Of a stretch of 64,000 bases of DNA, positions 1 to 64,000 are shown piece by piece; within the stretch, counting starts at the first letter, position 1, and every line of letters begins with the position of its first letter. This stretch comes from an uncultured delta proteobacterium. Its GTDB lineage: Bacteria; Desulfobacterota; Binatia; Bin18. The notes under the pieces were generated by a model. It did no database searches, was not told the origin of the DNA, and was given only the letters and a program-made list of their open reading frames with translations. The stretch is from positions 64,001 to 128,000 of the forward strand of contig CAVTCR010000056.1 in assembly GCA_963733195.1 (NCBI GenBank), given 5' to 3'. Made by a program: the position numbers and the translations under genes.

Positions 1-4
1 GATT

Positions 5-979
5 GTGACAGATGTGAACTGGGGTTTGGAAATGACGCTGGGATGGTCGCGCCACGATCTCGTCGGGCATCACTACCGCAAGATCGCCACGCAAGCTACA
101 GTTGCACTTTGTGACGAGCGTACTCGTCTGGCCGTTGCCGGAGAGCGTATGCCGGCGTTATTTGAGACTGAGATGGTGCGCCGAGATGGGCGGACTGTAC
201 CAGTAGAGATCCGTGCGCGTCTCCGCCGCGATAAAGAGGGACAGCCCATTGGCGTTATTGCCACTCTTCGTGACATTTCGACGCGAAAAGCCCTGGATCG
301 GCAACGCCAAGAGTTTCTCACCATGCTCACGCACGATATCAAGAGCCCGCTCGCTGTCGTACTCGGTTATGCGGACTTACTTCTTGAAAGTAACGGACAA
401 CAGAGTGAAGAACAGCAAGAGAAAGATCTGCGACAACTGCGAGACAATGTCTGCACGGTATTTTCTTTAGTCGAGGATTATCTCAACGTATCTCGACTTG
501 AAGACGGTCATTTAAGTTTGGAGAAGGGGCCAGTCGAGATCAATGCACTGCTGACGCATGTTGGACAGCAATATGAGGCGGAAGCACGGCAGCGCAGCGT
601 CGCGCTTAAGTTTGCGCTGCAACCTGATCTGCCAGTGCTACACGGAGATGCGCTTGCCTTAGCTCGCGTCGTGAGCAATTTGGTTTCTAATGCATTAAAG
701 TTCACTCCGCGAAATGGTCATGTCACTTTCAGTTCTAAGTGGCGCAATGGCGAGGTCGTCGCCTCGATTGCCGATACTGGACCTGGGATTCCTCCGGCGG
801 AAGTTCCTCTCCTCTTTGAAAAGTATCATCGCGGGACGACGAGTCGGGAGGTCGAAGGAACCGGACTGGGGCTCTTTATTGCGAAGGCCCTCGTTGAAGC
901 CCACGGTGGTCATATTGAGGTACAAACTGAGCCTGATCACGGAGCGAATTTCTCGCTGGTGCTTCCGCTGCCGAATTAA
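5..979 (+). CDS. PAS-domain sensor histidine kinase (5' end probably outside window)
   Basis: PAS/PAC segment, H-box LTHDIKSPL, N-box NLVSNALKFT, G-boxes DTGPGI and GTGLGL. Confidence 0.92.
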   Translation: MTDVNWGLEMTLGWSRHDLVGHHYRKIATQATVALCDERTRLAVAGERMPALFETEMVRRDGRTVPVEIRARLRRDKEGQPIGVIATLRDISTRKALDRQRQEFLTMLTHDIKSPLAVVLGYADLLLESNGQQSEEQQEKDLRQLRDNVCTVFSLVEDYLNVSRLEDGHLSLEKGPVEINALLTHVGQQYEAEARQRSVALKFALQPDLPVLHGDALALARVVSNLVSNALKFTPRNGHVTFSSKWRNGEVVASIADTGPGIPPAEVPLLFEKYHRGTTSREVEGTGLGLFIAKALVEAHGGHIEVQTEPDHGANFSLVLPLPN

Positions 980-1088
980 GTCACGGAGTACTCTTGACCG
1001 ATTTCCCAGGTATAGCCGGGTTGTTTCGTTACTAGATTTCCGGTAGGCAGGTCTCTCAACACCTAGCGAATCGAGGTCAAAGAGAGTC

Positions 1089-2759
1089 ATGAGTAATACC
1101 AGCGACGTGGCCAAGGCATACAAGGAATGGGACGAGAAAGTTGTGCAAAAAGCGCTTCCTCGGTCTCCTGAACGGAAGAAACGGTTTGAGACAACTTCAG
1201 GGATTGAGATCAAACGGGTGTATACCTCTGAGGACACCGCTACGCTGGATTACCAAAAATCTCTCGACTTCCCTGGGCAATATCCCTTCACTCGTGGTGT
1301 GCAACCGACCATGTATCGTGGTCGTTTCTGGACGATGCGACAGTATGCCGGTTTTGGTACAGCAGAAGAATCTAATAAGCGTTATCGGTATCTCTTAGAA
1401 CAAGGGCAAACTGGATTGTCAGTTGCGTTCGACCTTCCCACCCAGATGGGCCGCGATTCTGATCATATCCTGGCAGCAGGTGAAGTCGGTCGCGCTGGAG
1501 TAGCGATCGACTCGCTCGCAGACATGGAAACCCTGCTCCAGGGGATTCCGCTTGATAAAGTCAGTACGTCAATGACGATTAACGCGACTGCCTCGATTCT
1601 GTTGGCATTATATCTGGCGGTTGCTGAGAAACAGGGAGTGACGTGGGATAAAGTTAACGGCACGATTCAGAACGATCTGTTGAAAGAGTATATGGCACGA
1701 GGGACTTATATCTACCCAGCGACGCCGTCGCTCAGAATTATCACCGATATTTTCGCCTTCTGTACCGACCAAGTGCCGAACTGGAATACCATCTCTATTT
1801 CCGGCTACCACATTCGCGAGGCGGGTTCGACCGCAGCCCAAGAGATTGCCTTCACACTGGCCGATGGCATTGCTTATGTCGAGGCGGCGGTTTCGGCAGG
1901 ACTCGATGTCGACAAATTCGCTTCGCGCCTTTCCTTCTTCTTCAATGTCCACAACAATTTCTTCGAGGAGATTGCCAAGTTTCGCGCCGCGCGTCGGTTA
2001 TGGGCGAAGATTATGAGGGAACGCTTCAAAGCGAAGGACCCACGTTCGTGGATGCTGCGTACACATGCGCAAACTGCGGGATCAACGCTCACCGCGCAGC
2101 AGCCAGATAACAACATCATGCGTGTCACCTTGCAGGCCCTGGCGGCCGTGCTGGGCGGGACAAACTCGCTGCATACGAACTCCAAAGACGAAGCCCTGGC
2201 ATTGCCGACGGAAGAGGCAGTACGGATCGCCTTACGAACACAGCAAGTAATCGCCTACGAATCTGGCGCAGCAGATACGATTGATCCAATGGCGGGGTCG
2301 TATTTTGTTGAATCACTTACCGATCAGCTAGAAGCCAAGGCGGTTGAGTATATCGAACGTATCGACAAGTTAGGTGGTGCGGTCAAAGGCATCGAAGCGG
2401 GATACCAACAGCGCGAGATTCATGAGGCAGCGTTCCGCTATCAACAGGCAGTCGAAAGCAGAGATCAGGTTATCGTTGGCGTCAATGATTTCACTATTGA
2501 AGAAGATAACCAGGGTGAACTCTTGAAAGTCGACCAAGCCTTGGAAGAACAACAGAAGAAGAAACTCGCCGCAGTGCGAGCCGAGCGCAATCAAGCCGCA
2601 GCGAAAGCGGCGATCGACAAGGTCGAAGCAACAGCGCGGAATGGTGAGAACCTCATGCCAGTGATTGTCGATGCCGTACGTGTGTATGCCACACTCGGTG
2701 AAATTTCTGATGCCATGCGTAAGGTATTTGGTGAATACCGTGCGCCATCCTTCTTATAA
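1089..2759 (+). CDS. mcmA: Methylmalonyl-CoA mutase, catalytic (N-terminal-domain) subunit
   Basis: [16 protein letters not shown] (Tyr specificity residue), [24 protein letters not shown]; no B12-binding domain. Confidence 0.9.
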
Positions 2760-2786
2760 GTAGATAAGAACCTTGGGGATTGTTCC

Positions 2787-2820
2787 GTAGGGGTACGGTG
2801 TGCCGTACCCCTATTTTTTT
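2787..2820 (+). terminator. GTAG-type REP-like hairpin with T tract (rho-independent terminator)
   Basis: GTAGGGGTACGG-TGTG-CCGTACCCCTA-TTTTTTT; related GTAG hairpins near 5329 and 10885. Confidence 0.7.
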
Positions 2821-2866
2821 GCTACGATTACATAAACCACCGCAATGCATAAGGTGAGGGGGCACT

Positions 2867-4081
2867 GTGACCGACGCTGTTGAGTTCAATCCTTTTGATC
2901 CAGAGTTTCGTGTAAATCCCTATCCTTTTTATCATCGACTTCGCGCTGCAGACCCGGTGCACTGGAGTGACATTGCAGGCCGCTGGGTACTGACCCGCCA
3001 TGCTGATTGCATAGCTGTGCTGCGCGATGCCATACGGTTTAGCGCCGATCCCTACAAATGGGAGGCATTTGAGGAATTTATCCAGACGCAGGGAGGCGGA
3101 GATGGGCCTCTCCTACGAATGCAGACTAACTGGATGCTGATGAAAGACCCACCGGATCACACTCGGTTACGTACGATCGTCACCAAAGCGTTCACCCCAC
3201 GTGTAGCAGAAGGGATGCGGCCACGTATTCAAGCAATCGTCGATGGACTCCTCGATCAGGCGCAAGCTGCTGGGAAGATGGATCTTATTGCGGACTTTGC
3301 CTATCCGCTGCCCACAGTAGTGATTTGCGAGATGCTCGGGGTGCCAGTAGAAGAACAAGAGCAGTTCAAGGTATGGACACGGGATCTGGCCCGGAGCCTC
3401 GATCCGATTATCACTCCAGAAATTATCGACGCCGCTAACCAAGCGACTGTGGCTTTCTATGAATATTTTCGCGGACTCATCGCCAAGCGTCGCCAAAATC
3501 TCCAGAACGACTTACTTAGTGGTCTTATCGCTGCAGAGGAACAAGGTGATCGATTAAATGAAGAAGAGTTGGTGGCAACAGCGATCTTGTTGCTCGGTGC
3601 TGGACACGAGACAACCATGAATCTGATTGGCAACGGCATGCTCGCTCTGCTGCGCCACTCCGATGAATTCGCCCGATTGAAAGTGGACTCTTCGATCATT
3701 CCGAGTGCCATAGAGGAATTTCTCCGCTATGACGGTTCAGTGCAAATGACTGCGCGTACCGCTTTGGTCGATGTCGAGATTGGCGGCAAAGTGATTCCCA
3801 AAGGGACACAAGCCATCATCCTGCTTGGTGCGGCAAACCGCGATCCTGAGGTGTTTCCTGAACCTGATCGTCTCGACATTACTCGCAAGGACAACAAGCA
3901 CATTGTTTTCAGTTACGGGATTCACCATTGCCTTGGAGCGCCACTAGCCCGTGTCGAAGCGCAAGTCGCCTTCGCTACGCTTCTTCGTCGCATGCCGAAT
4001 CTCCGACTTGCGACTGAAAATTTGGAATGGCGGGACACCGTAACGTTGCGGGGACTCAAGTCACTGCCCGTCGCCTTCTAG
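2867..4081 (+). CDS. Cytochrome P450
   Basis: AGHETT I-helix, EEFLR (ExxR), FSYGIHHCLG heme-Cys motif. Confidence 0.96.
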   Translation: MTDAVEFNPFDPEFRVNPYPFYHRLRAADPVHWSDIAGRWVLTRHADCIAVLRDAIRFSADPYKWEAFEEFIQTQGGGDGPLLRMQTNWMLMKDPPDHTRLRTIVTKAFTPRVAEGMRPRIQAIVDGLLDQAQAAGKMDLIADFAYPLPTVVICEMLGVPVEEQEQFKVWTRDLARSLDPIITPEIIDAANQATVAFYEYFRGLIAKRRQNLQNDLLSGLIAAEEQGDRLNEEELVATAILLLGAGHETTMNLIGNGMLALLRHSDEFARLKVDSSIIPSAIEEFLRYDGSVQMTARTALVDVEIGGKVIPKGTQAIILLGAANRDPEVFPEPDRLDITRKDNKHIVFSYGIHHCLGAPLARVEAQVAFATLLRRMPNLRLATENLEWRDTVTLRGLKSLPVAF

Positions 4082-4211
4082 ACGAATGAAGAATGAAAAG
4101 TGCAGAGTGAAGAATGAAGAATTGACACAAAGATAAAAACTCTTCCTTCTTAACTCTTCACTTCCTCCATGCTACTGTCCCGCCCATTCGGAGAGTATCA
4201 GGAGGGACATA

Positions 4212-5294
4212 ATGAAGGGCAAAATCGCTTACATTCCGCAAGCCCGCACTATTGAGTTTCACGAATTTGATTTGCCAGAGGTCGAACCTGGCGCCATTCT
4301 TGCCCAGGTGAGCCGTACAAACATCTGCGGCTCGGAAGTTCACATGTGGCGTGGTGAGTTCGGCAAACGTGGAGTGATGCCCGGTCACGAGATGGTCGGT
4401 CGGGTGTATAAACTCGGCAAAGGGGTCACGACAGATACTGCTGGGCAACCGCTGAAAGAAGGCGACCGCATTGCCCCAGTGTACTATCGTACCTGTGGTC
4501 TGTGCGCCAACTGCCGTGATGGTAACGCTGCTGCTTGCCTGACAATGGGTATTCGTGCTCGGCGTTTAGTGCCACAAGATCCGCCACACTTTCACACGCC
4601 TTTTGGCACCCACTATTACATCCAGCCCGGACAACATGTGTACAAGGTGCCGGATAATGTCCCTGATCATGCTGCGTCGTCAGCGAACTGCGCCTTGTCG
4701 CAGGTATTCTTCGCCCTTGACCGTGGTAACTTGCGTTACGAGGAGACCTTGGTCGTACAAGGCGCGGGTGGACTCGGACTCCATGCAATGACCGTAGCGA
4801 AAGCGCGGGGCGCACGGGTAATTGCAATTGATGGCGTTGACCTGCGTCTGAAACGCGCGAAAGCATTCGGTGCGGATGAACTTATCGATATGCGGACCTT
4901 TTCGACTCCAGAAGCACGAGTCGGAAGAGTGCGTGAACTGACTAATGGTCTCGGTGCAGACGTGGTTCTCGAAGTTGCCGGGATTCCCGAGGCGTTTCTT
5001 GAAGCAATTAACCTCGTTCGTAACGGTGGAAGAGTTTTGGAGCTTGGCAATATTTCTCCCGGTCTGACGATTACGCTTCCTCCCTCATTTATCACTTTTA
5101 AGTCCATCTCCATTATTGGCGTTGCAACCTATAATCCACACTATCTGCAGAAATCATTGAACTTCTTATCTGGGCACATCAACAAGTATCCGTACCACGA
5201 GCTGGTTGACGCGGTGTTTCCGCTAGAGAAATCCGCCGAAGCGATGGACAAATCTGATCGCAAAGAGATTACACGCGCAGCGATTGAGCCGTGA
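4212..5294 (+). CDS. Zinc-dependent alcohol dehydrogenase (MDR family)
   Basis: CGSE, GHE, CxxCxxC...C structural Zn site, GAGGLG. Confidence 0.92.
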   Translation: MKGKIAYIPQARTIEFHEFDLPEVEPGAILAQVSRTNICGSEVHMWRGEFGKRGVMPGHEMVGRVYKLGKGVTTDTAGQPLKEGDRIAPVYYRTCGLCANCRDGNAAACLTMGIRARRLVPQDPPHFHTPFGTHYYIQPGQHVYKVPDNVPDHAASSANCALSQVFFALDRGNLRYEETLVVQGAGGLGLHAMTVAKARGARVIAIDGVDLRLKRAKAFGADELIDMRTFSTPEARVGRVRELTNGLGADVVLEVAGIPEAFLEAINLVRNGGRVLELGNISPGLTITLPPSFITFKSISIIGVATYNPHYLQKSLNFLSGHINKYPYHELVDAVFPLEKSAEAMDKSDRKEITRAAIEP

Positions 5295-5384
5295 GGAAGT
5301 AGTCAGGAGTTAGTAGAAAAGGAGTCACTGTAGGGCGGGCTGTGCCCGCCATCGTGGCTGACCCAACAGGTGATGGAGGAACAA

Positions 5385-5762
5385 ATGAAAGACACATTGA
5401 AACCAGGGATGGGACACGAGAGGATTATTACCACGACGCCAGAGATGGGCATTTCACACATGGGGCCAGGTGTTCCGAGTATGTATTCCACGCCGGCAAT
5501 GATCATGCTGATGGAAGGAACGTGTGTTGAGTTTCTGACGCCGCACATGGATGCAGGAGAGCAAACAGTCGGCTTCCATGTCGACGTAAAACATCTCGCT
5601 CCAACAAAGATCGGACAAAAAGTGAGGGGGAAAGTTACCCTGGATGAAATCAAAGGCCGCCGTTTGCTGTTTACTGTCGAAGCCTTCAATGAAGACGGGA
5701 CCAAGGTTGGTGAGGGAACGCACGAACGGGCAGTGGTGAAGATCAGTAAGTTTGCGGGATAG
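5385..5762 (+). CDS. FlK-like hotdog-fold thioesterase
   Basis: STPAMIMLME, TVG..VDVKHLAPT, GxHER motifs; GGAGGA RBS before ATG 5385. Confidence 0.85.
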   Translation: MKDTLKPGMGHERIITTTPEMGISHMGPGVPSMYSTPAMIMLMEGTCVEFLTPHMDAGEQTVGFHVDVKHLAPTKIGQKVRGKVTLDEIKGRRLLFTVEAFNEDGTKVGEGTHERAVVKISKFAG

Positions 5763-5850
5763 TGAAGCGGGAGATGAATACTGGTCTCTGAGTCATGCCA
5801 CATGAACTTTGACAAGCACGTTCGGTAATACTTGGATCCCTGGTTTCAGG

Positions 5851-5890
5851 TTCCCTCTCCCCCATCGGGAGAGGGACAGGGTGAGGGAGA
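5851..5890. repeat. REP-like palindromic unit
   Basis: CCCTCTCCCCC-AT-CGGGAGAGGGACAGGGTGAGGG, a common intergenic palindrome type. Confidence 0.6.
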
Positions 5891-5940
5891 GCGACGGCGC
5901 GGGTACAAATTGTGACCAGCAAATCTCACTAGCTACGCGC

Positions 5941-6114
5941 TCAAGATAACTGGTCGATACGCCAGATGGTGGTAGCTAATCGCTCCATCCCATTTTGCCG
6001 AGCGGAAATTCGTGCGGCATTCCACTCAGCGTTTTCTTCCGCCAGTTTTCGTGTAGTGACAAACTCGCTGGTCTGATAGACTGCACGTTTGTCGGCGAAA
6101 CTGTTGTTGCCCAT
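5941..6114 (-). pseudogene. C-terminal fragment of DUF1524/GmrSD-like restriction nuclease
   Basis: Manual translation MGNNSFADKRAVYQTSEFVTTRKLAEENAEWNAARISARQNGMERLATTIWRIDQLS resembles DUF262-DUF1524 C-termini. Confidence 0.65.
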
Positions 6115-6827
6115 CAATACATATCAGAGGAAATCCCTCTGGATGATACTGTATCAAGCAGAAGCAGCTAGATACTGGACAATGATTGAGAAGAAGAAGG
6201 AAAGCGTCAATCAGTGGGAGCTGCCCACCTTGGAGCTCACGGAGAAACCAATAATTTGTCAGTCTCCAATCGTAGCGGACACGGAGGAGCTTAGCTCGAT
6301 GGATAGTCTCTCGCATGTATGCCCTGCAGAGAGTCGTTCGGACGTTGGGCTGCAGAATGTTGCAGCCTAACAAGAGTCAAGTCACGCTTGCAAGGACGAC
6401 AACAAAAGTAGTACAGGATGAAGAGTTTTTGTGATCACGTTGTGAGATGGCGTAGCTGTGATGGACTGCACGGCTGCGCGGCACTCCCAAGAAATTTCGG
6501 CAGCCCATATAGCGTTAGCGTGCGCCTGCGTAGCTTTTGCGACAATAACAAGATGAGATTCCAATGGAAATGCTCTGGTTAGCCATACCTCTTGTAGCGT
6601 GGATTCTCTTCGTACTCTACCGTCAGGAGAGGCGGCGAAGTCTCCTCCAGCAAATTGAAGAGAAAAGCCGGGGCACTCCGTAACACTCTCAAGCAAAACT
6701 TCCTCGTTCAACCCTTCCCTCGCTGTCATGGTTCACCATGCGACTGAATTTATCCATGTTCGCTCTGTTCACTGCGACTCGATCGAATTTGCTTCGTTCT
6801 AATAACTCCTAATTATGCCTTGCGCTT

Positions 6828-7226
6828 GTGCGAGTAGTTCACTACCAATGTACTCACTGTAATAAGAAAATGCGTGCGGCAGCAGGAACCCCCAATGCTC
6901 CACAAATACTCACCCTTTTGAATGGTTTTACCGAACTCGTCAATCAATACAACGAAATCACAAGATCATCCCCGATTACTGGAACCGTGGAGTTTACAAC
7001 ACCCCCCGCGCCGCTACCATATGAGCAAACCAGTCGGACACCGATACCGGAAGCAGTGCGAAGTGAAGTCTGGCGCCGTGATGGAGGGCGTTGTGTGAAA
7101 TGCAGTTCAAAGGAAAACTTACAGTTTGACCACATCATTCCGGTAGCGCGCGGAGGTGCGACTTCAGCGCAGAATCTTCAACTGCTTTGCCAACAATGCA
7201 ATCGAGTCAAAGGTACAAGAATCTAG
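6828..7226 (+). CDS. HNH endonuclease (cassette-borne, possibly 5'-truncated)
   Basis: VWRRDGGRCVKC...FDHIIPVARGG...NLQLLCQQCN; followed by attC R'' half-site. Confidence 0.85.
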   Translation: MRVVHYQCTHCNKKMRAAAGTPNAPQILTLLNGFTELVNQYNEITRSSPITGTVEFTTPPAPLPYEQTSRTPIPEAVRSEVWRRDGGRCVKCSSKENLQFDHIIPVARGGATSAQNLQLLCQQCNRVKGTRI

Positions 7227-7246
7227 AGGCTTCAGGGGGAAAAGGC

Positions 7247-7971
7247 GCAGCTAAATCGGGTAAGGGCGGTCATTGCTGACCACCCTCCCCACACCACCTA
7301 GCATGCGGGTCCGCACTAGGCGGTTCAGGCAGGATGGGAAGCGAGAGAGATCTCGCTCAAGGCTGGGTCGATGACCCTCCGCCGCAGCGCCGTTGCCCGG
7401 TACGGGCCTGGCTCTGTCGAGGCGGTCATCCCTCCGCCTTGTCCTCCCTGTTCGGTCCTTCGCGGTCGGCCTCGGAAGAGGCCGACCGCTACTATGCCCG
7501 CGGCTGACTTCTGCTCCGGGCTCAAAGAGGATTACTCCTCCCCGCAGTCAATTTCCGTGGCACGCCACTTCCCAGGACACGGAGCAGATCTCCCCGGATA
7601 AGACCGTGAGTGGTCGTTGCACAAGCGCGGCATTTACCCGATCCCCCGATTCACAGGACTTCGTTGTGTTGTGCCAACTCGTCCCGGGGAAGTGAGCCTT
7701 CTATGCCGTTCGTGTTCCTCGCCTCGCAACGCGGTCGCCGGCTTCCTTCAGACCCCACCTCGCGGTGACGCCCTTGCCTTGGACTTGTAGTTATCCTCAT
7801 GTATCCTGCGATTCATGAAGGTGAACCTCCTACAGGGGACTTGCACCCCCACACTCACGCCCATGCCGGGCGTACACCAACTCGTTCCACCGCATCGCCG
7901 CCCGTTAGCGACTCTGAATGAACTCTGAATGGCTACGTTTGGGCGGCTCGCGGTGACCGCGAGCGTTAGCG
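7247..7971 (+). other. Integron attC site interrupted by the intron
   Basis: Removing the intron gives GCAGCTAACCAACTCGTTCCACCG...CGGTGACCGCGAGCGTTAGCG; homologous to attC at 18416-18514. Confidence 0.8.
7255..7876 (-). ncRNA. ORF-less group IIC (attC-targeting) intron; ends +/-1 nt
   Basis: Minus strand begins GTACGCCCGGCATGGGCG, has AGAAGTCAGC..GGGCATAGTAG and GAAGGACCGAAC (DII/DIII), DV GAACCGCCTAGTGCGGACCCGCATGCTAGGTGGTG, DVI ending CCCGAT; DIV only ~125 nt. Confidence 0.9.
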
Positions 7972-8123
7972 TACACGCATGACGATCGCTATCTCTATGA
8001 ACGTTGGGCTTGATGTTCGTTAGCGGTCGGTATCTGAACGTATCCACTTCCCTGAAGCGTAGATGTCTCGGTTGCTCGTTTGTGGGTGGCATAGCCATGA
8101 CAAAACAGTCAGTTTGTTTGTCT

Positions 8124-9287
8124 TCATAACGGCTCCGTACCTTCGTTGAGAATTGCCAGATAGTGATCGTAAGCGAATACACGATTGCGTCGGTGTCCGG
8201 TTAACTCTCGGGCAATGCCGAGTTCGAGAAGACCCTTGATGCCTTTCGTCGTAGTGGGAAAGGAGATGTTCGCGCGCCGGGCGACGTCATTTAATGTGAT
8301 AATAGGTCGTTCGCAGAGGGTATTGAACACATGCAAGGCGCTTGCACCTGCACGTCCGAGCGAATGCACGCGATCGCGATCTTCTTTGAATAACCCTACC
8401 AGACGCTGGGCGGTGCGTACTGCATTTGATGCGGTATCTTCCACCCCTTCTAGAAAGAAGTCCAACCATACTTCCCAGTCCCCTTCTGTACGCACCAAAT
8501 CGAGCAGGCGATAGTATTCGAGCCGGTGTTGCTTGAAGTAGAGGCTCAGATAAAGCAACGGCGAGGAGAGCACGCCGCCATTGTGCAGAATGAAAGCGAT
8601 CAGCAGGCGGCCTATACGACCGTTCCCATCAAGAAACGGATGGATCGTTTCGAACTGAACATGCGCCAGGGCAGTTTTGACCAGCGTAGGATAAGGCGAA
8701 TGTTCGTCATGAATGAATCGCTCTAGCGCTGCCATGCAGTCTTCGACTTGGGCGGGTGGTGGTGGAACGAAGTGGGCATTGCCTGGACGTGTACCACCGA
8801 TCCAATTCTGCGTACGGCGGAATTCACCAGGAGACTTCTCACTCCCTCGGCCACGTGAGAGCAACACTGCGTGCATTTCCCGGATGAGCCGGTTGGAAAG
8901 CGGAAAGTTGTCACGCAACCGGGCCATGCCATGCTCTAGCGCGGCGACATAGCCCGAGACTTCCACTACGTCGTCGAAGGGTACCCCGGGCGCCTCTTCT
9001 AGTTCGAAGAGTAGCAAATCTGCGAGCGAGGACTGGGTCCCTTCGATTTGTGAAGAAAGCACTGCCTCGCGGCGGATATAGGTGTACAGGAAAGTGTTTG
9101 GGTCTGGCAGCAGTAACGTGATGCTGTCCAGCCGCCCGAGGGCGAGTGTTGCCCGCTCCAATAGCCGTTGGCGAGCGTTGGAAAAATCCATAGGCGGGTC
9201 CGGCGGCAAAGGATGCGGAATAAAAGCCCGAATCTGTTCACCACCTGCACTGGTGATTTCGTATTGGCCTGTGTTTCCTCGTCGCAT
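8124..9287 (-). CDS. Fic/DOC family protein with C-terminal HTH
   Basis: EAVLSSQIEG, HPFLDGNGRIGR Fic motif, C-terminal winged HTH-like region. Confidence 0.93.
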   Translation of the reverse strand: MRRGNTGQYEITSAGGEQIRAFIPHPLPPDPPMDFSNARQRLLERATLALGRLDSITLLLPDPNTFLYTYIRREAVLSSQIEGTQSSLADLLLFELEEAPGVPFDDVVEVSGYVAALEHGMARLRDNFPLSNRLIREMHAVLLSRGRGSEKSPGEFRRTQNWIGGTRPGNAHFVPPPPAQVEDCMAALERFIHDEHSPYPTLVKTALAHVQFETIHPFLDGNGRIGRLLIAFILHNGGVLSSPLLYLSLYFKQHRLEYYRLLDLVRTEGDWEVWLDFFLEGVEDTASNAVRTAQRLVGLFKEDRDRVHSLGRAGASALHVFNTLCERPIITLNDVARRANISFPTTTKGIKGLLELGIARELTGHRRNRVFAYDHYLAILNEGTEPL

Positions 9288-9298
9288 CGATCCTTTTC

Positions 9299-9322
9299 CT
9301 TATTTAACGATCGTTAAATAAG
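9299..9322. promoter_or_regulatory. 24-bp perfect palindrome upstream of fic (candidate operator)
   Basis: CTTATTTAACGATCGTTAAATAAG is its own reverse complement. Confidence 0.6.
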
Positions 9323-9372
9323 ATATTTCCTTATTAAAAGAAAAGCAGGAAACGTTTAATAAAAAATCTCAC

Positions 9373-9717
9373 TTATCGCACTTTCGCCCCTGCCGCGATT
9401 GGCTTTTCTGGACTCAAGACGATGACTTTCTCCCCGTCGGATGCAGCGAGTAACATCCCCTGACTTTCGACGCCACGAAGCATCGCCGGTTGTAGATTTG
9501 CGACTACCACAATTTGTTTGCCAATCAGATCTTCTGGTGCGTAATGCGCACGAATGCCAGCAACCAACTGGCGCTCTTCGGTGCCAAGATCAATTTTTAA
9601 CACCAACAAACGATCCGCTTTCGGATGTGGTTCCGCTGCTTTCACGGTAGCTACGCGTAGTTCGACTTTACTGAATTCATCAATAGTGATTTTTGTCGTT
9701 CCTTCAGGCGTTTCCAT
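9373..9717 (-). CDS. Stand-alone tRNA-binding OB-fold protein (MetG C-terminal/Trbp111-like)
   Basis: ITIDEFSKVELRV, HPKADRLL, VANLQPAMLRGVESQGMLLA. Confidence 0.9.
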   Translation of the reverse strand: METPEGTTKITIDEFSKVELRVATVKAAEPHPKADRLLVLKIDLGTEERQLVAGIRAHYAPEDLIGKQIVVVANLQPAMLRGVESQGMLLAASDGEKVIVLSPEKPIAAGAKVR

Positions 9718-9803
9718 TTAACTAGCTCCTCTAACAGTTTCGTGTCACTATAACTGCGACATGGGGAGTAGTCAGCATTCAGTGCCAGATAGGAGAGGAA
9801 AAA

Positions 9804-10821
9804 ATGCCTGAACCTTTGAAAGCAGAAATGCCAATTTTGATGGAGATCCTTGGTGGTGCCGATCGTGCGGCGCTTTTGCTCGGCGCGGCGCAACTCGACT
9901 TATTTTCTCCGCTGGGAACTGGCCCCGCTACTGCGGCTGATGTCGCAAAACACACTAGCCTGCCGTTGCGAGGTGTCGTACGTGTGCTCAATGCATGTGC
10001 AGCCCTTGGTTTTGTCACCAAAGAAGGTGAGCGTTACCGGAACTCTCCCTTGGCTGACACTTTTCTTGTCAAAGGTAAACCAGGATACGTTGGTGGCATG
10101 ATTAACCAGACCGCAGATCGTTATGCGGCCTGGAGCAAAATGCCTGAAGCGGTACGAACCGATAAACCGGTCTTGCCGTTGACGGGAGCGGAACTGTTTA
10201 ACGCTCCACCTGAAGTACTCGATAACTATGTCCACGGCCTCTTCGATATGGGCAAAGGCCTGGCTCAACGTATTAGTGGTCTAGTGGATCTCAGCTCGTG
10301 TCGCTCTTTACTCGATGTGGCAGGTGGTTCGGGGGTGTATTCGATTCTCTTCTGTCGTCAGTTGCCGCAACTCAAAGCCACGATTTTTGAACTACCGCCG
10401 ATTCTCCAACGGGCGCGACAAATTATTGCACGTGAGGGGATGACGGAGCGAGTCAGTACACGGGAAGGAAATTACTTTACTGATGATTTCGGCTCGGGCT
10501 GGGATGCGATTCTGTTGTCCAATATGTTGCAAACCGAAGGCCGACAGACGTGTCACATGGTGCTGAAAAAAGCCTTTGCCGCGCTCAATCCGGGTGGTAA
10601 GTTATTGGTTCACGGCATTATGCCTGATGTCGATCGTATCAGCCCAGCGCAACCAGTTTTGTTCTCGGTGTTTATGATGTTAGTCTTCCCCGAAGGTGAG
10701 GCGTATCCAGCAGAGGAGATCATTGATTGGGCGCAAGAGACGGGATTTGTCGAAGGGCAGAAAATTGCTACTTCCTCCTCCGGCGTTTTCCTCATTGGTT
10801 GTGGCGCGGAAGCCGGGGTAG
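9804..10821 (+). CDS. SAM-dependent O-methyltransferase with dimerisation domain (indel near 3' end)
   Basis: LLDVAGGSG motif; alternative frame ends SSLVVARKPG* at 10821. Confidence 0.85.
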
Positions 10822-10925
10822 AAACACAACTCTCGACGGTAGGGATTATGGTCGAACGTCGAGGTCGGATAACAACGTGATTTGGTAGGGCAGGCGTTGA
10901 AAACCTGCCCTTTTTTTCTTGTCCT

Positions 10926-13900
10926 ATGGTAGGTCGTGGATTACTAAATCAGTTACACCCCCGTCACGTCCGTTGGTGGCAGTGGCTTGCCCTCGTCCTT
11001 CTCGCAATCGTCCTTCTCGTCCGTTCGTGGCTTCCTGAATTCCTCCGTCGACAGATTGTTGCCAAGATTGCTTCCACTACACCCGCACATATCCAACTCG
11101 CTGACGCCGATATTAATCTGCTTCGTGGATATCTAGCCCTACAACAACTCACCTTCACGTTGGACGGTGACACTCAGCCTGTCCTTACGATCAACGACCT
11201 TGCGGTCAATGTCAGTCTACGCGCGTTGCTGCGCCGGAGAATCGTCATTGAAGATGTCCACGTCAATGGTGTCCACGTTCAAGTGGTGCACGAAGCAAGC
11301 GGGCAGTTCAATCTCAATCGCTTGTTTCCGTCATTGCCATCAGAACCGGAAGAGCCGCCATCGGATTTGCCAACGTTAACCGTTCAGCACATCCGTATTA
11401 CTGACAGTCAACTTACTTACCATGACCTCACTCGCACCCCTGGAGTGCGCTTCCCGTTAGCAATAGCTGAGCTTACGGCTGCCGATATTGCACTCCAAGC
11501 GAACGGATTAATTGCTCCGGTAGCTATGGAAATGAACGGTACGCTTGATAACAATCCACTGAGAGGAGAGGCGCAAGTAGCGTGGCAGCGAGCACGGGCG
11601 TCGATTGACGCAAAACTTGAAACGAAACAATTGGCACTCGCGACGATTGATCCCTACCTCCGCAACGTTCTTGCTGTACAAAAAGTGACAGGCCAGTTGG
11701 GAGTAAGCCTTCAGTATCGTTATCACAGCGGAACCCAAACTCCTCTGCACCTACTTAGCGGAATAGTGAACGTGGATCACTTGCAGATTGTCGATCCAAC
11801 CAGTAAGCAAGTAGCCCTCGAAGTTCCCAACGGTCATGTTTCAATTGACACTATCGACCTCCTTACGCATAACGTGCGCTTGCAATCAATTGAGCTAAAA
11901 AATCCGAAGCTTTTCCTCGTTCAGAGTGACGTGGGTTTTAATGTTGCCTCATGGGTGCGAACTGCCGAAGCGACAAATCCCTCTCCTTTGCATGACCACA
12001 GTTCGTCTCCGTGGAAATTCTCTCTTCCCGTTGTCAAATGGACTGGTGGGGAGTTACTCTACCGTGACAGTAGATGGCCAGAGAAAGAAACCTTAACGAT
12101 ACAGCCGGAGGAAATCATCACGAGTGACCTGAGCAGTGATATGAAGGAACTTCCTTTCCAGTTTCGTACTCGCGTTGGAGATGGCGGACTGACAGGGGAG
12201 GGACGAGTTCAGTTGTCACCATTCGGCTTACAACTCTCGCTTCAACCGAGTGAACTAGAGGTTGCAACTTTAGAGCCGTTGCTGACTCCAATCCTTGCTG
12301 CAAAGAGGGCGCGTGGCAAAGTAACCGGTACCCTGCAAACCAGCATTACTGAACAGGATGGAGTGCGGAGCATCCACACGCATGGGGTTGTGGAGACACG
12401 AGAATTCACACTTAATGACATTCCTGAACAAGGCGAGGCCGTGAGTTGGCAACAGGGCAAGATCGAGATTGGCGAAGGCAGCACCCTCTCACCATTTTCT
12501 CTTCACCTCAAACCAGACCTGACTCAAGTGATTCTCAAACGAGCAGCAAACAATGATCTTGTGGTCGAAAAGGCGACTGGCGATATACGACTTGCTCAAG
12601 CAACTGCGGTTGACGGCCAAACCCAGGTGGCGATCGCCGGCACTCTTGAGACAACGAAACTTTCTCTCAATGGTTTACCACAAGACATCAATGTACTCGC
12701 ATGGGACAGTGGGCAAATCGAGCTCCGCGAGGGAAGCACGTTTGTGCCTCTCGTCCTCAAGCTCAAGGCTCAAGTTTCGCAGCTTGCTTTACGCCAGTTG
12801 CCACAGGGAGATGTGACAATAGAAAAAGCCAACGGCGATCTTCGGCTAATACAAGAGGATGGAGAACAGCAGACGTCAGTCTTCAAAGCCCACGGCCTTG
12901 TCGAATTCACCAATTTTGCACTGACTCACAGAGAAGAGAAGCAAATCTTATTAGGTTGCTATCACGGGAAAGCTACGATCAATGAAGGTAGTCGCGTGCT
13001 TCCTCTCGACATCAAGTTGCGTGATGTCGCTTTGGAATACACCTATGCACAAGGTATACGTCTGCCCGCCGGGAAATTCCAGCTTTTTATTCCGCCGGTC
13101 AAAACACAGAGTGTGAACAACCCACCATTGACGCCTGCACAGCCGGAGACCGGCGCAGTGCCTGACTCCCTCAGTGTCGCTACGACTTCCCCATCAACTG
13201 TGCCTCTAGCTTCGCCGCCAGCGCATGAGATACCTGCAACAAACGTGTCAATTCAGATCGATCGTGCCACGATCATCGGCGGACAATTATATTTTGAAGA
13301 TCACACAGTGACACCACCCCAAACGGTGTACTGGCAAGATGTACGTGTCAACCTCAGTCGTGCTGGATATCCTACGCTGCTGCCCGCAACATTCGCCGGG
13401 TCTGCTTACAATGAAGACGGTGCGCCAGTCGAGTTCAAAGGGACCACCGAGCGAAAGGGCGAACAGTCAATTATCCGCGTCCAGGGTAAAGTCGAGAAGA
13501 TGTCACTGCCACGTTTCAATTCTTATTTGGAGCCTGGTCTGGGTTATCGAGTAAAGAAAGGGGCGGTGTCAGCGACATGGGACCTTGTCCTGCCAGGCGA
13601 TCGGGTGCAAGCGAACATGACAGTCACCCTGCACGACATCAACCTTGGTGGCAAACAGCAGGTGTCGGAGTTGGAACAGCAGGTGGGGTTGCCCCTCGTG
13701 CTAGTGATCGCTCTACTCAAGGACCTAAACGGTGACATCAACTTGCAGTTGCCGGTGAATGGCCGAGTCAATGAGCCAGGATTTCAATGGCGTGGAACTA
13801 TCATTCGCGCAGTGCGCGACGTGATTATAGGCGCTGTGGCTTCACCTCTTAAACTCCTGGGAGCTTTGTTTAAAGGAAAAGATAAGTTGGAAGGCTTCAC

Positions 13901-14439
13901 CCTTGAGCCGATTAGATTCACACCGGGAACTATACAGATAGCGGAAACCAGTAAAGGGCAACTCTCGCAGACTGGCGTTTTTTTTGACACAACGTCCGAA
14001 ACTCGATCTCCGTTTCAGTGGCATAACCGGCCCGGACGATCTCGAACTCTTGCGCGACCAGATGATTCTCAATCAAGTTCCGACGAAACCCCCACCAAGC
14101 GGAAATGAAAGCGAAGCGGCACTACAAGTGAGCCCACAGGATGAAGTGCGTCAGTTTCTGGCAAAGAAATTAACACCTTCAGAAAGCGGGACAGTCCCAC
14201 CGTTATCTGCCCAGGCAACCAACTTGCTGACGCAGCTACGCAAAAACGCTACAGTGCCTGCGGATGAAACTGCGCGGTTAGCCAGCGACCGCGTACAGGT
14301 GGTGATCGCCGAACTTACCACTCACCATGCGATTGCTGCTGAGCGGCTTCACATCAGCCCTGAGAAGCAACGTGGTGCAGGAAGTGCTGAGGTGCGGTAT
14401 ACGCTTCAGACGCGGGAGGAGAAAGAAAGTAGTCAGTAG
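10926..14439 (+). CDS. DUF748 (AsmA-like) envelope protein, frameshift near 13970
   Basis: N-terminal TM, repeated beta-strand DUF748 units, LPLVLVIALLKDLNGDINLQLPV motif; continues in ORF 13984-14439. Confidence 0.8.
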
Positions 14440-14530
14440 CCAGTAGAAAAAGGCTAGAGGCTATAGGCTGTAGGGGTAAGGAAAAGCGGCAGTAGCGTGC
14501 GAAATGCGCACGAATCAATTCGGAGGATCT

Positions 14531-14992
14531 ATGATCCATCTATCAGCTCATACTTGGGACACTCTGTGTCAACACGCGCAGGAGATCTTTCCTGACGAAT
14601 GTTGTGGCGCGATTCTCGTGGAAAATGATCGGGAGGAAGTACGGCGCATTCCCAACATCCAGAACGCCATGCATGCGAAAGATCCGCAACAGTTTCCACG
14701 TGATGCGACGATTGCCTACTTCATGGACCCGAAAGAGTTACTAGTAGTGAACAAAGAAGTCGATAGTGGAAAAGTGACACTCAAAGCCCTCTATCACTCC
14801 CATCCTAATCATGACGCGTACTTTTCTGCTGAAGACAAACATCAAGCACTGTTCGGTGACGAGCCGTCGTATCCTGATACGGCCTACTTAGTAATTTCAG
14901 TCTACAACCGCCAGGTGCGAAATATTAAAGCGTATCGGTGGGATGAGACAACAAAAGATTTTGTTGAGACTGAGTTGAGGACCAATGTGTAG
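14531..14992 (+). CDS. JAB/Mov34 (M67) metallopeptidase, Mec-like
   Basis: PDECCG, YHSHP...S..D JAMM motif; GGAGG RBS. Confidence 0.9.
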   Translation: MIHLSAHTWDTLCQHAQEIFPDECCGAILVENDREEVRRIPNIQNAMHAKDPQQFPRDATIAYFMDPKELLVVNKEVDSGKVTLKALYHSHPNHDAYFSAEDKHQALFGDEPSYPDTAYLVISVYNRQVRNIKAYRWDETTKDFVETELRTNV

Positions 14993-15283
14993 CGAGCCAC
15001 GCTTCGGGAACAGGTTCTTTCGGAGCGCGCGATAAAATGTCACTGTTCAGCCGTGTTATTTTGCCAGACCTGCAAAATAATGTTGAGCGGGGAATTCGAG
15101 GAAAAAAGAATTAACCCTTGCAAATCGTAGAGGAATCGCGCGGGATCGCGGCAATATCAGCGGTATGTTATTTTGCAGGAGTGGCAAGGATTGCCAACTT
15201 TCTTTGGGCCAACGAACATGCGTTAGCCATCCGACAAGGGCCAGCACCACCCGTGAGCGGGAAAGAGTGAGAGGACAGACGAA

Positions 15284-16309
15284 ATGAGCAGTAATGAGAG
15301 AAGCCTGATCCGTAAAGCTGATTATGTTGATCGTCTGCTAGACGAGGGGCTAGGGCTAGATGAAACTGGCGACTCCGAGATGACGACCTGGGAGGAACTG
15401 CTGAGGCGGAATGAAATCGAGCCCCCGAAGTCGCGTTTGGGGTTAGCGACTCTCGATAAAGTCGTCTACTGTGCCACTGGAATCGCGGGGGGAGTACTCA
15501 ACCTGACGCAGTCGTACTCGAAGGTGATGACGAATGAAGGGCTGCACCAGAAGTTCAATAAGCTCTCGAATGACTACATCGAGAAGGTAACGGGCCAGAA
15601 GGGGATTACCTCCATTGACAACTACAAAGGCGGTGGTGTCTCCCATCGTCTCGTTGGCCCAGGCCATGACCTTACGCGCTTTTTCGAAACCATTGCTCAG
15701 ATGATGTGCGGCGAATTCCTATCCAACGTACACGGGGTGGAGCACATTGCAAGCAGGTACCGCACCGGCAGTGCAGAGTACCTGCCGATTGAAGACCCTG
15801 TGGATGCAGCCATCATCCTGATCCTTCACCTCATCGGGGATTTCTTCTCGAAGCAGAGTCTGCCAATCCCAGGCAGGACAAGGCTGGCCGAGTCAGAATG
15901 TGTTGAGGTGGTCCGTGAGGTCTTCAAAGAATTCAGGAACGGCGACAACCTTAGGAAACAGGTTGCAACCTTCCTAAGCAACTTATCCAGTGCGATATTC
16001 ATCTCGCTCGTGCTGCGCCTTTACCGTTACATGGACCTTTTCATTGTTGAAAGCCAGAAGCCAGGGTTGAAGCAGTTGCAGCTTGGAGAGGACTTCAAAT
16101 ACCATCTCCTGAATCGCAACGCGCAAACCATAGCCTTCGTTATCTCCACAGGCAGGGCTGTTTTCAGCGGCAACCCTGCCGACGTAAATTACCTGAGCTT
16201 CATCCAGGTCGTTCGTAGCGGTGCGTCAATAAACCGGCTTTCGCTCCAAGAGCAGGATAATCTGCTTGCCGAGTTCTCCATCATCAGGAATCAAGTAGCG
16301 GCGTTGTAA
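15284..16309 (+). CDS. Hypothetical 341-aa protein (cassette 1, gene A)
   Basis: Long ORF with RBS after GTTAGCC (15222); HRLVGPGHD and HLIGD..S..LP.P motifs; several hydrophobic helices. Confidence 0.8.
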   Translation: MSSNERSLIRKADYVDRLLDEGLGLDETGDSEMTTWEELLRRNEIEPPKSRLGLATLDKVVYCATGIAGGVLNLTQSYSKVMTNEGLHQKFNKLSNDYIEKVTGQKGITSIDNYKGGGVSHRLVGPGHDLTRFFETIAQMMCGEFLSNVHGVEHIASRYRTGSAEYLPIEDPVDAAIILILHLIGDFFSKQSLPIPGRTRLAESECVEVVREVFKEFRNGDNLRKQVATFLSNLSSAIFISLVLRLYRYMDLFIVESQKPGLKQLQLGEDFKYHLLNRNAQTIAFVISTGRAVFSGNPADVNYLSFIQVVRSGASINRLSLQEQDNLLAEFSIIRNQVAAL

Positions 16310-16310
16310 A

Positions 16311-16757
16311 ATGCCTGGACCTGCTCCCGTAATCGTCGCTATAGTTATTAGTGCTGCCGTTGGTGGTGCAGTGATCTACTTTTTCGTGTCGAACAAGGCG
16401 GGTGCGCGACGCGAGGAGTACATGCATGAGGTGAATGCAGTGCTCGACTTGCTCAGGCAGAAGGCCGAAAAGTTAGTCGAACGGATTCGGAAGCTTGAGA
16501 AAGAGACAACAGAAGCCAGACGGGAGAAGGAGAGGCTAGAAACCGAGCTCTCCGCTACCAAGCGCGAGTTAGAGAAGCTGAAGGCAGAAGCTGCAAATTG
16601 GCAACAGGCTGAGTCGGCGCATGGCCTCACGACGAGGGTTGCCCTTGTCCGTAGTTCAGCCGTCCTGAGTGCTGTACGATACAGACCGAAGAAGGCGTTG
16701 CAACACCTTAAGGAGAGAGAGCGAGAACTGAAGCAGGAGTTAACCGAACTGGATTGA
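16311..16757 (+). CDS. Single-TM coiled-coil protein (cassette 1, gene B)
   Basis: Hydrophobic N-terminal helix then heptad-rich charged region; 1 nt after gene A. Confidence 0.8.
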   Translation: MPGPAPVIVAIVISAAVGGAVIYFFVSNKAGARREEYMHEVNAVLDLLRQKAEKLVERIRKLEKETTEARREKERLETELSATKRELEKLKAEAANWQQAESAHGLTTRVALVRSSAVLSAVRYRPKKALQHLKERERELKQELTELD

Positions 16758-16775
16758 GGGGTAACGGCTAGGGAT

Positions 16776-16898
16776 GTCTAACCCGCTGCTGTATGCCCAC
16801 GCAGGGCTCGACGAGCTGGCTTCGTTCGAGCGCAGGAGTCTCCTTGCTTCGTGTGAACGCTGTGCTGCCCTGCGCGGGTGAGTAGCAAATCGTTAGCC
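16776..16898 (+). other. attC site
   Basis: R'' GTCTAAC, R' GTTAGCC, imperfect stem CCCACGCAGGGC/GCCCTGCGCGGG, 123 bp. Confidence 0.75.
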
Positions 16899-16951
16899 GT
16901 CAACAGAGTGTCAAGTAATAAAAATCCAACCTTTCACAGGAGGAAGCATCA

Positions 16952-17754
16952 ATGGCTGAACTTCCGCTGATTGATCCTGATGACGAGCTTCTGCCTCTCC
17001 TTCGGTCCGCGCCTAATACTTTTCTCGATCCGCTTGTTGCCTATATCACAAACAACAGCGAAGGACGCCTTACCTCTCAACTTGACGACACTGCAGTTTA
17101 CGCTGCCCACTACCCAAATCACTCAGTCTATGTTGATGAGATTGCCGCTGAAATCCAGAAATTTGGCGGGAATACCATTATGAACTTCTTCCGTGGAGGG
17201 AAAGGGTTCCATACATTGAGGTGGTTCGTGATGTGGCTCGCCAATTAAAAGTCAACTTCAACGATTCTATGGACGCTGGAAGTATCGAGTTGCAAATTCT
17301 TCTTCGCATCCTCGAAAAAGCCTATCAGAAGATGACAGAAGAGGAACGCCAGGAGTTTCTTTTGAGCATTGGTCTGGAGTATGGAAAAGTGCCCGATTCC
17401 TTACCTATCATTGCGATCCAGGCAGCTCTTGGCGCGGCAGGATTTTTGGCTTATCAACTCGCCGTTATTGTAGCTAATGCTGTGGCACGCCAGATTCTCG
17501 GGCGTGGATTATCTCTGACTCTGAATCGGACATTAGCGAAGTCACTGAACGTTTTGGTTGGACCAATCGGGTGGGCCGTTACCGCCTTGTGGACCTTGGT
17601 AGATATCGCTGGTCCAGCCTATCGGGTAATTATCCCGTGTGTTGTTCAAATTGCGGCGATTCGCCAGCAAAGTCTGAGACAGATGTGTCCTGAAGGGCAC
17701 CTGAACTCAGCCCGAGCGAAATTCTGTGCTGAATGTGGTGCTTCCTTAGGGTAG
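16952..17754 (+). CDS. YaaW/DUF3944-like protein with C-terminal zinc ribbon (frameshift ~17205)
   Basis: AEIQKFGGNT..N.FRGGKG, GPIGW, GPAYRV.IPCVVQIA.IR; tail CPEGH...KFCAECG. Confidence 0.8.
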
Positions 17755-17781
17755 AAGAAGGAAAAATGCTTCCAGGCTGCC

Positions 17782-17890
17782 GCCTAACGAACCTACGATA
17801 GGGGAACGCGGCTCTTCTGGCGGTTTGGGATGAGCGTGACATGAAAAAATTCGTTTCAGAGCCGTGCCCTTGATCGGACGTGCGATGACA
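17782..17890 (+). other. Degenerate attC site
   Basis: R'' GCCTAAC, stem GGGGAACGCGGCTCT/AGAGCCGTGCCCTT; R' degenerate. Confidence 0.5.
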
Positions 17891-18499
17891 CGCAGACCAC
17901 TTAGTAAACAGATGCGCGTCCAGATTCTTGCACGCGATGAGTACCGTTGCTTGATGTGTGGTCGCGAGAAAGACGAGGTAGCCCTCGAAGTTGATCACGT
18001 AATTCCTGTAGCTACAGGTGGCACGGATGAACTTGAGAACTTGGCTACTCTTTGCCGAGACTGCAATAGGGGGAAGTCAGCCTATCGATTTTCGGATTAT
18101 CGAAACATGAATGTCATTCCGGAGGAGCTTCAGCAGAATTTTAAGTTTTTTCATGATGCACGTTCCGGTGATTTTGAGCAGTTCCATCTCTTTCTTTACT
18201 ACAAGAACGGAATTCATCCTGGCACCACAGATGACAAGTTCCACCACCCCTGGAAGATCTCTGGTACATCGTATGACACATCGTCAGATCAGGCTGCACT
18301 CATTAAGCGGCGTCGCGAGGAGGAAGAAACGAAGTTTCTCGCCGAAATCAAGAGACAACTCATTCTTGAAGGGAAGCGGTTGGTCATTAATGAAGAGGGT
18401 ATTTGCAAAGTCGACGGCTTACAAACCGTTCCACCGAATTGCCGCCCGCTTGCGGTTCTGAATGAACGTGAGAGGATACGGTTGGGCGACAAACGGTGA
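17885..18499 (+). CDS. HNH endonuclease cassette gene (reads through its attC)
   Basis: ILARDEYRCLMCG..LEVDHVIP..GG...NLATLCRDCNRGKS. Confidence 0.88.
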   Translation: MTRRPLSKQMRVQILARDEYRCLMCGREKDEVALEVDHVIPVATGGTDELENLATLCRDCNRGKSAYRFSDYRNMNVIPEELQQNFKFFHDARSGDFEQFHLFLYYKNGIHPGTTDDKFHHPWKISGTSYDTSSDQAALIKRRREEEETKFLAEIKRQLILEGKRLVINEEGICKVDGLQTVPPNCRPLAVLNERERIRLGDKR

Positions 18500-18514
18500 C
18501 CGGGACCGTTAGCC
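18416..18514 (+). other. attC site (R'' mutated to GGCTTAC)
   Basis: CACCG..GCCGCCC / GGGCGAC..CGGTG stem, R' GTTAGCC; paralog of the intron-split attC. Confidence 0.8.
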
Positions 18515-18566
18515 AGCAACAAGAGAAGTCATAGAAAAGCACAGGAAGGCAATTTATAAGGCGGGC

Positions 18567-19024
18567 ATGGATCGTCAAAATCCGAAAAGACTTTACCTTG
18601 ACATTTGTACCCTTTGCCGTCCTTTCGATGACCAAAGCCAGATGCGTATCCGCCTTGAGACCAATGCTTACTACTTGATCCTCCAAGCCCTTCAGGATGC
18701 ACACTATACAATGGTTGTCTCTCCCGTGCATTTTGCAGAAGCCAATGCGATCAGCGACGTAGAAGAAAGACGAGAAATCATAACGATGCTGGAGAGACTT
18801 GGGACAGCGGCTGAATGCGACGTAGCAACAGCAAGGGCAAGAGCAGAAGATCTCCACGCCAAAAAATTTGGCCTTGCCGATGCTGCGCACGTGGCGTTTG
18901 CTGAGGCCACGGCGGACGTTTTCTCTCGTGCGATGATCGCTTGGTAAAGAAGTGCCGAAGGGAAAAGGTCGCGGTGACAACCATGAACCCGGTCGAATTT
19001 ACTATCGCGGAGGACCTAAAGTGA
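18567..19024 (+). CDS. PIN-domain toxin (frameshift ~18925)
   Basis: LYLDICTLCRPFDDQSQ.RI.LE, DAAHVAFAE; other frame continues CDDRL...MNPVEF. Confidence 0.8.
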
Positions 19025-19245
19025 AAGCCAGTGTATTTACGGACGAGGAACAACTGATTACGAAAGCGATAGCTATCTTGGTTAAGGAACTCGGACCGGT
19101 TGAAGCGAGCCGGTTCTTAGCCTTACCGAGAAAGAAGCGCGTGGAATCGGTGAAACGCCATCGACAATGGCAAGCGCAGTTACAGCAAGAAGAGTTCTTT
19201 GCCCACGTATTCGGCGCACGGTCGAAAGGACCTGAGAGGAGGTAA
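19021..19245 (+). CDS. Putative antitoxin of the PIN toxin
   Basis: GTG overlaps toxin stop; ILVKELGPVEASRFL motif typical of PIN-associated small partners. Confidence 0.7.
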   Translation: MKASVFTDEEQLITKAIAILVKELGPVEASRFLALPRKKRVESVKRHRQWQAQLQQEEFFAHVFGARSKGPERR

Positions 19246-19304
19246 GAGTCCTCCCAGTGAGACGTTGGCTAACCAACGCGTTGCACTGAAGCCAGGCCTT
19301 TGGC

Positions 19305-19460
19305 AAGAATCCCGTTTATTATGTTCTTGGACAAACCACGTCTGGTCGGTATCTCTTTTGTGTCGTGATACAATTTCCCGATGGTAAGGGGTTTCCGGTG
19401 ACCGCACGCTCGATGACGCTTAAAGAGAAGCGACGCTTCAATCAATGGAGAAAACGATGA
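19305..19460 (+). pseudogene. BrnT-like toxin, 3' half only
   Basis: Manual translation NPVYYVLGQTTSGRYLFCVVIQFPDGKGFPVTARSMTLKEKRRF; follows truncated attC (GGCTAAC 19267). Confidence 0.7.
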
Positions 19461-19717
19461 AGACCTCAAAGATGCCCCGAATTGACTCAATCGAAGAACT
19501 CGCGCGATTTTGGGACACCCATGACCTTACAGAGTTCAAGGGCGAATTGGAGGAGGTTAGCGATCCTGTCTTTGAACGAAGACCAGGGACAGTCGTCTCG
19601 CTGCATCTACGACCCCAAGAGGCTGCGGCAGTAAAACGGGTGGCCAAAGCCAGAGGGATAGAAGAGGCTACCCTGCTGCGAGAATGGGTGTTGGAAAAGC
19701 TACAAGCCAGCGCATAG
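19457..19717 (+). CDS. CopG/BrnA-like antitoxin
   Basis: SIEELARFWDTHDLTEF and C-terminal RHH-like segment; ATGA overlap with toxin remnant. Confidence 0.8.
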   Translation: MKTSKMPRIDSIEELARFWDTHDLTEFKGELEEVSDPVFERRPGTVVSLHLRPQEAAAVKRVAKARGIEEATLLREWVLEKLQASA

Positions 19718-19864
19718 CAACCCCTAATGAAACCACTGCGTCTGCCCTCGCCTCCACGTTGCGGATCTAAATGACTCCGGACGGCAGCGGTTTAGCGGCG
19801 GCAGGTGACTGGCAACGCTGCATACCACGCAATCCGAACCGATGTCACAGAGAATTTCTTCTTT

Positions 19865-20734
19865 TTACAATCCCGCCTGTTTGAAGGTATCGCAAGTGTT
19901 AATATCGCCACTCTGCATTCCTATCCGGAACCACTGGACGCGTTGCTGAGAAGAACCATGCGTGAAACCGTCAGGATTCACCCGACGACCAGCCATCTTT
20001 TGCATGCGATCATCTCCGATCGCAGCAGCGGCATTCAATCCTTCTTCAACGTCACCCTGCTCAAGAATCTGCCGTTGGCTATGCGCGTGATTAGCCCAGA
20101 CACCAGCGTAACAATCTGCCTGTAACTCCATCAGCACAGATAACGCATTGGCCTGTTCTTGACTGCTAGCCTGACTCTGGTATTGCCGAAACTTGCGTTC
20201 GGTGCCGATCACATTCTGTATATGGTGGCCGACTTCGTGGGAAATGACGTACGCAACTGCAAAATCCCCCGAGGCCCCTATCCGACGGAGTTCGTTGAGA
20301 AAGCTGAGATCGAGATAGACTTTCTGATCTCTTGGACAATAAAAGGGGCCTGTGGCTGAGGAGTTCAGCCCACAGGCAGATTCAATCCCGTCAGAAAATA
20401 ATACTAACTTTGGTGCTGGGTACCGCTGTCCGGATCCCGAGAACATTTTTCCCCATACATCCTCAGTACTCGCCAAGATAACTGAGACGAACTGCGCGGC
20501 TTCATCGTTTCCGGCCGGTCGCGGTTGCGGTTGCGAATCGGTGGAAACCCCAATGTTCGACTGCGAGAATATTTGTAAAAGCTCCAAGGGATTTTGTCCG
20601 AGGAGGAGTCCGATGACAAGGAGTAGTAAGGTCATACCCCCGCCAAGCTTCATACCCCTCGGTATCCTACGAGAGGAGCCTTCGTAGCGAACATCCTCAA
20701 CGTTTTCACTTTGTCGTTCGCCTCTCCAGCGCAT
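19865..20734 (-). CDS. ypfJ: Neutral zinc metallopeptidase (YpfJ family)
   Basis: MRW...S.NVED, GPFYCP.D.KVY.D, HEVGHHIQ, ELQADCYAG, FTHGSS. Confidence 0.92.
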   Translation of the reverse strand: MRWRGERQSENVEDVRYEGSSRRIPRGMKLGGGMTLLLLVIGLLLGQNPLELLQIFSQSNIGVSTDSQPQPRPAGNDEAAQFVSVILASTEDVWGKMFSGSGQRYPAPKLVLFSDGIESACGLNSSATGPFYCPRDQKVYLDLSFLNELRRIGASGDFAVAYVISHEVGHHIQNVIGTERKFRQYQSQASSQEQANALSVLMELQADCYAGVWANHAHSQRQILEQGDVEEGLNAAAAIGDDRMQKMAGRRVNPDGFTHGSSQQRVQWFRIGMQSGDINTCDTFKQAGL

Positions 20735-20823
20735 AGTATTCCTTTCTTGTATTGTTGTATTGGCTGTCTATTCTCATACCTGCAAGAAGCTGGCAAGATG
20801 CAGGGCCGAGAAAGGAGACACAG

Positions 20824-22050
20824 GTGAAGCCATTACATGGTCTTGTTGTTATTGATCTCACGCGATTCCTCGCTGGCCCGTATTGTACGCTCTTGCTTGG
20901 CGGGTTGGGAGCTGAAGTCATCAAAGTAGAGCCACCAAAAGAAGGAGAAGCTCAACGGTTGCGCCCCCCTTTTGCTGGCCCGAAGGGAGCTGGCCTGACC
21001 AAACAGACAGAGGACGACATCGGTTTACCTTTCTTGCATCGAGCACGAAACAAAAAAAGCGTTACGCTCAACCTACGCAGCGTGGAAGGGAAAGAGCTGT
21101 TTTTACAGCTCTGTGAGAAGGCTGATGTTGTAGTCGAAAACTTTGCACCAGGAACGCTGGAAAGGATGGGGTTTGATTTCCCCGTGTTGCAAGCACGGAA
21201 TCCTCGCCTGATTCTCTGCTCGATCTCTGGGTTTGGGCAGCATGGCCCACGGCGTGAATGGCGTGCGTATGATCCAATTATTCAAGCTGCAAGCGGGATT
21301 GTTAGCGTCACCGGCTATCCCGACCGTCCGCCGGTGCGCTGCGGTGCAGCGATTAGTGATACCACAACTCCGCTCTTTGCGGTAATCGGGATTTTGTCCG
21401 CCCTCCGGCAACGAGAGCAAAGTGGGAGAGGAGACTGGATCGATATTTCGATGCAGGATTGCTCTTTCTTTCTTCTCCCCGAGTTGATTGAATTTCTTGC
21501 TGCTGGAGATACGCCTCAGCGACAGGCGAATGCCCATATCGGCGGAGCACCGTTCAACGTCTATGTGACCACAGACGGGTATGTATCGATCTGCGCAATC
21601 AATGATCCAGATTGGCGGAAACTCGCTGTTGCATTAGGAAAAGCAGAATTGGCAAACGATCCACGCTTTGCCACGATCCTCAGTCGCCGTCAGCATCGCC
21701 AGGTCCTCGACGAAATGATCCAGCAGTGGATTGGGGCGTGGACAACCAGCGATGCCGTTGCCCATCTGCAACAGCACGAAGTTCCTGCCGGTCCGGTGTT
21801 GAGTCCGCCTGAGCTGTTACATGACGAGCATCTTCATGCTCGAAACATGGTGGTTGATGTCGTGCATCCGACTCGTGGTTCAATACCGGGGGTCAAAGGA
21901 ATGGGCATGCCGATCAAGTTTGTGCAGAATCCCATCACATTCGACCAGCCAGCGCCAGCGGTTGGGGAACAGAATGCCGAAATCTATGGTCGATTGCTTG
22001 GTATTGACGAGGCCAAGATGAAAGTACTCAAAGAACAGGGAGTGATTTAG
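20824..22050 (+). CDS. CaiB/BaiF class III CoA-transferase
   Basis: DLTRFLAGPY, RNKKSVTLNL, DVVVENF.PG, SISGFG; AAGGAG RBS. Confidence 0.92.
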   Translation: MKPLHGLVVIDLTRFLAGPYCTLLLGGLGAEVIKVEPPKEGEAQRLRPPFAGPKGAGLTKQTEDDIGLPFLHRARNKKSVTLNLRSVEGKELFLQLCEKADVVVENFAPGTLERMGFDFPVLQARNPRLILCSISGFGQHGPRREWRAYDPIIQAASGIVSVTGYPDRPPVRCGAAISDTTTPLFAVIGILSALRQREQSGRGDWIDISMQDCSFFLLPELIEFLAAGDTPQRQANAHIGGAPFNVYVTTDGYVSICAINDPDWRKLAVALGKAELANDPRFATILSRRQHRQVLDEMIQQWIGAWTTSDAVAHLQQHEVPAGPVLSPPELLHDEHLHARNMVVDVVHPTRGSIPGVKGMGMPIKFVQNPITFDQPAPAVGEQNAEIYGRLLGIDEAKMKVLKEQGVI

Positions 22051-22355
22051 TCACAAAAGTAGATATGGGGAAGAGGCGAAGCGGGAAAAAGGGAAAAAGG
22101 ATAGGGAGGAAGAGGGAGATGGGAGACGTGATGTGTGAAACGTAATGCGTATTATCCACAAAAAGCGAAAGACGAGGAGCACATAAAACGTCACCCGCAA
22201 AGCCAGCAGTCAGAAACTCAGTCTCAGTAGTCAGTTCTTGGGTGTCAGGACCCCCCTATTCTTGGACTTTAGACTTTGGACCTTAGACCCTAGCCGCTGG
22301 ACTCCGGACTAGAAACTCTTTTAACTCATTCCTTGTTCGGCGAAGGAGATTTTGT

Positions 22356-22944
22356 ATGGCAACGGTACTTGGTATTTCTGGCAGTCTGACCAAAGGTGGT
22401 AGCACGCGGGCAGTGATCGATGCCGCCCTTCAGGGAGCAAAAACGCGGTATCCACAACTGACAACTGATGTGATCGACTTACGAAATGTGACTCTCTCTT
22501 TTTGTGATGGACGTCCACTGAATGAATATACCGATGATACACCGCGAGTTGTTGGCCAGATCCAAGCGGCAGATGCGTATATCATTGGCACGCCGATCTA
22601 TCGCGGGTCGTACACTGGGTCGCTCAAGAACTTGCTCGACCATGTTCCGGTCGAAGCGATGATGGGCAAAGTCGCTGGATTGATTGCCACCGCCGCCACA
22701 GACCACCACTATCTCAGTATCGACCAAGAACTGCGACCGGTTTTGCATGTGGTTCAATCTGCACTTGGTGCCGGGCAGTGTGTATGTCCGCAGTAATCAA
22801 CTCCAAGGCAACACGATTAGTGATGAACAAGTCAGCGAACACTTACGTTTATTGGGCGAGGCAGTGGCGGAAATGCAGCAGCGCCTCGCTGGAGGAGTAC
22901 AGGGGCCGCCGCCGCTGAGCTTGTGGGGGCGACGAAAGTCATAA
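22356..22944 (+). CDS. NADPH-dependent FMN reductase (frameshift ~22745)
   Basis: GISGSLTKGGST, TPIYRGSYTGSLKNLLD. Confidence 0.85.
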
Positions 22945-23050
22945 CCTACGGTGTGAGCTGGGGCTGCTTTCGGCCGCTTGCCAAATAGCTGGGAGTCGGA
23001 TAGGAGCGGTTGCCGACGTATGCCAATTTCACGGGTAAAGGGGAGGAATA

Positions 23051-23647
23051 ATGAGGTACTGGAGACGGTGGGGGCTAAGCTGTTTAGTGATTCTTGGGGT
23101 TTTGTGCGGGAGCAGGATTTCGTACGCTGAGGATGTCTTACCCAAAGCAGGGACATGGGAAGTAGGTTTACGCACCGGTTATATCTGGGGATTACGCAAA
23201 CATGCTGAAATGATCCCGATCAACTTACGCATTGGGTACACCACCTTCAAGGGACAATGGTGGATTGTCCCGGCTGGGGCATTTGAGATTAGTGCCGAGC
23301 CGTTTGTTTCTGTGATACATTCGATCAGACCTGGCACGCACGGTTCTGTGGAACTGGGCCTGGGACTTCCTGTGTTTACCTATTACTTTGATACAGGAAC
23401 TCGCTTTGCTCCCTATATCGAGGGGGGCCTGGGACTCTTGTATACAGATTTGCGTGGCTACAGCTTAGGCGGTCATTTCAGTTTTATGGAAAACATTGGC
23501 TTGGGGGCCAGCTACTTTTTAAGCGACAATCTGGCTTTCAATGCCATGTGGCGCTATCGGCATATTTCTAACGCCAATCTTTATGATGATAATGCTGGCT
23601 TGGACTCTGGTGTCATCCTTGCTGGTTTTTCCTACTTTCTTCCATAG
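23051..23647 (+). CDS. Acyloxyacyl hydrolase / PagL-like outer-membrane beta-barrel
   Basis: Signal peptide, PYIEGGLG, YRHISNA catalytic motif, terminal aromatic strand. Confidence 0.8.
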   Translation: MRYWRRWGLSCLVILGVLCGSRISYAEDVLPKAGTWEVGLRTGYIWGLRKHAEMIPINLRIGYTTFKGQWWIVPAGAFEISAEPFVSVIHSIRPGTHGSVELGLGLPVFTYYFDTGTRFAPYIEGGLGLLYTDLRGYSLGGHFSFMENIGLGASYFLSDNLAFNAMWRYRHISNANLYDDNAGLDSGVILAGFSYFLP

Positions 23648-23659
23648 AACGACACGACT

Positions 23660-24040
23660 ATGCTCATGATCTTGCCGCCCCTGCGGGAGCGGCGTGCTAT
23701 AGATCGGCTGCTGTCGAGCTTCTTCCATGACCATAAAATCAGCAGTTTTCGCCAAGCCGTCACGCGCCTCTGTACGTTCTACCGTCTTAAACGACCACGG
23801 TTTGAATGGTATGCCTACATTGATTGGGGAAAGACTGCCGGAAGAACATACGAGGATGGAATGATCCACCTCATGCACCCGGAGTATTGGAAACGAGGGC
23901 GGAAGTATAATTCCGAGCGGCAATGGGTTAATATGGTCTACCATGAAATGGGCCACTACATTTACTGGGTTGATGCGGAGCGTAAAGCAAACGCGTTCGC
24001 TCAGAATATGGTACGCGGCCTCAACCCTCAACGGCGGTGA
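23660..24040 (+). CDS. Small HExxH metallopeptidase-like protein
   Basis: HEMGH...AERKANAFA. Confidence 0.7.
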   Translation: MLMILPPLRERRAIDRLLSSFFHDHKISSFRQAVTRLCTFYRLKRPRFEWYAYIDWGKTAGRTYEDGMIHLMHPEYWKRGRKYNSERQWVNMVYHEMGHYIYWVDAERKANAFAQNMVRGLNPQRR

Positions 24041-24651
24041 GAAACGTTATGGCAAAAGAATCCTCCAGAGAACAGAGTGCTCGTGAGCAGAATGCAGATA
24101 ACAACTGGTGGGTTGAGAAGCTCAAAACTCGCGAGAAGGTCAAACTCGAAGAAGGCCAAGCTTTCGTTGGCGCCAACTTCTTTCGCAGTGTGGAAGGCTA
24201 CGACCAAGAAGAGGCAACCAAGAACCTCACTGACCTCAACCTCAAATTGCTTACCGCAGCGAACCCTGCACCTGGGGGGTGGGGGTATGTAGCACTGGTG
24301 GAACAGAAATCCCCGCCGACAGAGATCGACAAGGTTAAGCGCGCCTTACCGCTGCCTCCTGATGCGCGCGCAGTCCTGGTAGACTCGGGCTTGTCGTTGC
24401 GCGTGATCGTGACTGGAACCCCCGTTGGCGAACGCCTCTTGGAGTTCAATTTCATTGAGGAAGCTTCTTTCGATTGTTGGATTCGCGGGGAGTGGATTCG
24501 TGAAGAAGTGTTTCGCGGTAAACGCGAGTTGCTCCGCCGCGCCAGCGATCTTTTACGGCGATATATGGCACGAGATCTGGTCAGAGAAAAAGAATTCTTT
24601 TCTTCGCCCCATGCGAAGGGAGCGCTCCCTCCAGCACGTACGGAGTGGTAG
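24037..24651 (+). CDS. Hypothetical protein (start GTG 24037 or ATG 24049)
   Basis: 204-aa ORF abutting/overlapping the upstream gene. Confidence 0.65.
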   Translation: MRNVMAKESSREQSAREQNADNNWWVEKLKTREKVKLEEGQAFVGANFFRSVEGYDQEEATKNLTDLNLKLLTAANPAPGGWGYVALVEQKSPPTEIDKVKRALPLPPDARAVLVDSGLSLRVIVTGTPVGERLLEFNFIEEASFDCWIRGEWIREEVFRGKRELLRRASDLLRRYMARDLVREKEFFSSPHAKGALPPARTEW

Positions 24652-24788
24652 ATCACGCCCTTCCTCGCTTCGAGCGAGCTATCCGTTCGGAAACCGATCT
24701 CGTGGAAGAACTACGAGGTGGTCGGTTCGCAACGGTTGATTTACACAACCGAACCTTGTAGGGGCAGGGGCATGAAGGAGGGAGCATC

Positions 24789-25613
24789 ATGCCTACAGTC
24801 AAAGCCAACAATTATGAGATGTACTACGAGATCGATGACTTTACCGATCCGTGGAAGTCGTCTGAACCGCTGTGGATTCAGCACGGTTTTGGTCGCAGTT
24901 TGCAGTTTTGGTATCACTGGGTTCCTTTGTTAGCTGGGCAGTATCGCGTGATCCGACGCGATATGCGTGGACACGGCCAATCTGCAGACCCTGGAGCCAA
25001 TTATGTGTGGTCCGTCGATGACCTGCTCAACGACATGAGAGGATTCCTTGACGCTCTTGGCATTGACAAAGTGCATTATGTCGGGGAATCAGTTGGTGGT
25101 ATTCTCGGAATCGCTTTTGCGGTGCGTTGGCCGGAACGATTCAAGAGTCTCACTTTGTGTGCGACACCACCAGCGATCCATCCTCATATTCAAGAGAAAT
25201 TTGCCGTTGGCTATAAAGATTGGTATACCGCGCTCGGGACCCTTGGGCCTGCTGGATGGGTGAAAGCACTGATGGAACAAGGAGGCGGCGTTGCCGTTGG
25301 AGAAGCGAGATCCCCACGGCTTGAGTGGATATTAAAAGAGTGGGGAAAAACTCGTACGCATGTATTGCAGGGCCTTTGTCGCTTAGTTCCGAGTGTGAAT
25401 ATCACGCCACTGCTACCACAAGTGAAAGTGCCGACGTTAGTATTGGCACCAGAGACGAGCCCGCTGACTCCTTTAACCGAACAAATGATGATTCGCGACT
25501 CGATTCCGGGTGCACGTATCTCTGTGATTGCCGGTCATGGCCATGAGATCTATCTCGATAATGCTGAAGGGTGTATTGCTGCGCTGCTTTCGTTTCTGCG
25601 GTCGCTGAAATAA
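24789..25613 (+). CDS. Alpha/beta hydrolase
   Basis: HGFG, DMRGHGQS, GESVGG nucleophile elbow, C-terminal GH. Confidence 0.9.
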   Translation: MPTVKANNYEMYYEIDDFTDPWKSSEPLWIQHGFGRSLQFWYHWVPLLAGQYRVIRRDMRGHGQSADPGANYVWSVDDLLNDMRGFLDALGIDKVHYVGESVGGILGIAFAVRWPERFKSLTLCATPPAIHPHIQEKFAVGYKDWYTALGTLGPAGWVKALMEQGGGVAVGEARSPRLEWILKEWGKTRTHVLQGLCRLVPSVNITPLLPQVKVPTLVLAPETSPLTPLTEQMMIRDSIPGARISVIAGHGHEIYLDNAEGCIAALLSFLRSLK

Positions 25614-25630
25614 AGCTGTGAGGAGGGCAT

Positions 25631-26473
25631 ATGTCAGAAGCAGCACAACGGTTGCGTCAGATGCTCAGTAGTCCAGAAATGGTGGTCGCGCCGTTTGTCT
25701 TCGATGCCTTTCAGGCGCGTATTGCCCAAGCCGCAGGTTTTCAGGCTGTGTATATGACAGGCTTCGGTACGGCTGCGGCGCGCGGGTTCCCTGATGTCGG
25801 GCTGCTGACGATGGCCGAGATGGTCGAGAATGTTCGTTATATTGCTGGAGCGGTAAATATCCCTCTCATCTGTGATGCCGACACAGGCTACGGGAATCCC
25901 GTGAATGTGTATCGCACTGTACGTGACTATGAATCTGCAGGTGCAGCAGGGCTGCATATTGAAGATCAAGTATGGCCCAAGCGCTGCGGTTTTCTTGCTG
26001 GAAAGCAGGTCATTTCTCTGGAAGAAATGGTGCCGAAGGTGAAAGCTGCGTGTGATGCACGACGCGACCCTAACTTCGTGATCATTGCGCGCACCGATGC
26101 ACTGGCCGTCAATGGCTGGGGGGATGTTGCGAAGCGAGCACGAGCGTATCATGCTGCTGGCGCCGATTTGATCTTTGTCGATGGTATCCGCACGCTCGAA
26201 GATATGCAGCGTTATGTGCAGGAGATTGGTGATTTGCCACTGTTGTATAACGGTCAGTTACTGCCAGTGGTCGAGATTGAAAAGATGGGATTCCGTCTGA
26301 CGATTTACTCGGCAACGTTGACGGGATTCTATCTGCGTATGCGCGACATGATGCGCGAGCTGAAAGAAACCGGGAGTATCGCGCAGAGTTCGGGACCTGG
26401 GTTGTTTGACGAGATGACGACCCTCTTAGGGGTAAAAGATGCGCTGGCATTGGGCAAGAAGTATGAGAGCTAA
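25631..26473 (+). CDS. Isocitrate lyase/PEP mutase family (PrpB-like)
   Basis: DADTGYG, IEDQVWPKRCG, IIARTDA. Confidence 0.9.
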   Translation: MSEAAQRLRQMLSSPEMVVAPFVFDAFQARIAQAAGFQAVYMTGFGTAAARGFPDVGLLTMAEMVENVRYIAGAVNIPLICDADTGYGNPVNVYRTVRDYESAGAAGLHIEDQVWPKRCGFLAGKQVISLEEMVPKVKAACDARRDPNFVIIARTDALAVNGWGDVAKRARAYHAAGADLIFVDGIRTLEDMQRYVQEIGDLPLLYNGQLLPVVEIEKMGFRLTIYSATLTGFYLRMRDMMRELKETGSIAQSSGPGLFDEMTTLLGVKDALALGKKYES

Positions 26474-26581
26474 CAGTATAGATGGTATCCTCCTCCACCA
26501 TTCTGGCGACTTGCAAATCAGATACCTGGTCGCAATAATGACATCTACATTAACAAGTCATATCATAAGAAAGAGATCGCT

Positions 26582-26869
26582 ATGCCAAGCGAAAAAAGCG
26601 TGACAGAAAAGATTCTCCATGTGTTGCGTCCATATGCGGCGCATTGGGGTGGGACTCTAGGCCGGGGAGATTTGGTCATTCCCCAACGCGAGATTCCCCG
26701 GGTAATCCATGAAATCATTGACACGATGCGAGAAGTTTCTGAGGGGCGACGGGAAGCTTCTGATGTGGACGTGTTTCAAGTGCTCAAGGAAAGCCGCCAT
26801 CTCTCGTCTATCCAGGATCAAGTTGAACGTCTCAAGCGGCAGTTCGTCCTCCTGAAGCGGCAATCGTAA
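26582..26869 (+). CDS. Hypothetical protein
   Basis: 95-aa ORF filling a gap between co-oriented genes. Confidence 0.6.
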   Translation: MPSEKSVTEKILHVLRPYAAHWGGTLGRGDLVIPQREIPRVIHEIIDTMREVSEGRREASDVDVFQVLKESRHLSSIQDQVERLKRQFVLLKRQS

Positions 26870-26949
26870 ATCCCGCGGTTTGCTCTGTCTGGTCATTTTG
26901 TTAAGTCCCCACGCTTGACGGCTTCCGTTTCTCCCGCTCTGTTAGAGAC

Positions 26950-27981
26950 ATGAATGCCGCCTTTGCTGCTCGCTTAGTTAACGGACCGTTTGGTGACCCC
27001 GGCTTATATATCCATTTGCGTTGGGAAGGTCGGGCATTGCTCTTCGATCTTGGGCATAATGATGCGCTGCCAGCGGCAGATATGTTTCGTGTGAGTCATG
27101 TATTTGTCTCACACTGCCACATGGATCACTTTATTGGCTTTGATCACCTCCTCCGCTTATTTCTTGCGCGAGATGAAAAGCTGTCTCTCTTTGGGCCTCC
27201 CGGCATCATCGATTGTGTGGACGGAAAGCTCCGCGGCTATACGTGGAATTTGGTGGATAACTATCAGTTCGCCATTGAAGTCTCTGAGGTTGCGCCGGAC
27301 AGTATCCGTCGCGTGCTCTTCTCGGCTCGTACTGGGTTTACTCCTGAAGACCTGCCTTCGTTGCCGTTTACCGGCATTGTCCTTGACGAACTTGCATTTC
27401 GGGTCCGTGTCGCGCATCTCGATCATCGGATTTACTCACTCGGGTTTGCAGTAGAGGAGAAAACCCACCTTAACGTCGATACAACCGTCTTATCGCGGAT
27501 GGGAGTACTGCCTGGTCCTTGGCTGTCTGAAGTGAAGTTAGCGCTCCGGCGCGGAGAGGCAGATGACTTTCCTATTGTCGCTCGGTGGCAGGAGCGGCAG
27601 AGTGGAGAGGTCAGTCGACAGTTACAACTCGGGGATCTACGGCATCATTTGGTCAAAGAAACCCGCGGACACAAAATCGCGTACGTCGTCGATACGATTT
27701 TCACTCCCGAGAACGCCTCACGTATTGCTACGTTAGCGCAAGATGCTGACCTCTTCTTTTGCGAATCACCTTTTCTGAACGAAGACGAAGACCAGGCAAC
27801 ACGGCGGTATCATCTCACTGCCCGTCAGGCTGGAATACTTGGGCGCATGGCGCAGGCCCGGAAGTTAGTCGTCTTTCACTTCTCTCCGCGATACTCGGGT
27901 CAAGCCGAACGGATCTACCGCGAAGCGCAAGATGCCTTTCGCGGACGCGAAGAGGGGAGTGGGGTTGTACGTCCAACATAA
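26950..27981 (+). CDS. rnz: Ribonuclease Z family MBL-fold hydrolase
   Basis: SHCHMDH, PGPW exosite, HLTA, HFSPRY. Confidence 0.8.
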   Translation: MNAAFAARLVNGPFGDPGLYIHLRWEGRALLFDLGHNDALPAADMFRVSHVFVSHCHMDHFIGFDHLLRLFLARDEKLSLFGPPGIIDCVDGKLRGYTWNLVDNYQFAIEVSEVAPDSIRRVLFSARTGFTPEDLPSLPFTGIVLDELAFRVRVAHLDHRIYSLGFAVEEKTHLNVDTTVLSRMGVLPGPWLSEVKLALRRGEADDFPIVARWQERQSGEVSRQLQLGDLRHHLVKETRGHKIAYVVDTIFTPENASRIATLAQDADLFFCESPFLNEDEDQATRRYHLTARQAGILGRMAQARKLVVFHFSPRYSGQAERIYREAQDAFRGREEGSGVVRPT

Positions 27982-28000
27982 GTTTGAAGAAAAGGTGTCT

Positions 28001-28441
28001 ATGACACTCCACATTGCCGAATCCGTCCAACGCTTCATTCACTCCCATGTGGTTGCTCGTTTGGCTACAGCCGATGCAACCGGTCAACCGCACGTTATCC
28101 CTTTTTGTTACGCCTTCGATGGTACGTCTTTGTACTTTATTGTTGATGAGAAACCGAAACGCCAGACTGGAAAACCGCTAAAACGGATACGTAACATCCT
28201 CGCCAATCCTCAGGTTGCGGTGGTGATTGACGACTATGCTGACGACTGGACCCAGTTGGCGTATGTTCTCATCACCGGGCAAGCCGCAATTGTCGAAAAG
28301 GAAGACGAACACGCACGTGCCCTTGGTTTGTTACGCGAGCGTTATCCGCAATATCGAGCGATGTCATTGACCTTTCCCCATAATGCGATGGTGCGGATCA
28401 TACCGGCAAAAGTGATTGCCTGGGGGAAGATTGAAAAATAG
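28001..28441 (+). CDS. PPOX-class F420-dependent oxidoreductase (Rv0121-like)
   Basis: VARLATAD..G.PHVIP, DEKPK, RIRNILANPQV, DDYADDW. Confidence 0.85.
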   Translation: MTLHIAESVQRFIHSHVVARLATADATGQPHVIPFCYAFDGTSLYFIVDEKPKRQTGKPLKRIRNILANPQVAVVIDDYADDWTQLAYVLITGQAAIVEKEDEHARALGLLRERYPQYRAMSLTFPHNAMVRIIPAKVIAWGKIEK

Positions 28442-28514
28442 ACTGAGCAAGGAGGGTGGGTCCTGTCCACCATTGTGATGCTCACATATACAATAAGAAA
28501 CAGGAGGGCGTCTT

Positions 28515-29043
28515 GTGAGTAATAGCACCACACAACAACGTCGAGTCTACACTGGTTATGTTGGTAACCCGAATCCCACTGAGCGTGAACGAATTATGCA
28601 TCTCCTTGATGTGTATCGTTCTACTGAAGGTTTTGTTGCTCAGTATCTCCCAGGTTGGATTGAGGTGAGCCAACACGAGGGAGTAAAAGGTGGACTCGCT
28701 GTGATACAACAACGCGAAGCTTTACACGCCAAAGTCATGAAAGCCCGGTTACGTGCCTTAGGGGGAACACCACAGGCAAAAGTACCTGAGGAACGTCGGC
28801 AAAAGGAGGTTCCGTTCTTTAGCTCTCCTGAACGCTCAGATGTTGAGAAACTTGGTGTCCTTGCGAACCTTTTTGGTGATCCCGAGGAGTTTATGAAACC
28901 AGTCACGAGACCTGGTGATGGAAATCGACGAAGATCAGCAGAGCAAGGAATTATTAGCGCAAATCGTTGAGGACGAGCGTGCCAGTATTCGGTGGATTCA
29001 AGGGATGTACGAAAAACTGCAGAAAGCGGAGAACGTGGTGTAA
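28515..29043 (+). CDS. Ferritin-like four-helix protein (frameshift ~28905)
   Basis: REALH..ARLRALGG; alternative frame gives IVEDE..SIRW. Confidence 0.6.
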
Positions 29044-29178
29044 GAGCTATAGGAAAAACACACCAAGATATCGATTGTTCGCCGATTACGGCAGGCACAG
29101 CCTGCCCTACTGTGAGTCGATGGAATTCGTAGGCGGGTATGCCCGCCATGGGCTGTTTAAGCAAAAGTCAAATCAGCT

Positions 29179-29697
29179 GTGTTTTCTATCGGTGACGTCT
29201 CTGTGGTAAAATCTATGAGACGTAACAATCACTGGTTGTCACGTATAAAAAGCACGGATGGTAAGTACAACAGTGTTTTTATACTCTGCGTGGCTGGAAA
29301 TAGTGCTCTTACGGCGGCCGATGATTTTCCGGAGCTTCGTTCAGGACTCTGGGAGTACCAGCGCACAGTGCAACGTTCGGACGAAAACTGGTCACCAAAA
29401 GATATAACCGTGCGTGAATGCGAGAATCCCATCAGCGTGTTGCAGAAACAGAATGAGCTATACAGGAAGCTTGGCTGTGCGATCGCAACAACTCGGGTGA
29501 CGGAGGCAACCTACCAGGTGACAGCTGATTGTCCGACAAAGAACGGTATTAAGACGAAATCTCGTGGTGTGGCTACATTCGACGGCGATAGTGCGTACAC
29601 GAGTGTGATTGACTCAGAGGGAGCTGTTGCTGGGAATCCGGTGAAATTTGTTGAGCGGTTGTCAGCCAAGCGTGTTGGTGATTGCGAAAAGAAATAA
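29179..29697 (+). CDS. DUF3617-like exported protein (start uncertain)
   Basis: LRSGLWE, conserved Cys, terminal AKRVGDC. Confidence 0.7.
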   Translation: MFSIGDVSVVKSMRRNNHWLSRIKSTDGKYNSVFILCVAGNSALTAADDFPELRSGLWEYQRTVQRSDENWSPKDITVRECENPISVLQKQNELYRKLGCAIATTRVTEATYQVTADCPTKNGIKTKSRGVATFDGDSAYTSVIDSEGAVAGNPVKFVERLSAKRVGDCEKK

Positions 29698-29706
29698 GGA
29701 GGACGT

Positions 29707-32101
29707 ATGGCACGGAAGGTTGCCGTTGGAATCAATTGGCAAGGATCACTTGACTACAAAGCATTGATCGAACGCGTCCAGATAGCGGACGCGATTGGCG
29801 TCCATTCCGCTTGGGTGCCAGAAGCCTGGGGGCGTGATGCGTTTACGATCCTGGCTGTGTTAGCCGATCGCACCAAAAAGATTCAGCTTGGTACGGCTAT
29901 CGTCAACACCTACTCACGGACACCTGCGGCGCTTGCTCAACACTTTGCAACCCTTGATGAGCTTTCAGGTGGACGCATGATCATCGGTCTCGGCACCAGC
30001 GGACCACAAGTGATCGAACACTTTCATGGGGTAAAGTTCGATCCGCCGCTCACCCGTATGAAGGAATGCGTCGAGATCATCAATACGCTGATGCGTAATG
30101 AGCCGCTCAAATACAGCGGTAAGGTCTTTAATCTCCAGCGTGGATTTACTCTACGCTTTGCTCCTGTGCGCAATCACATTCCGATTTATTTGGCGACACT
30201 GAATGCCAAGAGTGTGAAAATGACGGCAGAGTTAGCCGATGGTTGGTTGCCAGTCATGATTCCGCTGCCCAAACTTAGGAGCTGTAAAATCATAAGTTGG
30301 TCAAGTTGCAGGTTGCCTGAGGAGGCGAGGCTGAATCGTATAGTTCCAGTGCGGGAAGATACGATGAGTTCGCACGCGGAGACGGGCGATGTCTTCTTTT
30401 GAGGCTTTCTGCCCTGGGGAATAGTTTTTGGTATCAAGCCGTGCCAGGCACTGAAAGCCCGCAGTCGAGCGAGTTATTTTGAGATGTTTGAGCATGGTCT
30501 CATAACTCTCCAACGGTTGCCCCCTCCAGTTGGCACTGATCAAGTTGAACATGCGGTGTTCAATCGGGTTCCATTTCGAGGCGCCAGTTGGGTAATGGGT
30601 GACGGAAATAGTCAAGCCAACTTCGTCGGCGAAGGATTGCAGCCGCACCTTCCAGGCGTGGCAACGATTGCCATTCGACCCCCCACAATCTGCTTCAATC
30701 AATAACTGCGTGTGCGGGAAGTACACCTTCCGTCCCACGTGGACCCACCACGAACGAATGGCGCGGACCGCAAACTCTGGGGTGTCATGGGACACTCCGA
30801 CTACCACGTATCCTTTATTCCGTCCGACATCGTAAATGCCATAGGGAATAGCTTTCCCAACCGCAGTACTGGGAAAGTCATACATGTGGACTTCGTGCGG
30901 AGCACGACGCCACTGGTGGCCCGGATTTTTAAACCGGCCAATCAATTCCTTCTTCTTGGTATCCACGCTAATCACTGGTCGGCCGCGGCGCAAAAATGCC
31001 TTCCGCTGTCGGGCAAGGTACTGAAACTGTTCGTCACGCCCGAGGGACTGCTTGCCGGCCAGACGTTTATGATTCACTCGAAGTGAATACTTCCGATCCC
31101 GCAATAGCCGACTCACCGTGGGAGCACTCACTTCATACCCCCGACGCCCCAACTCACGGGCTACAGCGCGCAACGACTTATGCGTCCATTTGAGTCCCGA
31201 GATGGGATCACCCGCCGTCGCATCACGCATCACCTCATCCAGAGCACTCAAGAGGCCTGGTTGTTTTTTTCACTCCACTTCCCCCCTGCTCCAGGAGCCC
31301 GGATGCGACCATTGGCGACCAACCTCCTCGCCTCCAGCTCTCGCCGCCCCCGTAAAATGGTTGTCCGACTCATCCCCGTCACGCGAGCGAGTTGTTGGAT
31401 TCCTCCATATCCGTGTTGAGATGCCAAAAGGCCCACAAAATGGCGCCGCCGTCTCTCATCCAAGCTCTCCATCACTCGGTTAATACTGCCATGCAACTTT
31501 GCCGTCTCTCCGACTGGAGATCGCTTACACTCCTCACACCTACACTCATGAATCACTGTATCACGCTGTGCTGCCATATCTCCCCACCCATGGGCCCAAG
31601 CTGCCGAGCTAATGTGGATTCTCAGTCCCTCTGTATAGCAGCAAAGTTGACCAAGTTATCGCTTTACAAATCCTTAAAGGAGAGATTGACACGATTCGAA
31701 AAATGAGTGTTGCGGCCGGTCGTCCAGCTAATGCAGTGGCAATTCGCTCTCCTGGAACGACAACAGTGACGAAGAACATCGACAAAGTACGAGCTGAGTC
31801 GGCGGGAACGTTAGCATTTTACATTGGCCGCATGGGCACGTTTTACGCAGAGCAACTCACACGGCATGGATACGGTGAAGCGGTACAAGCTGTGAAGAAA
31901 GGATGGGAAGCGAACTCACGTGTCGCTGTTGAAGCTGTCCCGGCCAATCTGATCGACGCGACTAGCTGTGCAGGCACGGTTGAAGCTTGCATCGATCGCC
32001 TCCAAGAGCAAGAAGCGAACGGGGTTGATGTTCATTTTGTGAACGTCGATACCAACGACAACCGGGAGTACGAGCAGGCGTTGGTGAAATTGGTTAGATA
32101 A
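29707..32101 (+). pseudogene. LLM-class flavin/F420 oxidoreductase split by ISAzo13 element
   Basis: EAWGRDA, GRMIIGLG; removing the IS and one TTA restores frame PKLKGEIDTIRKMSVAAG. Confidence 0.85.
30278..31673 (-). mobile_element. ISAzo13-family insertion sequence
   Basis: TIRs GGAGCTGTAAAATCATAAGTTGGTCAA / GGATTTGTAAAGCGATAACTTGGTCAA, TTA duplication, ORFs 31577-31248 and 31251-30301 with A8 slippery site, SVDTKKKE and SKWNPIEHR motifs. Confidence 0.93.
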
Positions 32102-32150
32102 ATAAAGCCACGTGGCGTTTTGTCATCGGATAATGCGACCGCTCGCTATT

Positions 32151-32233
32151 GTCATTCTGAGTGGAGGGAAGAATTCTTCGACAGGCTCAGGATAGGTCTC
32201 TCGGAAAGACCCTTCGTTTCACTCAGGGTGACA
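32151..32233. repeat. REP/REPIN-like palindromic element between convergent genes
   Basis: GTCATTCTGAG...CTCAGGGTGAC arms enclosing CTTCGACAGGCTCAGGAT. Confidence 0.6.
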
Positions 32234-32314
32234 GACACTTCATATTAGTCTTCTGTGGTCTGATTCTGCCTCTTTTGAGGAAGCATGGTTGTGCGCCCCT
32301 CTTCTTCGATAAAC

Positions 32315-33148
32315 CTACTTCTCGATCTCAAACACGCGATCCATCAACTGCTGCGTTAACGCAGCACCAGGAAGTGCCAAATCGAGATCGTGCCCGAGTT
32401 CAAGCGCAAGCCGTAAATCCTTGTGGATGAGTTGCAATAGCCCCTGCGGTCCACTGGTGTAGGTATCTTTTAGTCTACGCTGCTGGGTCCAGTTGTCAGC
32501 AATGCGGCTCTGCGCAGCTCCGGCGTGGACGACTTGCTCCATTGCTTTAAGATCTACTCCAGCCTTCTCGGCGAGTCGCATTCCTTCTGAAGCGGCTAAC
32601 ATATTGACATAGACAATCAAGTTGTGAGCCAGTTTCGCGACTGCGCCAGACCCAAGATCACCAAGGTGAAAGATATTTGCGCCGGAGGTGGCGAAGAGCG
32701 GACGACACTTCTCGAATACCTCTTTGTCACCTCCGACCATGTAACACAGCGTCTTTGCATACGCGCCGCGTTCACCTCCGCTGACTTCCGCGTCAATGAC
32801 ACTTACGCCCTTAATCTTGGCAAGTTCGGCAAGCTTGCGCACAGTTTTGGGATGAACCGTACTGTGAACAGCAATGACACTGCCTGGTTTCGTGCCGTTA
32901 AGAACACCACCTTCCCCAAGAGTGACAGCCTCTACTTGTGCATCATCTACGACGACTAATTCAATGATCTCTCCGTGTGAACCGATCTCTTGTGCCGAGT
33001 GAGCGATTTTCGCTCCGAGCCCGGCCAGTTCCTGTACAGGTTCCGGTCGTACGTCGTAGACCATCAGATCAAAACCCGCCTTGGCGACATTAATCGCCAT
33101 CGGCTTGCCGATATTGCCTAGACCGATAAATCCAACTCGTGTTGCCAT
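32315..33148 (-). CDS. NAD(P)-dependent beta-hydroxyacid dehydrogenase family
   Basis: GFIGLGNIG, DAEVSGG, KLAHN, KDLRLA. Confidence 0.9.
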   Translation of the reverse strand: MATRVGFIGLGNIGKPMAINVAKAGFDLMVYDVRPEPVQELAGLGAKIAHSAQEIGSHGEIIELVVVDDAQVEAVTLGEGGVLNGTKPGSVIAVHSTVHPKTVRKLAELAKIKGVSVIDAEVSGGERGAYAKTLCYMVGGDKEVFEKCRPLFATSGANIFHLGDLGSGAVAKLAHNLIVYVNMLAASEGMRLAEKAGVDLKAMEQVVHAGAAQSRIADNWTQQRRLKDTYTSGPQGLLQLIHKDLRLALELGHDLDLALPGAALTQQLMDRVFEIEK

Positions 33149-33430
33149 AACGTTCCCTCCACTATTAAAGACAGTAATGAGCGATGAGTAATGAGTACTG
33201 AATTTCAAGTTGAAGATTCACACACAAAATACTGACCGATTCCTTTTTGTTATTCGGTTGCGCAGTTCTTCTGGGCTCAGGCATGGTGCGTCTGGCGTCG
33301 CCATATGGGCATACTCCTTTTGTTACGCACTGTGCCGGCTTAATGATTCTGCCGCAAGCACGATAGATTGATCTAGACCGGACACGCATGAACAGGCATA
33401 GGCCGCTGCGAAAGGCATGAAGAGGCATCT

Positions 33431-34189
33431 ATGAACAAACGTGTGAAGGTTATCATTCCCTTTCCCTTTGATGAAAAAGGGATCGCTAATCGCCGTGCCC
33501 AACTTCCCAGCGAGATCATTCATCCGGGATTCGAGGTTGAGTTTGTGCCGGTAAAAAATAGCTGTGCATACGGAGGCAGTTATTACGATACTTTGCTGAT
33601 GGACATGTTCATCTTCGAGGCAGGATTACGGGCAGAACAAGAAGGCTATGCCGCGGTCTGTATTGATACTGTTAGTGACTCTGGATTGTACGCATTGCGG
33701 TCACGCCTCAAGATTCCGGTACTTGGTCCTGGTCAGGTTGCCTTTCATATCGCGGGAATGCTTGGACATAAGTTCTCTATCATTACGATGTGGGACGAAT
33801 GGTTCCATTTGTACAAAAAAACTCTGACTGAATATCGCCTATGGGATAAAGTTGCTTCGCTTCGCTCTATTAAGACGCGTCCTGATATCGAGGCACTTTT
33901 CACCGACAAAGAAGAGATCATCTTCGGTAAGCTTGAACAAGAATCACTGAAAGCAATAAACGAAGATGGTGCCGATGTGATTGTTCTCGGCTCAACGACG
34001 ATGCACCAATCCTACGGCTACCTCAAAGAACGTCTGCCGGTACCGGTGATTAATCCTGGCTTGGTAATGTACAAACTATGTGAAGTCTTCTTGGAGCTTG
34101 GCTTGTCGCATAGCAAGCACGCATTTCCCGCACCACAAATGTTAAAAGACGAGGTGATTTTTAGCCACTTGATGGGAGCAAAGCTCTGA
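33431..34189 (+). CDS. Asp/Glu/hydantoin racemase family protein
   Basis: DTVSDSGL..LR, DGADVIVLGSTTM, PVINPG. Confidence 0.85.
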   Translation: MNKRVKVIIPFPFDEKGIANRRAQLPSEIIHPGFEVEFVPVKNSCAYGGSYYDTLLMDMFIFEAGLRAEQEGYAAVCIDTVSDSGLYALRSRLKIPVLGPGQVAFHIAGMLGHKFSIITMWDEWFHLYKKTLTEYRLWDKVASLRSIKTRPDIEALFTDKEEIIFGKLEQESLKAINEDGADVIVLGSTTMHQSYGYLKERLPVPVINPGLVMYKLCEVFLELGLSHSKHAFPAPQMLKDEVIFSHLMGAKL

Positions 34190-34244
34190 GGAGATAACCT
34201 GTTCACCCTCTCCTTATTCGCCCCAACATTTTGGACTTTTGGTC

Positions 34245-36482
34245 TTACGCGTGTGGTGCCGGTTGAGGTTGAGCTAACAGATTGGCAATCGGCTTTACAT
34301 CAAGCCACCACTGTTCTTGTGGACGCTGCTGTGCCAAATCCATGAGACGTGGCAAATCGTCGAGAGGCTGGAATTGTATCTGTCCACCTTGTAACCCAAG
34401 ACACACTGCGGCGGGCGAGGGCTTCTGCGCTTCGGCAATCAGGAAATCAATACTCTGATCGGCAAGCCGCATAGCAAGAATGCGGTCGAACGGTGTTGGA
34501 CTACCCCCCTGCTGTAAATGCCCCAAGATCGCTTGGCGGACATCAAACACGCCTTTCCCTTCCTCCGCAAAGAGGGTGGAGATAAAATCTGTCGTATAGC
34601 GGGGATGGGCGTGTTCGTTACGGATCATGAGACTGAGCCGCTTGCCCTGTTGGAAGCCACGGGTCAAGAGAGCGATATCTTGTTGAAGGTCACTTAGAGT
34701 TATTTCTTCTTCCGGCAAATAGACCCGCTCCGCTCCGGAAGCGAGCCCGCTCATTTGTGCTAGATACCCGCACGTACGCCCCATGACTTCAACGACAAAA
34801 CAACGTCGTGAAGCGACGGCAGATTGTTTGATTTTGTCGACCGCTTCAACGATATTGTTTAGTGCAGTGTCAGCGCCGATGCTTAACTCAGAACCCGGCA
34901 GGTTGTTATCAATAGTTGCAGGCATGCAGAGCAGAGGGATATTAAACGCCGGAAAATTCTCACGCATGCGGTATAGTTGGTAGACGGCTTCATAGCCGGA
35001 CCAGCCACCAATCATCAGAAGTCCCTGAATATGGTGTTCTTCCAAAACTCGCGCTATCGCATAAAAATCCTTTGCACTGGGGATCTTCCGATTGGTTCCT
35101 AATTCGGCACCGCCTAAGAGAGCCCAGCCATTGACGCTCATCCAATTCATTTCGCTTAAATCGCCAGCGATAAGTCCCTGGAAACCGTTACGAACCCCAA
35201 ACATGATGTGACCTCTATCAACTCCTAATCGTACTACCGCACGGACGGCAGTGTTCATTCCTGGTGCTGGTGCTCCTGAGTGCATGACGGCTATACGCAC
35301 TCGTCGTTGTCCAGGTTCTGGGGCGTGCGGTAACGCGCGTACGAGGGTGCGTAGGGTGCGAAAGGCAGCTTGGTAGTTGCGGCCGCGTAGCGACAGGGCA
35401 GTGGAAAAATCACGATTGATGATGGCATTGGTTGTCGCGTGAGTTTTTTCGAGGCAGTCCTGCAATGGTGTCTGTATGATCCGGTTACCACGCATACCGA
35501 TGAGAACCGGGGGTGTCTCAGATGTCGCGGTACGGATCGCCTCAACTGCAGCATATCCTAGGAGTGTGCTGAGGTTACGATCAAACGCGCTAGGGGAGCC
35601 GCCGCGCTGCATATGGCCGAGGATTGAGATGCGTACATCCTCTCCGAGTCGCTCTTCTAGCACTTGTTTAATGTATGTGCTGGTGAGGCGATTCCCTTGC
35701 TGGTCCTGGGCGCCCTCGGCTAGGATAACAATACTGTCGCGGCGACCGGCAGCACGTCCTGTTTTCAATACCTCACACATGCGCGCTTCCCAGTGCTCTC
35801 CTTCTGGAGGACTGCAGGGGATGAGCGCCCAATCAGCTCCACTGGCGAGCGCTCCCATCAGCGCGAGGTAACCACAATGACGTCCCATCACTTCGACGAC
35901 GAACGTACGCTGATGGCTTGCGGCAGTGCTGCTGATAGCATCGACAGCTTCAGTAATCCGATGGAGGGCCGTATCTGCCCCAATCGTCATGTCCGTACCG
36001 GCGATGTCGTTGTCAATCGAACCAGGCAACCCGACCAAGGTAAGCGTAGCGTGGCGAGCCGCCAACTCAGGGCTGATATGGTTGTGCTCAACCAATTCGC
36101 GTATGAGTACGGGCCATTCTTGATGAAAAAGAGCGGCCCCAGCTAAGCTGCCATCGCCACCGATGACCACCAAATTGTCAATTCCATGGTGTAGGAGATT
36201 CTTTGCTGCCTGCAGGCGTCCTGTCCGTGTCCGAAATGCTTCACTACGTGCTGTACCGATAATGGTCCCACCGCGCTGCAAGATGCCACCCACCGCGTCC
36301 CAACTCAGTGGGCGTATGCGTGTGCCACCTTCTACCATCCCCTGGTATCCTTCATAGATAGCGTAGACTTCCATGCCGCGGTCTAAGGCTGTTCGTGTTA
36401 CCGCCCGTACGGCGGCGTTCATGCCTGGGGCATCTCCACCGCTGGTCAATACGCCAAGACGTTTATCGAGTGTATTCGACAT
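34245..36482 (-). CDS. pfkA: 6-phosphofructokinase, tandem-duplicated (eukaryotic-type)
   Basis: Two PFK halves: TSGGDAPGMN/GGDGS/SIDND/MGR and SGAPAPGMN/TIDNN/MGR. Confidence 0.92.
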   Translation of the reverse strand: MSNTLDKRLGVLTSGGDAPGMNAAVRAVTRTALDRGMEVYAIYEGYQGMVEGGTRIRPLSWDAVGGILQRGGTIIGTARSEAFRTRTGRLQAAKNLLHHGIDNLVVIGGDGSLAGAALFHQEWPVLIRELVEHNHISPELAARHATLTLVGLPGSIDNDIAGTDMTIGADTALHRITEAVDAISSTAASHQRTFVVEVMGRHCGYLALMGALASGADWALIPCSPPEGEHWEARMCEVLKTGRAAGRRDSIVILAEGAQDQQGNRLTSTYIKQVLEERLGEDVRISILGHMQRGGSPSAFDRNLSTLLGYAAVEAIRTATSETPPVLIGMRGNRIIQTPLQDCLEKTHATTNAIINRDFSTALSLRGRNYQAAFRTLRTLVRALPHAPEPGQRRVRIAVMHSGAPAPGMNTAVRAVVRLGVDRGHIMFGVRNGFQGLIAGDLSEMNWMSVNGWALLGGAELGTNRKIPSAKDFYAIARVLEEHHIQGLLMIGGWSGYEAVYQLYRMRENFPAFNIPLLCMPATIDNNLPGSELSIGADTALNNIVEAVDKIKQSAVASRRCFVVEVMGRTCGYLAQMSGLASGAERVYLPEEEITLSDLQQDIALLTRGFQQGKRLSLMIRNEHAHPRYTTDFISTLFAEEGKGVFDVRQAILGHLQQGGSPTPFDRILAMRLADQSIDFLIAEAQKPSPAAVCLGLQGGQIQFQPLDDLPRLMDLAQQRPQEQWWLDVKPIANLLAQPQPAPHA

Positions 36483-36539
36483 CGTAATTGTTCACCGTTT
36501 CTTCACTGAGCTGTCTCAAACTCCTTTGATCAGGATAGG

Positions 36540-37360
36540 GCCTTAGATAGTCTAATACTATAAAGCCCGATATGCTTTCTGCCCATGTTCCACTACGGTC
36601 CAACGCCGGTGATTGTTGAGCCAACTGAACGTCCGTTCCACTTTCCAGCGTTGGCGACATACCGCCCGTGATGCCGATCTTTGGGAGGACGGCCACGAGG
36701 AACCGTACATGATTTTTGCGATAAGGCGCGAGGGGAATAATCCGACGTTGCGCAAGGCGCGGCGGTGCGCCTCCTATCGTTCCTGTGTCCAGACCCCAGC
36801 GTTTAGGTTTGCGTTTGCGTTTGCCGATGCGAATGCCATCAATCGTCTCCCACAGTTTGATCAGATCATTACGGTTGGCAGTACTGAGCGTGCAGTTGAG
36901 CGGATGGCCATGGCGTCGCTGACCAGAGGGCGTTTCAGCCCATTAATTCGGTGTTTTCCCGCGTATCCGACTTCTTTTTTTGCCCCTTTCTCGATTTCAC
37001 GACCTGGCATCATGAGAACAATTCTTGAGATTCAGCCGCCCTCGACGATCAGCTTCTTTCCTCAACTCGGCCACCATGCGTTGCCAGACCCGACGCCGTT
37101 GGTACTCCAACACCCGCCGGTTACACGTCTTGGGGGAGGCACGAATATCGTGCGGCATATCTTCCCAACGACACCCGGTGGGCAAGACATACAAGATCCC
37201 ATTCCCACCTCTCGTTCATCGGCACGGGGCCGACCGGTCCGCGCAGGACGTGGGATGAGCCGTTGGAGATAGTGCCATTGACCATCGGTCAGATCGGACT
37301 GATACGGTTTGCTGGCATGTCCGCTAGCGTAGCGCAGCACGAATTTCGTCAGCAACTGCC
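36540..37360 (-). mobile_element. Degenerate IS5-family element (IS427/IS1031-like)
   Basis: Fragments YQSDLTDGQW, TGRPRAD, TGCRWEDMP, RWKVERTFSWL. Confidence 0.8.
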
Positions 37361-37706
37361 CTTTTACCACATGAAATCACATCTGGCATGAGTGAGACAC
37401 TCACTGAGAATTTTCTTTTCCATCAGTAGCAGAGAGAATAGTATCTGCAATCGGCGTTGCGGTCCCTGACGAAACCGCAATACCAATGCCAAGGCAGGGC
37501 GCAAGAGATAGAACTTCTCGTGTCAGCGGTAGACGGGAATTCCTCAGGCTTGGCGATCTTCTTCCTTGTCTAAGGGAGGAAGTAAGAAGATGAGAAAAAA
37601 GGCAGTTCGATAGCAAAGTGATGCTAGGGCAACACGTGGTAGGTAATGATAATAGCGAGAATGTGAAAAATCTTTGATTCTACAGATAAAGTATGAAGGG
37701 AAAATC

Positions 37707-37722
37707 TGGCATGCTTTCTGCT
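37707..37722 (+). promoter_or_regulatory. Candidate sigma54 promoter
   Basis: TGGCAT-N5-CTGCT (-24/-12 spacing). Confidence 0.5.
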
Positions 37723-37903
37723 CTTCTCCTTACGCATGTCAGGCGTGGTGGTCGTGAAGAGAGAAGGTTTCCCTCCTTTCCCTCTCTTCATTTCCTGGGA
37801 CGGTGGCTCCCTACCACCGTCCCTCGTTTTCTCATTCTCACCAAGAAAAATGCTTTAACTCGCAAAGAGACGGACGGGAAGGGAGGCATGTTGTAGGGAA
37901 AGG

Positions 37904-38152
37904 ATGAAAAAGATCATGCTGAAACTAGTGAAAGCGAACGATATCGCTCTGAGTGATAGTGAAATGCACGAACGTATTGCTCATAAGGCGTACGAAATGT
38001 ATCTCCAACGTGGAAGTGGGCATGGATATGATCTTGAGGATTGGCTTACTGCTGAACGCCTCGTGCAAGACGAACTGCTCACTACGTCTCCTGCTGAGAC
38101 GAAGAGCAGAGCCGTTGCAAGCACGCAAAAAAAACTTCGTGTGAAGAAATAA
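37904..38152 (+). CDS. DUF2934 domain protein
   Basis: ERIAHKAYEMYLQRG..HG.DLEDWL.AE. Confidence 0.85.
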   Translation: MKKIMLKLVKANDIALSDSEMHERIAHKAYEMYLQRGSGHGYDLEDWLTAERLVQDELLTTSPAETKSRAVASTQKKLRVKK

Positions 38153-38154
38153 GA

Positions 38155-39420
38155 CTAGCGAGTGAAAAAGTGGGGAGCGGTGGAGGGGGCTAGGAGAGGG
38201 CTAGTGAGTGAGCGGAGGCAAGCTGGTGATTTTGAGTGGCGAACGAATGAGCGGTGGGAGGGGTCTTTTGAAGGACTTTACTGTTGCTGTGTCGCTTAGG
38301 GCGTGGTGACTGGGGAATTTGAGCGGCATTCGGTCAGTTTTATGCCGAACTGGGGCGGCCGGCGTTAGCAGGCTGCTCGTGGGGCTACCTATTTGAGATC
38401 TCTTATGTGAGTGATGAGGTGGTCGTGGCGAGTTGGGTGGAGAATCCGTATTGGCAGTATTTCTGTGGGGAGGAGTATTTTACCACGAGGTTCGTGTGAT
38501 CCGACGAGTTTAGTGAAGTGGCGGCACGGGTAGGCGTAGAAGGGAGCGAGAAGTTACTCAAGGAATGTTGGCGGCAGCGCACGGGAAGCGGTGCTCACGG
38601 CACAGAAGTGAAGCGTGTGAATGTGGATACGACGGTGCAGAGAAGGCGATCGCGTTTCCGACGGATGCGCGGTTGTATCACAGGCCCGGCAGCGCTGGTG
38701 CGGGTCGCGCAGAGTTGTAACTTCCAGTTACGGCAGAGCTACGAGGCTGGGGAAGCGGGCGTTGGTGACTCAAGGTCGGTATGGGGCGGCGCGGCAACTG
38801 AAGCGGGCGCGGCGAGAAACCCGCAACTGCGCACGTATTTGGGGCGCGGCGCGGAATGTGGAGCGAGGGAAATTGAAGCTGGCGATAAAGCAGCACAGGT
38901 GGTGAGCGTCGCGCGGCGGATCTTGACACAACAACGCCGAGATCACGGCAGGTCTATAGTGTTGATGCCCCGGAAGTGGAATGCATTGCCAAAGGCAAAG
39001 TGCCCAAGCCCTACGAGTTTGGGTGCAAAGTGCCGATCGTGACTACCTCGCGGCAGAACTGGATTGTCGGGATCGATGCCGTGCACGACAATCCTTATGA
39101 TGGTGCGACCTTGAAAGCGGCGCTCGCCCAAGTCAAGCGTTTGACGGGACGCAGCCCGAGGCAGCCTTGTCGATAAGGGCTTTCGCGGCCAGCGCTATCA
39201 TCCGAAGGGAGTTGCAGTCTATGTCGCAGGCCGCCGGAATCTCCCCCCACAGTTGAGCAAGCTGCTCAAACGCGCTCGGCGATGAGCCCGTCATTGGGCA
39301 CACGAAGCACGACCACGGGATGGACCGAACTATCTGTTAGGGAAAGTCGGCGATCGCATTAATGCCCTGCTCAGCGGCTCTGCCTGGACTCAAGAAACTC
39401 TGGCGCCATGTCGCACATCG
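38155..39420 (+). mobile_element. IS5-family element, heavily degenerate copy
   Basis: VDTTVQ, ECIAKGK..KPYEFG.KV, NPYDG; paralog of 59466-60870. Confidence 0.85.
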
Positions 39421-39547
39421 CACCAGTACCGGCAAGAAGATCTACGTACACAACGCACGAAATGTAGCAGAGTGCTCCTCTTCATCATTCCGGGTAAAGC
39501 CGCAGGCTGCGGACCGGAATCCAAGAGCTGCATCGAAAGTATTTCGC

Positions 39548-39880
39548 TTATTCGCTCCTCATCTCTGTCAAGCGCTCGTTCACAAACGTTAGTGTTCCTA
39601 AGGGGCGTAGCGCGCCGTGATAGACCCACACCTCTCTGCTTTCCTCAGAGCCAGTCGAGAAAGCCTGGCGTGACTTCGGTGGCCCGAGGCGTTTCAAGAC
39701 ATCATCCTCTGACATACCGAGACGTAAAGAATTGAACCGTTGAATCTGCTCATCTTCCTGTGAAGCAAAGTCCTCCGCCATTTGCTGCAAGTCTTGTGCG
39801 GCGCGGACAAGCGGGTCTTGCCGTTGATAACAACCAGAGCAGAGAACGACTAGAGCAAAGAAGAACACAACGTGTTTCAT
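39548..39880 (-). CDS. Lipoprotein with SmpA/BamE-like (DUF2845-like) domain
   Basis: Lipobox LCSGC, LRLGMSEDDV..RLGPP. Confidence 0.7.
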   Translation of the reverse strand: MKHVVFFFALVVLCSGCYQRQDPLVRAAQDLQQMAEDFASQEDEQIQRFNSLRLGMSEDDVLKRLGPPKSRQAFSTGSEESREVWVYHGALRPLGTLTFVNERLTEMRSE

Positions 39881-40863
39881 TTGCCAAACGTTTCTATGAG
39901 ACGGGAGAAATCCTCTTTCGTAATTTGACTCGTCGGTGGTGCGGCAAGAACAGGCAATTGCAGGCCGGCTTGCCGGAAGCGTTCGATATGGGCACGACAT
40001 TCTTCAGGAGTACCAAGAACATAGAGCTCGTCTACCATCTGGTCGGGAATAGCTGCCTCTGCCATCGCACGATTGCCGGCTCTCCAGTAGCGATGGACTT
40101 CTTCTAAAATGTCACCATACCCAAAGTGACGGAACCCTTGGATATATGTGTTCGCTTGACAATACCCGACTAACACTCGGCGGAGCTGCTTGAGTGTCTG
40201 TTCACGATTGTTCGTCACTGCGGTGTGAATGTAACAACCAATGTCGATATCTACCAGCGACCGTCCTGCGCGAGCTGCGCCTTTGGCGATCTCGGCAATG
40301 GAGAGAGAGACCTGCCGTGCTGGCAGCCAGGCAAGGAGGACACCGTCAGCGACTTCACCCGCAAGTTGCAACATCTGGGGATTCACTGCTGCGAGATAGA
40401 TGGGAATTCGACCTGAGGGTGGAGGTACACTGAGCTGAAACCCGTGTGGTTGGTAGAACTTTCCTTCATACGTGACGCGCTCACCGGCCAGCACGCGTCG
40501 CAGAATGCTGACATACTCACGGGTGCGCGAGACCGGATAATCCCAGGGAATGCCGTGAAAGTTATTGATGTTTTGTGTACTCACTCCCAGGCCGAGGCAG
40601 GTGCGCCCAGGAGCAATAAGGTCGAGCGTCATTGCTTGCATAGCCGTCAAGGTTGGCGGACGCAAGTAGATCGAGACGATACCCGTGCCAATATGGATGC
40701 GCTGTGTGCGGGCCAACAATGCACCCACCATTGTGCACGTTTCCACTCCCCAGGCTTCACCGACAGAGATATAGTCAAATCCTCGCGCTTCTGCTTGTTG
40801 GACGATGTCAGTGCAGAAATCCATTGGTAATCCGATCGGTGGGATGCCCAACCCTACACGCAT
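39877..40863 (-). CDS. LLM-class flavin-dependent oxidoreductase
   Basis: GEAWG, IGTGIV, YLAAVNPQML.LAGEVADG. Confidence 0.88.
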   Translation of the reverse strand: MRVGLGIPPIGLPMDFCTDIVQQAEARGFDYISVGEAWGVETCTMVGALLARTQRIHIGTGIVSIYLRPPTLTAMQAMTLDLIAPGRTCLGLGVSTQNINNFHGIPWDYPVSRTREYVSILRRVLAGERVTYEGKFYQPHGFQLSVPPPSGRIPIYLAAVNPQMLQLAGEVADGVLLAWLPARQVSLSIAEIAKGAARAGRSLVDIDIGCYIHTAVTNNREQTLKQLRRVLVGYCQANTYIQGFRHFGYGDILEEVHRYWRAGNRAMAEAAIPDQMVDELYVLGTPEECRAHIERFRQAGLQLPVLAAPPTSQITKEDFSRLIETFGK

Positions 40864-40901
40864 TGCTCTTCTCCTATGTGAGTTTACGGCAGCACGCTCT
40901 G

Positions 40902-42901
40902 TTACGCGCTCATTGCTTCTGCCAGTTCTGTCCAAACGGCATACTGCTCTTCTAACGTCTGTTTGAGTGTTTCGTACTCTTGTGTGAGTTCACGTGCCCG
41001 TTGCGGATTTGTGAAGGTAGTGCCATCCGCCATCAATTGTTCGAGCGTGGACTTACGTTCTTCGAGGGTTGCCACTTTCTTTTCGATTTCCGTGAGCCGT
41101 CGTTCCCGCTTCTGCTGTTCTGCGCGTAAGCTTTCTGCTGTTCATAGGACAACTTGCCACGTTTAGCATCCTGAATGGCGGCTAGCGTTCCAGCTACGTC
41201 ACCAGAGGATCGCGGAGTGTGGATCATAGCTTGGGGATTAGAGGCACGAGCCTTCTTCTGCTGGACCTCGGACTCTGGACTCTGGATTCCGGATATTTTC
41301 TCTTTCCAATGCAGAAATTCTTCGAGAGTCCCAGGATAGACCACAAGCTGGCCTTGCTGCATTTCTATAACCTTGGTGACTAGGCCAGTCAAAAAGTAGC
41401 GGTCATGTGAGACGATCAAGAACGTCCCACCGAACTGTAATAAGGCTTCGCGCAGTACATCCTTGGTGCGCATGTCGAGGTGGTTCGTGGGTTCGTCAAG
41501 AATCAAGAAGTTCGACGGTTGCAGCAGCATCTTGGCTAAAGCTAGGCGACTTTTCTCACCTCCACTGAGAACCATGACTTTTTTATTGACCGCGTCTCCG
41601 GAAAAGAGGAACGCACCCAACAACGTGCGCAGCTCGGGGACCATTGCAAGTGACGCATTCTTGGCAATTTCGTCGTATACCGTACTGTCGCTGCTGAGCC
41701 GGTCGGCTTGTTGTTGAGCGTAGTAATCAAGCACAACCTGATGCCCGAGGCGACGCTCTCCGGTTGTGGCGTCTTCGACACCAGAAAGAATGCGGCTGAG
41801 TGTCGACTTGCCAGCACCGTTAACACCAACCAGCGCCACACGTTCTCCGCGTTCGATAATGAGATTCACATCACGAAAAACCTGCAACGAGCCGTACTGT
41901 TTCCCGACATTTTGTAGCTCTAGCACAACCCGACCACTACGTGGTGCCGGAGGAAAATGAAACCGCACCCCCTTAGGGAGACTTTGCGGCGGCTCGATAC
42001 GTTCAAGCTTATCGAGTTGTTTGACGCGACTCTGGACTTGCGAAGCTTTGCGGGCATTGTAACGAAATGTGTCGATGAAGCGTTGAATCCGCGCAATCTC
42101 TTCTTGTTGTTCCTCGTAGGCTTTCCTGTGGGCTTCGATCTCGAACTCGAACTGTCTCTCAAAGCTTGAGTAATTCCCGGTATATTCTGTGATCGTTTGG
42201 CGATAGAGCGAGGCGACGCGAGTCACGAGGCGATCAAGAAATTCACGGTCATGAGAAATGATGATGACGCTACCGACGTAGGCGCGTAGATACGATTCTA
42301 GCCAGAGCAACGAATCAAGATCAAGATGGTTGGTCGGCTCATCGAGTAACAAAATGTCAGGCTGCTGGAGCAGAAGTTTGGCGAGCGCAAGACGCATCTG
42401 CCAACCACCGCTAAAGGTTTCCGTTAGCTGTTCAAACTGTGATTCGCGGAAACCAAGCCCAGTGAGCACCTTTGCAACTTCTGCATCAGCGCGAAATCCT
42501 CCCAGTTCTTCGAAGCGATGTTGCAGATCTCCGTAGCGGGCGAGCAGCTCGTCATGTTCCTCGCTACTGGCATCGTTACGTTCGAGTGCGTCGTGAATCA
42601 CTGTCAGTTCACGTTGGATCTCGGTGAGTTGCGGGAGGGCTGCGCGAGCTTCGACAAACAGGGTGCGGCCAGTTAGGGTAATACCTTCTTGTGGCAAGTA
42701 TCCGATCGTCGCTTCGCGTCCACGTTGGACAGCCCCACTATCCGGTTCAAGCTGGCCGATGATCAGACGAAAAAGCGTGGTTTTACCCGCGCCGTTCGGG
42801 CCAACGAGGCCAACCCGTTCACCTTTACGCACATGCCAATTGAGGTGTCGAAACAGTTCCTGTCCACCAAACGATAAGGAAAGGTCAATAAATTGTAACA
42901 T
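40902..42901 (-). CDS. ABC-F family ATPase (indel near 3' end)
   Basis: Two ABC domains GPNGAGKT/FSGGW/LLDEPTNHLD and GVNGAGKS/LSGGE; no TM. Confidence 0.92.
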
Positions 42902-43016
42902 GAAAAATGAAATACTCGTGACGAGATTTCTGTGGATTGTAACAAAGGGGAGGAGGGTCAGGTAGGGGCGCGCTTTCACTTGCCTTGTTTTCCTCAATCT
43001 CCTACAGTGCACGGCA

Positions 43017-43592
43017 ATGATGAACTTTGTTCAATACCGTGGGCGTTATGAGGCTGAACTTACGCGATTAAAAGAAGCGTTTGCGCGACTGTCGATGCAG
43101 GAGAAGAGTCGCCGCGTACTCGGGCGCGACAATCCGCTTCTCTACTCATCACGTGCCGTTGGCGTGAGACTGACCGGGGCGGGGTTGTCTGAACAAGTGC
43201 TTTCACGTGAGCTTGAACGGCAGACTGCACAATTTGAGCAGACTGCTTACCAGACGTTGGTTCGCGCACCGCTCCGACAGTTGCCATTACCCGATGCACA
43301 ATGGATTTTTCTTGACTTCACTGGACAAACTGGTGGGTGGCGTTATCAGCGAGCTGCGGCGATCGAAAAATTCCGCACTGCCATCGCGGGTAAATCTCCG
43401 GAGACTATGTGTCGTTTCTTGAGTGGCGGAATTGTGAGCGCTGATTTGCTGAATCGACTCATATTTGAAGAGTTCTCGCGACCAGGAGCATCGTTTCAGA
43501 CAACAGCGAAGCAGCTCAATTGTCGCTTTCAGCTCTGGGTTGCACGCTCTCGTAGTGACATTCCGCGCGGTGCCTGCATTCGTATTGATTAA
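43017..43592 (+). CDS. Hypothetical protein
   Basis: 191-aa ORF with TTGCCT-17-TACAGT promoter just upstream and terminator downstream. Confidence 0.7.
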   Translation: MMNFVQYRGRYEAELTRLKEAFARLSMQEKSRRVLGRDNPLLYSSRAVGVRLTGAGLSEQVLSRELERQTAQFEQTAYQTLVRAPLRQLPLPDAQWIFLDFTGQTGGWRYQRAAAIEKFRTAIAGKSPETMCRFLSGGIVSADLLNRLIFEEFSRPGASFQTTAKQLNCRFQLWVARSRSDIPRGACIRID

Positions 43593-43610
43593 TACGGGGG
43601 AATTGAAGAA

Positions 43611-43644
43611 AAAGAAAAAGGCCCTTGTTCAGGGCCTTTTCTTT
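43611..43644. terminator. Bidirectional rho-independent terminator
   Basis: AAAAAGGCCCT-TGTTC-AGGGCCTTTT between convergent genes. Confidence 0.8.
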
Positions 43645-43680
43645 AGGAGTGCTTCGCTTCGAGGATGTTAGACTACTTGG

Positions 43681-43773
43681 TTACTTCTTTTTTGCGGGTG
43701 CTTTCTTCTTCGCTTTTGAAGCGGTCTTCTTTGCGGGTGCTTTCTTAACTACTTTCTTCTTTGCTGCTGCCAT
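43681..43773 (-). CDS. 30-aa Lys/Ala-rich histone-H1-like microprotein
   Basis: MAAAKKKVVKKAPAKKTASKAKKKAPAKKK*, GGAGG RBS, terminator downstream. Confidence 0.8.
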   Translation of the reverse strand: MAAAKKKVVKKAPAKKTASKAKKKAPAKKK

Positions 43774-43919
43774 AGAGGCCTCCTATCTTTCTGAGTGAGT
43801 TGTGGGAACCCCTCGTAACGAAATTTTTTGTGAAGCGAAGCTCCATACGTCGATCTTTGTAGCAGATCACAATTCATCTCGCAATAAAAAATCGTCACAT
43901 CGTGAAAAAAATTTAATCA

Positions 43920-45276
<1,357 letters not shown>

Positions 45277-45286
45277 CTACAAAATT

Positions 45287-45589
45287 ATGCGTACATTTAG
45301 AAAATTGTGGCTACCGACACTTCTTGTCCTCTACGTGCTCCTTGCACTCTCCTCTGCTGTTGGGGAACACGGGTTTGTCCACCTGTGGAAACTCCGCCAA
45401 GAACAACAGACACTTGAATCCGCAGCGGTGGCGCTGTTGCAAGAAAACAAAGATCTCCGGGATCGCATTACTCGGTTGCAAAATGACAACAGCTATCTAG
45501 AGAAAGTCGTTCGAGAAGAATTAAAGTTTACGAAAAAGGGAGAGATTGTCTATCTTTTCCGTGCTCCGTCTGAACCGTCAGAGCAATAG
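45287..45589 (+). CDS. ftsB: Septum formation initiator FtsB/DivIC
   Basis: TM + G..G + coiled coil + YLEKVVREEL...KGE. Confidence 0.75.
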   Translation: MRTFRKLWLPTLLVLYVLLALSSAVGEHGFVHLWKLRQEQQTLESAAVALLQENKDLRDRITRLQNDNSYLEKVVREELKFTKKGEIVYLFRAPSEPSEQ

Positions 45590-45672
45590 TGGGAAAAAAC
45601 AGTGGGAGACGGAGTCCATGGACTCTCATCTGGCTCGACAGCTCGAAACCTTGCCGGTTGGTAGGCCTAGAC

Positions 45673-46068
45673 TTATTCGTCTTCGGCTCCGCCTCCACCT
45701 TCAGTAAAGTCTTCATATTCGTCCGGATCCATGAGATCTTCAAGTTCAGATTTGTCGCTCAGCTCAATTTCGAGCAACCATCCTTCTCGATAGGGATCTT
45801 CATTGACGAGAGCAGGTTGATCTTCGAGGTCCGCATTGGTTGCGGAAATTGTCCCACTAAGAGGAGCAATCAGATCAGAGACGGTTTTCACCGATTCGAT
45901 CTCGCCAAAGCTCTCTCCGCGCTCGAGGATGTCACCAACGTCCGGTAGCTCAACCGCGATAATTTCTCCAAGTTCGTCCTGCAGATATTCGGAGAGACCG
46001 ACCAGGGCGCGTTTTCCTGAGACGCGCACCCATAGGTGGTCTTCAGTAAACTTGAGATTCTCAGCCAT
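45673..46068 (-). CDS. gcvH: Glycine cleavage system H protein
   Basis: FTEDHLW, ESVK lipoyl site, VNEDPY..GWL. Confidence 0.92.
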   Translation of the reverse strand: MAENLKFTEDHLWVRVSGKRALVGLSEYLQDELGEIIAVELPDVGDILERGESFGEIESVKTVSDLIAPLSGTISATNADLEDQPALVNEDPYREGWLLEIELSDKSELEDLMDPDEYEDFTEGGGGAEDE

Positions 46069-46134
46069 GATTCCTGCTTTGCCTCCTAGGGTCAGTTGTT
46101 AGCGAGCTCCTCTCGCTCTGTCAAGAAAAGTTTG

Positions 46135-46941
46135 TTAGCGTCTCGCCTCTCTACGAAAGAATCGCGTTGTGCCGCGAGATAATACTAGTCCTTGCTCCAT
46201 TTCTCGAACAATTTGTCGCGTGACCTCACGGGGATCCTTCGCGTCACGGATCGGCTTGCCAACAACCAGATAATCCGCACCAATGCGCATGGCTTCTTCT
46301 GGAGTGAGGACACGCTTCTGATCATCCCATGTTTCACCTTGAGATCGAACACCCGGGACGACCAGCAGCAGATTCTTGCCGCATTCACGGCGAATACGGG
46401 TGATTTCCAGTGGTGACGCGACCACGCCATCCATTCCCGCTTCCTGAGCAAGTTTGGCTAAGCGGACGACTTGATTCTCGACTCCAGTGACGACACCCAT
46501 GCGCTTGAGATCGTCTTTGTTTAGGCTGGTAAGAACCGTGACCGCGAGAATCTTGGGCCGACGCAGACTCTCAGTTCTACACACTTTGTTCACGTCAACC
46601 AAAGTCTGATGCATCATCTCCAAACTGCCCGAGGCGTGTAGATCAAACATGCGTACGCCTAACCGTGTGGCCTCGACGCCGGTGCGTGCAACAGTGCGTG
46701 GAATGTCATGAAATTTTAGATCGAGAAATACTTCACCACCTTTATTGTGAATAAAGCGAACGACTTGCGGCCCGCCGTGCAGAAAGAGTTGCTTCCCCAC
46801 CTTGAAGAGGCCGACCTCGTCCTTGAGCAGCGACACATATTCTTTGACCTCAGCCATAGAGGCTACATCAAGGGCAAAGATCAAACGCTGCCTGACTTCA
46901 CTCTGTCGTGAAGAAAGGAAAGGCCATGAGAGGCGTACCAT
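46135..46941 (-). CDS. pyrF: Orotidine-5'-phosphate decarboxylase
   Basis: ALDV, FLDLKFHDIP, VTVLTS, PGVR, DDQKR. Confidence 0.95.
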   Translation of the reverse strand: MVRLSWPFLSSRQSEVRQRLIFALDVASMAEVKEYVSLLKDEVGLFKVGKQLFLHGGPQVVRFIHNKGGEVFLDLKFHDIPRTVARTGVEATRLGVRMFDLHASGSLEMMHQTLVDVNKVCRTESLRRPKILAVTVLTSLNKDDLKRMGVVTGVENQVVRLAKLAQEAGMDGVVASPLEITRIRRECGKNLLLVVPGVRSQGETWDDQKRVLTPEEAMRIGADYLVVGKPIRDAKDPREVTRQIVREMEQGLVLSRGTTRFFRREARR

Positions 46942-48656
46942 TATGTGTTTTCCCGGCTCAGCGACACGAGCGTCTCAACAATCTGACCAACACTAACCTC
47001 GGTTCCTTGCTTCTCTGTTCTGCGTTTCAGTTCGACCATCCCACGTGCGAGAGATTTCGCCCCAATGGTAACGCGCAGTGGAGTGCCGAGTAAATCTGCA
47101 TCTTTGAACTTCACACCTGGACGCTCGTCACGATCATCGAGCAAAGTATCTACACCAGCAGTGAGGAGCTGAGTGTAAATACTTTCTGCTGTCATCCGGC
47201 TTTGTTCGTCACTCCAGTTTACTGGGACAATCTGAACGGCAGCAGGAGCAAGAGGTAACGGCCACTGGATACCATCGGCATCGTGATGCTGCTCGATGGC
47301 TGCGGCAACAGTCCGCGTGATACCGATGCCATAACAACCCATTTCCATCGGATGATCTTGACCTTGCGCGTCCTGATAGGTCGCATTCAGCGTTTTACTA
47401 TACTTCGTTCCGAGGTAGAACGTTTGCCCAACCTCGATTCCGCGGTGAGTGGTAAACGTACCCGTCTCACAACGAGGACACTGATCACCAACCCTGGCTT
47501 GCCGCAGATCTGCGAAACGCAAGTTGGTCAAATCACGTCCGAAGTCGAGTCCAGTCTGATGGTAATCCCGCTCATTTGCTCCACAGACCATTCCCACAGC
47601 ACTGCGTAGCTCATTATCGCTCACCAGCGTTGCCTTAATGCCGATGGGGCCGGCGAATCCAGTTGGAGCGCTAGTGGTGCGAACAACAGTGTCTTCATCT
47701 GCGAGCGCGACCCATTGGCACCCAAGCACATTCTTGAGCTTAGGTTCACTCAGTTCGTGATCTCCGCGAACCAGGGCTGCGATGACGGCTCCAGTATCGG
47801 TCACGTAGATCAGAGTTTTGACGAACCGTTCAGGTGGTTCGCCGAGAAACTTCGAGACTTCTTCAATGGTTCGTTGGTCGGGAGTATGAACTTTCTTCAA
47901 TGACTGCGGACTGCGGACTGCGGACTGAGTGACCGGAGGCGGCAGTTCTGCTTTTTCCACATTGGCAGCGTAGTCACACTTGTCGCAACTGACGATGGCA
48001 TCTTCGCCTGAGTCGGCAAGCACTTGAAACTCGTGTGACATAGTGCCACCGATCGCGCCGGTATCGGCCTCGACGGGACGATAGATGAGGCCACAGCGAT
48101 CAAAGATGCGCCGGTAGGTGTCATACATGTTTTGGTATTCACGACGACAGTCTGTGAAATCTGTGTGAAAGGAATAGGCATCTTTCATAATGAACTCACG
48201 TCCTCGCATGAGGCCGAAGCGTGGACGGACTTCATCGCGAAACTTGGTCTGGATTTGATAGAGGTTTAGTGGCAGATCCCGGTAGGAGCGAATTTCGCGC
48301 CGCACGATATCTGTAACCACTTCTTCATGCGTGGGACCAAAGCAAAAGTCTCGCTCATGGCGGTCCTTAATCCGTAGTAACTCTTTTCCGTAATGCTCCC
48401 AGCGGCCACTTTCTTGCCACAACTCGGCAGGGCATACCGATGGCATCAGGATTTCTTGAGCGCCGGCTCTATTCATTTCTTCGCGAACGATCGCCTCGAC
48501 CTTTCGTACGACTTTCAGTCCAAGCGGAAGAAAGTCGTAAATCCCACGTGCGACCTGGCGAATCAGACCAGCACGTACGAGGAGTTTGTGGCTAATCACC
48601 TCCGCTTCCGTAGGATCATGGCGAAGTGTGGGAATAAACGTATGACGATAGCGCAT
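46941..48656 (-). CDS. proS: Proline--tRNA ligase
   Basis: GPTHEE, FRDEVRPRFGLMRGREF.MKD, INS editing domain, MGCYGIG. Confidence 0.97.
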   Translation of the reverse strand: MRYRHTFIPTLRHDPTEAEVISHKLLVRAGLIRQVARGIYDFLPLGLKVVRKVEAIVREEMNRAGAQEILMPSVCPAELWQESGRWEHYGKELLRIKDRHERDFCFGPTHEEVVTDIVRREIRSYRDLPLNLYQIQTKFRDEVRPRFGLMRGREFIMKDAYSFHTDFTDCRREYQNMYDTYRRIFDRCGLIYRPVEADTGAIGGTMSHEFQVLADSGEDAIVSCDKCDYAANVEKAELPPPVTQSAVRSPQSLKKVHTPDQRTIEEVSKFLGEPPERFVKTLIYVTDTGAVIAALVRGDHELSEPKLKNVLGCQWVALADEDTVVRTTSAPTGFAGPIGIKATLVSDNELRSAVGMVCGANERDYHQTGLDFGRDLTNLRFADLRQARVGDQCPRCETGTFTTHRGIEVGQTFYLGTKYSKTLNATYQDAQGQDHPMEMGCYGIGITRTVAAAIEQHHDADGIQWPLPLAPAAVQIVPVNWSDEQSRMTAESIYTQLLTAGVDTLLDDRDERPGVKFKDADLLGTPLRVTIGAKSLARGMVELKRRTEKQGTEVSVGQIVETLVSLSRENT

Positions 48657-48907
48657 GAGTAATATTCTGTCGCAACTAGCAATAATTTCGGGAACATTAG
48701 ACAGTGCAAGGGAAAGGTGTCAAGCCGGGCGAAGGGAGGAGAGAAATGGGAAGAGGCGAAAATCTTTTTCCTTCCCCGAACGAAAGCGTGTACACTAGGA
48801 AAGTTATGCTGTTTCTTGCCAACAACCGTGCAAAACCTCCTTCTTTCTGGTCGATATTCTCTAGGAGATCCTTCGTCAATACTTCTCATGCGAAAGACCT
48901 CCCGGCT

Positions 48908-49144
48908 ATGAGCAATTTTTTTGGCAGACGCGTCAAAATCCTTCTGGTGATTCTAGGCCTCGGGGCCGGGATTGGTATTTTGTACTCAATCCACCGTGAC
49001 GCTGGGATCGGTGCAGCGATTATTGCTACCTACGGTGGACTGTATTACCTCTATCGGAAAATCGGGAACCCGAAGCAGAAAGATCACTACCCGATCGTTC
49101 GTTATCGGGGATACCCAGTACGGAAAAAGAAGTTTTTCTTGTGA
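48908..49144 (+). CDS. Small two-TM hypothetical protein
   Basis: Two hydrophobic helices; GTGA overlap with next gene. Confidence 0.55.
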   Translation: MSNFFGRRVKILLVILGLGAGIGILYSIHRDAGIGAAIIATYGGLYYLYRKIGNPKQKDHYPIVRYRGYPVRKKKFFL

Positions 49145-49497
49145 AACTCTTTGTTGGGCTCCTGACGGTTATTGCTCTGGCCAGTGTTGCGTGGGCTGGG
49201 ACGCTCAGCGAAGCCGAGAAGATTGAGCAACTTCTCAAATCGGTTGAGGTAATGCAAGCTCGTTTCATAAGGAACGGGACCGAGTATGACGCTAAACAGG
49301 CCGCGGATCACCTTCGCCTCAAAATACGCAAAGCCGGTAGTCGGATACAGACTGCCGAAGACTTTATCAAGTATTGTGGATCGCAATCCTCAATGTCTGG
49401 GGAAAAATATCGGATCAAATTTGCTGACGGGCGTGAGATTGAGTCTGAAGCGTATCTGCGGGAGAAGCTCAAAGAGATCGAGGCTGGGTCGGAGTAG
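49141..49497 (+). CDS. DUF5329 family exported protein
   Basis: FIRNG.EY...AADHLR.K, TAEDFI...S.SSMSG.KY. Confidence 0.8.
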   Translation: MKLFVGLLTVIALASVAWAGTLSEAEKIEQLLKSVEVMQARFIRNGTEYDAKQAADHLRLKIRKAGSRIQTAEDFIKYCGSQSSMSGEKYRIKFADGREIESEAYLREKLKEIEAGSE

Positions 49498-49504
49498 ACA
49501 TTTC

Positions 49505-49635
49505 CAATGTGGCAACATCAAGGCAAGCGTCGTGAAGCTCACCGTATGTTATCCGAGATCTACAACTGGTTTACCAAAGGGTTTCACACGAGAGATTTGC
49601 AAGCAGCGAAGGCGTTATTGGAAGCGCTACATTGG
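49505..49635 (+). pseudogene. C-terminal fragment of cyclase/AAA-ATPase/TPR protein
   Basis: WQHQGK..EA..ML.EIYNWFTKGFHT.DL..AKALL tail motif. Confidence 0.65.
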
Positions 49636-49678
49636 ACTACGAATGGCTTGGCACACCGCCGTGTATCCGCGCTTCATC

Positions 49679-49822
49679 CTAGACATAGTCATCCGTCCGG
49701 TTGCGATTCTGTGGACACGAACTACAGCCAGGTTTTTGCTTGCGAGCTGGCCACAACGAACGACTCACATACAGTGCTGCCACAGTGATAACGACGAGAA
49801 CAATGAGAGTTTGAGTGTCCAT
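49679..49822 (-). CDS. FeoB-associated Cys-rich small membrane protein (47 aa)
   Basis: MDTQTLIVLVVITVAALYVSRSLWPARKQKPGCSSCPQNRNRTDDYV downstream of feoB. Confidence 0.75.
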   Translation of the reverse strand: MDTQTLIVLVVITVAALYVSRSLWPARKQKPGCSSCPQNRNRTDDYV

Positions 49823-49970
49823 ACGAAAAAAGTAGTCAGTAGTCAGCATTCAGTAGTCAGTAGAAAAAAGGCGAAACAACGAAAAGGGAAAAGGGCGAGG
49901 CCATGGCGATCTGTGTTCATTTTTGACTTTTGCCCTTTGACTTTTGCCTTTTGATTTTTCCTTAGTTTTC

Positions 49971-52190
49971 TTACATTCCTATCAGCCTGCTCCCCACCTG
50001 ATATACCACCAAAGCTCCCAGATACGCTAAGCTTGTCATGTACACAAAAGTAAAGGTCGCATACCACCACGATCCAGTCTCTCGCTTAATGGTCGCCAGG
50101 GTTGCACCACACTGACAGCAAAGAGCAAAGAACACCATAACTGACAAGGCCACTATCGGTGTGTATACGGGCCGACCATCCGGCCAGCGTTCTGCTTGCA
50201 TCGCACTGCGCAGTTCTACACTTTCTTCGCTCTGTTCGTTGCCCAGATTGTAGATGGTCCCAAGTGCGGCGATAATCACTTCTCGTGCAGGGAAACTGGC
50301 TAACGTCGCCATGCCAATCTTCCAATCCCAGCCCAATGGACGAACCAACGGTTCAATCGCATGTCCAGCTTGACCGAGATAGCTCTCACGCAAACGTATC
50401 CCAGCCTCTTCGGTTGCCAAACGGGCTTGTTCTTCGGTTGTTGCGGTTGCTCGTCTATTACGGAACTCTTCGGTGAGTTGGGGTTGAGTTGGATAATAAG
50501 AGAGTGCCCATACGAGGACAGTTGTTGCCAGGATAATCGTTCCGGCGCGACGAAGAAATGCGAGACTCCGGTCATACATACGAAAGAGCACCACCCGCCA
50601 TGCAGGGATTTTGAAAGGCGGAAGTTCAAGCAAAAAAGGAACAGATTCTCCACGTAGCATGGTTCGTTTCAGTAACAGCGCGATAGGCGGAGCTACAATC
50701 AAGCCGAGGGTATACATCACAAACAAGGTCAATCCTTGGAGTCCCACCACACCCCAGATCGTGTGGTTGGGAATAAAAGCCGAGATGAAGAGGACATATA
50801 CCGGCAGTCGCGCACTGCAACTCATTAGTGGCGCGATGAGAATGGTAGCAATACGATCGCGATGGTTATCGATCGATCGTGTCGCCATGATCCCAGGGAC
50901 CGCGCAAGCGAAAGAAGACAATAATGGGATAAAGCTCCGGCCCGAGAGGCCAAAGCTCGCCATAACACGGTCCATCAAAAACGCGGCGCGCGCCATATAG
51001 CCAGAGTCTTCAAGAAGAGCGATGAGGCCGAACAAAACCGCAATCTGTGGAACAAACGTTACGACGGCGCCGACACCCCCAATGACTCCATCGACGATGA
51101 GACTCTGCAATGGACCGTCAGGGAACAAGGTGCGCACTTTTGATCCCAGTACCAAGCAGGCCCCCTCGATGGTGTCCATGAGCGGTGCTGCCCAGGAGAA
51201 AATGGACTGAAAAGTAAAGGCCATTGCCACAAGGAAGACAAGCAGGCCCCAGAATTTATGGGTGACAATCTGATCAATGCGATCCGTCCAGGTCGGACTG
51301 ACAGTGAGTGGTTGGCGGACGACTGCCGCAATTGTTTCCGTAATCCACTGGTAACGGGCATTGGTTTCGATTTGTGGCAGTGACGTTTCTGTAGTGACGA
51401 GCCGTTCTCGGGCAGCGCGGACAGTAGTAACTATACTCTCTCCCAGTTCACGCACGAGTTCCTGTTCGATCGATCCTCCGGCATCGATGAGCAAACGTTC
51501 GATGAGAAAGCGTGGCAGTTGGCGTTGCCCATTGGCAAGCGCAACTTCGACCGTATCAACTTCACGGGTAAATGTTTCGGGCAGCCGAATGAGCGAGGGA
51601 GGGGAGGCCTGTGTCCGGATCGCCTGTCGTAATTTTTGTTGAAGGGCAGAAAGCCCCACACGTCGAGCGGCGTGGACAGGGATCACCGGAATGCTAAGTC
51701 GTTGTTGCAACGCTTCGACATCAATGAGAATCCCTTGCTTCTGCGCCAGGTCCATCATCGTTAAGGCGACGACCACCGGTCTTCCGGTTTCCAGGACTTG
51801 CGTGAGCAAATAGAGATTACGATCGAGATTGGTGGCGTCGAGAACACAGAGTACAGCATCTGGTGCAGGAATGTCTTTGCCATAGCCAAGAAGCACGCTG
51901 ACAGCAAGCATCTCGTCTGGCGCGCGTGGAGCCAAGGAATAAGTTCCAGGAAGATCGACGGCAAGAAACCGATCGCCGTCGATGGTCAATTCGCCGAGTG
52001 CACTTTCAACTGTGACGCCAGGATAATTGCCAGTGTGTTGGCTCAGGCCAGTGAGGGCATTGAAGAGGGTCGTCTTGCCGGTGTTCGGGTTTCCGATAAC
52101 TGCAATGAGGTAGCGTCGTTCAACCAACCGATGCGATAGCGGAGTAGTGTTGCCAATAGGAGTAGCGGAGCGAGAGGCCGTTGCGGCCAT
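49971..52190 (-). CDS. feoB: Ferrous iron transporter B
   Basis: GNPNTGKT, NYPGVT, DLPGTYS, EDSGYMARAA, MSCSARLP. Confidence 0.97.
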   Translation of the reverse strand: MAATASRSATPIGNTTPLSHRLVERRYLIAVIGNPNTGKTTLFNALTGLSQHTGNYPGVTVESALGELTIDGDRFLAVDLPGTYSLAPRAPDEMLAVSVLLGYGKDIPAPDAVLCVLDATNLDRNLYLLTQVLETGRPVVVALTMMDLAQKQGILIDVEALQQRLSIPVIPVHAARRVGLSALQQKLRQAIRTQASPPSLIRLPETFTREVDTVEVALANGQRQLPRFLIERLLIDAGGSIEQELVRELGESIVTTVRAARERLVTTETSLPQIETNARYQWITETIAAVVRQPLTVSPTWTDRIDQIVTHKFWGLLVFLVAMAFTFQSIFSWAAPLMDTIEGACLVLGSKVRTLFPDGPLQSLIVDGVIGGVGAVVTFVPQIAVLFGLIALLEDSGYMARAAFLMDRVMASFGLSGRSFIPLLSSFACAVPGIMATRSIDNHRDRIATILIAPLMSCSARLPVYVLFISAFIPNHTIWGVVGLQGLTLFVMYTLGLIVAPPIALLLKRTMLRGESVPFLLELPPFKIPAWRVVLFRMYDRSLAFLRRAGTIILATTVLVWALSYYPTQPQLTEEFRNRRATATTEEQARLATEEAGIRLRESYLGQAGHAIEPLVRPLGWDWKIGMATLASFPAREVIIAALGTIYNLGNEQSEESVELRSAMQAERWPDGRPVYTPIVALSVMVFFALCCQCGATLATIKRETGSWWYATFTFVYMTSLAYLGALVVYQVGSRLIGM

Positions 52191-52208
52191 AAGTGTTCAT
52201 GCCTCGCA

Positions 52209-52436
52209 TTATGCTGGATCAAGAACGATCCGACGGGCTTCATTGCGACGGAGCGCGATATTGAAGCCGCGAATCCGTATCTGCATTGGATCGCCGAGCG
52301 GCGCGAATCTGACAACTTGTACGGATTGGCCAGGGGTGAAGCCCAATTCAGAGAGTCGCTGGGTGAGGCCATCAAGGCCGCTGATAGAGCTGATACGCCC
52401 TGCTTGCGTTGGTAAAAGGTCAGCCAGAGTTTTCAT
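52209..52436 (-). CDS. feoA: Ferrous iron transport protein A
   Basis: RLSELGFTPG, APLGDP, IALRRNEA. Confidence 0.93.
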   Translation of the reverse strand: MKTLADLLPTQAGRISSISGLDGLTQRLSELGFTPGQSVQVVRFAPLGDPMQIRIRGFNIALRRNEARRIVLDPA

Positions 52437-52472
52437 GGCGTAAATGATAATGATTCTCAATTTCATTGTCAA
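52437..52472 (-). promoter_or_regulatory. sigma70 promoter with overlapping Fur-like box
   Basis: TTGACA-17-TATCAT-7nt-ATG; GATAATGATTCTCAATT iron-box-like sequence. Confidence 0.75.
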
Positions 52473-52711
52473 TCAAGAGTACAATCCACATCGCTCCCGC
52501 CGGAGTGCTTGCGGGCGCTACTTTCAGACGACGTGTTGTGTATACGTTAACCGTTACAGGATTAGGACAGTATGTAAGGCTTGCTGTCCGACCGTAGCTT
52601 CGTCTGACAAAAGCCCTATACCGCAACTCATCCAAAATATGCTAGGGTAAAAAACAAAGAGAAGTTCATCGGACTTGGAGGGGGAATCTCTTCAGTTCAA
52701 TAGGGAGTTTT

Positions 52712-54124
52712 ATGCGACAACGGCGACAAAAAACGCTTGGCCGGGTTCTTGCCTGTATCGGTCTTATTGGAGTTGGCTATTTCGGCGGACAAGGATTACA
52801 GAAGGTGTCGGCAGGGGGACAAGATCCGTACGAAGGACTGGAAGCGTTTACCAATGTGTTGGCGGTTGTGCAGAAAAACTATGTGGAAGACGTGGGAACC
52901 CAGAAGTTGGTCGATGGAGCTATCAACGGCATGCTCAACGCCCTGGACCCCCATAGCTCTTATCTGACGCCGGAGTCATACAGAGAACTGCAAGTCGATA
53001 CGGAGGGAAGCTTTGGCGGCCTCGGTATCGAGATCACTGTTCGTGATGGGTTGCTCACCGTCGTCGCGCCAATCGAAGACACCCCGGCCTACCGTGCCGG
53101 TGTCAAAGCCGGGGACCAGATTATCAAGATCGAAGGTGAGATGACGAAGGATATGAGCCTCGTTGATGCAGTGAAGAAGATGCGCGGCCCCAGGGGAAGT
53201 AAGATCACGGTGAGTCTTCGTCGTGAAGGAGTGTCTCGGCTCATGGATTTCCATTTGACCCGGGAAGTCATTAAGATCCAGAGCGTCAAGTCGAAAACCC
53301 TTGAGAAGGGCTATGGCTACGTTCGCATCACACAATTCCAGGATCGCACAGGAAGTGACCTTGATGCTGCGTTGAGCAAATTGGCACAGGAAAACGAAAA
53401 ACTTGAAGGGTTGGTTGTTGACTTACGTAACGATCCGGGTGGACTCCTCAGCCAAGCAGTGAAGGTGTCTGACACGTTCCTTGATTCTGGGCTGATTGTG
53501 TACACCGAAGGTCGCCTCGACAACCAGAAGCAGAAATATTTTGCCCACCAGGGCGGGCAGACAGATATTCCGCTGGTTGTAATCGTCAATGGCGGCAGTG
53601 CAAGTGCCTCGGAGATCGTGGCTGGAGCACTGCAAGACCACGGGCGTGCTGTTGTAGTCGGGACTAAAACCTTTGGCAAAGGATCAGTTCAGACGATTCT
53701 ACCGATGGAAAGTGGCGCAGCCCTACGGTTGACGACTGCGATGTATTTCACCCCCAGTGGACGCTCGATTCAAGTGACTGGTATCACTCCAGACGTTCTT
53801 ATCGATAATGATCCTGCCGCTCAAAACGAGCGGACGCAGAGAGAGATTCGAGAAGAAAATCTGCGCGGCCATTTTGGCCAGCCGACGCATGGTGCCATCG
53901 AAAAGGACCAACCGGAATCCGGTGAGAAGAAAGACCCTGCAGTTCCTTCAGAGACTCAGGAGCCGACCAGCAAAGAGGAAGGTGACAAGAAGGCAGAAAA
54001 AGCTCCCGAAGTGAAAGAGGGAGAATTAGGGAAGGATCCGCAGCTTGATCGAGCCATGCAGGTGCTCAAATCGTGGGAAACGTATAAGAAAAAGACTGCC
54101 GTCGCGACTGCACCAACCAAATAA
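52712..54124 (+). CDS. ctpA: C-terminal processing peptidase S41
   Basis: LDPHS, PDZ GGLGI, DLRNDPGG, SASASEIVAGALQD, TFGKGSVQ. Confidence 0.95.
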   Translation: MRQRRQKTLGRVLACIGLIGVGYFGGQGLQKVSAGGQDPYEGLEAFTNVLAVVQKNYVEDVGTQKLVDGAINGMLNALDPHSSYLTPESYRELQVDTEGSFGGLGIEITVRDGLLTVVAPIEDTPAYRAGVKAGDQIIKIEGEMTKDMSLVDAVKKMRGPRGSKITVSLRREGVSRLMDFHLTREVIKIQSVKSKTLEKGYGYVRITQFQDRTGSDLDAALSKLAQENEKLEGLVVDLRNDPGGLLSQAVKVSDTFLDSGLIVYTEGRLDNQKQKYFAHQGGQTDIPLVVIVNGGSASASEIVAGALQDHGRAVVVGTKTFGKGSVQTILPMESGAALRLTTAMYFTPSGRSIQVTGITPDVLIDNDPAAQNERTQREIREENLRGHFGQPTHGAIEKDQPESGEKKDPAVPSETQEPTSKEEGDKKAEKAPEVKEGELGKDPQLDRAMQVLKSWETYKKKTAVATAPTK

Positions 54125-54273
54125 GAATAAAAAGGGGAAATGGATAAAAGGAAAGAACGATATAAATTCTTAAACCTTTCGTTCTCCCGTTTCGCCGTTT
54201 CCCTATTTTGTCGTTTCCCCATTTCCCTTCGGGGCCTTGCTCGTTCGATGATCTCTCTGTTACAAGGCACGCC

Positions 54274-55491
54274 ATGTCCACGATCCCGGCATGGCTTGAT
54301 CGCCCGAATGTTCTGACGATCTCCGATTTGACCACCCAGATCCGTGACCGACTTGAGGAAGATTTTAACGATGTCTGGGTCGTCGGAGAACTCTCAAGCT
54401 TCCGCGCCCCATCGTCAGGGCATCTCTACTTCACGCTCAAAGATGAAGAGAGCCAAATCAAAGCCGTCATGTTTCGTAGCTACGCTGGGCTGCTCCGCTT
54501 TCGCCCCGAAGATGGACTGGAAGTCATCATACGAGGGCGAGTAAGTATTTACCCAGCACGCGGCGATTTGCAGTTGTATGCAACGATCATGGAGCCGCGC
54601 GGGGTCGGTGCCCAACAACTGGCGCTTGAGCAACTCAAGGCAACGTTAGCCGCAGAAGGACTCTTTGCAGCGGAACGAAAGCGTCCCTTACCATTCTTCC
54701 CGCGCTGTATTGGAATCGTGACCGCGCTTACAGGAGCGGCCATTCAGGACATGTTGACGATTCTCTATCAACGCTGCCCGTATACACGTGTCATCGTGCG
54801 TTCCACAAAAGTGCAAGGGGTTGGGGCAGGTATTGAGATTGCCGCAAGTATTCGCGATCTGAACGAACATGGCGAAGTCGAAGTCATCATTGTCGGACGT
54901 GGCGGAGGATCGCGCGAAGATCTCAATGCATTTAACGAAGAAGTGGTGGCGCGGGCGATTGCAGCCTCGGCGTCGCCTGTCGTTGCCGCTGTTGGGCACG
55001 AGATTGATCTCAGCATCGCAGACTTAGTGGCGGATCGTCGTGCGCCAACGCCTACAGCCGCAGCGGAAATGGTTGTACCGCAGTGGGAAGATTTACGCAC
55101 GCATGTCGAGAATCGATATCAGGCACTTTTTTCCGCGATCTCCCGACAACTCCTCCAACGTCAGGACGAAGTGGAGTATTTACAAAAACGCCTCCGCGAT
55201 CCGCGACAGACGATTACCACAAAACGGGAACACTTGCGTACTATGGTCGCACGACTCACGACGGCCTTTGCGCGGCGACAGGAGCAGGCACGTAGTCAAT
55301 GGCAGGAATTAGCGACGGTTCTTAACAGTCTGAGCCCCCTCGCTGTGTTAGGCCGCGGATATAGTTTGACACGGACGATCCCCGACGGAAAAGTGATCAC
55401 TGATGCAACGACACTCACTTCTGGTGATTCGGTACGTCTGACCTTTGCGAAAGGGGAGGCTCGGGCCACCATCGATGAGGTCAATGGATAA
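54274..55491 (+). CDS. xseA: Exodeoxyribonuclease VII large subunit
   Basis: SGHLYFTLKD, GRGGGS.EDL, AVGHEID, APTPTAAAE. Confidence 0.96.
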   Translation: MSTIPAWLDRPNVLTISDLTTQIRDRLEEDFNDVWVVGELSSFRAPSSGHLYFTLKDEESQIKAVMFRSYAGLLRFRPEDGLEVIIRGRVSIYPARGDLQLYATIMEPRGVGAQQLALEQLKATLAAEGLFAAERKRPLPFFPRCIGIVTALTGAAIQDMLTILYQRCPYTRVIVRSTKVQGVGAGIEIAASIRDLNEHGEVEVIIVGRGGGSREDLNAFNEEVVARAIAASASPVVAAVGHEIDLSIADLVADRRAPTPTAAAEMVVPQWEDLRTHVENRYQALFSAISRQLLQRQDEVEYLQKRLRDPRQTITTKREHLRTMVARLTTAFARRQEQARSQWQELATVLNSLSPLAVLGRGYSLTRTIPDGKVITDATTLTSGDSVRLTFAKGEARATIDEVNG

Positions 55492-55740
55492 ATGAAAAAA
55501 CCGCCGGCAAAATTTGAGGATGCGTTCCAGGCCTTAGAGACGATCGTGGACAAGCTGGAACGTGGGGATTTGTCTCTCGAAGAAGCGCTGGCTGCCTACG
55601 AAGATGGGGTGACCCTGGTACGTCATTTGGGGACCAAACTCACCGAAGTCGAAAAGCGAGTTGAAGTGCTCACGCGCGATGCAGCTGGGCTGTTTCAACT
55701 GGAACCTTTAACAGAAGACGAAGACAAAGACGAACAGTGA
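55492..55740 (+). CDS. xseB: Exodeoxyribonuclease VII small subunit
   Basis: FE.A...LE.IV..LE.G.L.LEEAL..YE.G. Confidence 0.93.
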   Translation: MKKPPAKFEDAFQALETIVDKLERGDLSLEEALAAYEDGVTLVRHLGTKLTEVEKRVEVLTRDAAGLFQLEPLTEDEDKDEQ

Positions 55741-56633
55741 ACTTAGAACGATACCTGAACGAACGCGGACGACTGGTCGATCGGACGTTAAACAAGCTTC
55801 TCCCTGCGGGGAAAGCTGTCCCTCGCACCCTCGATAAAGCGATGCGTTATAGCTTGTTTTCTGGTGGTAAACGGGTGCGACCGATTCTCGCACTCGCGAG
55901 TGGGGAGGCGGTCGGCGCCCCTCTTGCTCGCGTGCTACCGTTTGCCTGTGCTTTGGAGATGATTCATTCCTACTCGCTTGTTCATGACGACCTACCAGCG
56001 ATGGATGACGATGATATGCGCCGGGGGAAGCCCACGAATCACATCGTGTTTGGTGAGGGGATTGCTGTTCTAGCTGGCGACGGCCTCCTGACTGAAGCCT
56101 TTCGCGTGATGGCAGAGGCTGCCCTCCGCCCGGCACAGGATCGTACAGCTGCCGTTCGTGCGTTACAGGAAATTGCGTTGGGTGCCGGGGCTGGCGGTAT
56201 GGTTGGAGGACAGGTGGCGGATGTTGAGGCAGAAAATAAGAAGCCGACAAAAGCGCTGGTCGAATATATTCATAGCCGCAAAACAGCGGCTCTTCTCCGG
56301 GCCTCGGTCCGCGCCGGTGCATTGGTAGGAGGAGCTACACCACGGCAGTTCACGCGACTGGATCGCTATGGTACTGCAATTGGTCTTGCGTTTCAGGTCG
56401 CGGACGACATTCTTGATATTGAAGGTGGTACAGCGAAGACCGGTAAGCGGGAAGGACGCGATGCGGAGTTACAGAAAGTAACATACCCTGCCGCGGTGGG
56501 CATGACCAGGGCGAAAACCCGTGCCCGTGAATTACTCGTGGACGCACTCGCGGCGATTCAACCGTTGGGAGTGCGTGCCGAACCGCTCCGACAGATCGCA
56601 AAGTTCGTTGTCGAACGTGCAGTACAACTGTAA
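55737..56633 (+). CDS. ispA: Farnesyl/geranylgeranyl diphosphate synthase
   Basis: GGKRVRP, HDDLPAMDDDDMRRG, FQVADDILD. Confidence 0.93.
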   Translation: MNLERYLNERGRLVDRTLNKLLPAGKAVPRTLDKAMRYSLFSGGKRVRPILALASGEAVGAPLARVLPFACALEMIHSYSLVHDDLPAMDDDDMRRGKPTNHIVFGEGIAVLAGDGLLTEAFRVMAEAALRPAQDRTAAVRALQEIALGAGAGGMVGGQVADVEAENKKPTKALVEYIHSRKTAALLRASVRAGALVGGATPRQFTRLDRYGTAIGLAFQVADDILDIEGGTAKTGKREGRDAELQKVTYPAAVGMTRAKTRARELLVDALAAIQPLGVRAEPLRQIAKFVVERAVQL

Positions 56634-56635
56634 AC

Positions 56636-57376
56636 GTGGCAGAACGTAAACGTCTCGATCTTCTTCTTGTTGAGCAGGGACTGGCTGCTAGTCGAGAACA
56701 GGCGCGGCGATTGATCATGGCTGGGGCCGTGGTTGTTAATGATCAGCGTCTGGATAAGCCGGGAACCCTTGTTTCAACGGTAGCGGTCCTACGGATCAAA
56801 GAGGGGGGGCGCTCTCCGTATGTGAGTCGTGGAGGACAAAAGGTCGAAGCAGCGCTGCACGAGTTTTCTCTCGATGTGCACGGTATCGTGGCTCTTGATG
56901 TCGGAGCTTCCACCGGAGGATTCACTGATTGTTTGCTCCAGCATGGAGCACGGAAAGTCTTTGCCGTTGATGTTGGGTATGGGCAGCTCGCGTGGTCGCT
57001 CCGACAAGATCCGCGTGTTGTTTCCATCGAGCGGACGAACATCCGTACCCTTGATCCAACTGTGCTTGATGAAATACCAACTCTTGCAGTGATTGATGTT
57101 TCGTTTATTGCTCTTGCCTTAGTCATTCCTAAGGTTCTTGAAATGGTTGCGCCGCAGGGAAAAATTGTGGCATTGGTGAAACCTCAATTTGAGGTAGGGA
57201 AGGGGAAAGTGGGCAAAGGTGGAGTGGTACGAGACCCAGCGCTTCACTCCGAGGTCGTGGCTCGTCTCCGGATGCAAGCTGAAGAATGGAATGTGGAAGT
57301 GAAAGGCGTCATTGAGTCTCCTCTTCTCGGTCCCAAAGGCAATAAAGAGTTTCTTTTATACTTACAAAAACGCTAA
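56636..57376 (+). CDS. tlyA: TlyA family rRNA 2'-O-methyltransferase
   Basis: S4 domain, YVSRGG, DVGASTGGFT, DVSFI, KPQFE. Confidence 0.95.
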   Translation: MAERKRLDLLLVEQGLAASREQARRLIMAGAVVVNDQRLDKPGTLVSTVAVLRIKEGGRSPYVSRGGQKVEAALHEFSLDVHGIVALDVGASTGGFTDCLLQHGARKVFAVDVGYGQLAWSLRQDPRVVSIERTNIRTLDPTVLDEIPTLAVIDVSFIALALVIPKVLEMVAPQGKIVALVKPQFEVGKGKVGKGGVVRDPALHSEVVARLRMQAEEWNVEVKGVIESPLLGPKGNKEFLLYLQKR

Positions 57377-57443
57377 ACTCGGGAGAAAGATATTGATGGA
57401 GCAACGAGGGTGGAGCCTGGTGCTTCAGTAGCTACTACAATCT

Positions 57444-57866
57444 ATGACTGGACCATCACACCGACTCATGGCAGCCTCCGGGGCGATCTTATTTGGTGCT
57501 TCACCCGTTGAAGCGGTAGTAGCCGTGTTAGGTGGGACGCTTCCTGATCGAATTGAAAGGGTCGGTCTTCCACATCGAGGGATTTCGCATTGGCCTTGGC
57601 CCTGGGCACTTGCCGTATGGTCGTTGTGGTCACAGCAGACCCCGTGGGGAACGCTGGCTGGCTGGTGGTTTGCCGGGGCACTGTTTCACATCGGAGCTGA
57701 TCTGTTCACCGTTGGTGGCGTGCCGCTTTTGCTGCCGAATTGGCGGTGGCGCTTGGGAGTCATTCATAATGGCAGCTATGGTGAGTACATCACGGTGGCG
57801 TTCTTTATCCTGGCTGCGGTCATGCGACTCTTTCATCTACAAATTGTTCCTGTCGATGGGTTTTAG
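57444..57866 (+). CDS. Membrane metal-dependent hydrolase (YbcI/YdjM-like)
   Basis: N-terminal H, LPD, HRG.SH, H...D..T..G.P. Confidence 0.8.
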   Translation: MTGPSHRLMAASGAILFGASPVEAVVAVLGGTLPDRIERVGLPHRGISHWPWPWALAVWSLWSQQTPWGTLAGWWFAGALFHIGADLFTVGGVPLLLPNWRWRLGVIHNGSYGEYITVAFFILAAVMRLFHLQIVPVDGF

Positions 57867-57917
57867 CAGCACGAGAAGCTGCTGTACCTCGTACTTCGGA
57901 ATCTGTACTCTATACGC

Positions 57918-58577
57918 ATGAAACTGACTGAACGACTCCACCGTGCGACGGCTCTTATTTGGCAGAAAACCTTGAACCATCCGTTTGTGACAAAGTTGGG
58001 AGATGGTACTTTGCCGTTGGAAAATTTTCGCTTCTATATGTGCCAGGACTATGTGTTTCTAATCGAATACAGTCGCTTGCTCGCATTGGCGACGGCGAAG
58101 GCTCCAGATCTGACGACGATGGGACGGTTTGCCAATTTACTGGACGCGACGCTGAACCGCGAGATGATGCTCCACCGAGATTTTGCCGCACAATGCGGTA
58201 TCAGTACCGAAGCATTGGCGAATACGAAAGCGGCCCCAACCACGCACGCATACACACGCCACCTTGTGCGTGTTGCCGCGTTGGGCGACCTTGCTGAGGT
58301 CGTTACGGCGTTGCTCCCTTGTCAGTGGGGGTACTGCGAAATTGGCCAGATGCTAGCGAAGCGTGGGAAACCGATAGCTGCACCTTTCTATAGTCAATGG
58401 ATTGACATGTATGCGGCCCCAGAGTTTGCGGCACTCGCTGAGTGGTTACGTGAGCTTCTCGACTCGTTGGATGGAACTATTAGTGATGAACGCCTGCAAG
58501 AGATTTTCTCTACCAGTGCTCGCTATGAGTACCTCTTCTGGGATATGGCGTACCGCTTAGAAGAATGGCCCATATAA
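57918..58577 (+). CDS. tenA: Thiaminase II
   Basis: HPFV, FYMCQD, LLPCQWGY, WIDMY, EYLFWDMAY. Confidence 0.93.
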   Translation: MKLTERLHRATALIWQKTLNHPFVTKLGDGTLPLENFRFYMCQDYVFLIEYSRLLALATAKAPDLTTMGRFANLLDATLNREMMLHRDFAAQCGISTEALANTKAAPTTHAYTRHLVRVAALGDLAEVVTALLPCQWGYCEIGQMLAKRGKPIAAPFYSQWIDMYAAPEFAALAEWLRELLDSLDGTISDERLQEIFSTSARYEYLFWDMAYRLEEWPI

Positions 58578-58582
58578 TTCCT

Positions 58583-58950
58583 TTATTTCCGCATACTTCT
58601 CGCCATTGTAAAAACGCTGTCCTCAGTCGTGGTTGCGTCTGGGTTGCGGATGGTTGCCGGAGGAGCGTCATCTAACCGGTCGACGGCCTGTCTGTTCCCG
58701 CCTGGGACGAGGTGACCGTAGGTGTCCATGGTCATGTGAATGCTGTGGTGTCCAAGCTAGTCTTTGACATAGGCCAACGACTCCCCTTGCTGAATGAGTA
58801 AGGAGGCGTAGGTGTACCGGAGATCGTGAATGCGGATGTGTCGCAAGCTGGCCTTGGCCAATATCTTCGGCCACAGTCGGCCCGCAAAGTGGCTCCGATG
58901 GCGCGGGGTGCGGTCCTGACTGATGAAGACCCATGGTGGGACCTCATCCA
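58583..58950 (-). pseudogene. Phage-type tyrosine integrase, C-terminal remnant
   Basis: RIHDLRYTYASLLIQQG..LAYVKD*LGH.SI..T.DTYGHL with internal stop. Confidence 0.85.
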
Positions 58951-58999
58951 GGCTAACCTATGATATGCACGATTAGTCTCAACAAACCCTGAGAAAACA

Positions 59000-59395
59000 A
59001 CCCTTACTGGTTGCGCTATTTATGGGTGTTCGGTTTGGGACTTAAAAATCAGTGAAGCTACCACCCAGCGCGACCTTGTGATTACGCCAGAAGGTGAGGC
59101 AAAAATCACCGTGGATAATCTTGAGGTTGCTCAGTTTATTTATCTGCTCTTAAACAATGCACAAATCCGCGCTGTTATCGATACCATCACTGCAAAGATA
59201 GTCTTGATTCTCGGACGATTCACGAATGAGCGAAAGCGAGTACTTGATGCACTGAGAGCAGAACTCCTTCTCCATGACTATTTACCGGTGTTGTTCGATT
59301 ACGAGAAACCGACAAACCGCGACTTGACTGAGACGATCTCCACCCTTGCTCACATGGCACGGTTTGTGATCGCTGACATTACGGATGCGACAAAA
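59000..59395 (+). pseudogene. Fragment of pentapeptide-repeat protein C-terminal domain
   Basis: ITVDNLEVAQFIYLLLNN, VLILGRF..ERK, RDLTETI.TLA.MARFVIADITD. Confidence 0.65.
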
Positions 59396-59465
59396 GTACT
59401 ACCTTTTACTGTACGAAAAATTAAGGAAAAATGGACACCCACTCTGCCCTCCTGCCCTGTTCTCT

Positions 59466-60870
59466 GTAGTCCCTGAAAAAGTCAGGTTGCAGGTACTGGT
59501 AGCGGATGTGCGACAAAATGGCGCCAGAGTTTCTTGAGATTCCAGGCAGAGCCGCTGAGCAGGGCATTAATGCGATCGCCGACTTTCCCTAACAGATAGT
59601 TCCGGTCCATCCCGTGGTCGTGCTTGGTGTGCCCAATGACGGGCTCAATCGCCGAGCGTCGTTTGAGCAGCTTGCTCAACTGTGGGGGGAGATTCCGGCG
59701 GCCTGCGACATAGACTGCGACTGCCTTGGGATGATAGCGCTGGACCGCGAAAGCCTTTATCGACAAAGGCTGCTTCGGGCTGCGTTCCCGTCAAACGTTT
59801 GACTTGAGTGAGCGCCGCTTTTAAGGTGCACCATCATAAGGATTGTCGTGCACGGCATCGATCCCGACAATCGAGCTCTGCCGCGAGGTAGTGACGATGG
59901 GCACTTTGCACCCAAACTCGTAGGGCTTGGGCACTTTGCCTTTGGCAATGCATTCCACTTCCGGGGCATGAACACTATAGACCTTGCCGTGATCTCGGCG
60001 TTGTTGTGTCAAGATCCGCCGCGCGACGCTCACGACCTGTTGCTGCTTTATCGAGAGCTTCAATTTCCCTCGCTCCACATTGCGCAGCACGCGCCCCAAA
60101 TACGTGCGTAGTTTGCGGGTTTCTCGCCGCGCACGCTTGAGTTGCCGCGCTGCCCCATACCGACCTTGAGTCACCAACGCGCGCTTCCCTAGCCGTACGT
60201 AGCTCTGCCGTAACTGGAAGTTACAACTCTGCGCGACCCGCACCAGCGCTTGCCGGGCCTTGTGATACAAGCGCGCATCCGTGGAAACGCGATCGCTTCT
60301 CTTGCACCGTCGTATCCACATTCACACGCTTCACTTCTGTGCGGTGAGCACCGCTTCCCGTTGCGCGCCGCCAACGATTCTTTGAGTAACTTCTCGCTCC
60401 CTTCTACGCCTACCGTTGCCGCCACTTCACTAAACTCGTCGGATCACACGGAACTCGTGGGTAAAATACTCCTCCCCACAGAAATACTGCCAATACGGAT
60501 TCTCCACCCAACTCGCCACGACTACCTCATCACTCACATTATAGAGGTACTTCAAATAGTGTAGCCCCACGAGCAGCCGGGTGGCTAACGCGGGCCGCCC
60601 CAGTTCGGCATAAAACTGACCGAATTGCCGCTCAAATTGTCGCCCAGTTCACCACGCCGGCTAAGCGACACAGCGGATGGCGACGAGTTGAGGAAGTTCT
60701 TCAATAAGACGTCTCCCGGACGGGGCGCTCGATTTTTCGCTTTTCGCCACTTCATGAAATCACCAGCTTTTGTGCCTTTCTGCTCATTTTCTGGCGATTC
60801 TAGCGCCGTCTGCTTGCTGCTGTAGCCCTCGTCTGCACTGCGCTCCCTCCACTTTTTCAGGCTCGACTAC
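59466..60870 (-). mobile_element. IS5-family element (frameshifted transposase)
   Basis: Ends GTAGTC..CCTGAAAAAG; KVYSVHAPEVECIAKGK, RRSAIEPVIGH. Confidence 0.88.
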
Positions 60871-61989
60871 CTAATTTTTTGGTGTTGGAGTGAGGCGCCT
60901 TTGCCTGTCACGCCAACGCGCTGGCTGCCGTTGCCCGCAAGAGCAGGAAGGAAGTGAAGAAAAATAGACAAACTGTGAAGCGAGACATGGCGACAGCGAC
61001 GGGAGCGGCATTGCACGACAAAGCACGCTTGGCTGGCAACGATGGTTGATTGCTAGATACCCTCAAGGCCCCTCCTGGCTCTCCCTCGAAAATAGCGGCT
61101 TCTCTCGGCTGTGCTGCAAGGCAATGGAGAGGCTCTCTGACGACACAACCCATTTTCATTATTCGTTGTGAACCGAGGTTCATGAGCCACTGTCGCAATT
61201 TTCAACTGTAAGCGAGCAAGATTATCACTTTTGTGTATCTATACAGCCAGGGCATAGAACTGCTCCGCCGGCGTTTGTGACTCATTCTCCACAGCGAGCA
61301 ACTGCCCCTTACGAATGACATGCATAACTTCTTTGCCGGCGATCGTACAGCGGGCGGACCAAAAGGACTTGAAGCCGAGCATCGGATGTGTGATCCGTTT
61401 CACCGCTCAATGATCCTGCTCCACGAGGTTATTGAGATACTTGGAGTGGCGGATAATGATGGCGGTCTTATGGGTCCTGTTGTAGCGTGTAATCGCTGCC
61501 GTATTCGCCCCACTCTGATCGATAGTGATTTTCTCTGGGAGTCCTTGATTGGGAATGGCTTTACGTAAGAAGGCTTCAGCGGCGTCGAGATCGCGCTGTG
61601 GCGTGAGCAGAAAATCAATGGTGCGGCCCTCTTTGTCGACGGCACGATAGAGATAGGCCCATTGCCCCTTGAATTTTTACGTAGGTTCCATCAAGCCGCC
61701 AGTTGCGTCCTACCCAGCGTTGTCTGCACCCGAGCTGCTTCTCCACCTCCGGCGCATATTTGATGACCCACTGGTCGAGGGTGGAATGATCCCCCGCAAC
61801 GCTACGCTCGCCCCTTATCTCCTCGAGCTGCCGATAGGAGATGGGATACGCGACATACCACCGCACGGCCCACAAGATAACCTCCCGCTCGAAGTGCCGT
61901 CCTTTAAAGTTCATCATGCCGCCGCTCCTCTATCTCAGAGATCAGGGGAGCAGCATAGCGGAATACCCATCACGGGCAACGTTGCGACA

Positions 61990-63399
61990 TATATGGACCG
62001 TACCCCCTTTGCAAGGTGATTCTTGAAGATGACAAGATAAGGATTCAGTTGCGGACATATATGCGGCTTTCGTCGGAAAGTACGGAGACTTTCCAGCCCT
62101 GAAGGATTCCGCGCGTGCTCGCCTCAACAAAACCCAGACCTCGAAAGGGCCGTGTCGCAACGCAGGCTCTGAGCACGCTGGTCTGACCTGTAATGCCATC
62201 ACTCGTTTCTCACCTTCGCAACCGTCGGTAAGCGGAACGCACAGATGTCACAGAAATGGTTAGTCCTCTCGCGCCAAGAGACCGGGCCTCTCCTACGCCG
62301 CTTTGCGGTACTCGGCCTCACTGGTCAACAATGCCCAGGCAATGCGCGCATTCTTGTTGGCAATCGCCACCGTCGCAATATTTTTGCCCCGGCGCTGTTC
62401 CAGACTCATGATCCACCGACTGCGGGCATCGGTCTTACGGCGGGCGCGGTGGACTGTCGCCCGCGCCCCGTGAATTAATAATGTTCGGAGGTAGCGGTCC
62501 CCCCGCTTGCTGATTCCTAACAGACGCTCCTTCCCTCCACTGGAGCATTGCCGGGGGACTAACCCCAACCACGCCGCCATATGCCGCCCATTGGCAAACT
62601 CCGTGGCGGTGCCGACCGCGGCGACCAGCGCGGTGGCGATCACCGGCCCGATCCCTTCCCCTGCGCCAGCTTCTGGCACTGCGGCACTCTCAGCAAAGAC
62701 ACGTTGCACCAGGCGGTCTGCACGCAGTAACTCGTGCGTCAAGCGCGACGAGCTGCTTCATACAACTCGCGCATCACTTCCCGAGCCAAGGGGGTCAGGG
62801 CGTTACCCTCATCTTCCACAATCACCGGGAGCTGCTTCCGCAGCCTGGTGATCCCTTGGGCGAATGACGATTCCCCGCTCCGCCAGCAGGCCCCGCACTT
62901 GATTGACCAGGGCGGTACGCTCTTTAATGAGGAGGCTGCGCATCCGGTGGATCGCTTGAATATCTTGGCTCTCCACGGTCTTGAGTGGCACGAAGCGCAT
63001 GTGCGGCCGCGAGACCGCCTCACAGCTTGCCTCGGCATCACGACTATCGTTCTTATTGCCTTTGACGTACGGCTTGACGAACTGAGGGCTAATCAACTTC
63101 ACCGTGTGCCCCAGCTGCTGCAACTCCCGCGCCCAATCTTGTGCACTCCCTCACGCTTCCATCCCAATGACACAGGGAGGTAGCTGCGCGACCGTTGCCA
63201 GGAGCTTGCTCCGCGTCACGCGTTTCTGTAGGGCGACTTTGCCGTGCTGCAGTTACCCCATGCAGTTGGAAGATGCTTTTGGCCAAATCAATCCTGAGTG
63301 TCGTGACTTTCATAGTGAACCCTCCCTCTCTCGTATAATGGTGGATATATTCTGATCCATCATGAGACCCTTGTGTGAGGGGGGCGGTCCATTCCATTA
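61990..63399 (-). mobile_element. IS110 family, IS1111-type element (transposase 63313-62293, frameshifted)
   Basis: IDLAK..FQ.HG, KND..DAEA, GLVPRQ.SSGGK, A.ANKNAR; subterminal IRs ATGGACCG set 7 and 3 nt inside the ends. Confidence 0.9.
62030..62290 (-). ncRNA. Candidate bridge/seek RNA of the IS1111-type element
   Basis: Stem 62113-62124/62164-62178 enclosing an internal loop with CGUUGCGACA and GGUUUUG that match the insertion target. Confidence 0.7.
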
Positions 63400-63499
63400 A
63401 AGCCTCGGAAACTCCTCCCGCCCCTTCGTCGGCTCAAGATTGCTGAGGAAGTGCCGATACACGGGAAGGAACAGGAATAGGTAAGAAGGAGGAAACCCG

Positions 63500-63883
63500 A
63501 TGGAAGCTGACAACGACCCCAACCTCAAGCAGGCGATGGCGGAGATCTCCGCCATTTGCCAGCACTATGGAGTCGGCGCAGCCGTCGCACTGGTCTCACC
63601 GATGCACGCAGAGTGGGCGTACCGCATGCCGCCGTGGGGGCGGGTCTCCTTTACCGACGGCGGGATTCGCATCCGCGCCGCGCGCACCGAGTTCCCCTCA
63701 CGTGAAGCTCATCGCCAGGCCGTGGAGCTGACAGCGCATCTCATCCTCCAACTGCGCGACATGGGCTACCAGTTCTACCGCGAGATGGCCGCGCTCGCCG
63801 ACCTGCTAGCCGAACAGGTCAAGATCGAGCACACGCCCTACGGCGGCGAGGACCAGAGCAGGCTGCGGCCTAAGGGCCACTGA
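63500..63883 (+). CDS. Hypothetical protein (mobile-region)
   Basis: 127-aa ORF with AGGAGG RBS, higher GC. Confidence 0.7.
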   Translation: MEADNDPNLKQAMAEISAICQHYGVGAAVALVSPMHAEWAYRMPPWGRVSFTDGGIRIRAARTEFPSREAHRQAVELTAHLILQLRDMGYQFYREMAALADLLAEQVKIEHTPYGGEDQSRLRPKGH

Positions 63884-64000
63884 GCATGAGCGGAACGTTA
63901 GTGCACAGACCCCAAACACCCTAAAAAAGGAATTTTGTGAGCAAAAGAAGGAACGACTTCGACAAAAATTCCTCTTTACTTGCTCGTCTAGGAAGGAGCG

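Follow-up and report, generated by a model that had tools for sequence, protein, structure and literature searches.

A complete group IIC ribozyme within an attC site

The locus examined here lies in a 64,000-nt stretch of DNA from an uncultured delta proteobacterium (the window) and raises the question of how a group II intron with no RT gene of its own came to occupy an attC site, and whether such an element is a dead relic or a unit that moves with the help of its relatives. The intron spans 621 nt on the minus strand (7875..7255), from GTACG at its 5' end to CCCGAT at its 3' end, with termini placed by alignment to about 40 relatives whose exons differ, in close agreement with the complete class C ribozyme of about 620 nt proposed in an earlier note on this DNA. 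Three Rfam families match it, namely D1D4-3 (RF02001, 111 bits, 7603-7769), D1D4-1 (RF01998, 41.8 bits, 7455-7545) and Intron_gpII (RF00029, 40.1 bits against a gathering score of 40, 7255-7325), and the RNA folds with a z of -6.9, better than all 20 shuffles. A 163-pair DI-DVI structure was drawn by hand, in part from an RNAalifold run on the same alignment, because RNAalifold had put a long-range DI stem wrongly. This structure is 95.5% paired across 24 full-length gene-less copies, with both sides changed at 39 pairs, while none of 500 shuffles matched its pairing and covariation and slid controls dropped to 40-48%, figures that are inflated by the kinship of the copies and by the structure's own derivation from the alignment. 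The earlier note had held that its reading would fall if no DI-DVI structure could be folded; the fold and the covarying pairs supply one, from which the window copy deviates at three pairs, including one in the basal stem of DIII.

The individual domains can be followed along the minus strand. Domain I (7593..7870), of IIC type and marked by the RF02001 match, has helices 1-12 paired at 92-100% and contains the predicted EBS1, ACAA (7669..7672), whose loop position was assigned by analogy with the E.r. intron. Its pairing with IBS1, TGGT (7876-7879), holds in part, as three of the four bases pair and one forms an A-G mismatch. Domain II (7510..7588) has a basal helix that is 97% paired, with four of its nine pairs changed on both sides, and Domain III (7454..7499), marked by RF01998, carries a G-A mismatch in the basal stem of the window copy. 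DIVa, the predicted maturase-binding arm (7370..7430), is followed by a DIVb stub, an 8-bp hairpin (7339..7358) delimited by parent comparison and covariation, whose 4-nt loop (7347-7350) marks the place where an RT gene of about 1.23 kb used to be. Domain V (7293..7324), placed by RF00029 and the structure, is of the short IIC type with a CGC triad at 7320-7322, CGC being the triad of IIC introns, and Domain VI (7257..7290) is placed by its fold, with a bulged A at 7261. The group II hallmarks are therefore predicted to be present (a six-domain RNA, a catalytic DV and a bulged A in DVI), as are the subgroup IIC features of a short DV with its triad, a 4-nt EBS1 and a stem-loop in the 5' exon. 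At the ends, the 3' AT fits the group II AY end and the 5' GUACG is a variant of GUGYG, whose A3 is common to 23 of 24 aligned copies and which also occurs in the wider clade.

In silico excision of the intron yields a 101-nt attC whose bottom strand is predicted by DNA folding to form a single hairpin with the R and L boxes paired, and in the fold of the occupied site the R-box pairing is gone and the remaining pairing is kept. The rebuilt site resembles about 35 similar sites scattered across the source genome, which upholds the proposal that the intron lies antisense in the R'' box. On the plus strand, the left part of the split R'' box lies at 7250..7254 and the remaining attC at 7876..7971, comprising the last 2 nt of R'', L'' (7883-7890) and R' GTTAGCG (7965-7971), as assigned from the fold and the attC family; the bottom strand of this remaining part is the 5' exon hairpin of the intron. 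Rebuilt sites of relatives agree with this arrangement, R'' ending in AAC in 23 of 24 and the R box pairing in the fold in 20 of 24. The insertion point of the window copy, TGGT/T on the attC bottom strand at R'', fits the published IIC-attC insertion consensus TTGT/T (PMC7923331). As far as sequence and predicted folding reach, the window element is confirmed as a complete DI-DVI group IIC-attC ribozyme inside an attC R'' box.

Upstream of the attC, an ORF at 6828..7226 on the plus strand encodes an HNH domain (PF01844, E 1.9e-13), with an uncertain start and stops in its upstream part. The placement of the intron after an HNH cassette thus stands as regards the domain and is less secure as regards the cassette, since the attC candidate upstream of the HNH gene folds poorly. 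A second attC of the same family was seen elsewhere in the window (18416-18516), after an HNH-domain gene (17864-18499) and amid cassette-like genes. On the other side of the intron, a Fic-family gene on the minus strand (8124..9287) is directed into the intron 5' end and may be a source of read-through; the terminator scan detected no minus-strand terminator, and the promoter and terminator scan gave no signal above chance. The integron integrase gene sits on a separate contig of the source genome (C33). That the intron blocks cassette excision, as also suggested earlier, is not established; Quiroga et al. (2008) reportedly found that a cassette carrying S.ma.I2 stays recombinationally active.

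An RT-bearing parent and the loss of its gene

The window intron lacks an RT/maturase ORF of its own in DIV, and its origin can be read from full-length parents in two relatives (G005 and G011), whose 445-aa IEP scores above the TIGR04416 cut-off and whose ribozyme is 82-85% identical to the gene-less one. The parent ORF spans M-A-D-S via D-P-A-L-S-E to W-I-S-L-H-Y-P-T, and the gene-less form consists of the first 26 RT codons fused to an eroded C-terminal tail, about 1.23 kb being gone; from an anchor motif to DV, the parents measure 1271 nt versus 37-45 nt in gene-less copies. The internal deletion of the RT, postulated earlier from the window alone, is borne out by this direct alignment. 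Its endpoints are the two strands of the basal stem of the parent DIVb, so that a short hairpin remains and DIVa is left intact, and short repeats border the deleted segment in the parent. Two junction types were distinguished, a long one that is often an in-frame fusion at the stem and a short one that is commoner.

What remains of the gene in the window copy is a vestigial mini-ORF (7325..7429, minus strand) of 26 RT codons plus eroded C-terminal codons, 34 codons in all rather than the roughly 32 first counted. Among 62 copies parsed from 70 distinct DIV segments, the mini-ORF stays in frame to its stop in 31 and has neither ATG nor GTG in 14, and a functional mini-protein was rejected because frame and start are not conserved across copies.

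The parent RTs form a recognizable group, with YCDD instead of the usual YADD in all six intact examples (L054:1220-2554, L020 and four metagenome parents). Among the closest annotated relatives of the parent IEP are ltrA products, 53-54% identical, that lie antisense after class 1 integron-type cassettes. In the RT tree the parent IEP groups with these class 1 integron IEPs (support 94/96, below the starred threshold) and apart from the other intact RTs of the host, in a tree that contains long-branch joins, two unreliably placed fragments from C64 and no terminator-type IIC reference IEP. The source genome (G000), a draft of 87 contigs that is 93% complete, has no assembled cognate RT; identity to the cognate RT reaches at most 38% among the intact RTs of this genome and 55-61% in a single broken class C-like RT. 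The RT-bearing parent anticipated in the earlier note was thus found in relatives and is absent from the assembled source genome.

Copies in the source genome, its relatives and metagenomes

The source genome holds further members of the family, each in an attC site. A gene-less sister on contig C55 is complete and 89% identical, and another on C66 (C66:40437-42273) is interrupted after nt 42 by a transposase-bearing element, which we take from its ORF to be IS630-like. A fourth copy, on C6, retains only its 5' half and is invaded by another intron, the rest being truncated by the contig end. This twintron (C6:101556-103946) consists of an RT intron, which shares 98.6% identity with one on C39, inside DIII of the family member, and the contig stops before the outer intron resumes, that is, before DIV. 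Identity among the three complete copies of this genome is only about 89-90%, which indicates that there was no recent burst in the source genome. Some match to the intron was found in 17 of the 61 genomes searched, source genome included, and four of the 55 family genomes contain the exact gene-less junction, with three copies in the source genome, 13 in G003 and one each in G005 and G013. The earlier note had cautioned that a single copy would argue for a dead relic; the two sisters, the cut-off fourth copy and the 13 junctions in G003 speak against that reading. In plasmid and phage collections, the matches were partial (369 and 1, respectively), none reaching 80% coverage of the intron.

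Other elements were also observed at or near attC sites of this genome. Directly after the attC R' GTTA, on the sense strand, sit members of another group II family that is unrelated to the first (C48:4772-5539, C48:7936-8738 and C26:1-539); the first of these copies and the C26 piece have no ORF, and the second has an ORF remnant only. The cassette region of the C66 sister contains a 563-aa RT ORF with a C-terminal extension (C66:37411-39099), presumably retron-like from a reading of its sequence. Two further repeated elements end at the R'' side of attC sites (C24:58715, C41:1018, C65:30227 and C79:26019, with similar ones on C34 and C81) and are possibly IS1111-attC elements.

The setting of the copies bears on whether host selection keeps the intron as a regulatory insert, in the form of an outward promoter, a transcription block or an excision brake. 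Such roles have a precedent in S.ma.I2, for which both Pout activity and a block on Pc transcription have been published (PMC3001079). In the window, a P1out-like motif lies on the plus strand at 7774..7802, the position reported for a Geobacter intron in a table of that paper, and the predicted R-box pairing of the attC is lost. This motif, however, is weak, falls below the threshold of the promoter scan and faces the convergent fic gene; moreover, the conserved DV, DVI, EBS1 and DIVa would be unnecessary for these roles, and an IS has interrupted one sister and a further intron another. A regulatory insert is accordingly considered very unlikely.

Beyond the family genomes, a metagenome scan with a motif carried by both parents and gene-less copies returned at least 121 stretches, and the matches listed comprise 88 gene-less and 17 parent-like ones, 6 that were too short and 10 of other kinds, of which one looks parent-like by eye. 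Gene-less forms outnumber parent-like ones by about 5:1 among these listed matches, which are a sample in which contigs of one study may be repeats. The gene-less matches listed occupy many different places, with 63 distinct 3' exons in the 69 of 88 that have enough flank, all but one of the 69 beginning with T. A 280-nt ultra-short form was also seen (L204, L210 and L317), in which most of DI-DIII is lost, while the two ends are kept together with DIV, DVI and a DV that is mutated; its three matches have a common 5' exon, and L204 has a second one at a different site.

These surveys also address the concern, raised in the earlier note, that the missing RT is an artefact of assembly collapse. 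The source genome is indeed a draft of many contigs, but the same junction recurs in the four family genomes and in the 88 gene-less metagenome matches among those listed, and public contigs bridge it in three of four runs and again in three of four in a second set. Assembly collapse was consequently rejected and retains next to no probability.

Changes after gene loss and recombination among copies

The sequences around the deletion have continued to change in the gene-less lineage. All 16 parents have A at DIVa position 454, where 53 of 54 short-junction copies have C; at its partner, position 497, 13 of the 16 parents have T and every one of the 54 short-junction copies has G. The pair 452/499 has gone from mostly A-C to C-G. 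In the junction hairpin, one pair reads T-A in 42 of 87 contexts and C-G in 34, and C-G never occurs there among the parents inspected. All of these counts describe patterns rather than numbers of events since the copies are not independent. DIVa was thus kept after the loss of the gene and given what read as compensatory pairs.

The refinement of DIVa bears on the idea that the gene-less ribozyme moves in the absence of its cognate IEP, either by reverse splicing free of protein or by using an unrelated RT from the host or an intron. The source genome lends itself to this idea, as other intact group II RTs are assembled there and the cognate one is not. A maturase arm that is conserved and refined argues against it, and so does the distribution of the cognate RT: genes or fragments of it occur in G003, G005, G008 and G013, and all three relatives with the exact junction carry them (77-100%; 77-86% for the G003 fragments). 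In addition, the outer intron on C6, cut before DIV, could be the missing RT helper. Movement free of the cognate IEP is hence regarded as extremely improbable.

The relationships among copies are more intricate than a single deletion followed by descent. A single clade for all 26 gene-less copies was rejected by the AU test (p = 0.014), and one clade for the 22 short-junction copies was not (p = 0.075). With DI-DIII only, the gene-less label needs 5 changes on the tree versus 9.0 when shuffled, and the nearest neighbour is gene-less for 21 of the 26 gene-less copies against about 19 expected, a modest clustering. Both DVI types are found in parents and in gene-less copies, DI and DVI are mosaic, and one parent fragment is nested among gene-less copies. 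The rejected single clade and the shared DVI types imply a contribution from recombination or repeated deletion, and the mosaics point to recombination among copies as real. Loss of the ORF is also recurrent, as suggested by the wider clade: among 80 genome loci with flanks, 12 reach DV via an RT and 10 without one, and six of the latter retain by eye a full ribozyme with their own deletion points (L081, L085, L098, L136, L137 and L144, in Desulfobacterium, Desulfobulbaceae, Desulfobulbus, Desulfobacterales and Verrucomicrobia records).

These observations give weight to another explanation, in which jumping is confined to full-length introns, each inserted copy sheds its ORF where it sits, either through deletions that recur across the DIVb stem or through homologous recombination with a gene-less copy that already exists, and the gene-less form spreads as DNA, not RNA. 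The repeats flanking the deleted part, the in-frame stem fusion of the long junction, the rejected single clade, the mosaic DI and DVI with the nested parent fragment, and the independent gene-less forms of the wider clade are all in keeping with it. A fresh deletion, however, cannot yield the common derived pairs of DIVa and the junction, and conversion alone predicts parent-like DI-DIII, yet the gene-less copies cluster in these domains. Furthermore, three full-length gene-less copies that are 97-98% identical occupy different attC sites. Spread by in-place loss is therefore judged unlikely as a whole.

Proposed mechanism of mobilisation in trans

The reading that we prefer is that of a non-autonomous intron family mobilised in trans by the cognate IEP of its relatives, which we hold to be probable. 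The comparisons establish, in the sequences compared, the deletion and its parent, the retention of DIVa, many copies at the canonical position of different attC sites, and apparently compensatory changes after the loss; trans-mobilisation itself would follow from this distribution and anatomy, support that is good but indirect. In the proposed sequence of events, read-through from the minus-strand fic gene would give a precursor RNA whose 5' exon is the attC hairpin, and the cognate IEP of a full-length relative would bind DIVa and assist splicing. The resulting RNP would reverse-splice into the single-stranded hairpin of an attC bottom strand through EBS1/IBS1 and EBS3/IBS3, and the borrowed RT would make cDNA of the inserted intron. 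The window copy likely arrived at a time when a helper was available, and it may be stranded now. For every step of this scheme except attC targeting, TeI3 offers a tested precedent, its ORF-less introns having been mobilised experimentally by the IEP of a relative (PMC2882425), and in IIC introns D4a is described as binding the maturase with high affinity (PMC10190682).

Several observations bear on activity more closely. In one contig the last base of a gene-less intron is joined exactly to its first base (L299:144-165), as a circle or head-to-tail tandem, which we regard as a hint of splicing activity; a second 3'-to-5' join lacks one base (L266:149-170). Contigs from metatranscriptome libraries, which cannot show transcription, cover the intron and its junction, with no splice or circle joint among those listed. 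EBS1 fully matches IBS1 in 12 of 19 canonical gene-less cases, with covariation at p = 0.18 for these and p = 0.003 for the whole family. The EBS1 mismatch of the window copy and the mismatch in its DIII stem count against the mobility model.

Relation to known systems and implications

By comparing the family with known systems, we place the window element as a TeI3-like dependent variant that descends from an IIC-attC intron and has no IEP of its own. With IIC-attC introns (the S.ma.I2 lineage and class 1 integron ltrA introns, e.g., NZ_MZ643942.1 and NZ_MF564291.1) it shares antisense insertion in R'' at a TTGT/T-type site, a DI that is 68-71% identical over 293 nt, and the RT clade and IEP similarity of its parent. 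It differs from them in lacking an IEP, in a target that is often TGGT/T, in a parent subclade with YCDD rather than YADD, and in that the gene-less form is the majority among the metagenome matches listed. The likeness to TeI3 of Thermosynechococcus elongatus (Mohr et al. 2010, PMC2882425) lies in a DIVb deletion with N- and C-terminal ORF remnants, common to copies that are numerous and sit at distinct sites, in an altered DIVa and in ORF-less introns being commoner than ORF-bearing ones. TeI3 is of class CL/IIB1, with long EBS pairings, and confined to one genome, whereas the window family belongs to IIC, is directed at attC hairpins, occurs across several genera and has a trans-mobility that is predicted. 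The E. rectale IIC retroelement (PMC10190682) is similar in its 4-nt EBS1, EBS3, DNA stem-loop target and D4a maturase site and is unlike the window family in encoding its own IEP, with 'attC' absent from the main text of that paper. IS1111-attC elements (PMC3001079) likewise insert antisense near the attC 5' end, but are DNA transposons with a transposase and no ribozyme.

Targeting of attC by IIC introns and TeI3-type dependence are each known separately, and the window family would combine both. We found no description of an ORF-less IIC-attC family in the literature, where supplementary intron lists could contain such copies; none appears in the accessible text of PMC4424553, PMC7923331, PMC8876359, PMC2882425, PMC12584367, PMC9229058, PMC10190682 and PMC3001079.

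A widespread gene-less intron family with an identified parent is well supported by the alignments. Tentatively, and with somewhat less than even confidence, the family may be seen as a long-lived, cross-genus, SINE-like parasite of attC-targeting introns, which exceeds its RT-bearing parent about 5:1, has remodelled its maturase arm once non-coding and is the main attC occupant for its lineage. The small number of introns in integrons has been called perplexing (PMC3001079). As RT-based surveys cannot detect gene-less copies, introns without an ORF would, if this view is true, be common in bacteria rather than rare, and would provide the paired homologous copies required by the intron model of cassette formation. 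The gene-less majority in our sample and its continued evolution as a structured RNA suggest that RT-based censuses likely undercount attC introns. The gene-less intron and the cognate IEP offer a natural compact pair with which to study trans-mobility and attC targeting and to test the intron model of cassette formation.

Follow-up and report, generated by a model that had tools for sequence, protein, structure and literature searches.

In 2003, Partridge and Hall are said to have described IS4321 and IS5075, members of the IS1111 family located in the terminal repeats of Tn21-family transposons. RNA guidance in IS110 and IS1111 elements was published in 2024 (PMC11187229; PMC11208160). The former gives as hallmarks of the IS1111 family a DEDD transposase, the motif GL-P----SG, subterminal repeats of ~ 11–13 bp, extensions of 7 bp on the left and 3 bp on the right, and a downstream non-coding region (PMC11187229). 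In the IS1111 seekRNA, as described there, the complement of the target's top strand is placed 5′ of an overlapping match to the bottom strand, and the order is the same in the element reported here (PMC11187229).

The window that we analysed, a stretch of 64,000 nucleotides, contains a dead copy of an IS1111-family element. In our reading, to which we assign a probability of roughly 0.88, this element entered the left terminal repeat of an IS6-family copy by RNA-guided recombination, between positions 5 and 6 of the repeat (GGCTT^TGTCGCAAC; the caret marks the point of insertion). Like IS4321/IS5075, it belongs to the IS1111 family, has subterminal repeats and occupies, in a single orientation, terminal inverted repeats that belong to another mobile element. 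The target of IS4321/IS5075, however, is the 38-bp repeat of the Tn21 family (Tn3-type), whereas that of the window element is the ~ 14-bp IS6 repeat, cut 5 bp from its tip, and the hosts of window-type elements are one bacterial family and soil metagenomes.

With ISEc11, ISKpn4/ISPst6 and ISPa11, the window element shares the GL-P----SG motif, the downstream non-coding region, the 7- and 3-nt extensions, the predicted junction promoter and the order of the guides, and its intact relatives share the transposase length of ~ 338 aa (PMC11187229). Those elements target a short linear site, integron attC sites and REP sequences, whereas the window element targets IS6 ends; moreover, their seekRNAs were characterised, whereas that of the window clade is predicted from sequence (PMC11187229). 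The bridge RNA of IS621 is likewise a single RNA that reads both strands of target and donor round a shared core, with guides that covary with the flanks (PMC11208160). The IS621 RNA lies upstream, in the left end, and has two simple internal loops and a CT dinucleotide core (PMC11208160). The predicted window RNA, in contrast, lies downstream, its donor-reading parts would form a multi-helix arrangement, and donor and target share one base (117 of 121 family elements). We class the element as one that works like an IS110-group bridge RNA of the IS621 type but is not a member of that group. The preliminary description knew of no report of this target, and we found no description of IS6 ends as an IS1111 target in the literature searched in full text, nor among the targets tabulated in PMC13604230 (Table 1); ISfinder, TnPedia or the 2024 supplements may hold one. 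The target class alone appears new, the mechanism and the kind of element being already known.

The element and the IS6 copy that it splits

The element occupies positions 61990–63399 of the minus strand (1410 bp), its ends set by the subterminal repeats and the uninterrupted target. The 7-nt left terminal extension TAATGGA (63393–63399) is followed by the left subterminal inverted repeat ATGGACCGCCCCCC (63379–63392), which matches the reverse complement of the right repeat at 12 of 14 positions. The right subterminal repeat, GGGGGTACGGTCCAT, and the 3-nt right extension ATA lie at 61990–62007 on the same strand. The ends read TAATGGA + ATGGACCGCCCCCC ... GGGGTACGGTCCAT + ATA, with the IS1111 extensions of 7 nt on the left and 3 nt on the right; these lengths are fixed because the uninterrupted target is known from an intact IS6 copy (L111). 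The left extension and the right flank begin with the same base, T, which constitutes a 1-nt shared “core”.

Between the ends lies a DEDD transposase pseudogene (62293–63313, minus strand; start at 63313, stop codon at 62293–62295) with at least three switches of reading frame and in-frame stops, the frames having been assigned by tblastn. Its fragments matched Pfam PF01548 (DEDD_Tnp_IS110, E 3.8e-9) and PF02371 (Transposase_20, E 3.6e-23). The intact 338-aa transposase of a relative, P0001, matched PF01548 with E 1.3e-18 and was 74% identical to the broken protein, which is read in three frames and has three TGA and two TAA codons inside. The IS1111 motif GL-P----S(t)G is present as GLVPRQCSSG in a 149-aa fragment. 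The transposases of intact relatives have 335–338 aa, within the IS1111 range of 330–350 aa, the window gene itself being broken, and the window transposase is ~ 50–60% identical to the proteobacterial relatives found. Past the stop codon extend 303–306 nt of non-coding DNA (61990–62292, minus strand), a region that in family elements mostly measures 270–365 nt. The window element is thus a canonical member of the IS1111 family, and a dead copy. A soil-metagenome contig, otherwise identical over 209 nt, has one base fewer at 62861, the first frame-switch point, so this defect is either private to the window copy or an assembly error. That the copy has truly decayed is suggested by its remaining defects and by the host IS6, which is just as broken. 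Other transposase fragments are spread over several frames of the minus strand at 59400–60600, where Pfam returned DUF772 (E 6e-9) and DDE_Tnp_1_6 (E 1.5e-6); decayed insertion sequences are clustered where the window ends.

Excision of 61990–63399 joins ...CGTTGCGACA (61980–61989) to AAGCC (63400–63404), giving GGCTTTGTCGCAAC on the minus strand. The sole intact IS6-family copy of the same genome (L111, G000:C73) has exactly these 14 nt as its left terminal repeat, which bears out the earlier proposal that excision restores an IS6 end. Since the two halves rejoin to the L111 repeat, we conclude that the IS1111 element was inserted after position 5 of the IS6 repeat and that it reads inward. 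The outer 5 bp of the split repeat, GGCTT on the minus strand, are found at 63400–63404. The body of the host copy (61186–61989, minus strand) comprises the right repeat region (61186–61199), a broken transposase, and the left repeat from position 6 onward (61976–61989). The partner end that had been placed at 61186 is indeed there, as GCCACTGTCGCAAT, although more diverged.

Minus its insert, the host copy measures 809 bp and shows 76% nucleotide identity to L111 over 756 nt. Its transposase pieces, at 61245–61938, are 77% and 64% identical to an intact IS6 transposase (tblastn) and contain TGA, TAA and TAG stops; taken on its own, the window fragment fell under the Pfam cut-off (E 0.0042). 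The L111 transposase matched DDE_Tnp_IS240 (E 3e-37), and intact IS6 relatives of 231–232 aa matched PF13610 with E 3e-37 and 1.7e-38. A length of ~ 0.8 kb, short terminal repeats and an IS240/IS26-type DDE transposase (~ 230 aa when intact, here in pieces) fit the IS6 family. A second uninterrupted IS6 end, GGATCTGTCGCAAC, was located in G051:C97 and matches GATCC flanks.

One could also imagine the opposite order of events, with an IS6 copy inserting beside an IS1111 element that was already in place. IS6-family elements have little site preference on insertion, which would suit this order, as would one locus of another genome (L213; G051:C197, ~ 1004), at which a 22-nt stub of the IS1111 left end directly adjoins an entire IS6 end, GGTTGTGTCGCAATTTT, with the remnant of an IS6 transposase after it; there, an IS6 end has been joined inside an IS1111 left end. 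In the window, however, the IS6 repeat is split 5 + 9 around the IS1111 element, and its halves rejoin to the exact repeat of the intact copy. This contradicts the opposite order, because IS6 insertion cannot yield a repeat split in such a way, and we consider that order extremely improbable. Entry of the IS1111 element into a pre-existing IS6 repeat is the reading that we retain.

RNA structure, guides and donor segment

We aligned the region from the last ~ 245 to the last ~ 40 nt of 65 IS1111-family elements from genomes of many phyla. RNAalifold returned 36 pairs, 28 of them with compensatory changes. The cells of the consensus structure were paired in 94.1% of cases, versus 76.3% after shuffling (0 of 500 shuffles reached 94.1%) and 29–42% when the partners were slid. 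Helices 4 and 5, which close the target loop, changed on both sides across the family in 11 of 11 pairs, and helix 6, the hairpin between the guides, was 96.5% paired, with a compensatory change in three of its four pairs. The RNA structure is conserved in the family. Folded as a single sequence, the non-coding region did not surpass shuffled sequences (z −0.45), and it is accordingly the alignment of the family that supports the structure. A scan of 61000–64000 against Rfam 15, with E up to 1, gave no matching model.

In the window, the predicted structured RNA, of the seekRNA or bridge-RNA type, spans 62045–62223 on the minus strand, its outer helix running from GGUUGC to GCAACU. Within it, a putative target-binding internal loop (62113–62178, minus strand) would be closed by a stem of 62171–62178 with 62113–62120 and by a 3-bp inner stem. 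Guide 1, CGUUGCGACA (62153–62162, minus strand), is complementary at 10/10 positions to the top-strand TGTCGCAACG, positions 6–15 of the IS6 repeat. Guide 2, GGUUUU (62129–62134, minus strand), pairs with the bottom strand of GGCTTT, positions 1–6. Between the two, the model places the hairpin GGCC-CUUUCGA-GGUC (62137–62151, minus strand), with the stem GGCC/GGUC and the loop CUUUCGA. To judge from the sequence, guide 1 is 5′ of guide 2, and both would overlap in the target at repeat position 6.

The preliminary description had already singled out the enclosing stem, the hairpin and the 10/10 guide, and each of these was recovered, the position of guide 1 having been validated family-wide. It gave the second guide as GGUUUUG; GGUUUU does pair with AAAGCC, through five Watson–Crick pairs and one G:U, whereas the trailing G is outside the match. 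GGUUUU is a perfect match for the GGTTT-tipped ends in G051 (L209, L214).

A putative donor-recognition segment, CCGCAUAUAUG, was located at 62056–62066 (minus strand); its AUA repeats the right extension, and the U after it is the base with which the left end begins. The corresponding motif, CCGNAT+3+1, is present in 118 of 121 family elements. In 112 of these 118, the triplet is the element's own 3-nt right extension, and the following base is the first base of its left end, also in 112 of 118. The segment that had been noticed as matching the circle junction thus tracks the element's own tip across the family. Moreover, the left end and the right flank start with an identical base in 117/121 elements; therefore, one base is common to donor and target. 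We also observed that the RNA helix UGAUGG/CCAUCA (columns 62–67 and 185–190 of alignment A1; window 62194–62202 and 62097–62106) mimics both strands of the left tip, TAATGG/CCATTA, and changes along with that tip in a few elements (ATGA-type tips: L101, L110, L031). The segment reads CCAUCA in most relatives and CCUUCA in the window copy. On this pattern, the left donor end may be read through the helix.

The right end carries an outward-facing −35 hexamer, TTGCAA (62009–62014, minus strand), and the abutted ends give TTGCAA-17-TATAAT, as had been recognised from the window alone. The like design, TTGNNN and TANNNT separated by a spacer of 16–18 nt across the junction, recurs in 97 of 121 family elements.

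RNA production, its binding, circle formation and an effect on IS6 mobility are steps that we infer by analogy. As in ISEc11, ISKpn4, ISPa11 and IS621, the element would excise as a circle, and the abutted ends would form a sigma-70-type promoter. Transcription would pass through the transposase gene and then through the downstream non-coding region, which would give rise to a structured RNA able to bind the DEDD transposase. Of the two guides in the internal loop, the 5′ one, CGUUGCGACA, would recognise the top strand of the IS6 repeat by pairing, and the 3′ one, GGUUUU, its bottom strand; they would overlap at a single base, which is also the first base of the element. A second segment, AUAUAU, would read the element's own right tip. 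Insertion would be orientation-specific, the element always reading into the IS6 copy. Since the repeat that the IS6 transposase needs is split, the element would live on, and probably disable, IS6 copies.

It counts against this mechanism that the element shows no sign of movement in its own genome, where the sole full copy has a broken transposase and a broken host IS6; two left-end fragments accompany it. The G:U pair that guide 2 requires and the CCUUCA of the window copy likewise weigh against it. None of the sequencing runs listed as carrying the element was an RNA run; all were soil or mine metagenomes, with shares of at most 0.16, and contigs from four of them were short pieces with no joint spanning the element.

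Covariation of guides and targets

The agreement of guides with targets was scored out of 15, with a free offset inside the loop, in 61 elements with full flanks. The mean score was 12.87 for cognate pairs and 7.36 (sd 1.35) for non-cognate ones, and the cognate flank was the best-scoring target for 54 of the 61 elements. The window scored 14/15. A score of at least 13/15 was reached by 41 of 61 cognate pairs, compared to 8 of 3660 non-cognate pairs. For guide 2 in a fixed register, at least 5/6 positions agreed in 51/64 cognate versus 98/4030 non-cognate pairs. Guide 1 in a fixed alignment register was weak (at least 8 in 15 of 64 cognate pairs) because of a one-base register drift, and this scoring was replaced by the free offset.

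Close relatives carry GCGACA, GCAACA or GCGACG in guide 1 and GGUUUU, GGUUGU, GGCUUU or GGUUCC in guide 2, and both guides track the flanks. In the window, guide 1 CGUUGCGACA corresponds to the flank CGTTGCGACA, and guide 2 GGUUUU to GGCTT+T. In L004, GGUUGCGACA corresponds to AGTTGCGACA, and GGUUGU to GGTTG+T; in L015, ..GCGCAACA corresponds to ..GTGCAACA, and GGCUUU to GACTT+T. L005 combines guide 1 ..UUGCGACG and flank ..TTGCGACG with guide 2 GGUUCC (left flank not recovered); its core T is replaced by a C, a change that both guides mirror. In L015, guide 1 has changed from GCGACA to GCAACA and fits the consensus of the uninterrupted ends of its target 9/9, better than the element's own mutated flank. 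The covariation expected of true guides is therefore present both among close relatives and in the family.

These data also bear on the idea that the non-coding region matches the flanks as a captured piece of an IS6 end (a recombination scar) or by chance, the insertion site being accidental. A single copy in the genome and the decay of both elements would be in line with it. The matches, however, coincide exactly with the two places in the loop whose sequence follows the flanks in 54/61 unrelated family members, the guides and flanks co-vary among close relatives, several genomes have an element at the same site between positions 5 and 6, and non-cognate pairs hardly ever score 13/15, as given above. 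By chance, a given 10-mer would occur ~ 3e-4 times in a 303-nt strand. We assign a negligible probability to a scar or coincidence and hold to RNA-guided entry.

Occupied sites and the breadth of the target

DNA matching the element was found in 12 of 55 genomes of the same bacterial family, and G051 contains full relatives at 76–77% identity. L004, 77% identical, is arranged likewise, and the IS6 transposase downstream of it is intact (232 aa; DDE_Tnp_IS240, E 1.7e-38). L005 (G030) is in the right repeat of an IS6 copy, likewise reading inward. L015, the only close relative that encodes an intact transposase (P0001), occupies GACTT^TGTTGCACAATTCC, the end of a different IS with the terminal repeat GGCTTTGTTGCGCAATTCC; uninterrupted ends of that IS, GGCTTTGTTGCGCAATTCC and GACTTTGTTGCGCAATTCC, were found at three G051 contig ends, where the contigs stop ~ 50 nt inside. 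The right-end flanks in this close clade all lie in IS ends and read [T/C]GT[C/T]GCA (4 of 4); three run on into IS6 sequence (window, L004, L005), the fourth being L015.

We also ran a target-blind search, in which the 14-nt left tip was looked up in 55 genomes and the flanks were read. The 26 rows gave 20 distinct junctions after L189, the second L207 match and L215, which have no left-end-like interior, and L210 and L216, which are of another IS1111 subtype, had been left out, and L186 and L187 had been merged as one orthologous locus. In 17 of the 20, what follows the left end is a tip of exactly five nucleotides, the last two being CC, which corresponds to the GGNNN of an IS6 end; in the other three, the last two are TC. 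The sequence past the 5-nt tip is unique in every copy. One and the same site has thus been occupied repeatedly. Of the two outcomes that the preliminary description had named as refuting, unrelated insertion sites in other copies and a lack of covariation between guides and targets, neither was observed.

At several loci (L205, L207, L211, L212, L003, L016, L013, L186/L187, L002, L022), only the first 22–350 nt of an IS1111-type left end remain, beside a GGNNN tip. The lost part is always the right end together with the IS6 body, and the breakpoints vary; adjacent deletion mediated by IS6 is one idea of how such loci arose.

Among 80 metagenome loci, the ends were set for 54. The closest metagenome relative with flanks, L225, has 85% protein identity; its non-coding region is interrupted just past the target-binding loop by an insertion encoding a zinc-finger-like N-terminus (from ~ 3736 of the locus onward). 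More distant elements, L239 (GGCTC^TGTTGCAAAA) and L237 (GGTTC^TGTCGCGTTG), with 56–57% protein identity, likewise split IS6 ends after position 5, and each adjoins an IS6 transposase (tblastn E 8e-21 and 9e-31). A point against our reading is L062, whose target is IS6-like but which has no IS6 gene within 2 kb. A plasmid search with the L239 transposase returned relatives of at most 74% identity, and the three that were inspected had no annotated IS6 gene alongside in the PLSDB gene tables, which are incomplete.

The same cut between positions 5 and 6 recurs in ends of another type. L071, from Glaciimonas (GGCTT^TGTTGCACAAATC), abuts an IS5-family transposase (DDE_Tnp_1_5, E 3e-44), and L305, on a Massilia plasmid (GGCTT^TGTTGCGTAAATCAGG), is in an end that resembles that of L071, with no transposase shown alongside. 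We take both of these ends to be IS903-like. Three further IS1111-type elements (L236, L238, L278) are in ends that are presumably IS903-like as well, cut after position 8 (GGCTTTGT^TGAATAAATAAGATTTCG) and not after position 5. Other IS1111 targets also recur, namely ...GGGCGTTAGC, GTAAG^CG(T/C)CC and GAGGC^TGTGTGAAAA, across L006, L007, L009 and L028 (family f1), L041, L048, L086, L231, L243 and L281, and L084, L067, L077, L246 and L251. We considered the GTAAG^CG targets as IS66 ends and rejected this assignment, as the genes adjoining L041 and L048 are not of the IS66 type.

The targets of L015, L071 and L305 suggest that what is recognised may be a terminal motif common to several ends, and not IS6 in particular. 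Insertion would then be RNA-guided all the same, and the target would be the short motif GGNNN^TGTYGCA, common to the ends of several IS families (IS6 and IS903-like ends of the IS5 family), which would make the element a generalist of IS tips. The interior of the L015 target IS is unlike the IS6 copies, L071 abuts an IS5-family transposase, and L305 occupies an end of the same kind; moreover, L071 falls in one clade with the IS6-targeting L239 and L237 (support 99). On the other hand, each guide 1 reads 9–10 nt of one particular end, that of the window matching the IS6 type TGTCGCAAC at 10/10 positions, with a total score of 14/15 versus 10/15 for the L015 type, and three of the four right flanks in the close clade run into IS6 sequence. 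We regard such broad specificity as rather unlikely, and continue to read the window element as one guided to IS6 ends. The IS-on-IS parasite of the preliminary description, with its readable guide, is thereby supported; “IS6 ends” is a somewhat narrow name for the target, given that at least one further IS type has GGNNN^TGTYGCA at its ends.

In the transposase tree (FastTree, 120 sequences, midpoint root), the window element groups with the L004 fragment, L015, L225, L218 and L138 (support 99). A second clade, L062/L237/L239/L071 (support 99), is across the deepest split from it. It is tempting to propose that IS1111 guides were retargeted more than once, in these two far-apart clades, to the conserved tips of IS6-family and IS903-like ends, which are split 5 bp from the tip. 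We hold this tentatively, at somewhat less than even odds; with a quick FastTree and a midpoint root, the tree offers a mere hint of independent retargeting.

The locus reveals no new mechanism. It extends the known IS1111 habit of living in the ends of Tn21-family transposons to IS6-family insertion sequences, the family of IS26 and IS6100. The close relatives form a small natural series in which changes of guide and target can be read side by side, useful for following how the specificity of seekRNAs and bridge RNAs drifts. That such elements may inactivate the IS copies which they occupy is a testable idea. Repeated retargeting, if true, would mean that insertion sequences are in conflict at an unrecognised, RNA-programmed level, at which natural guides are directed to IS6/IS26-type ends, and that the spread of IS6 elements is possibly slowed.
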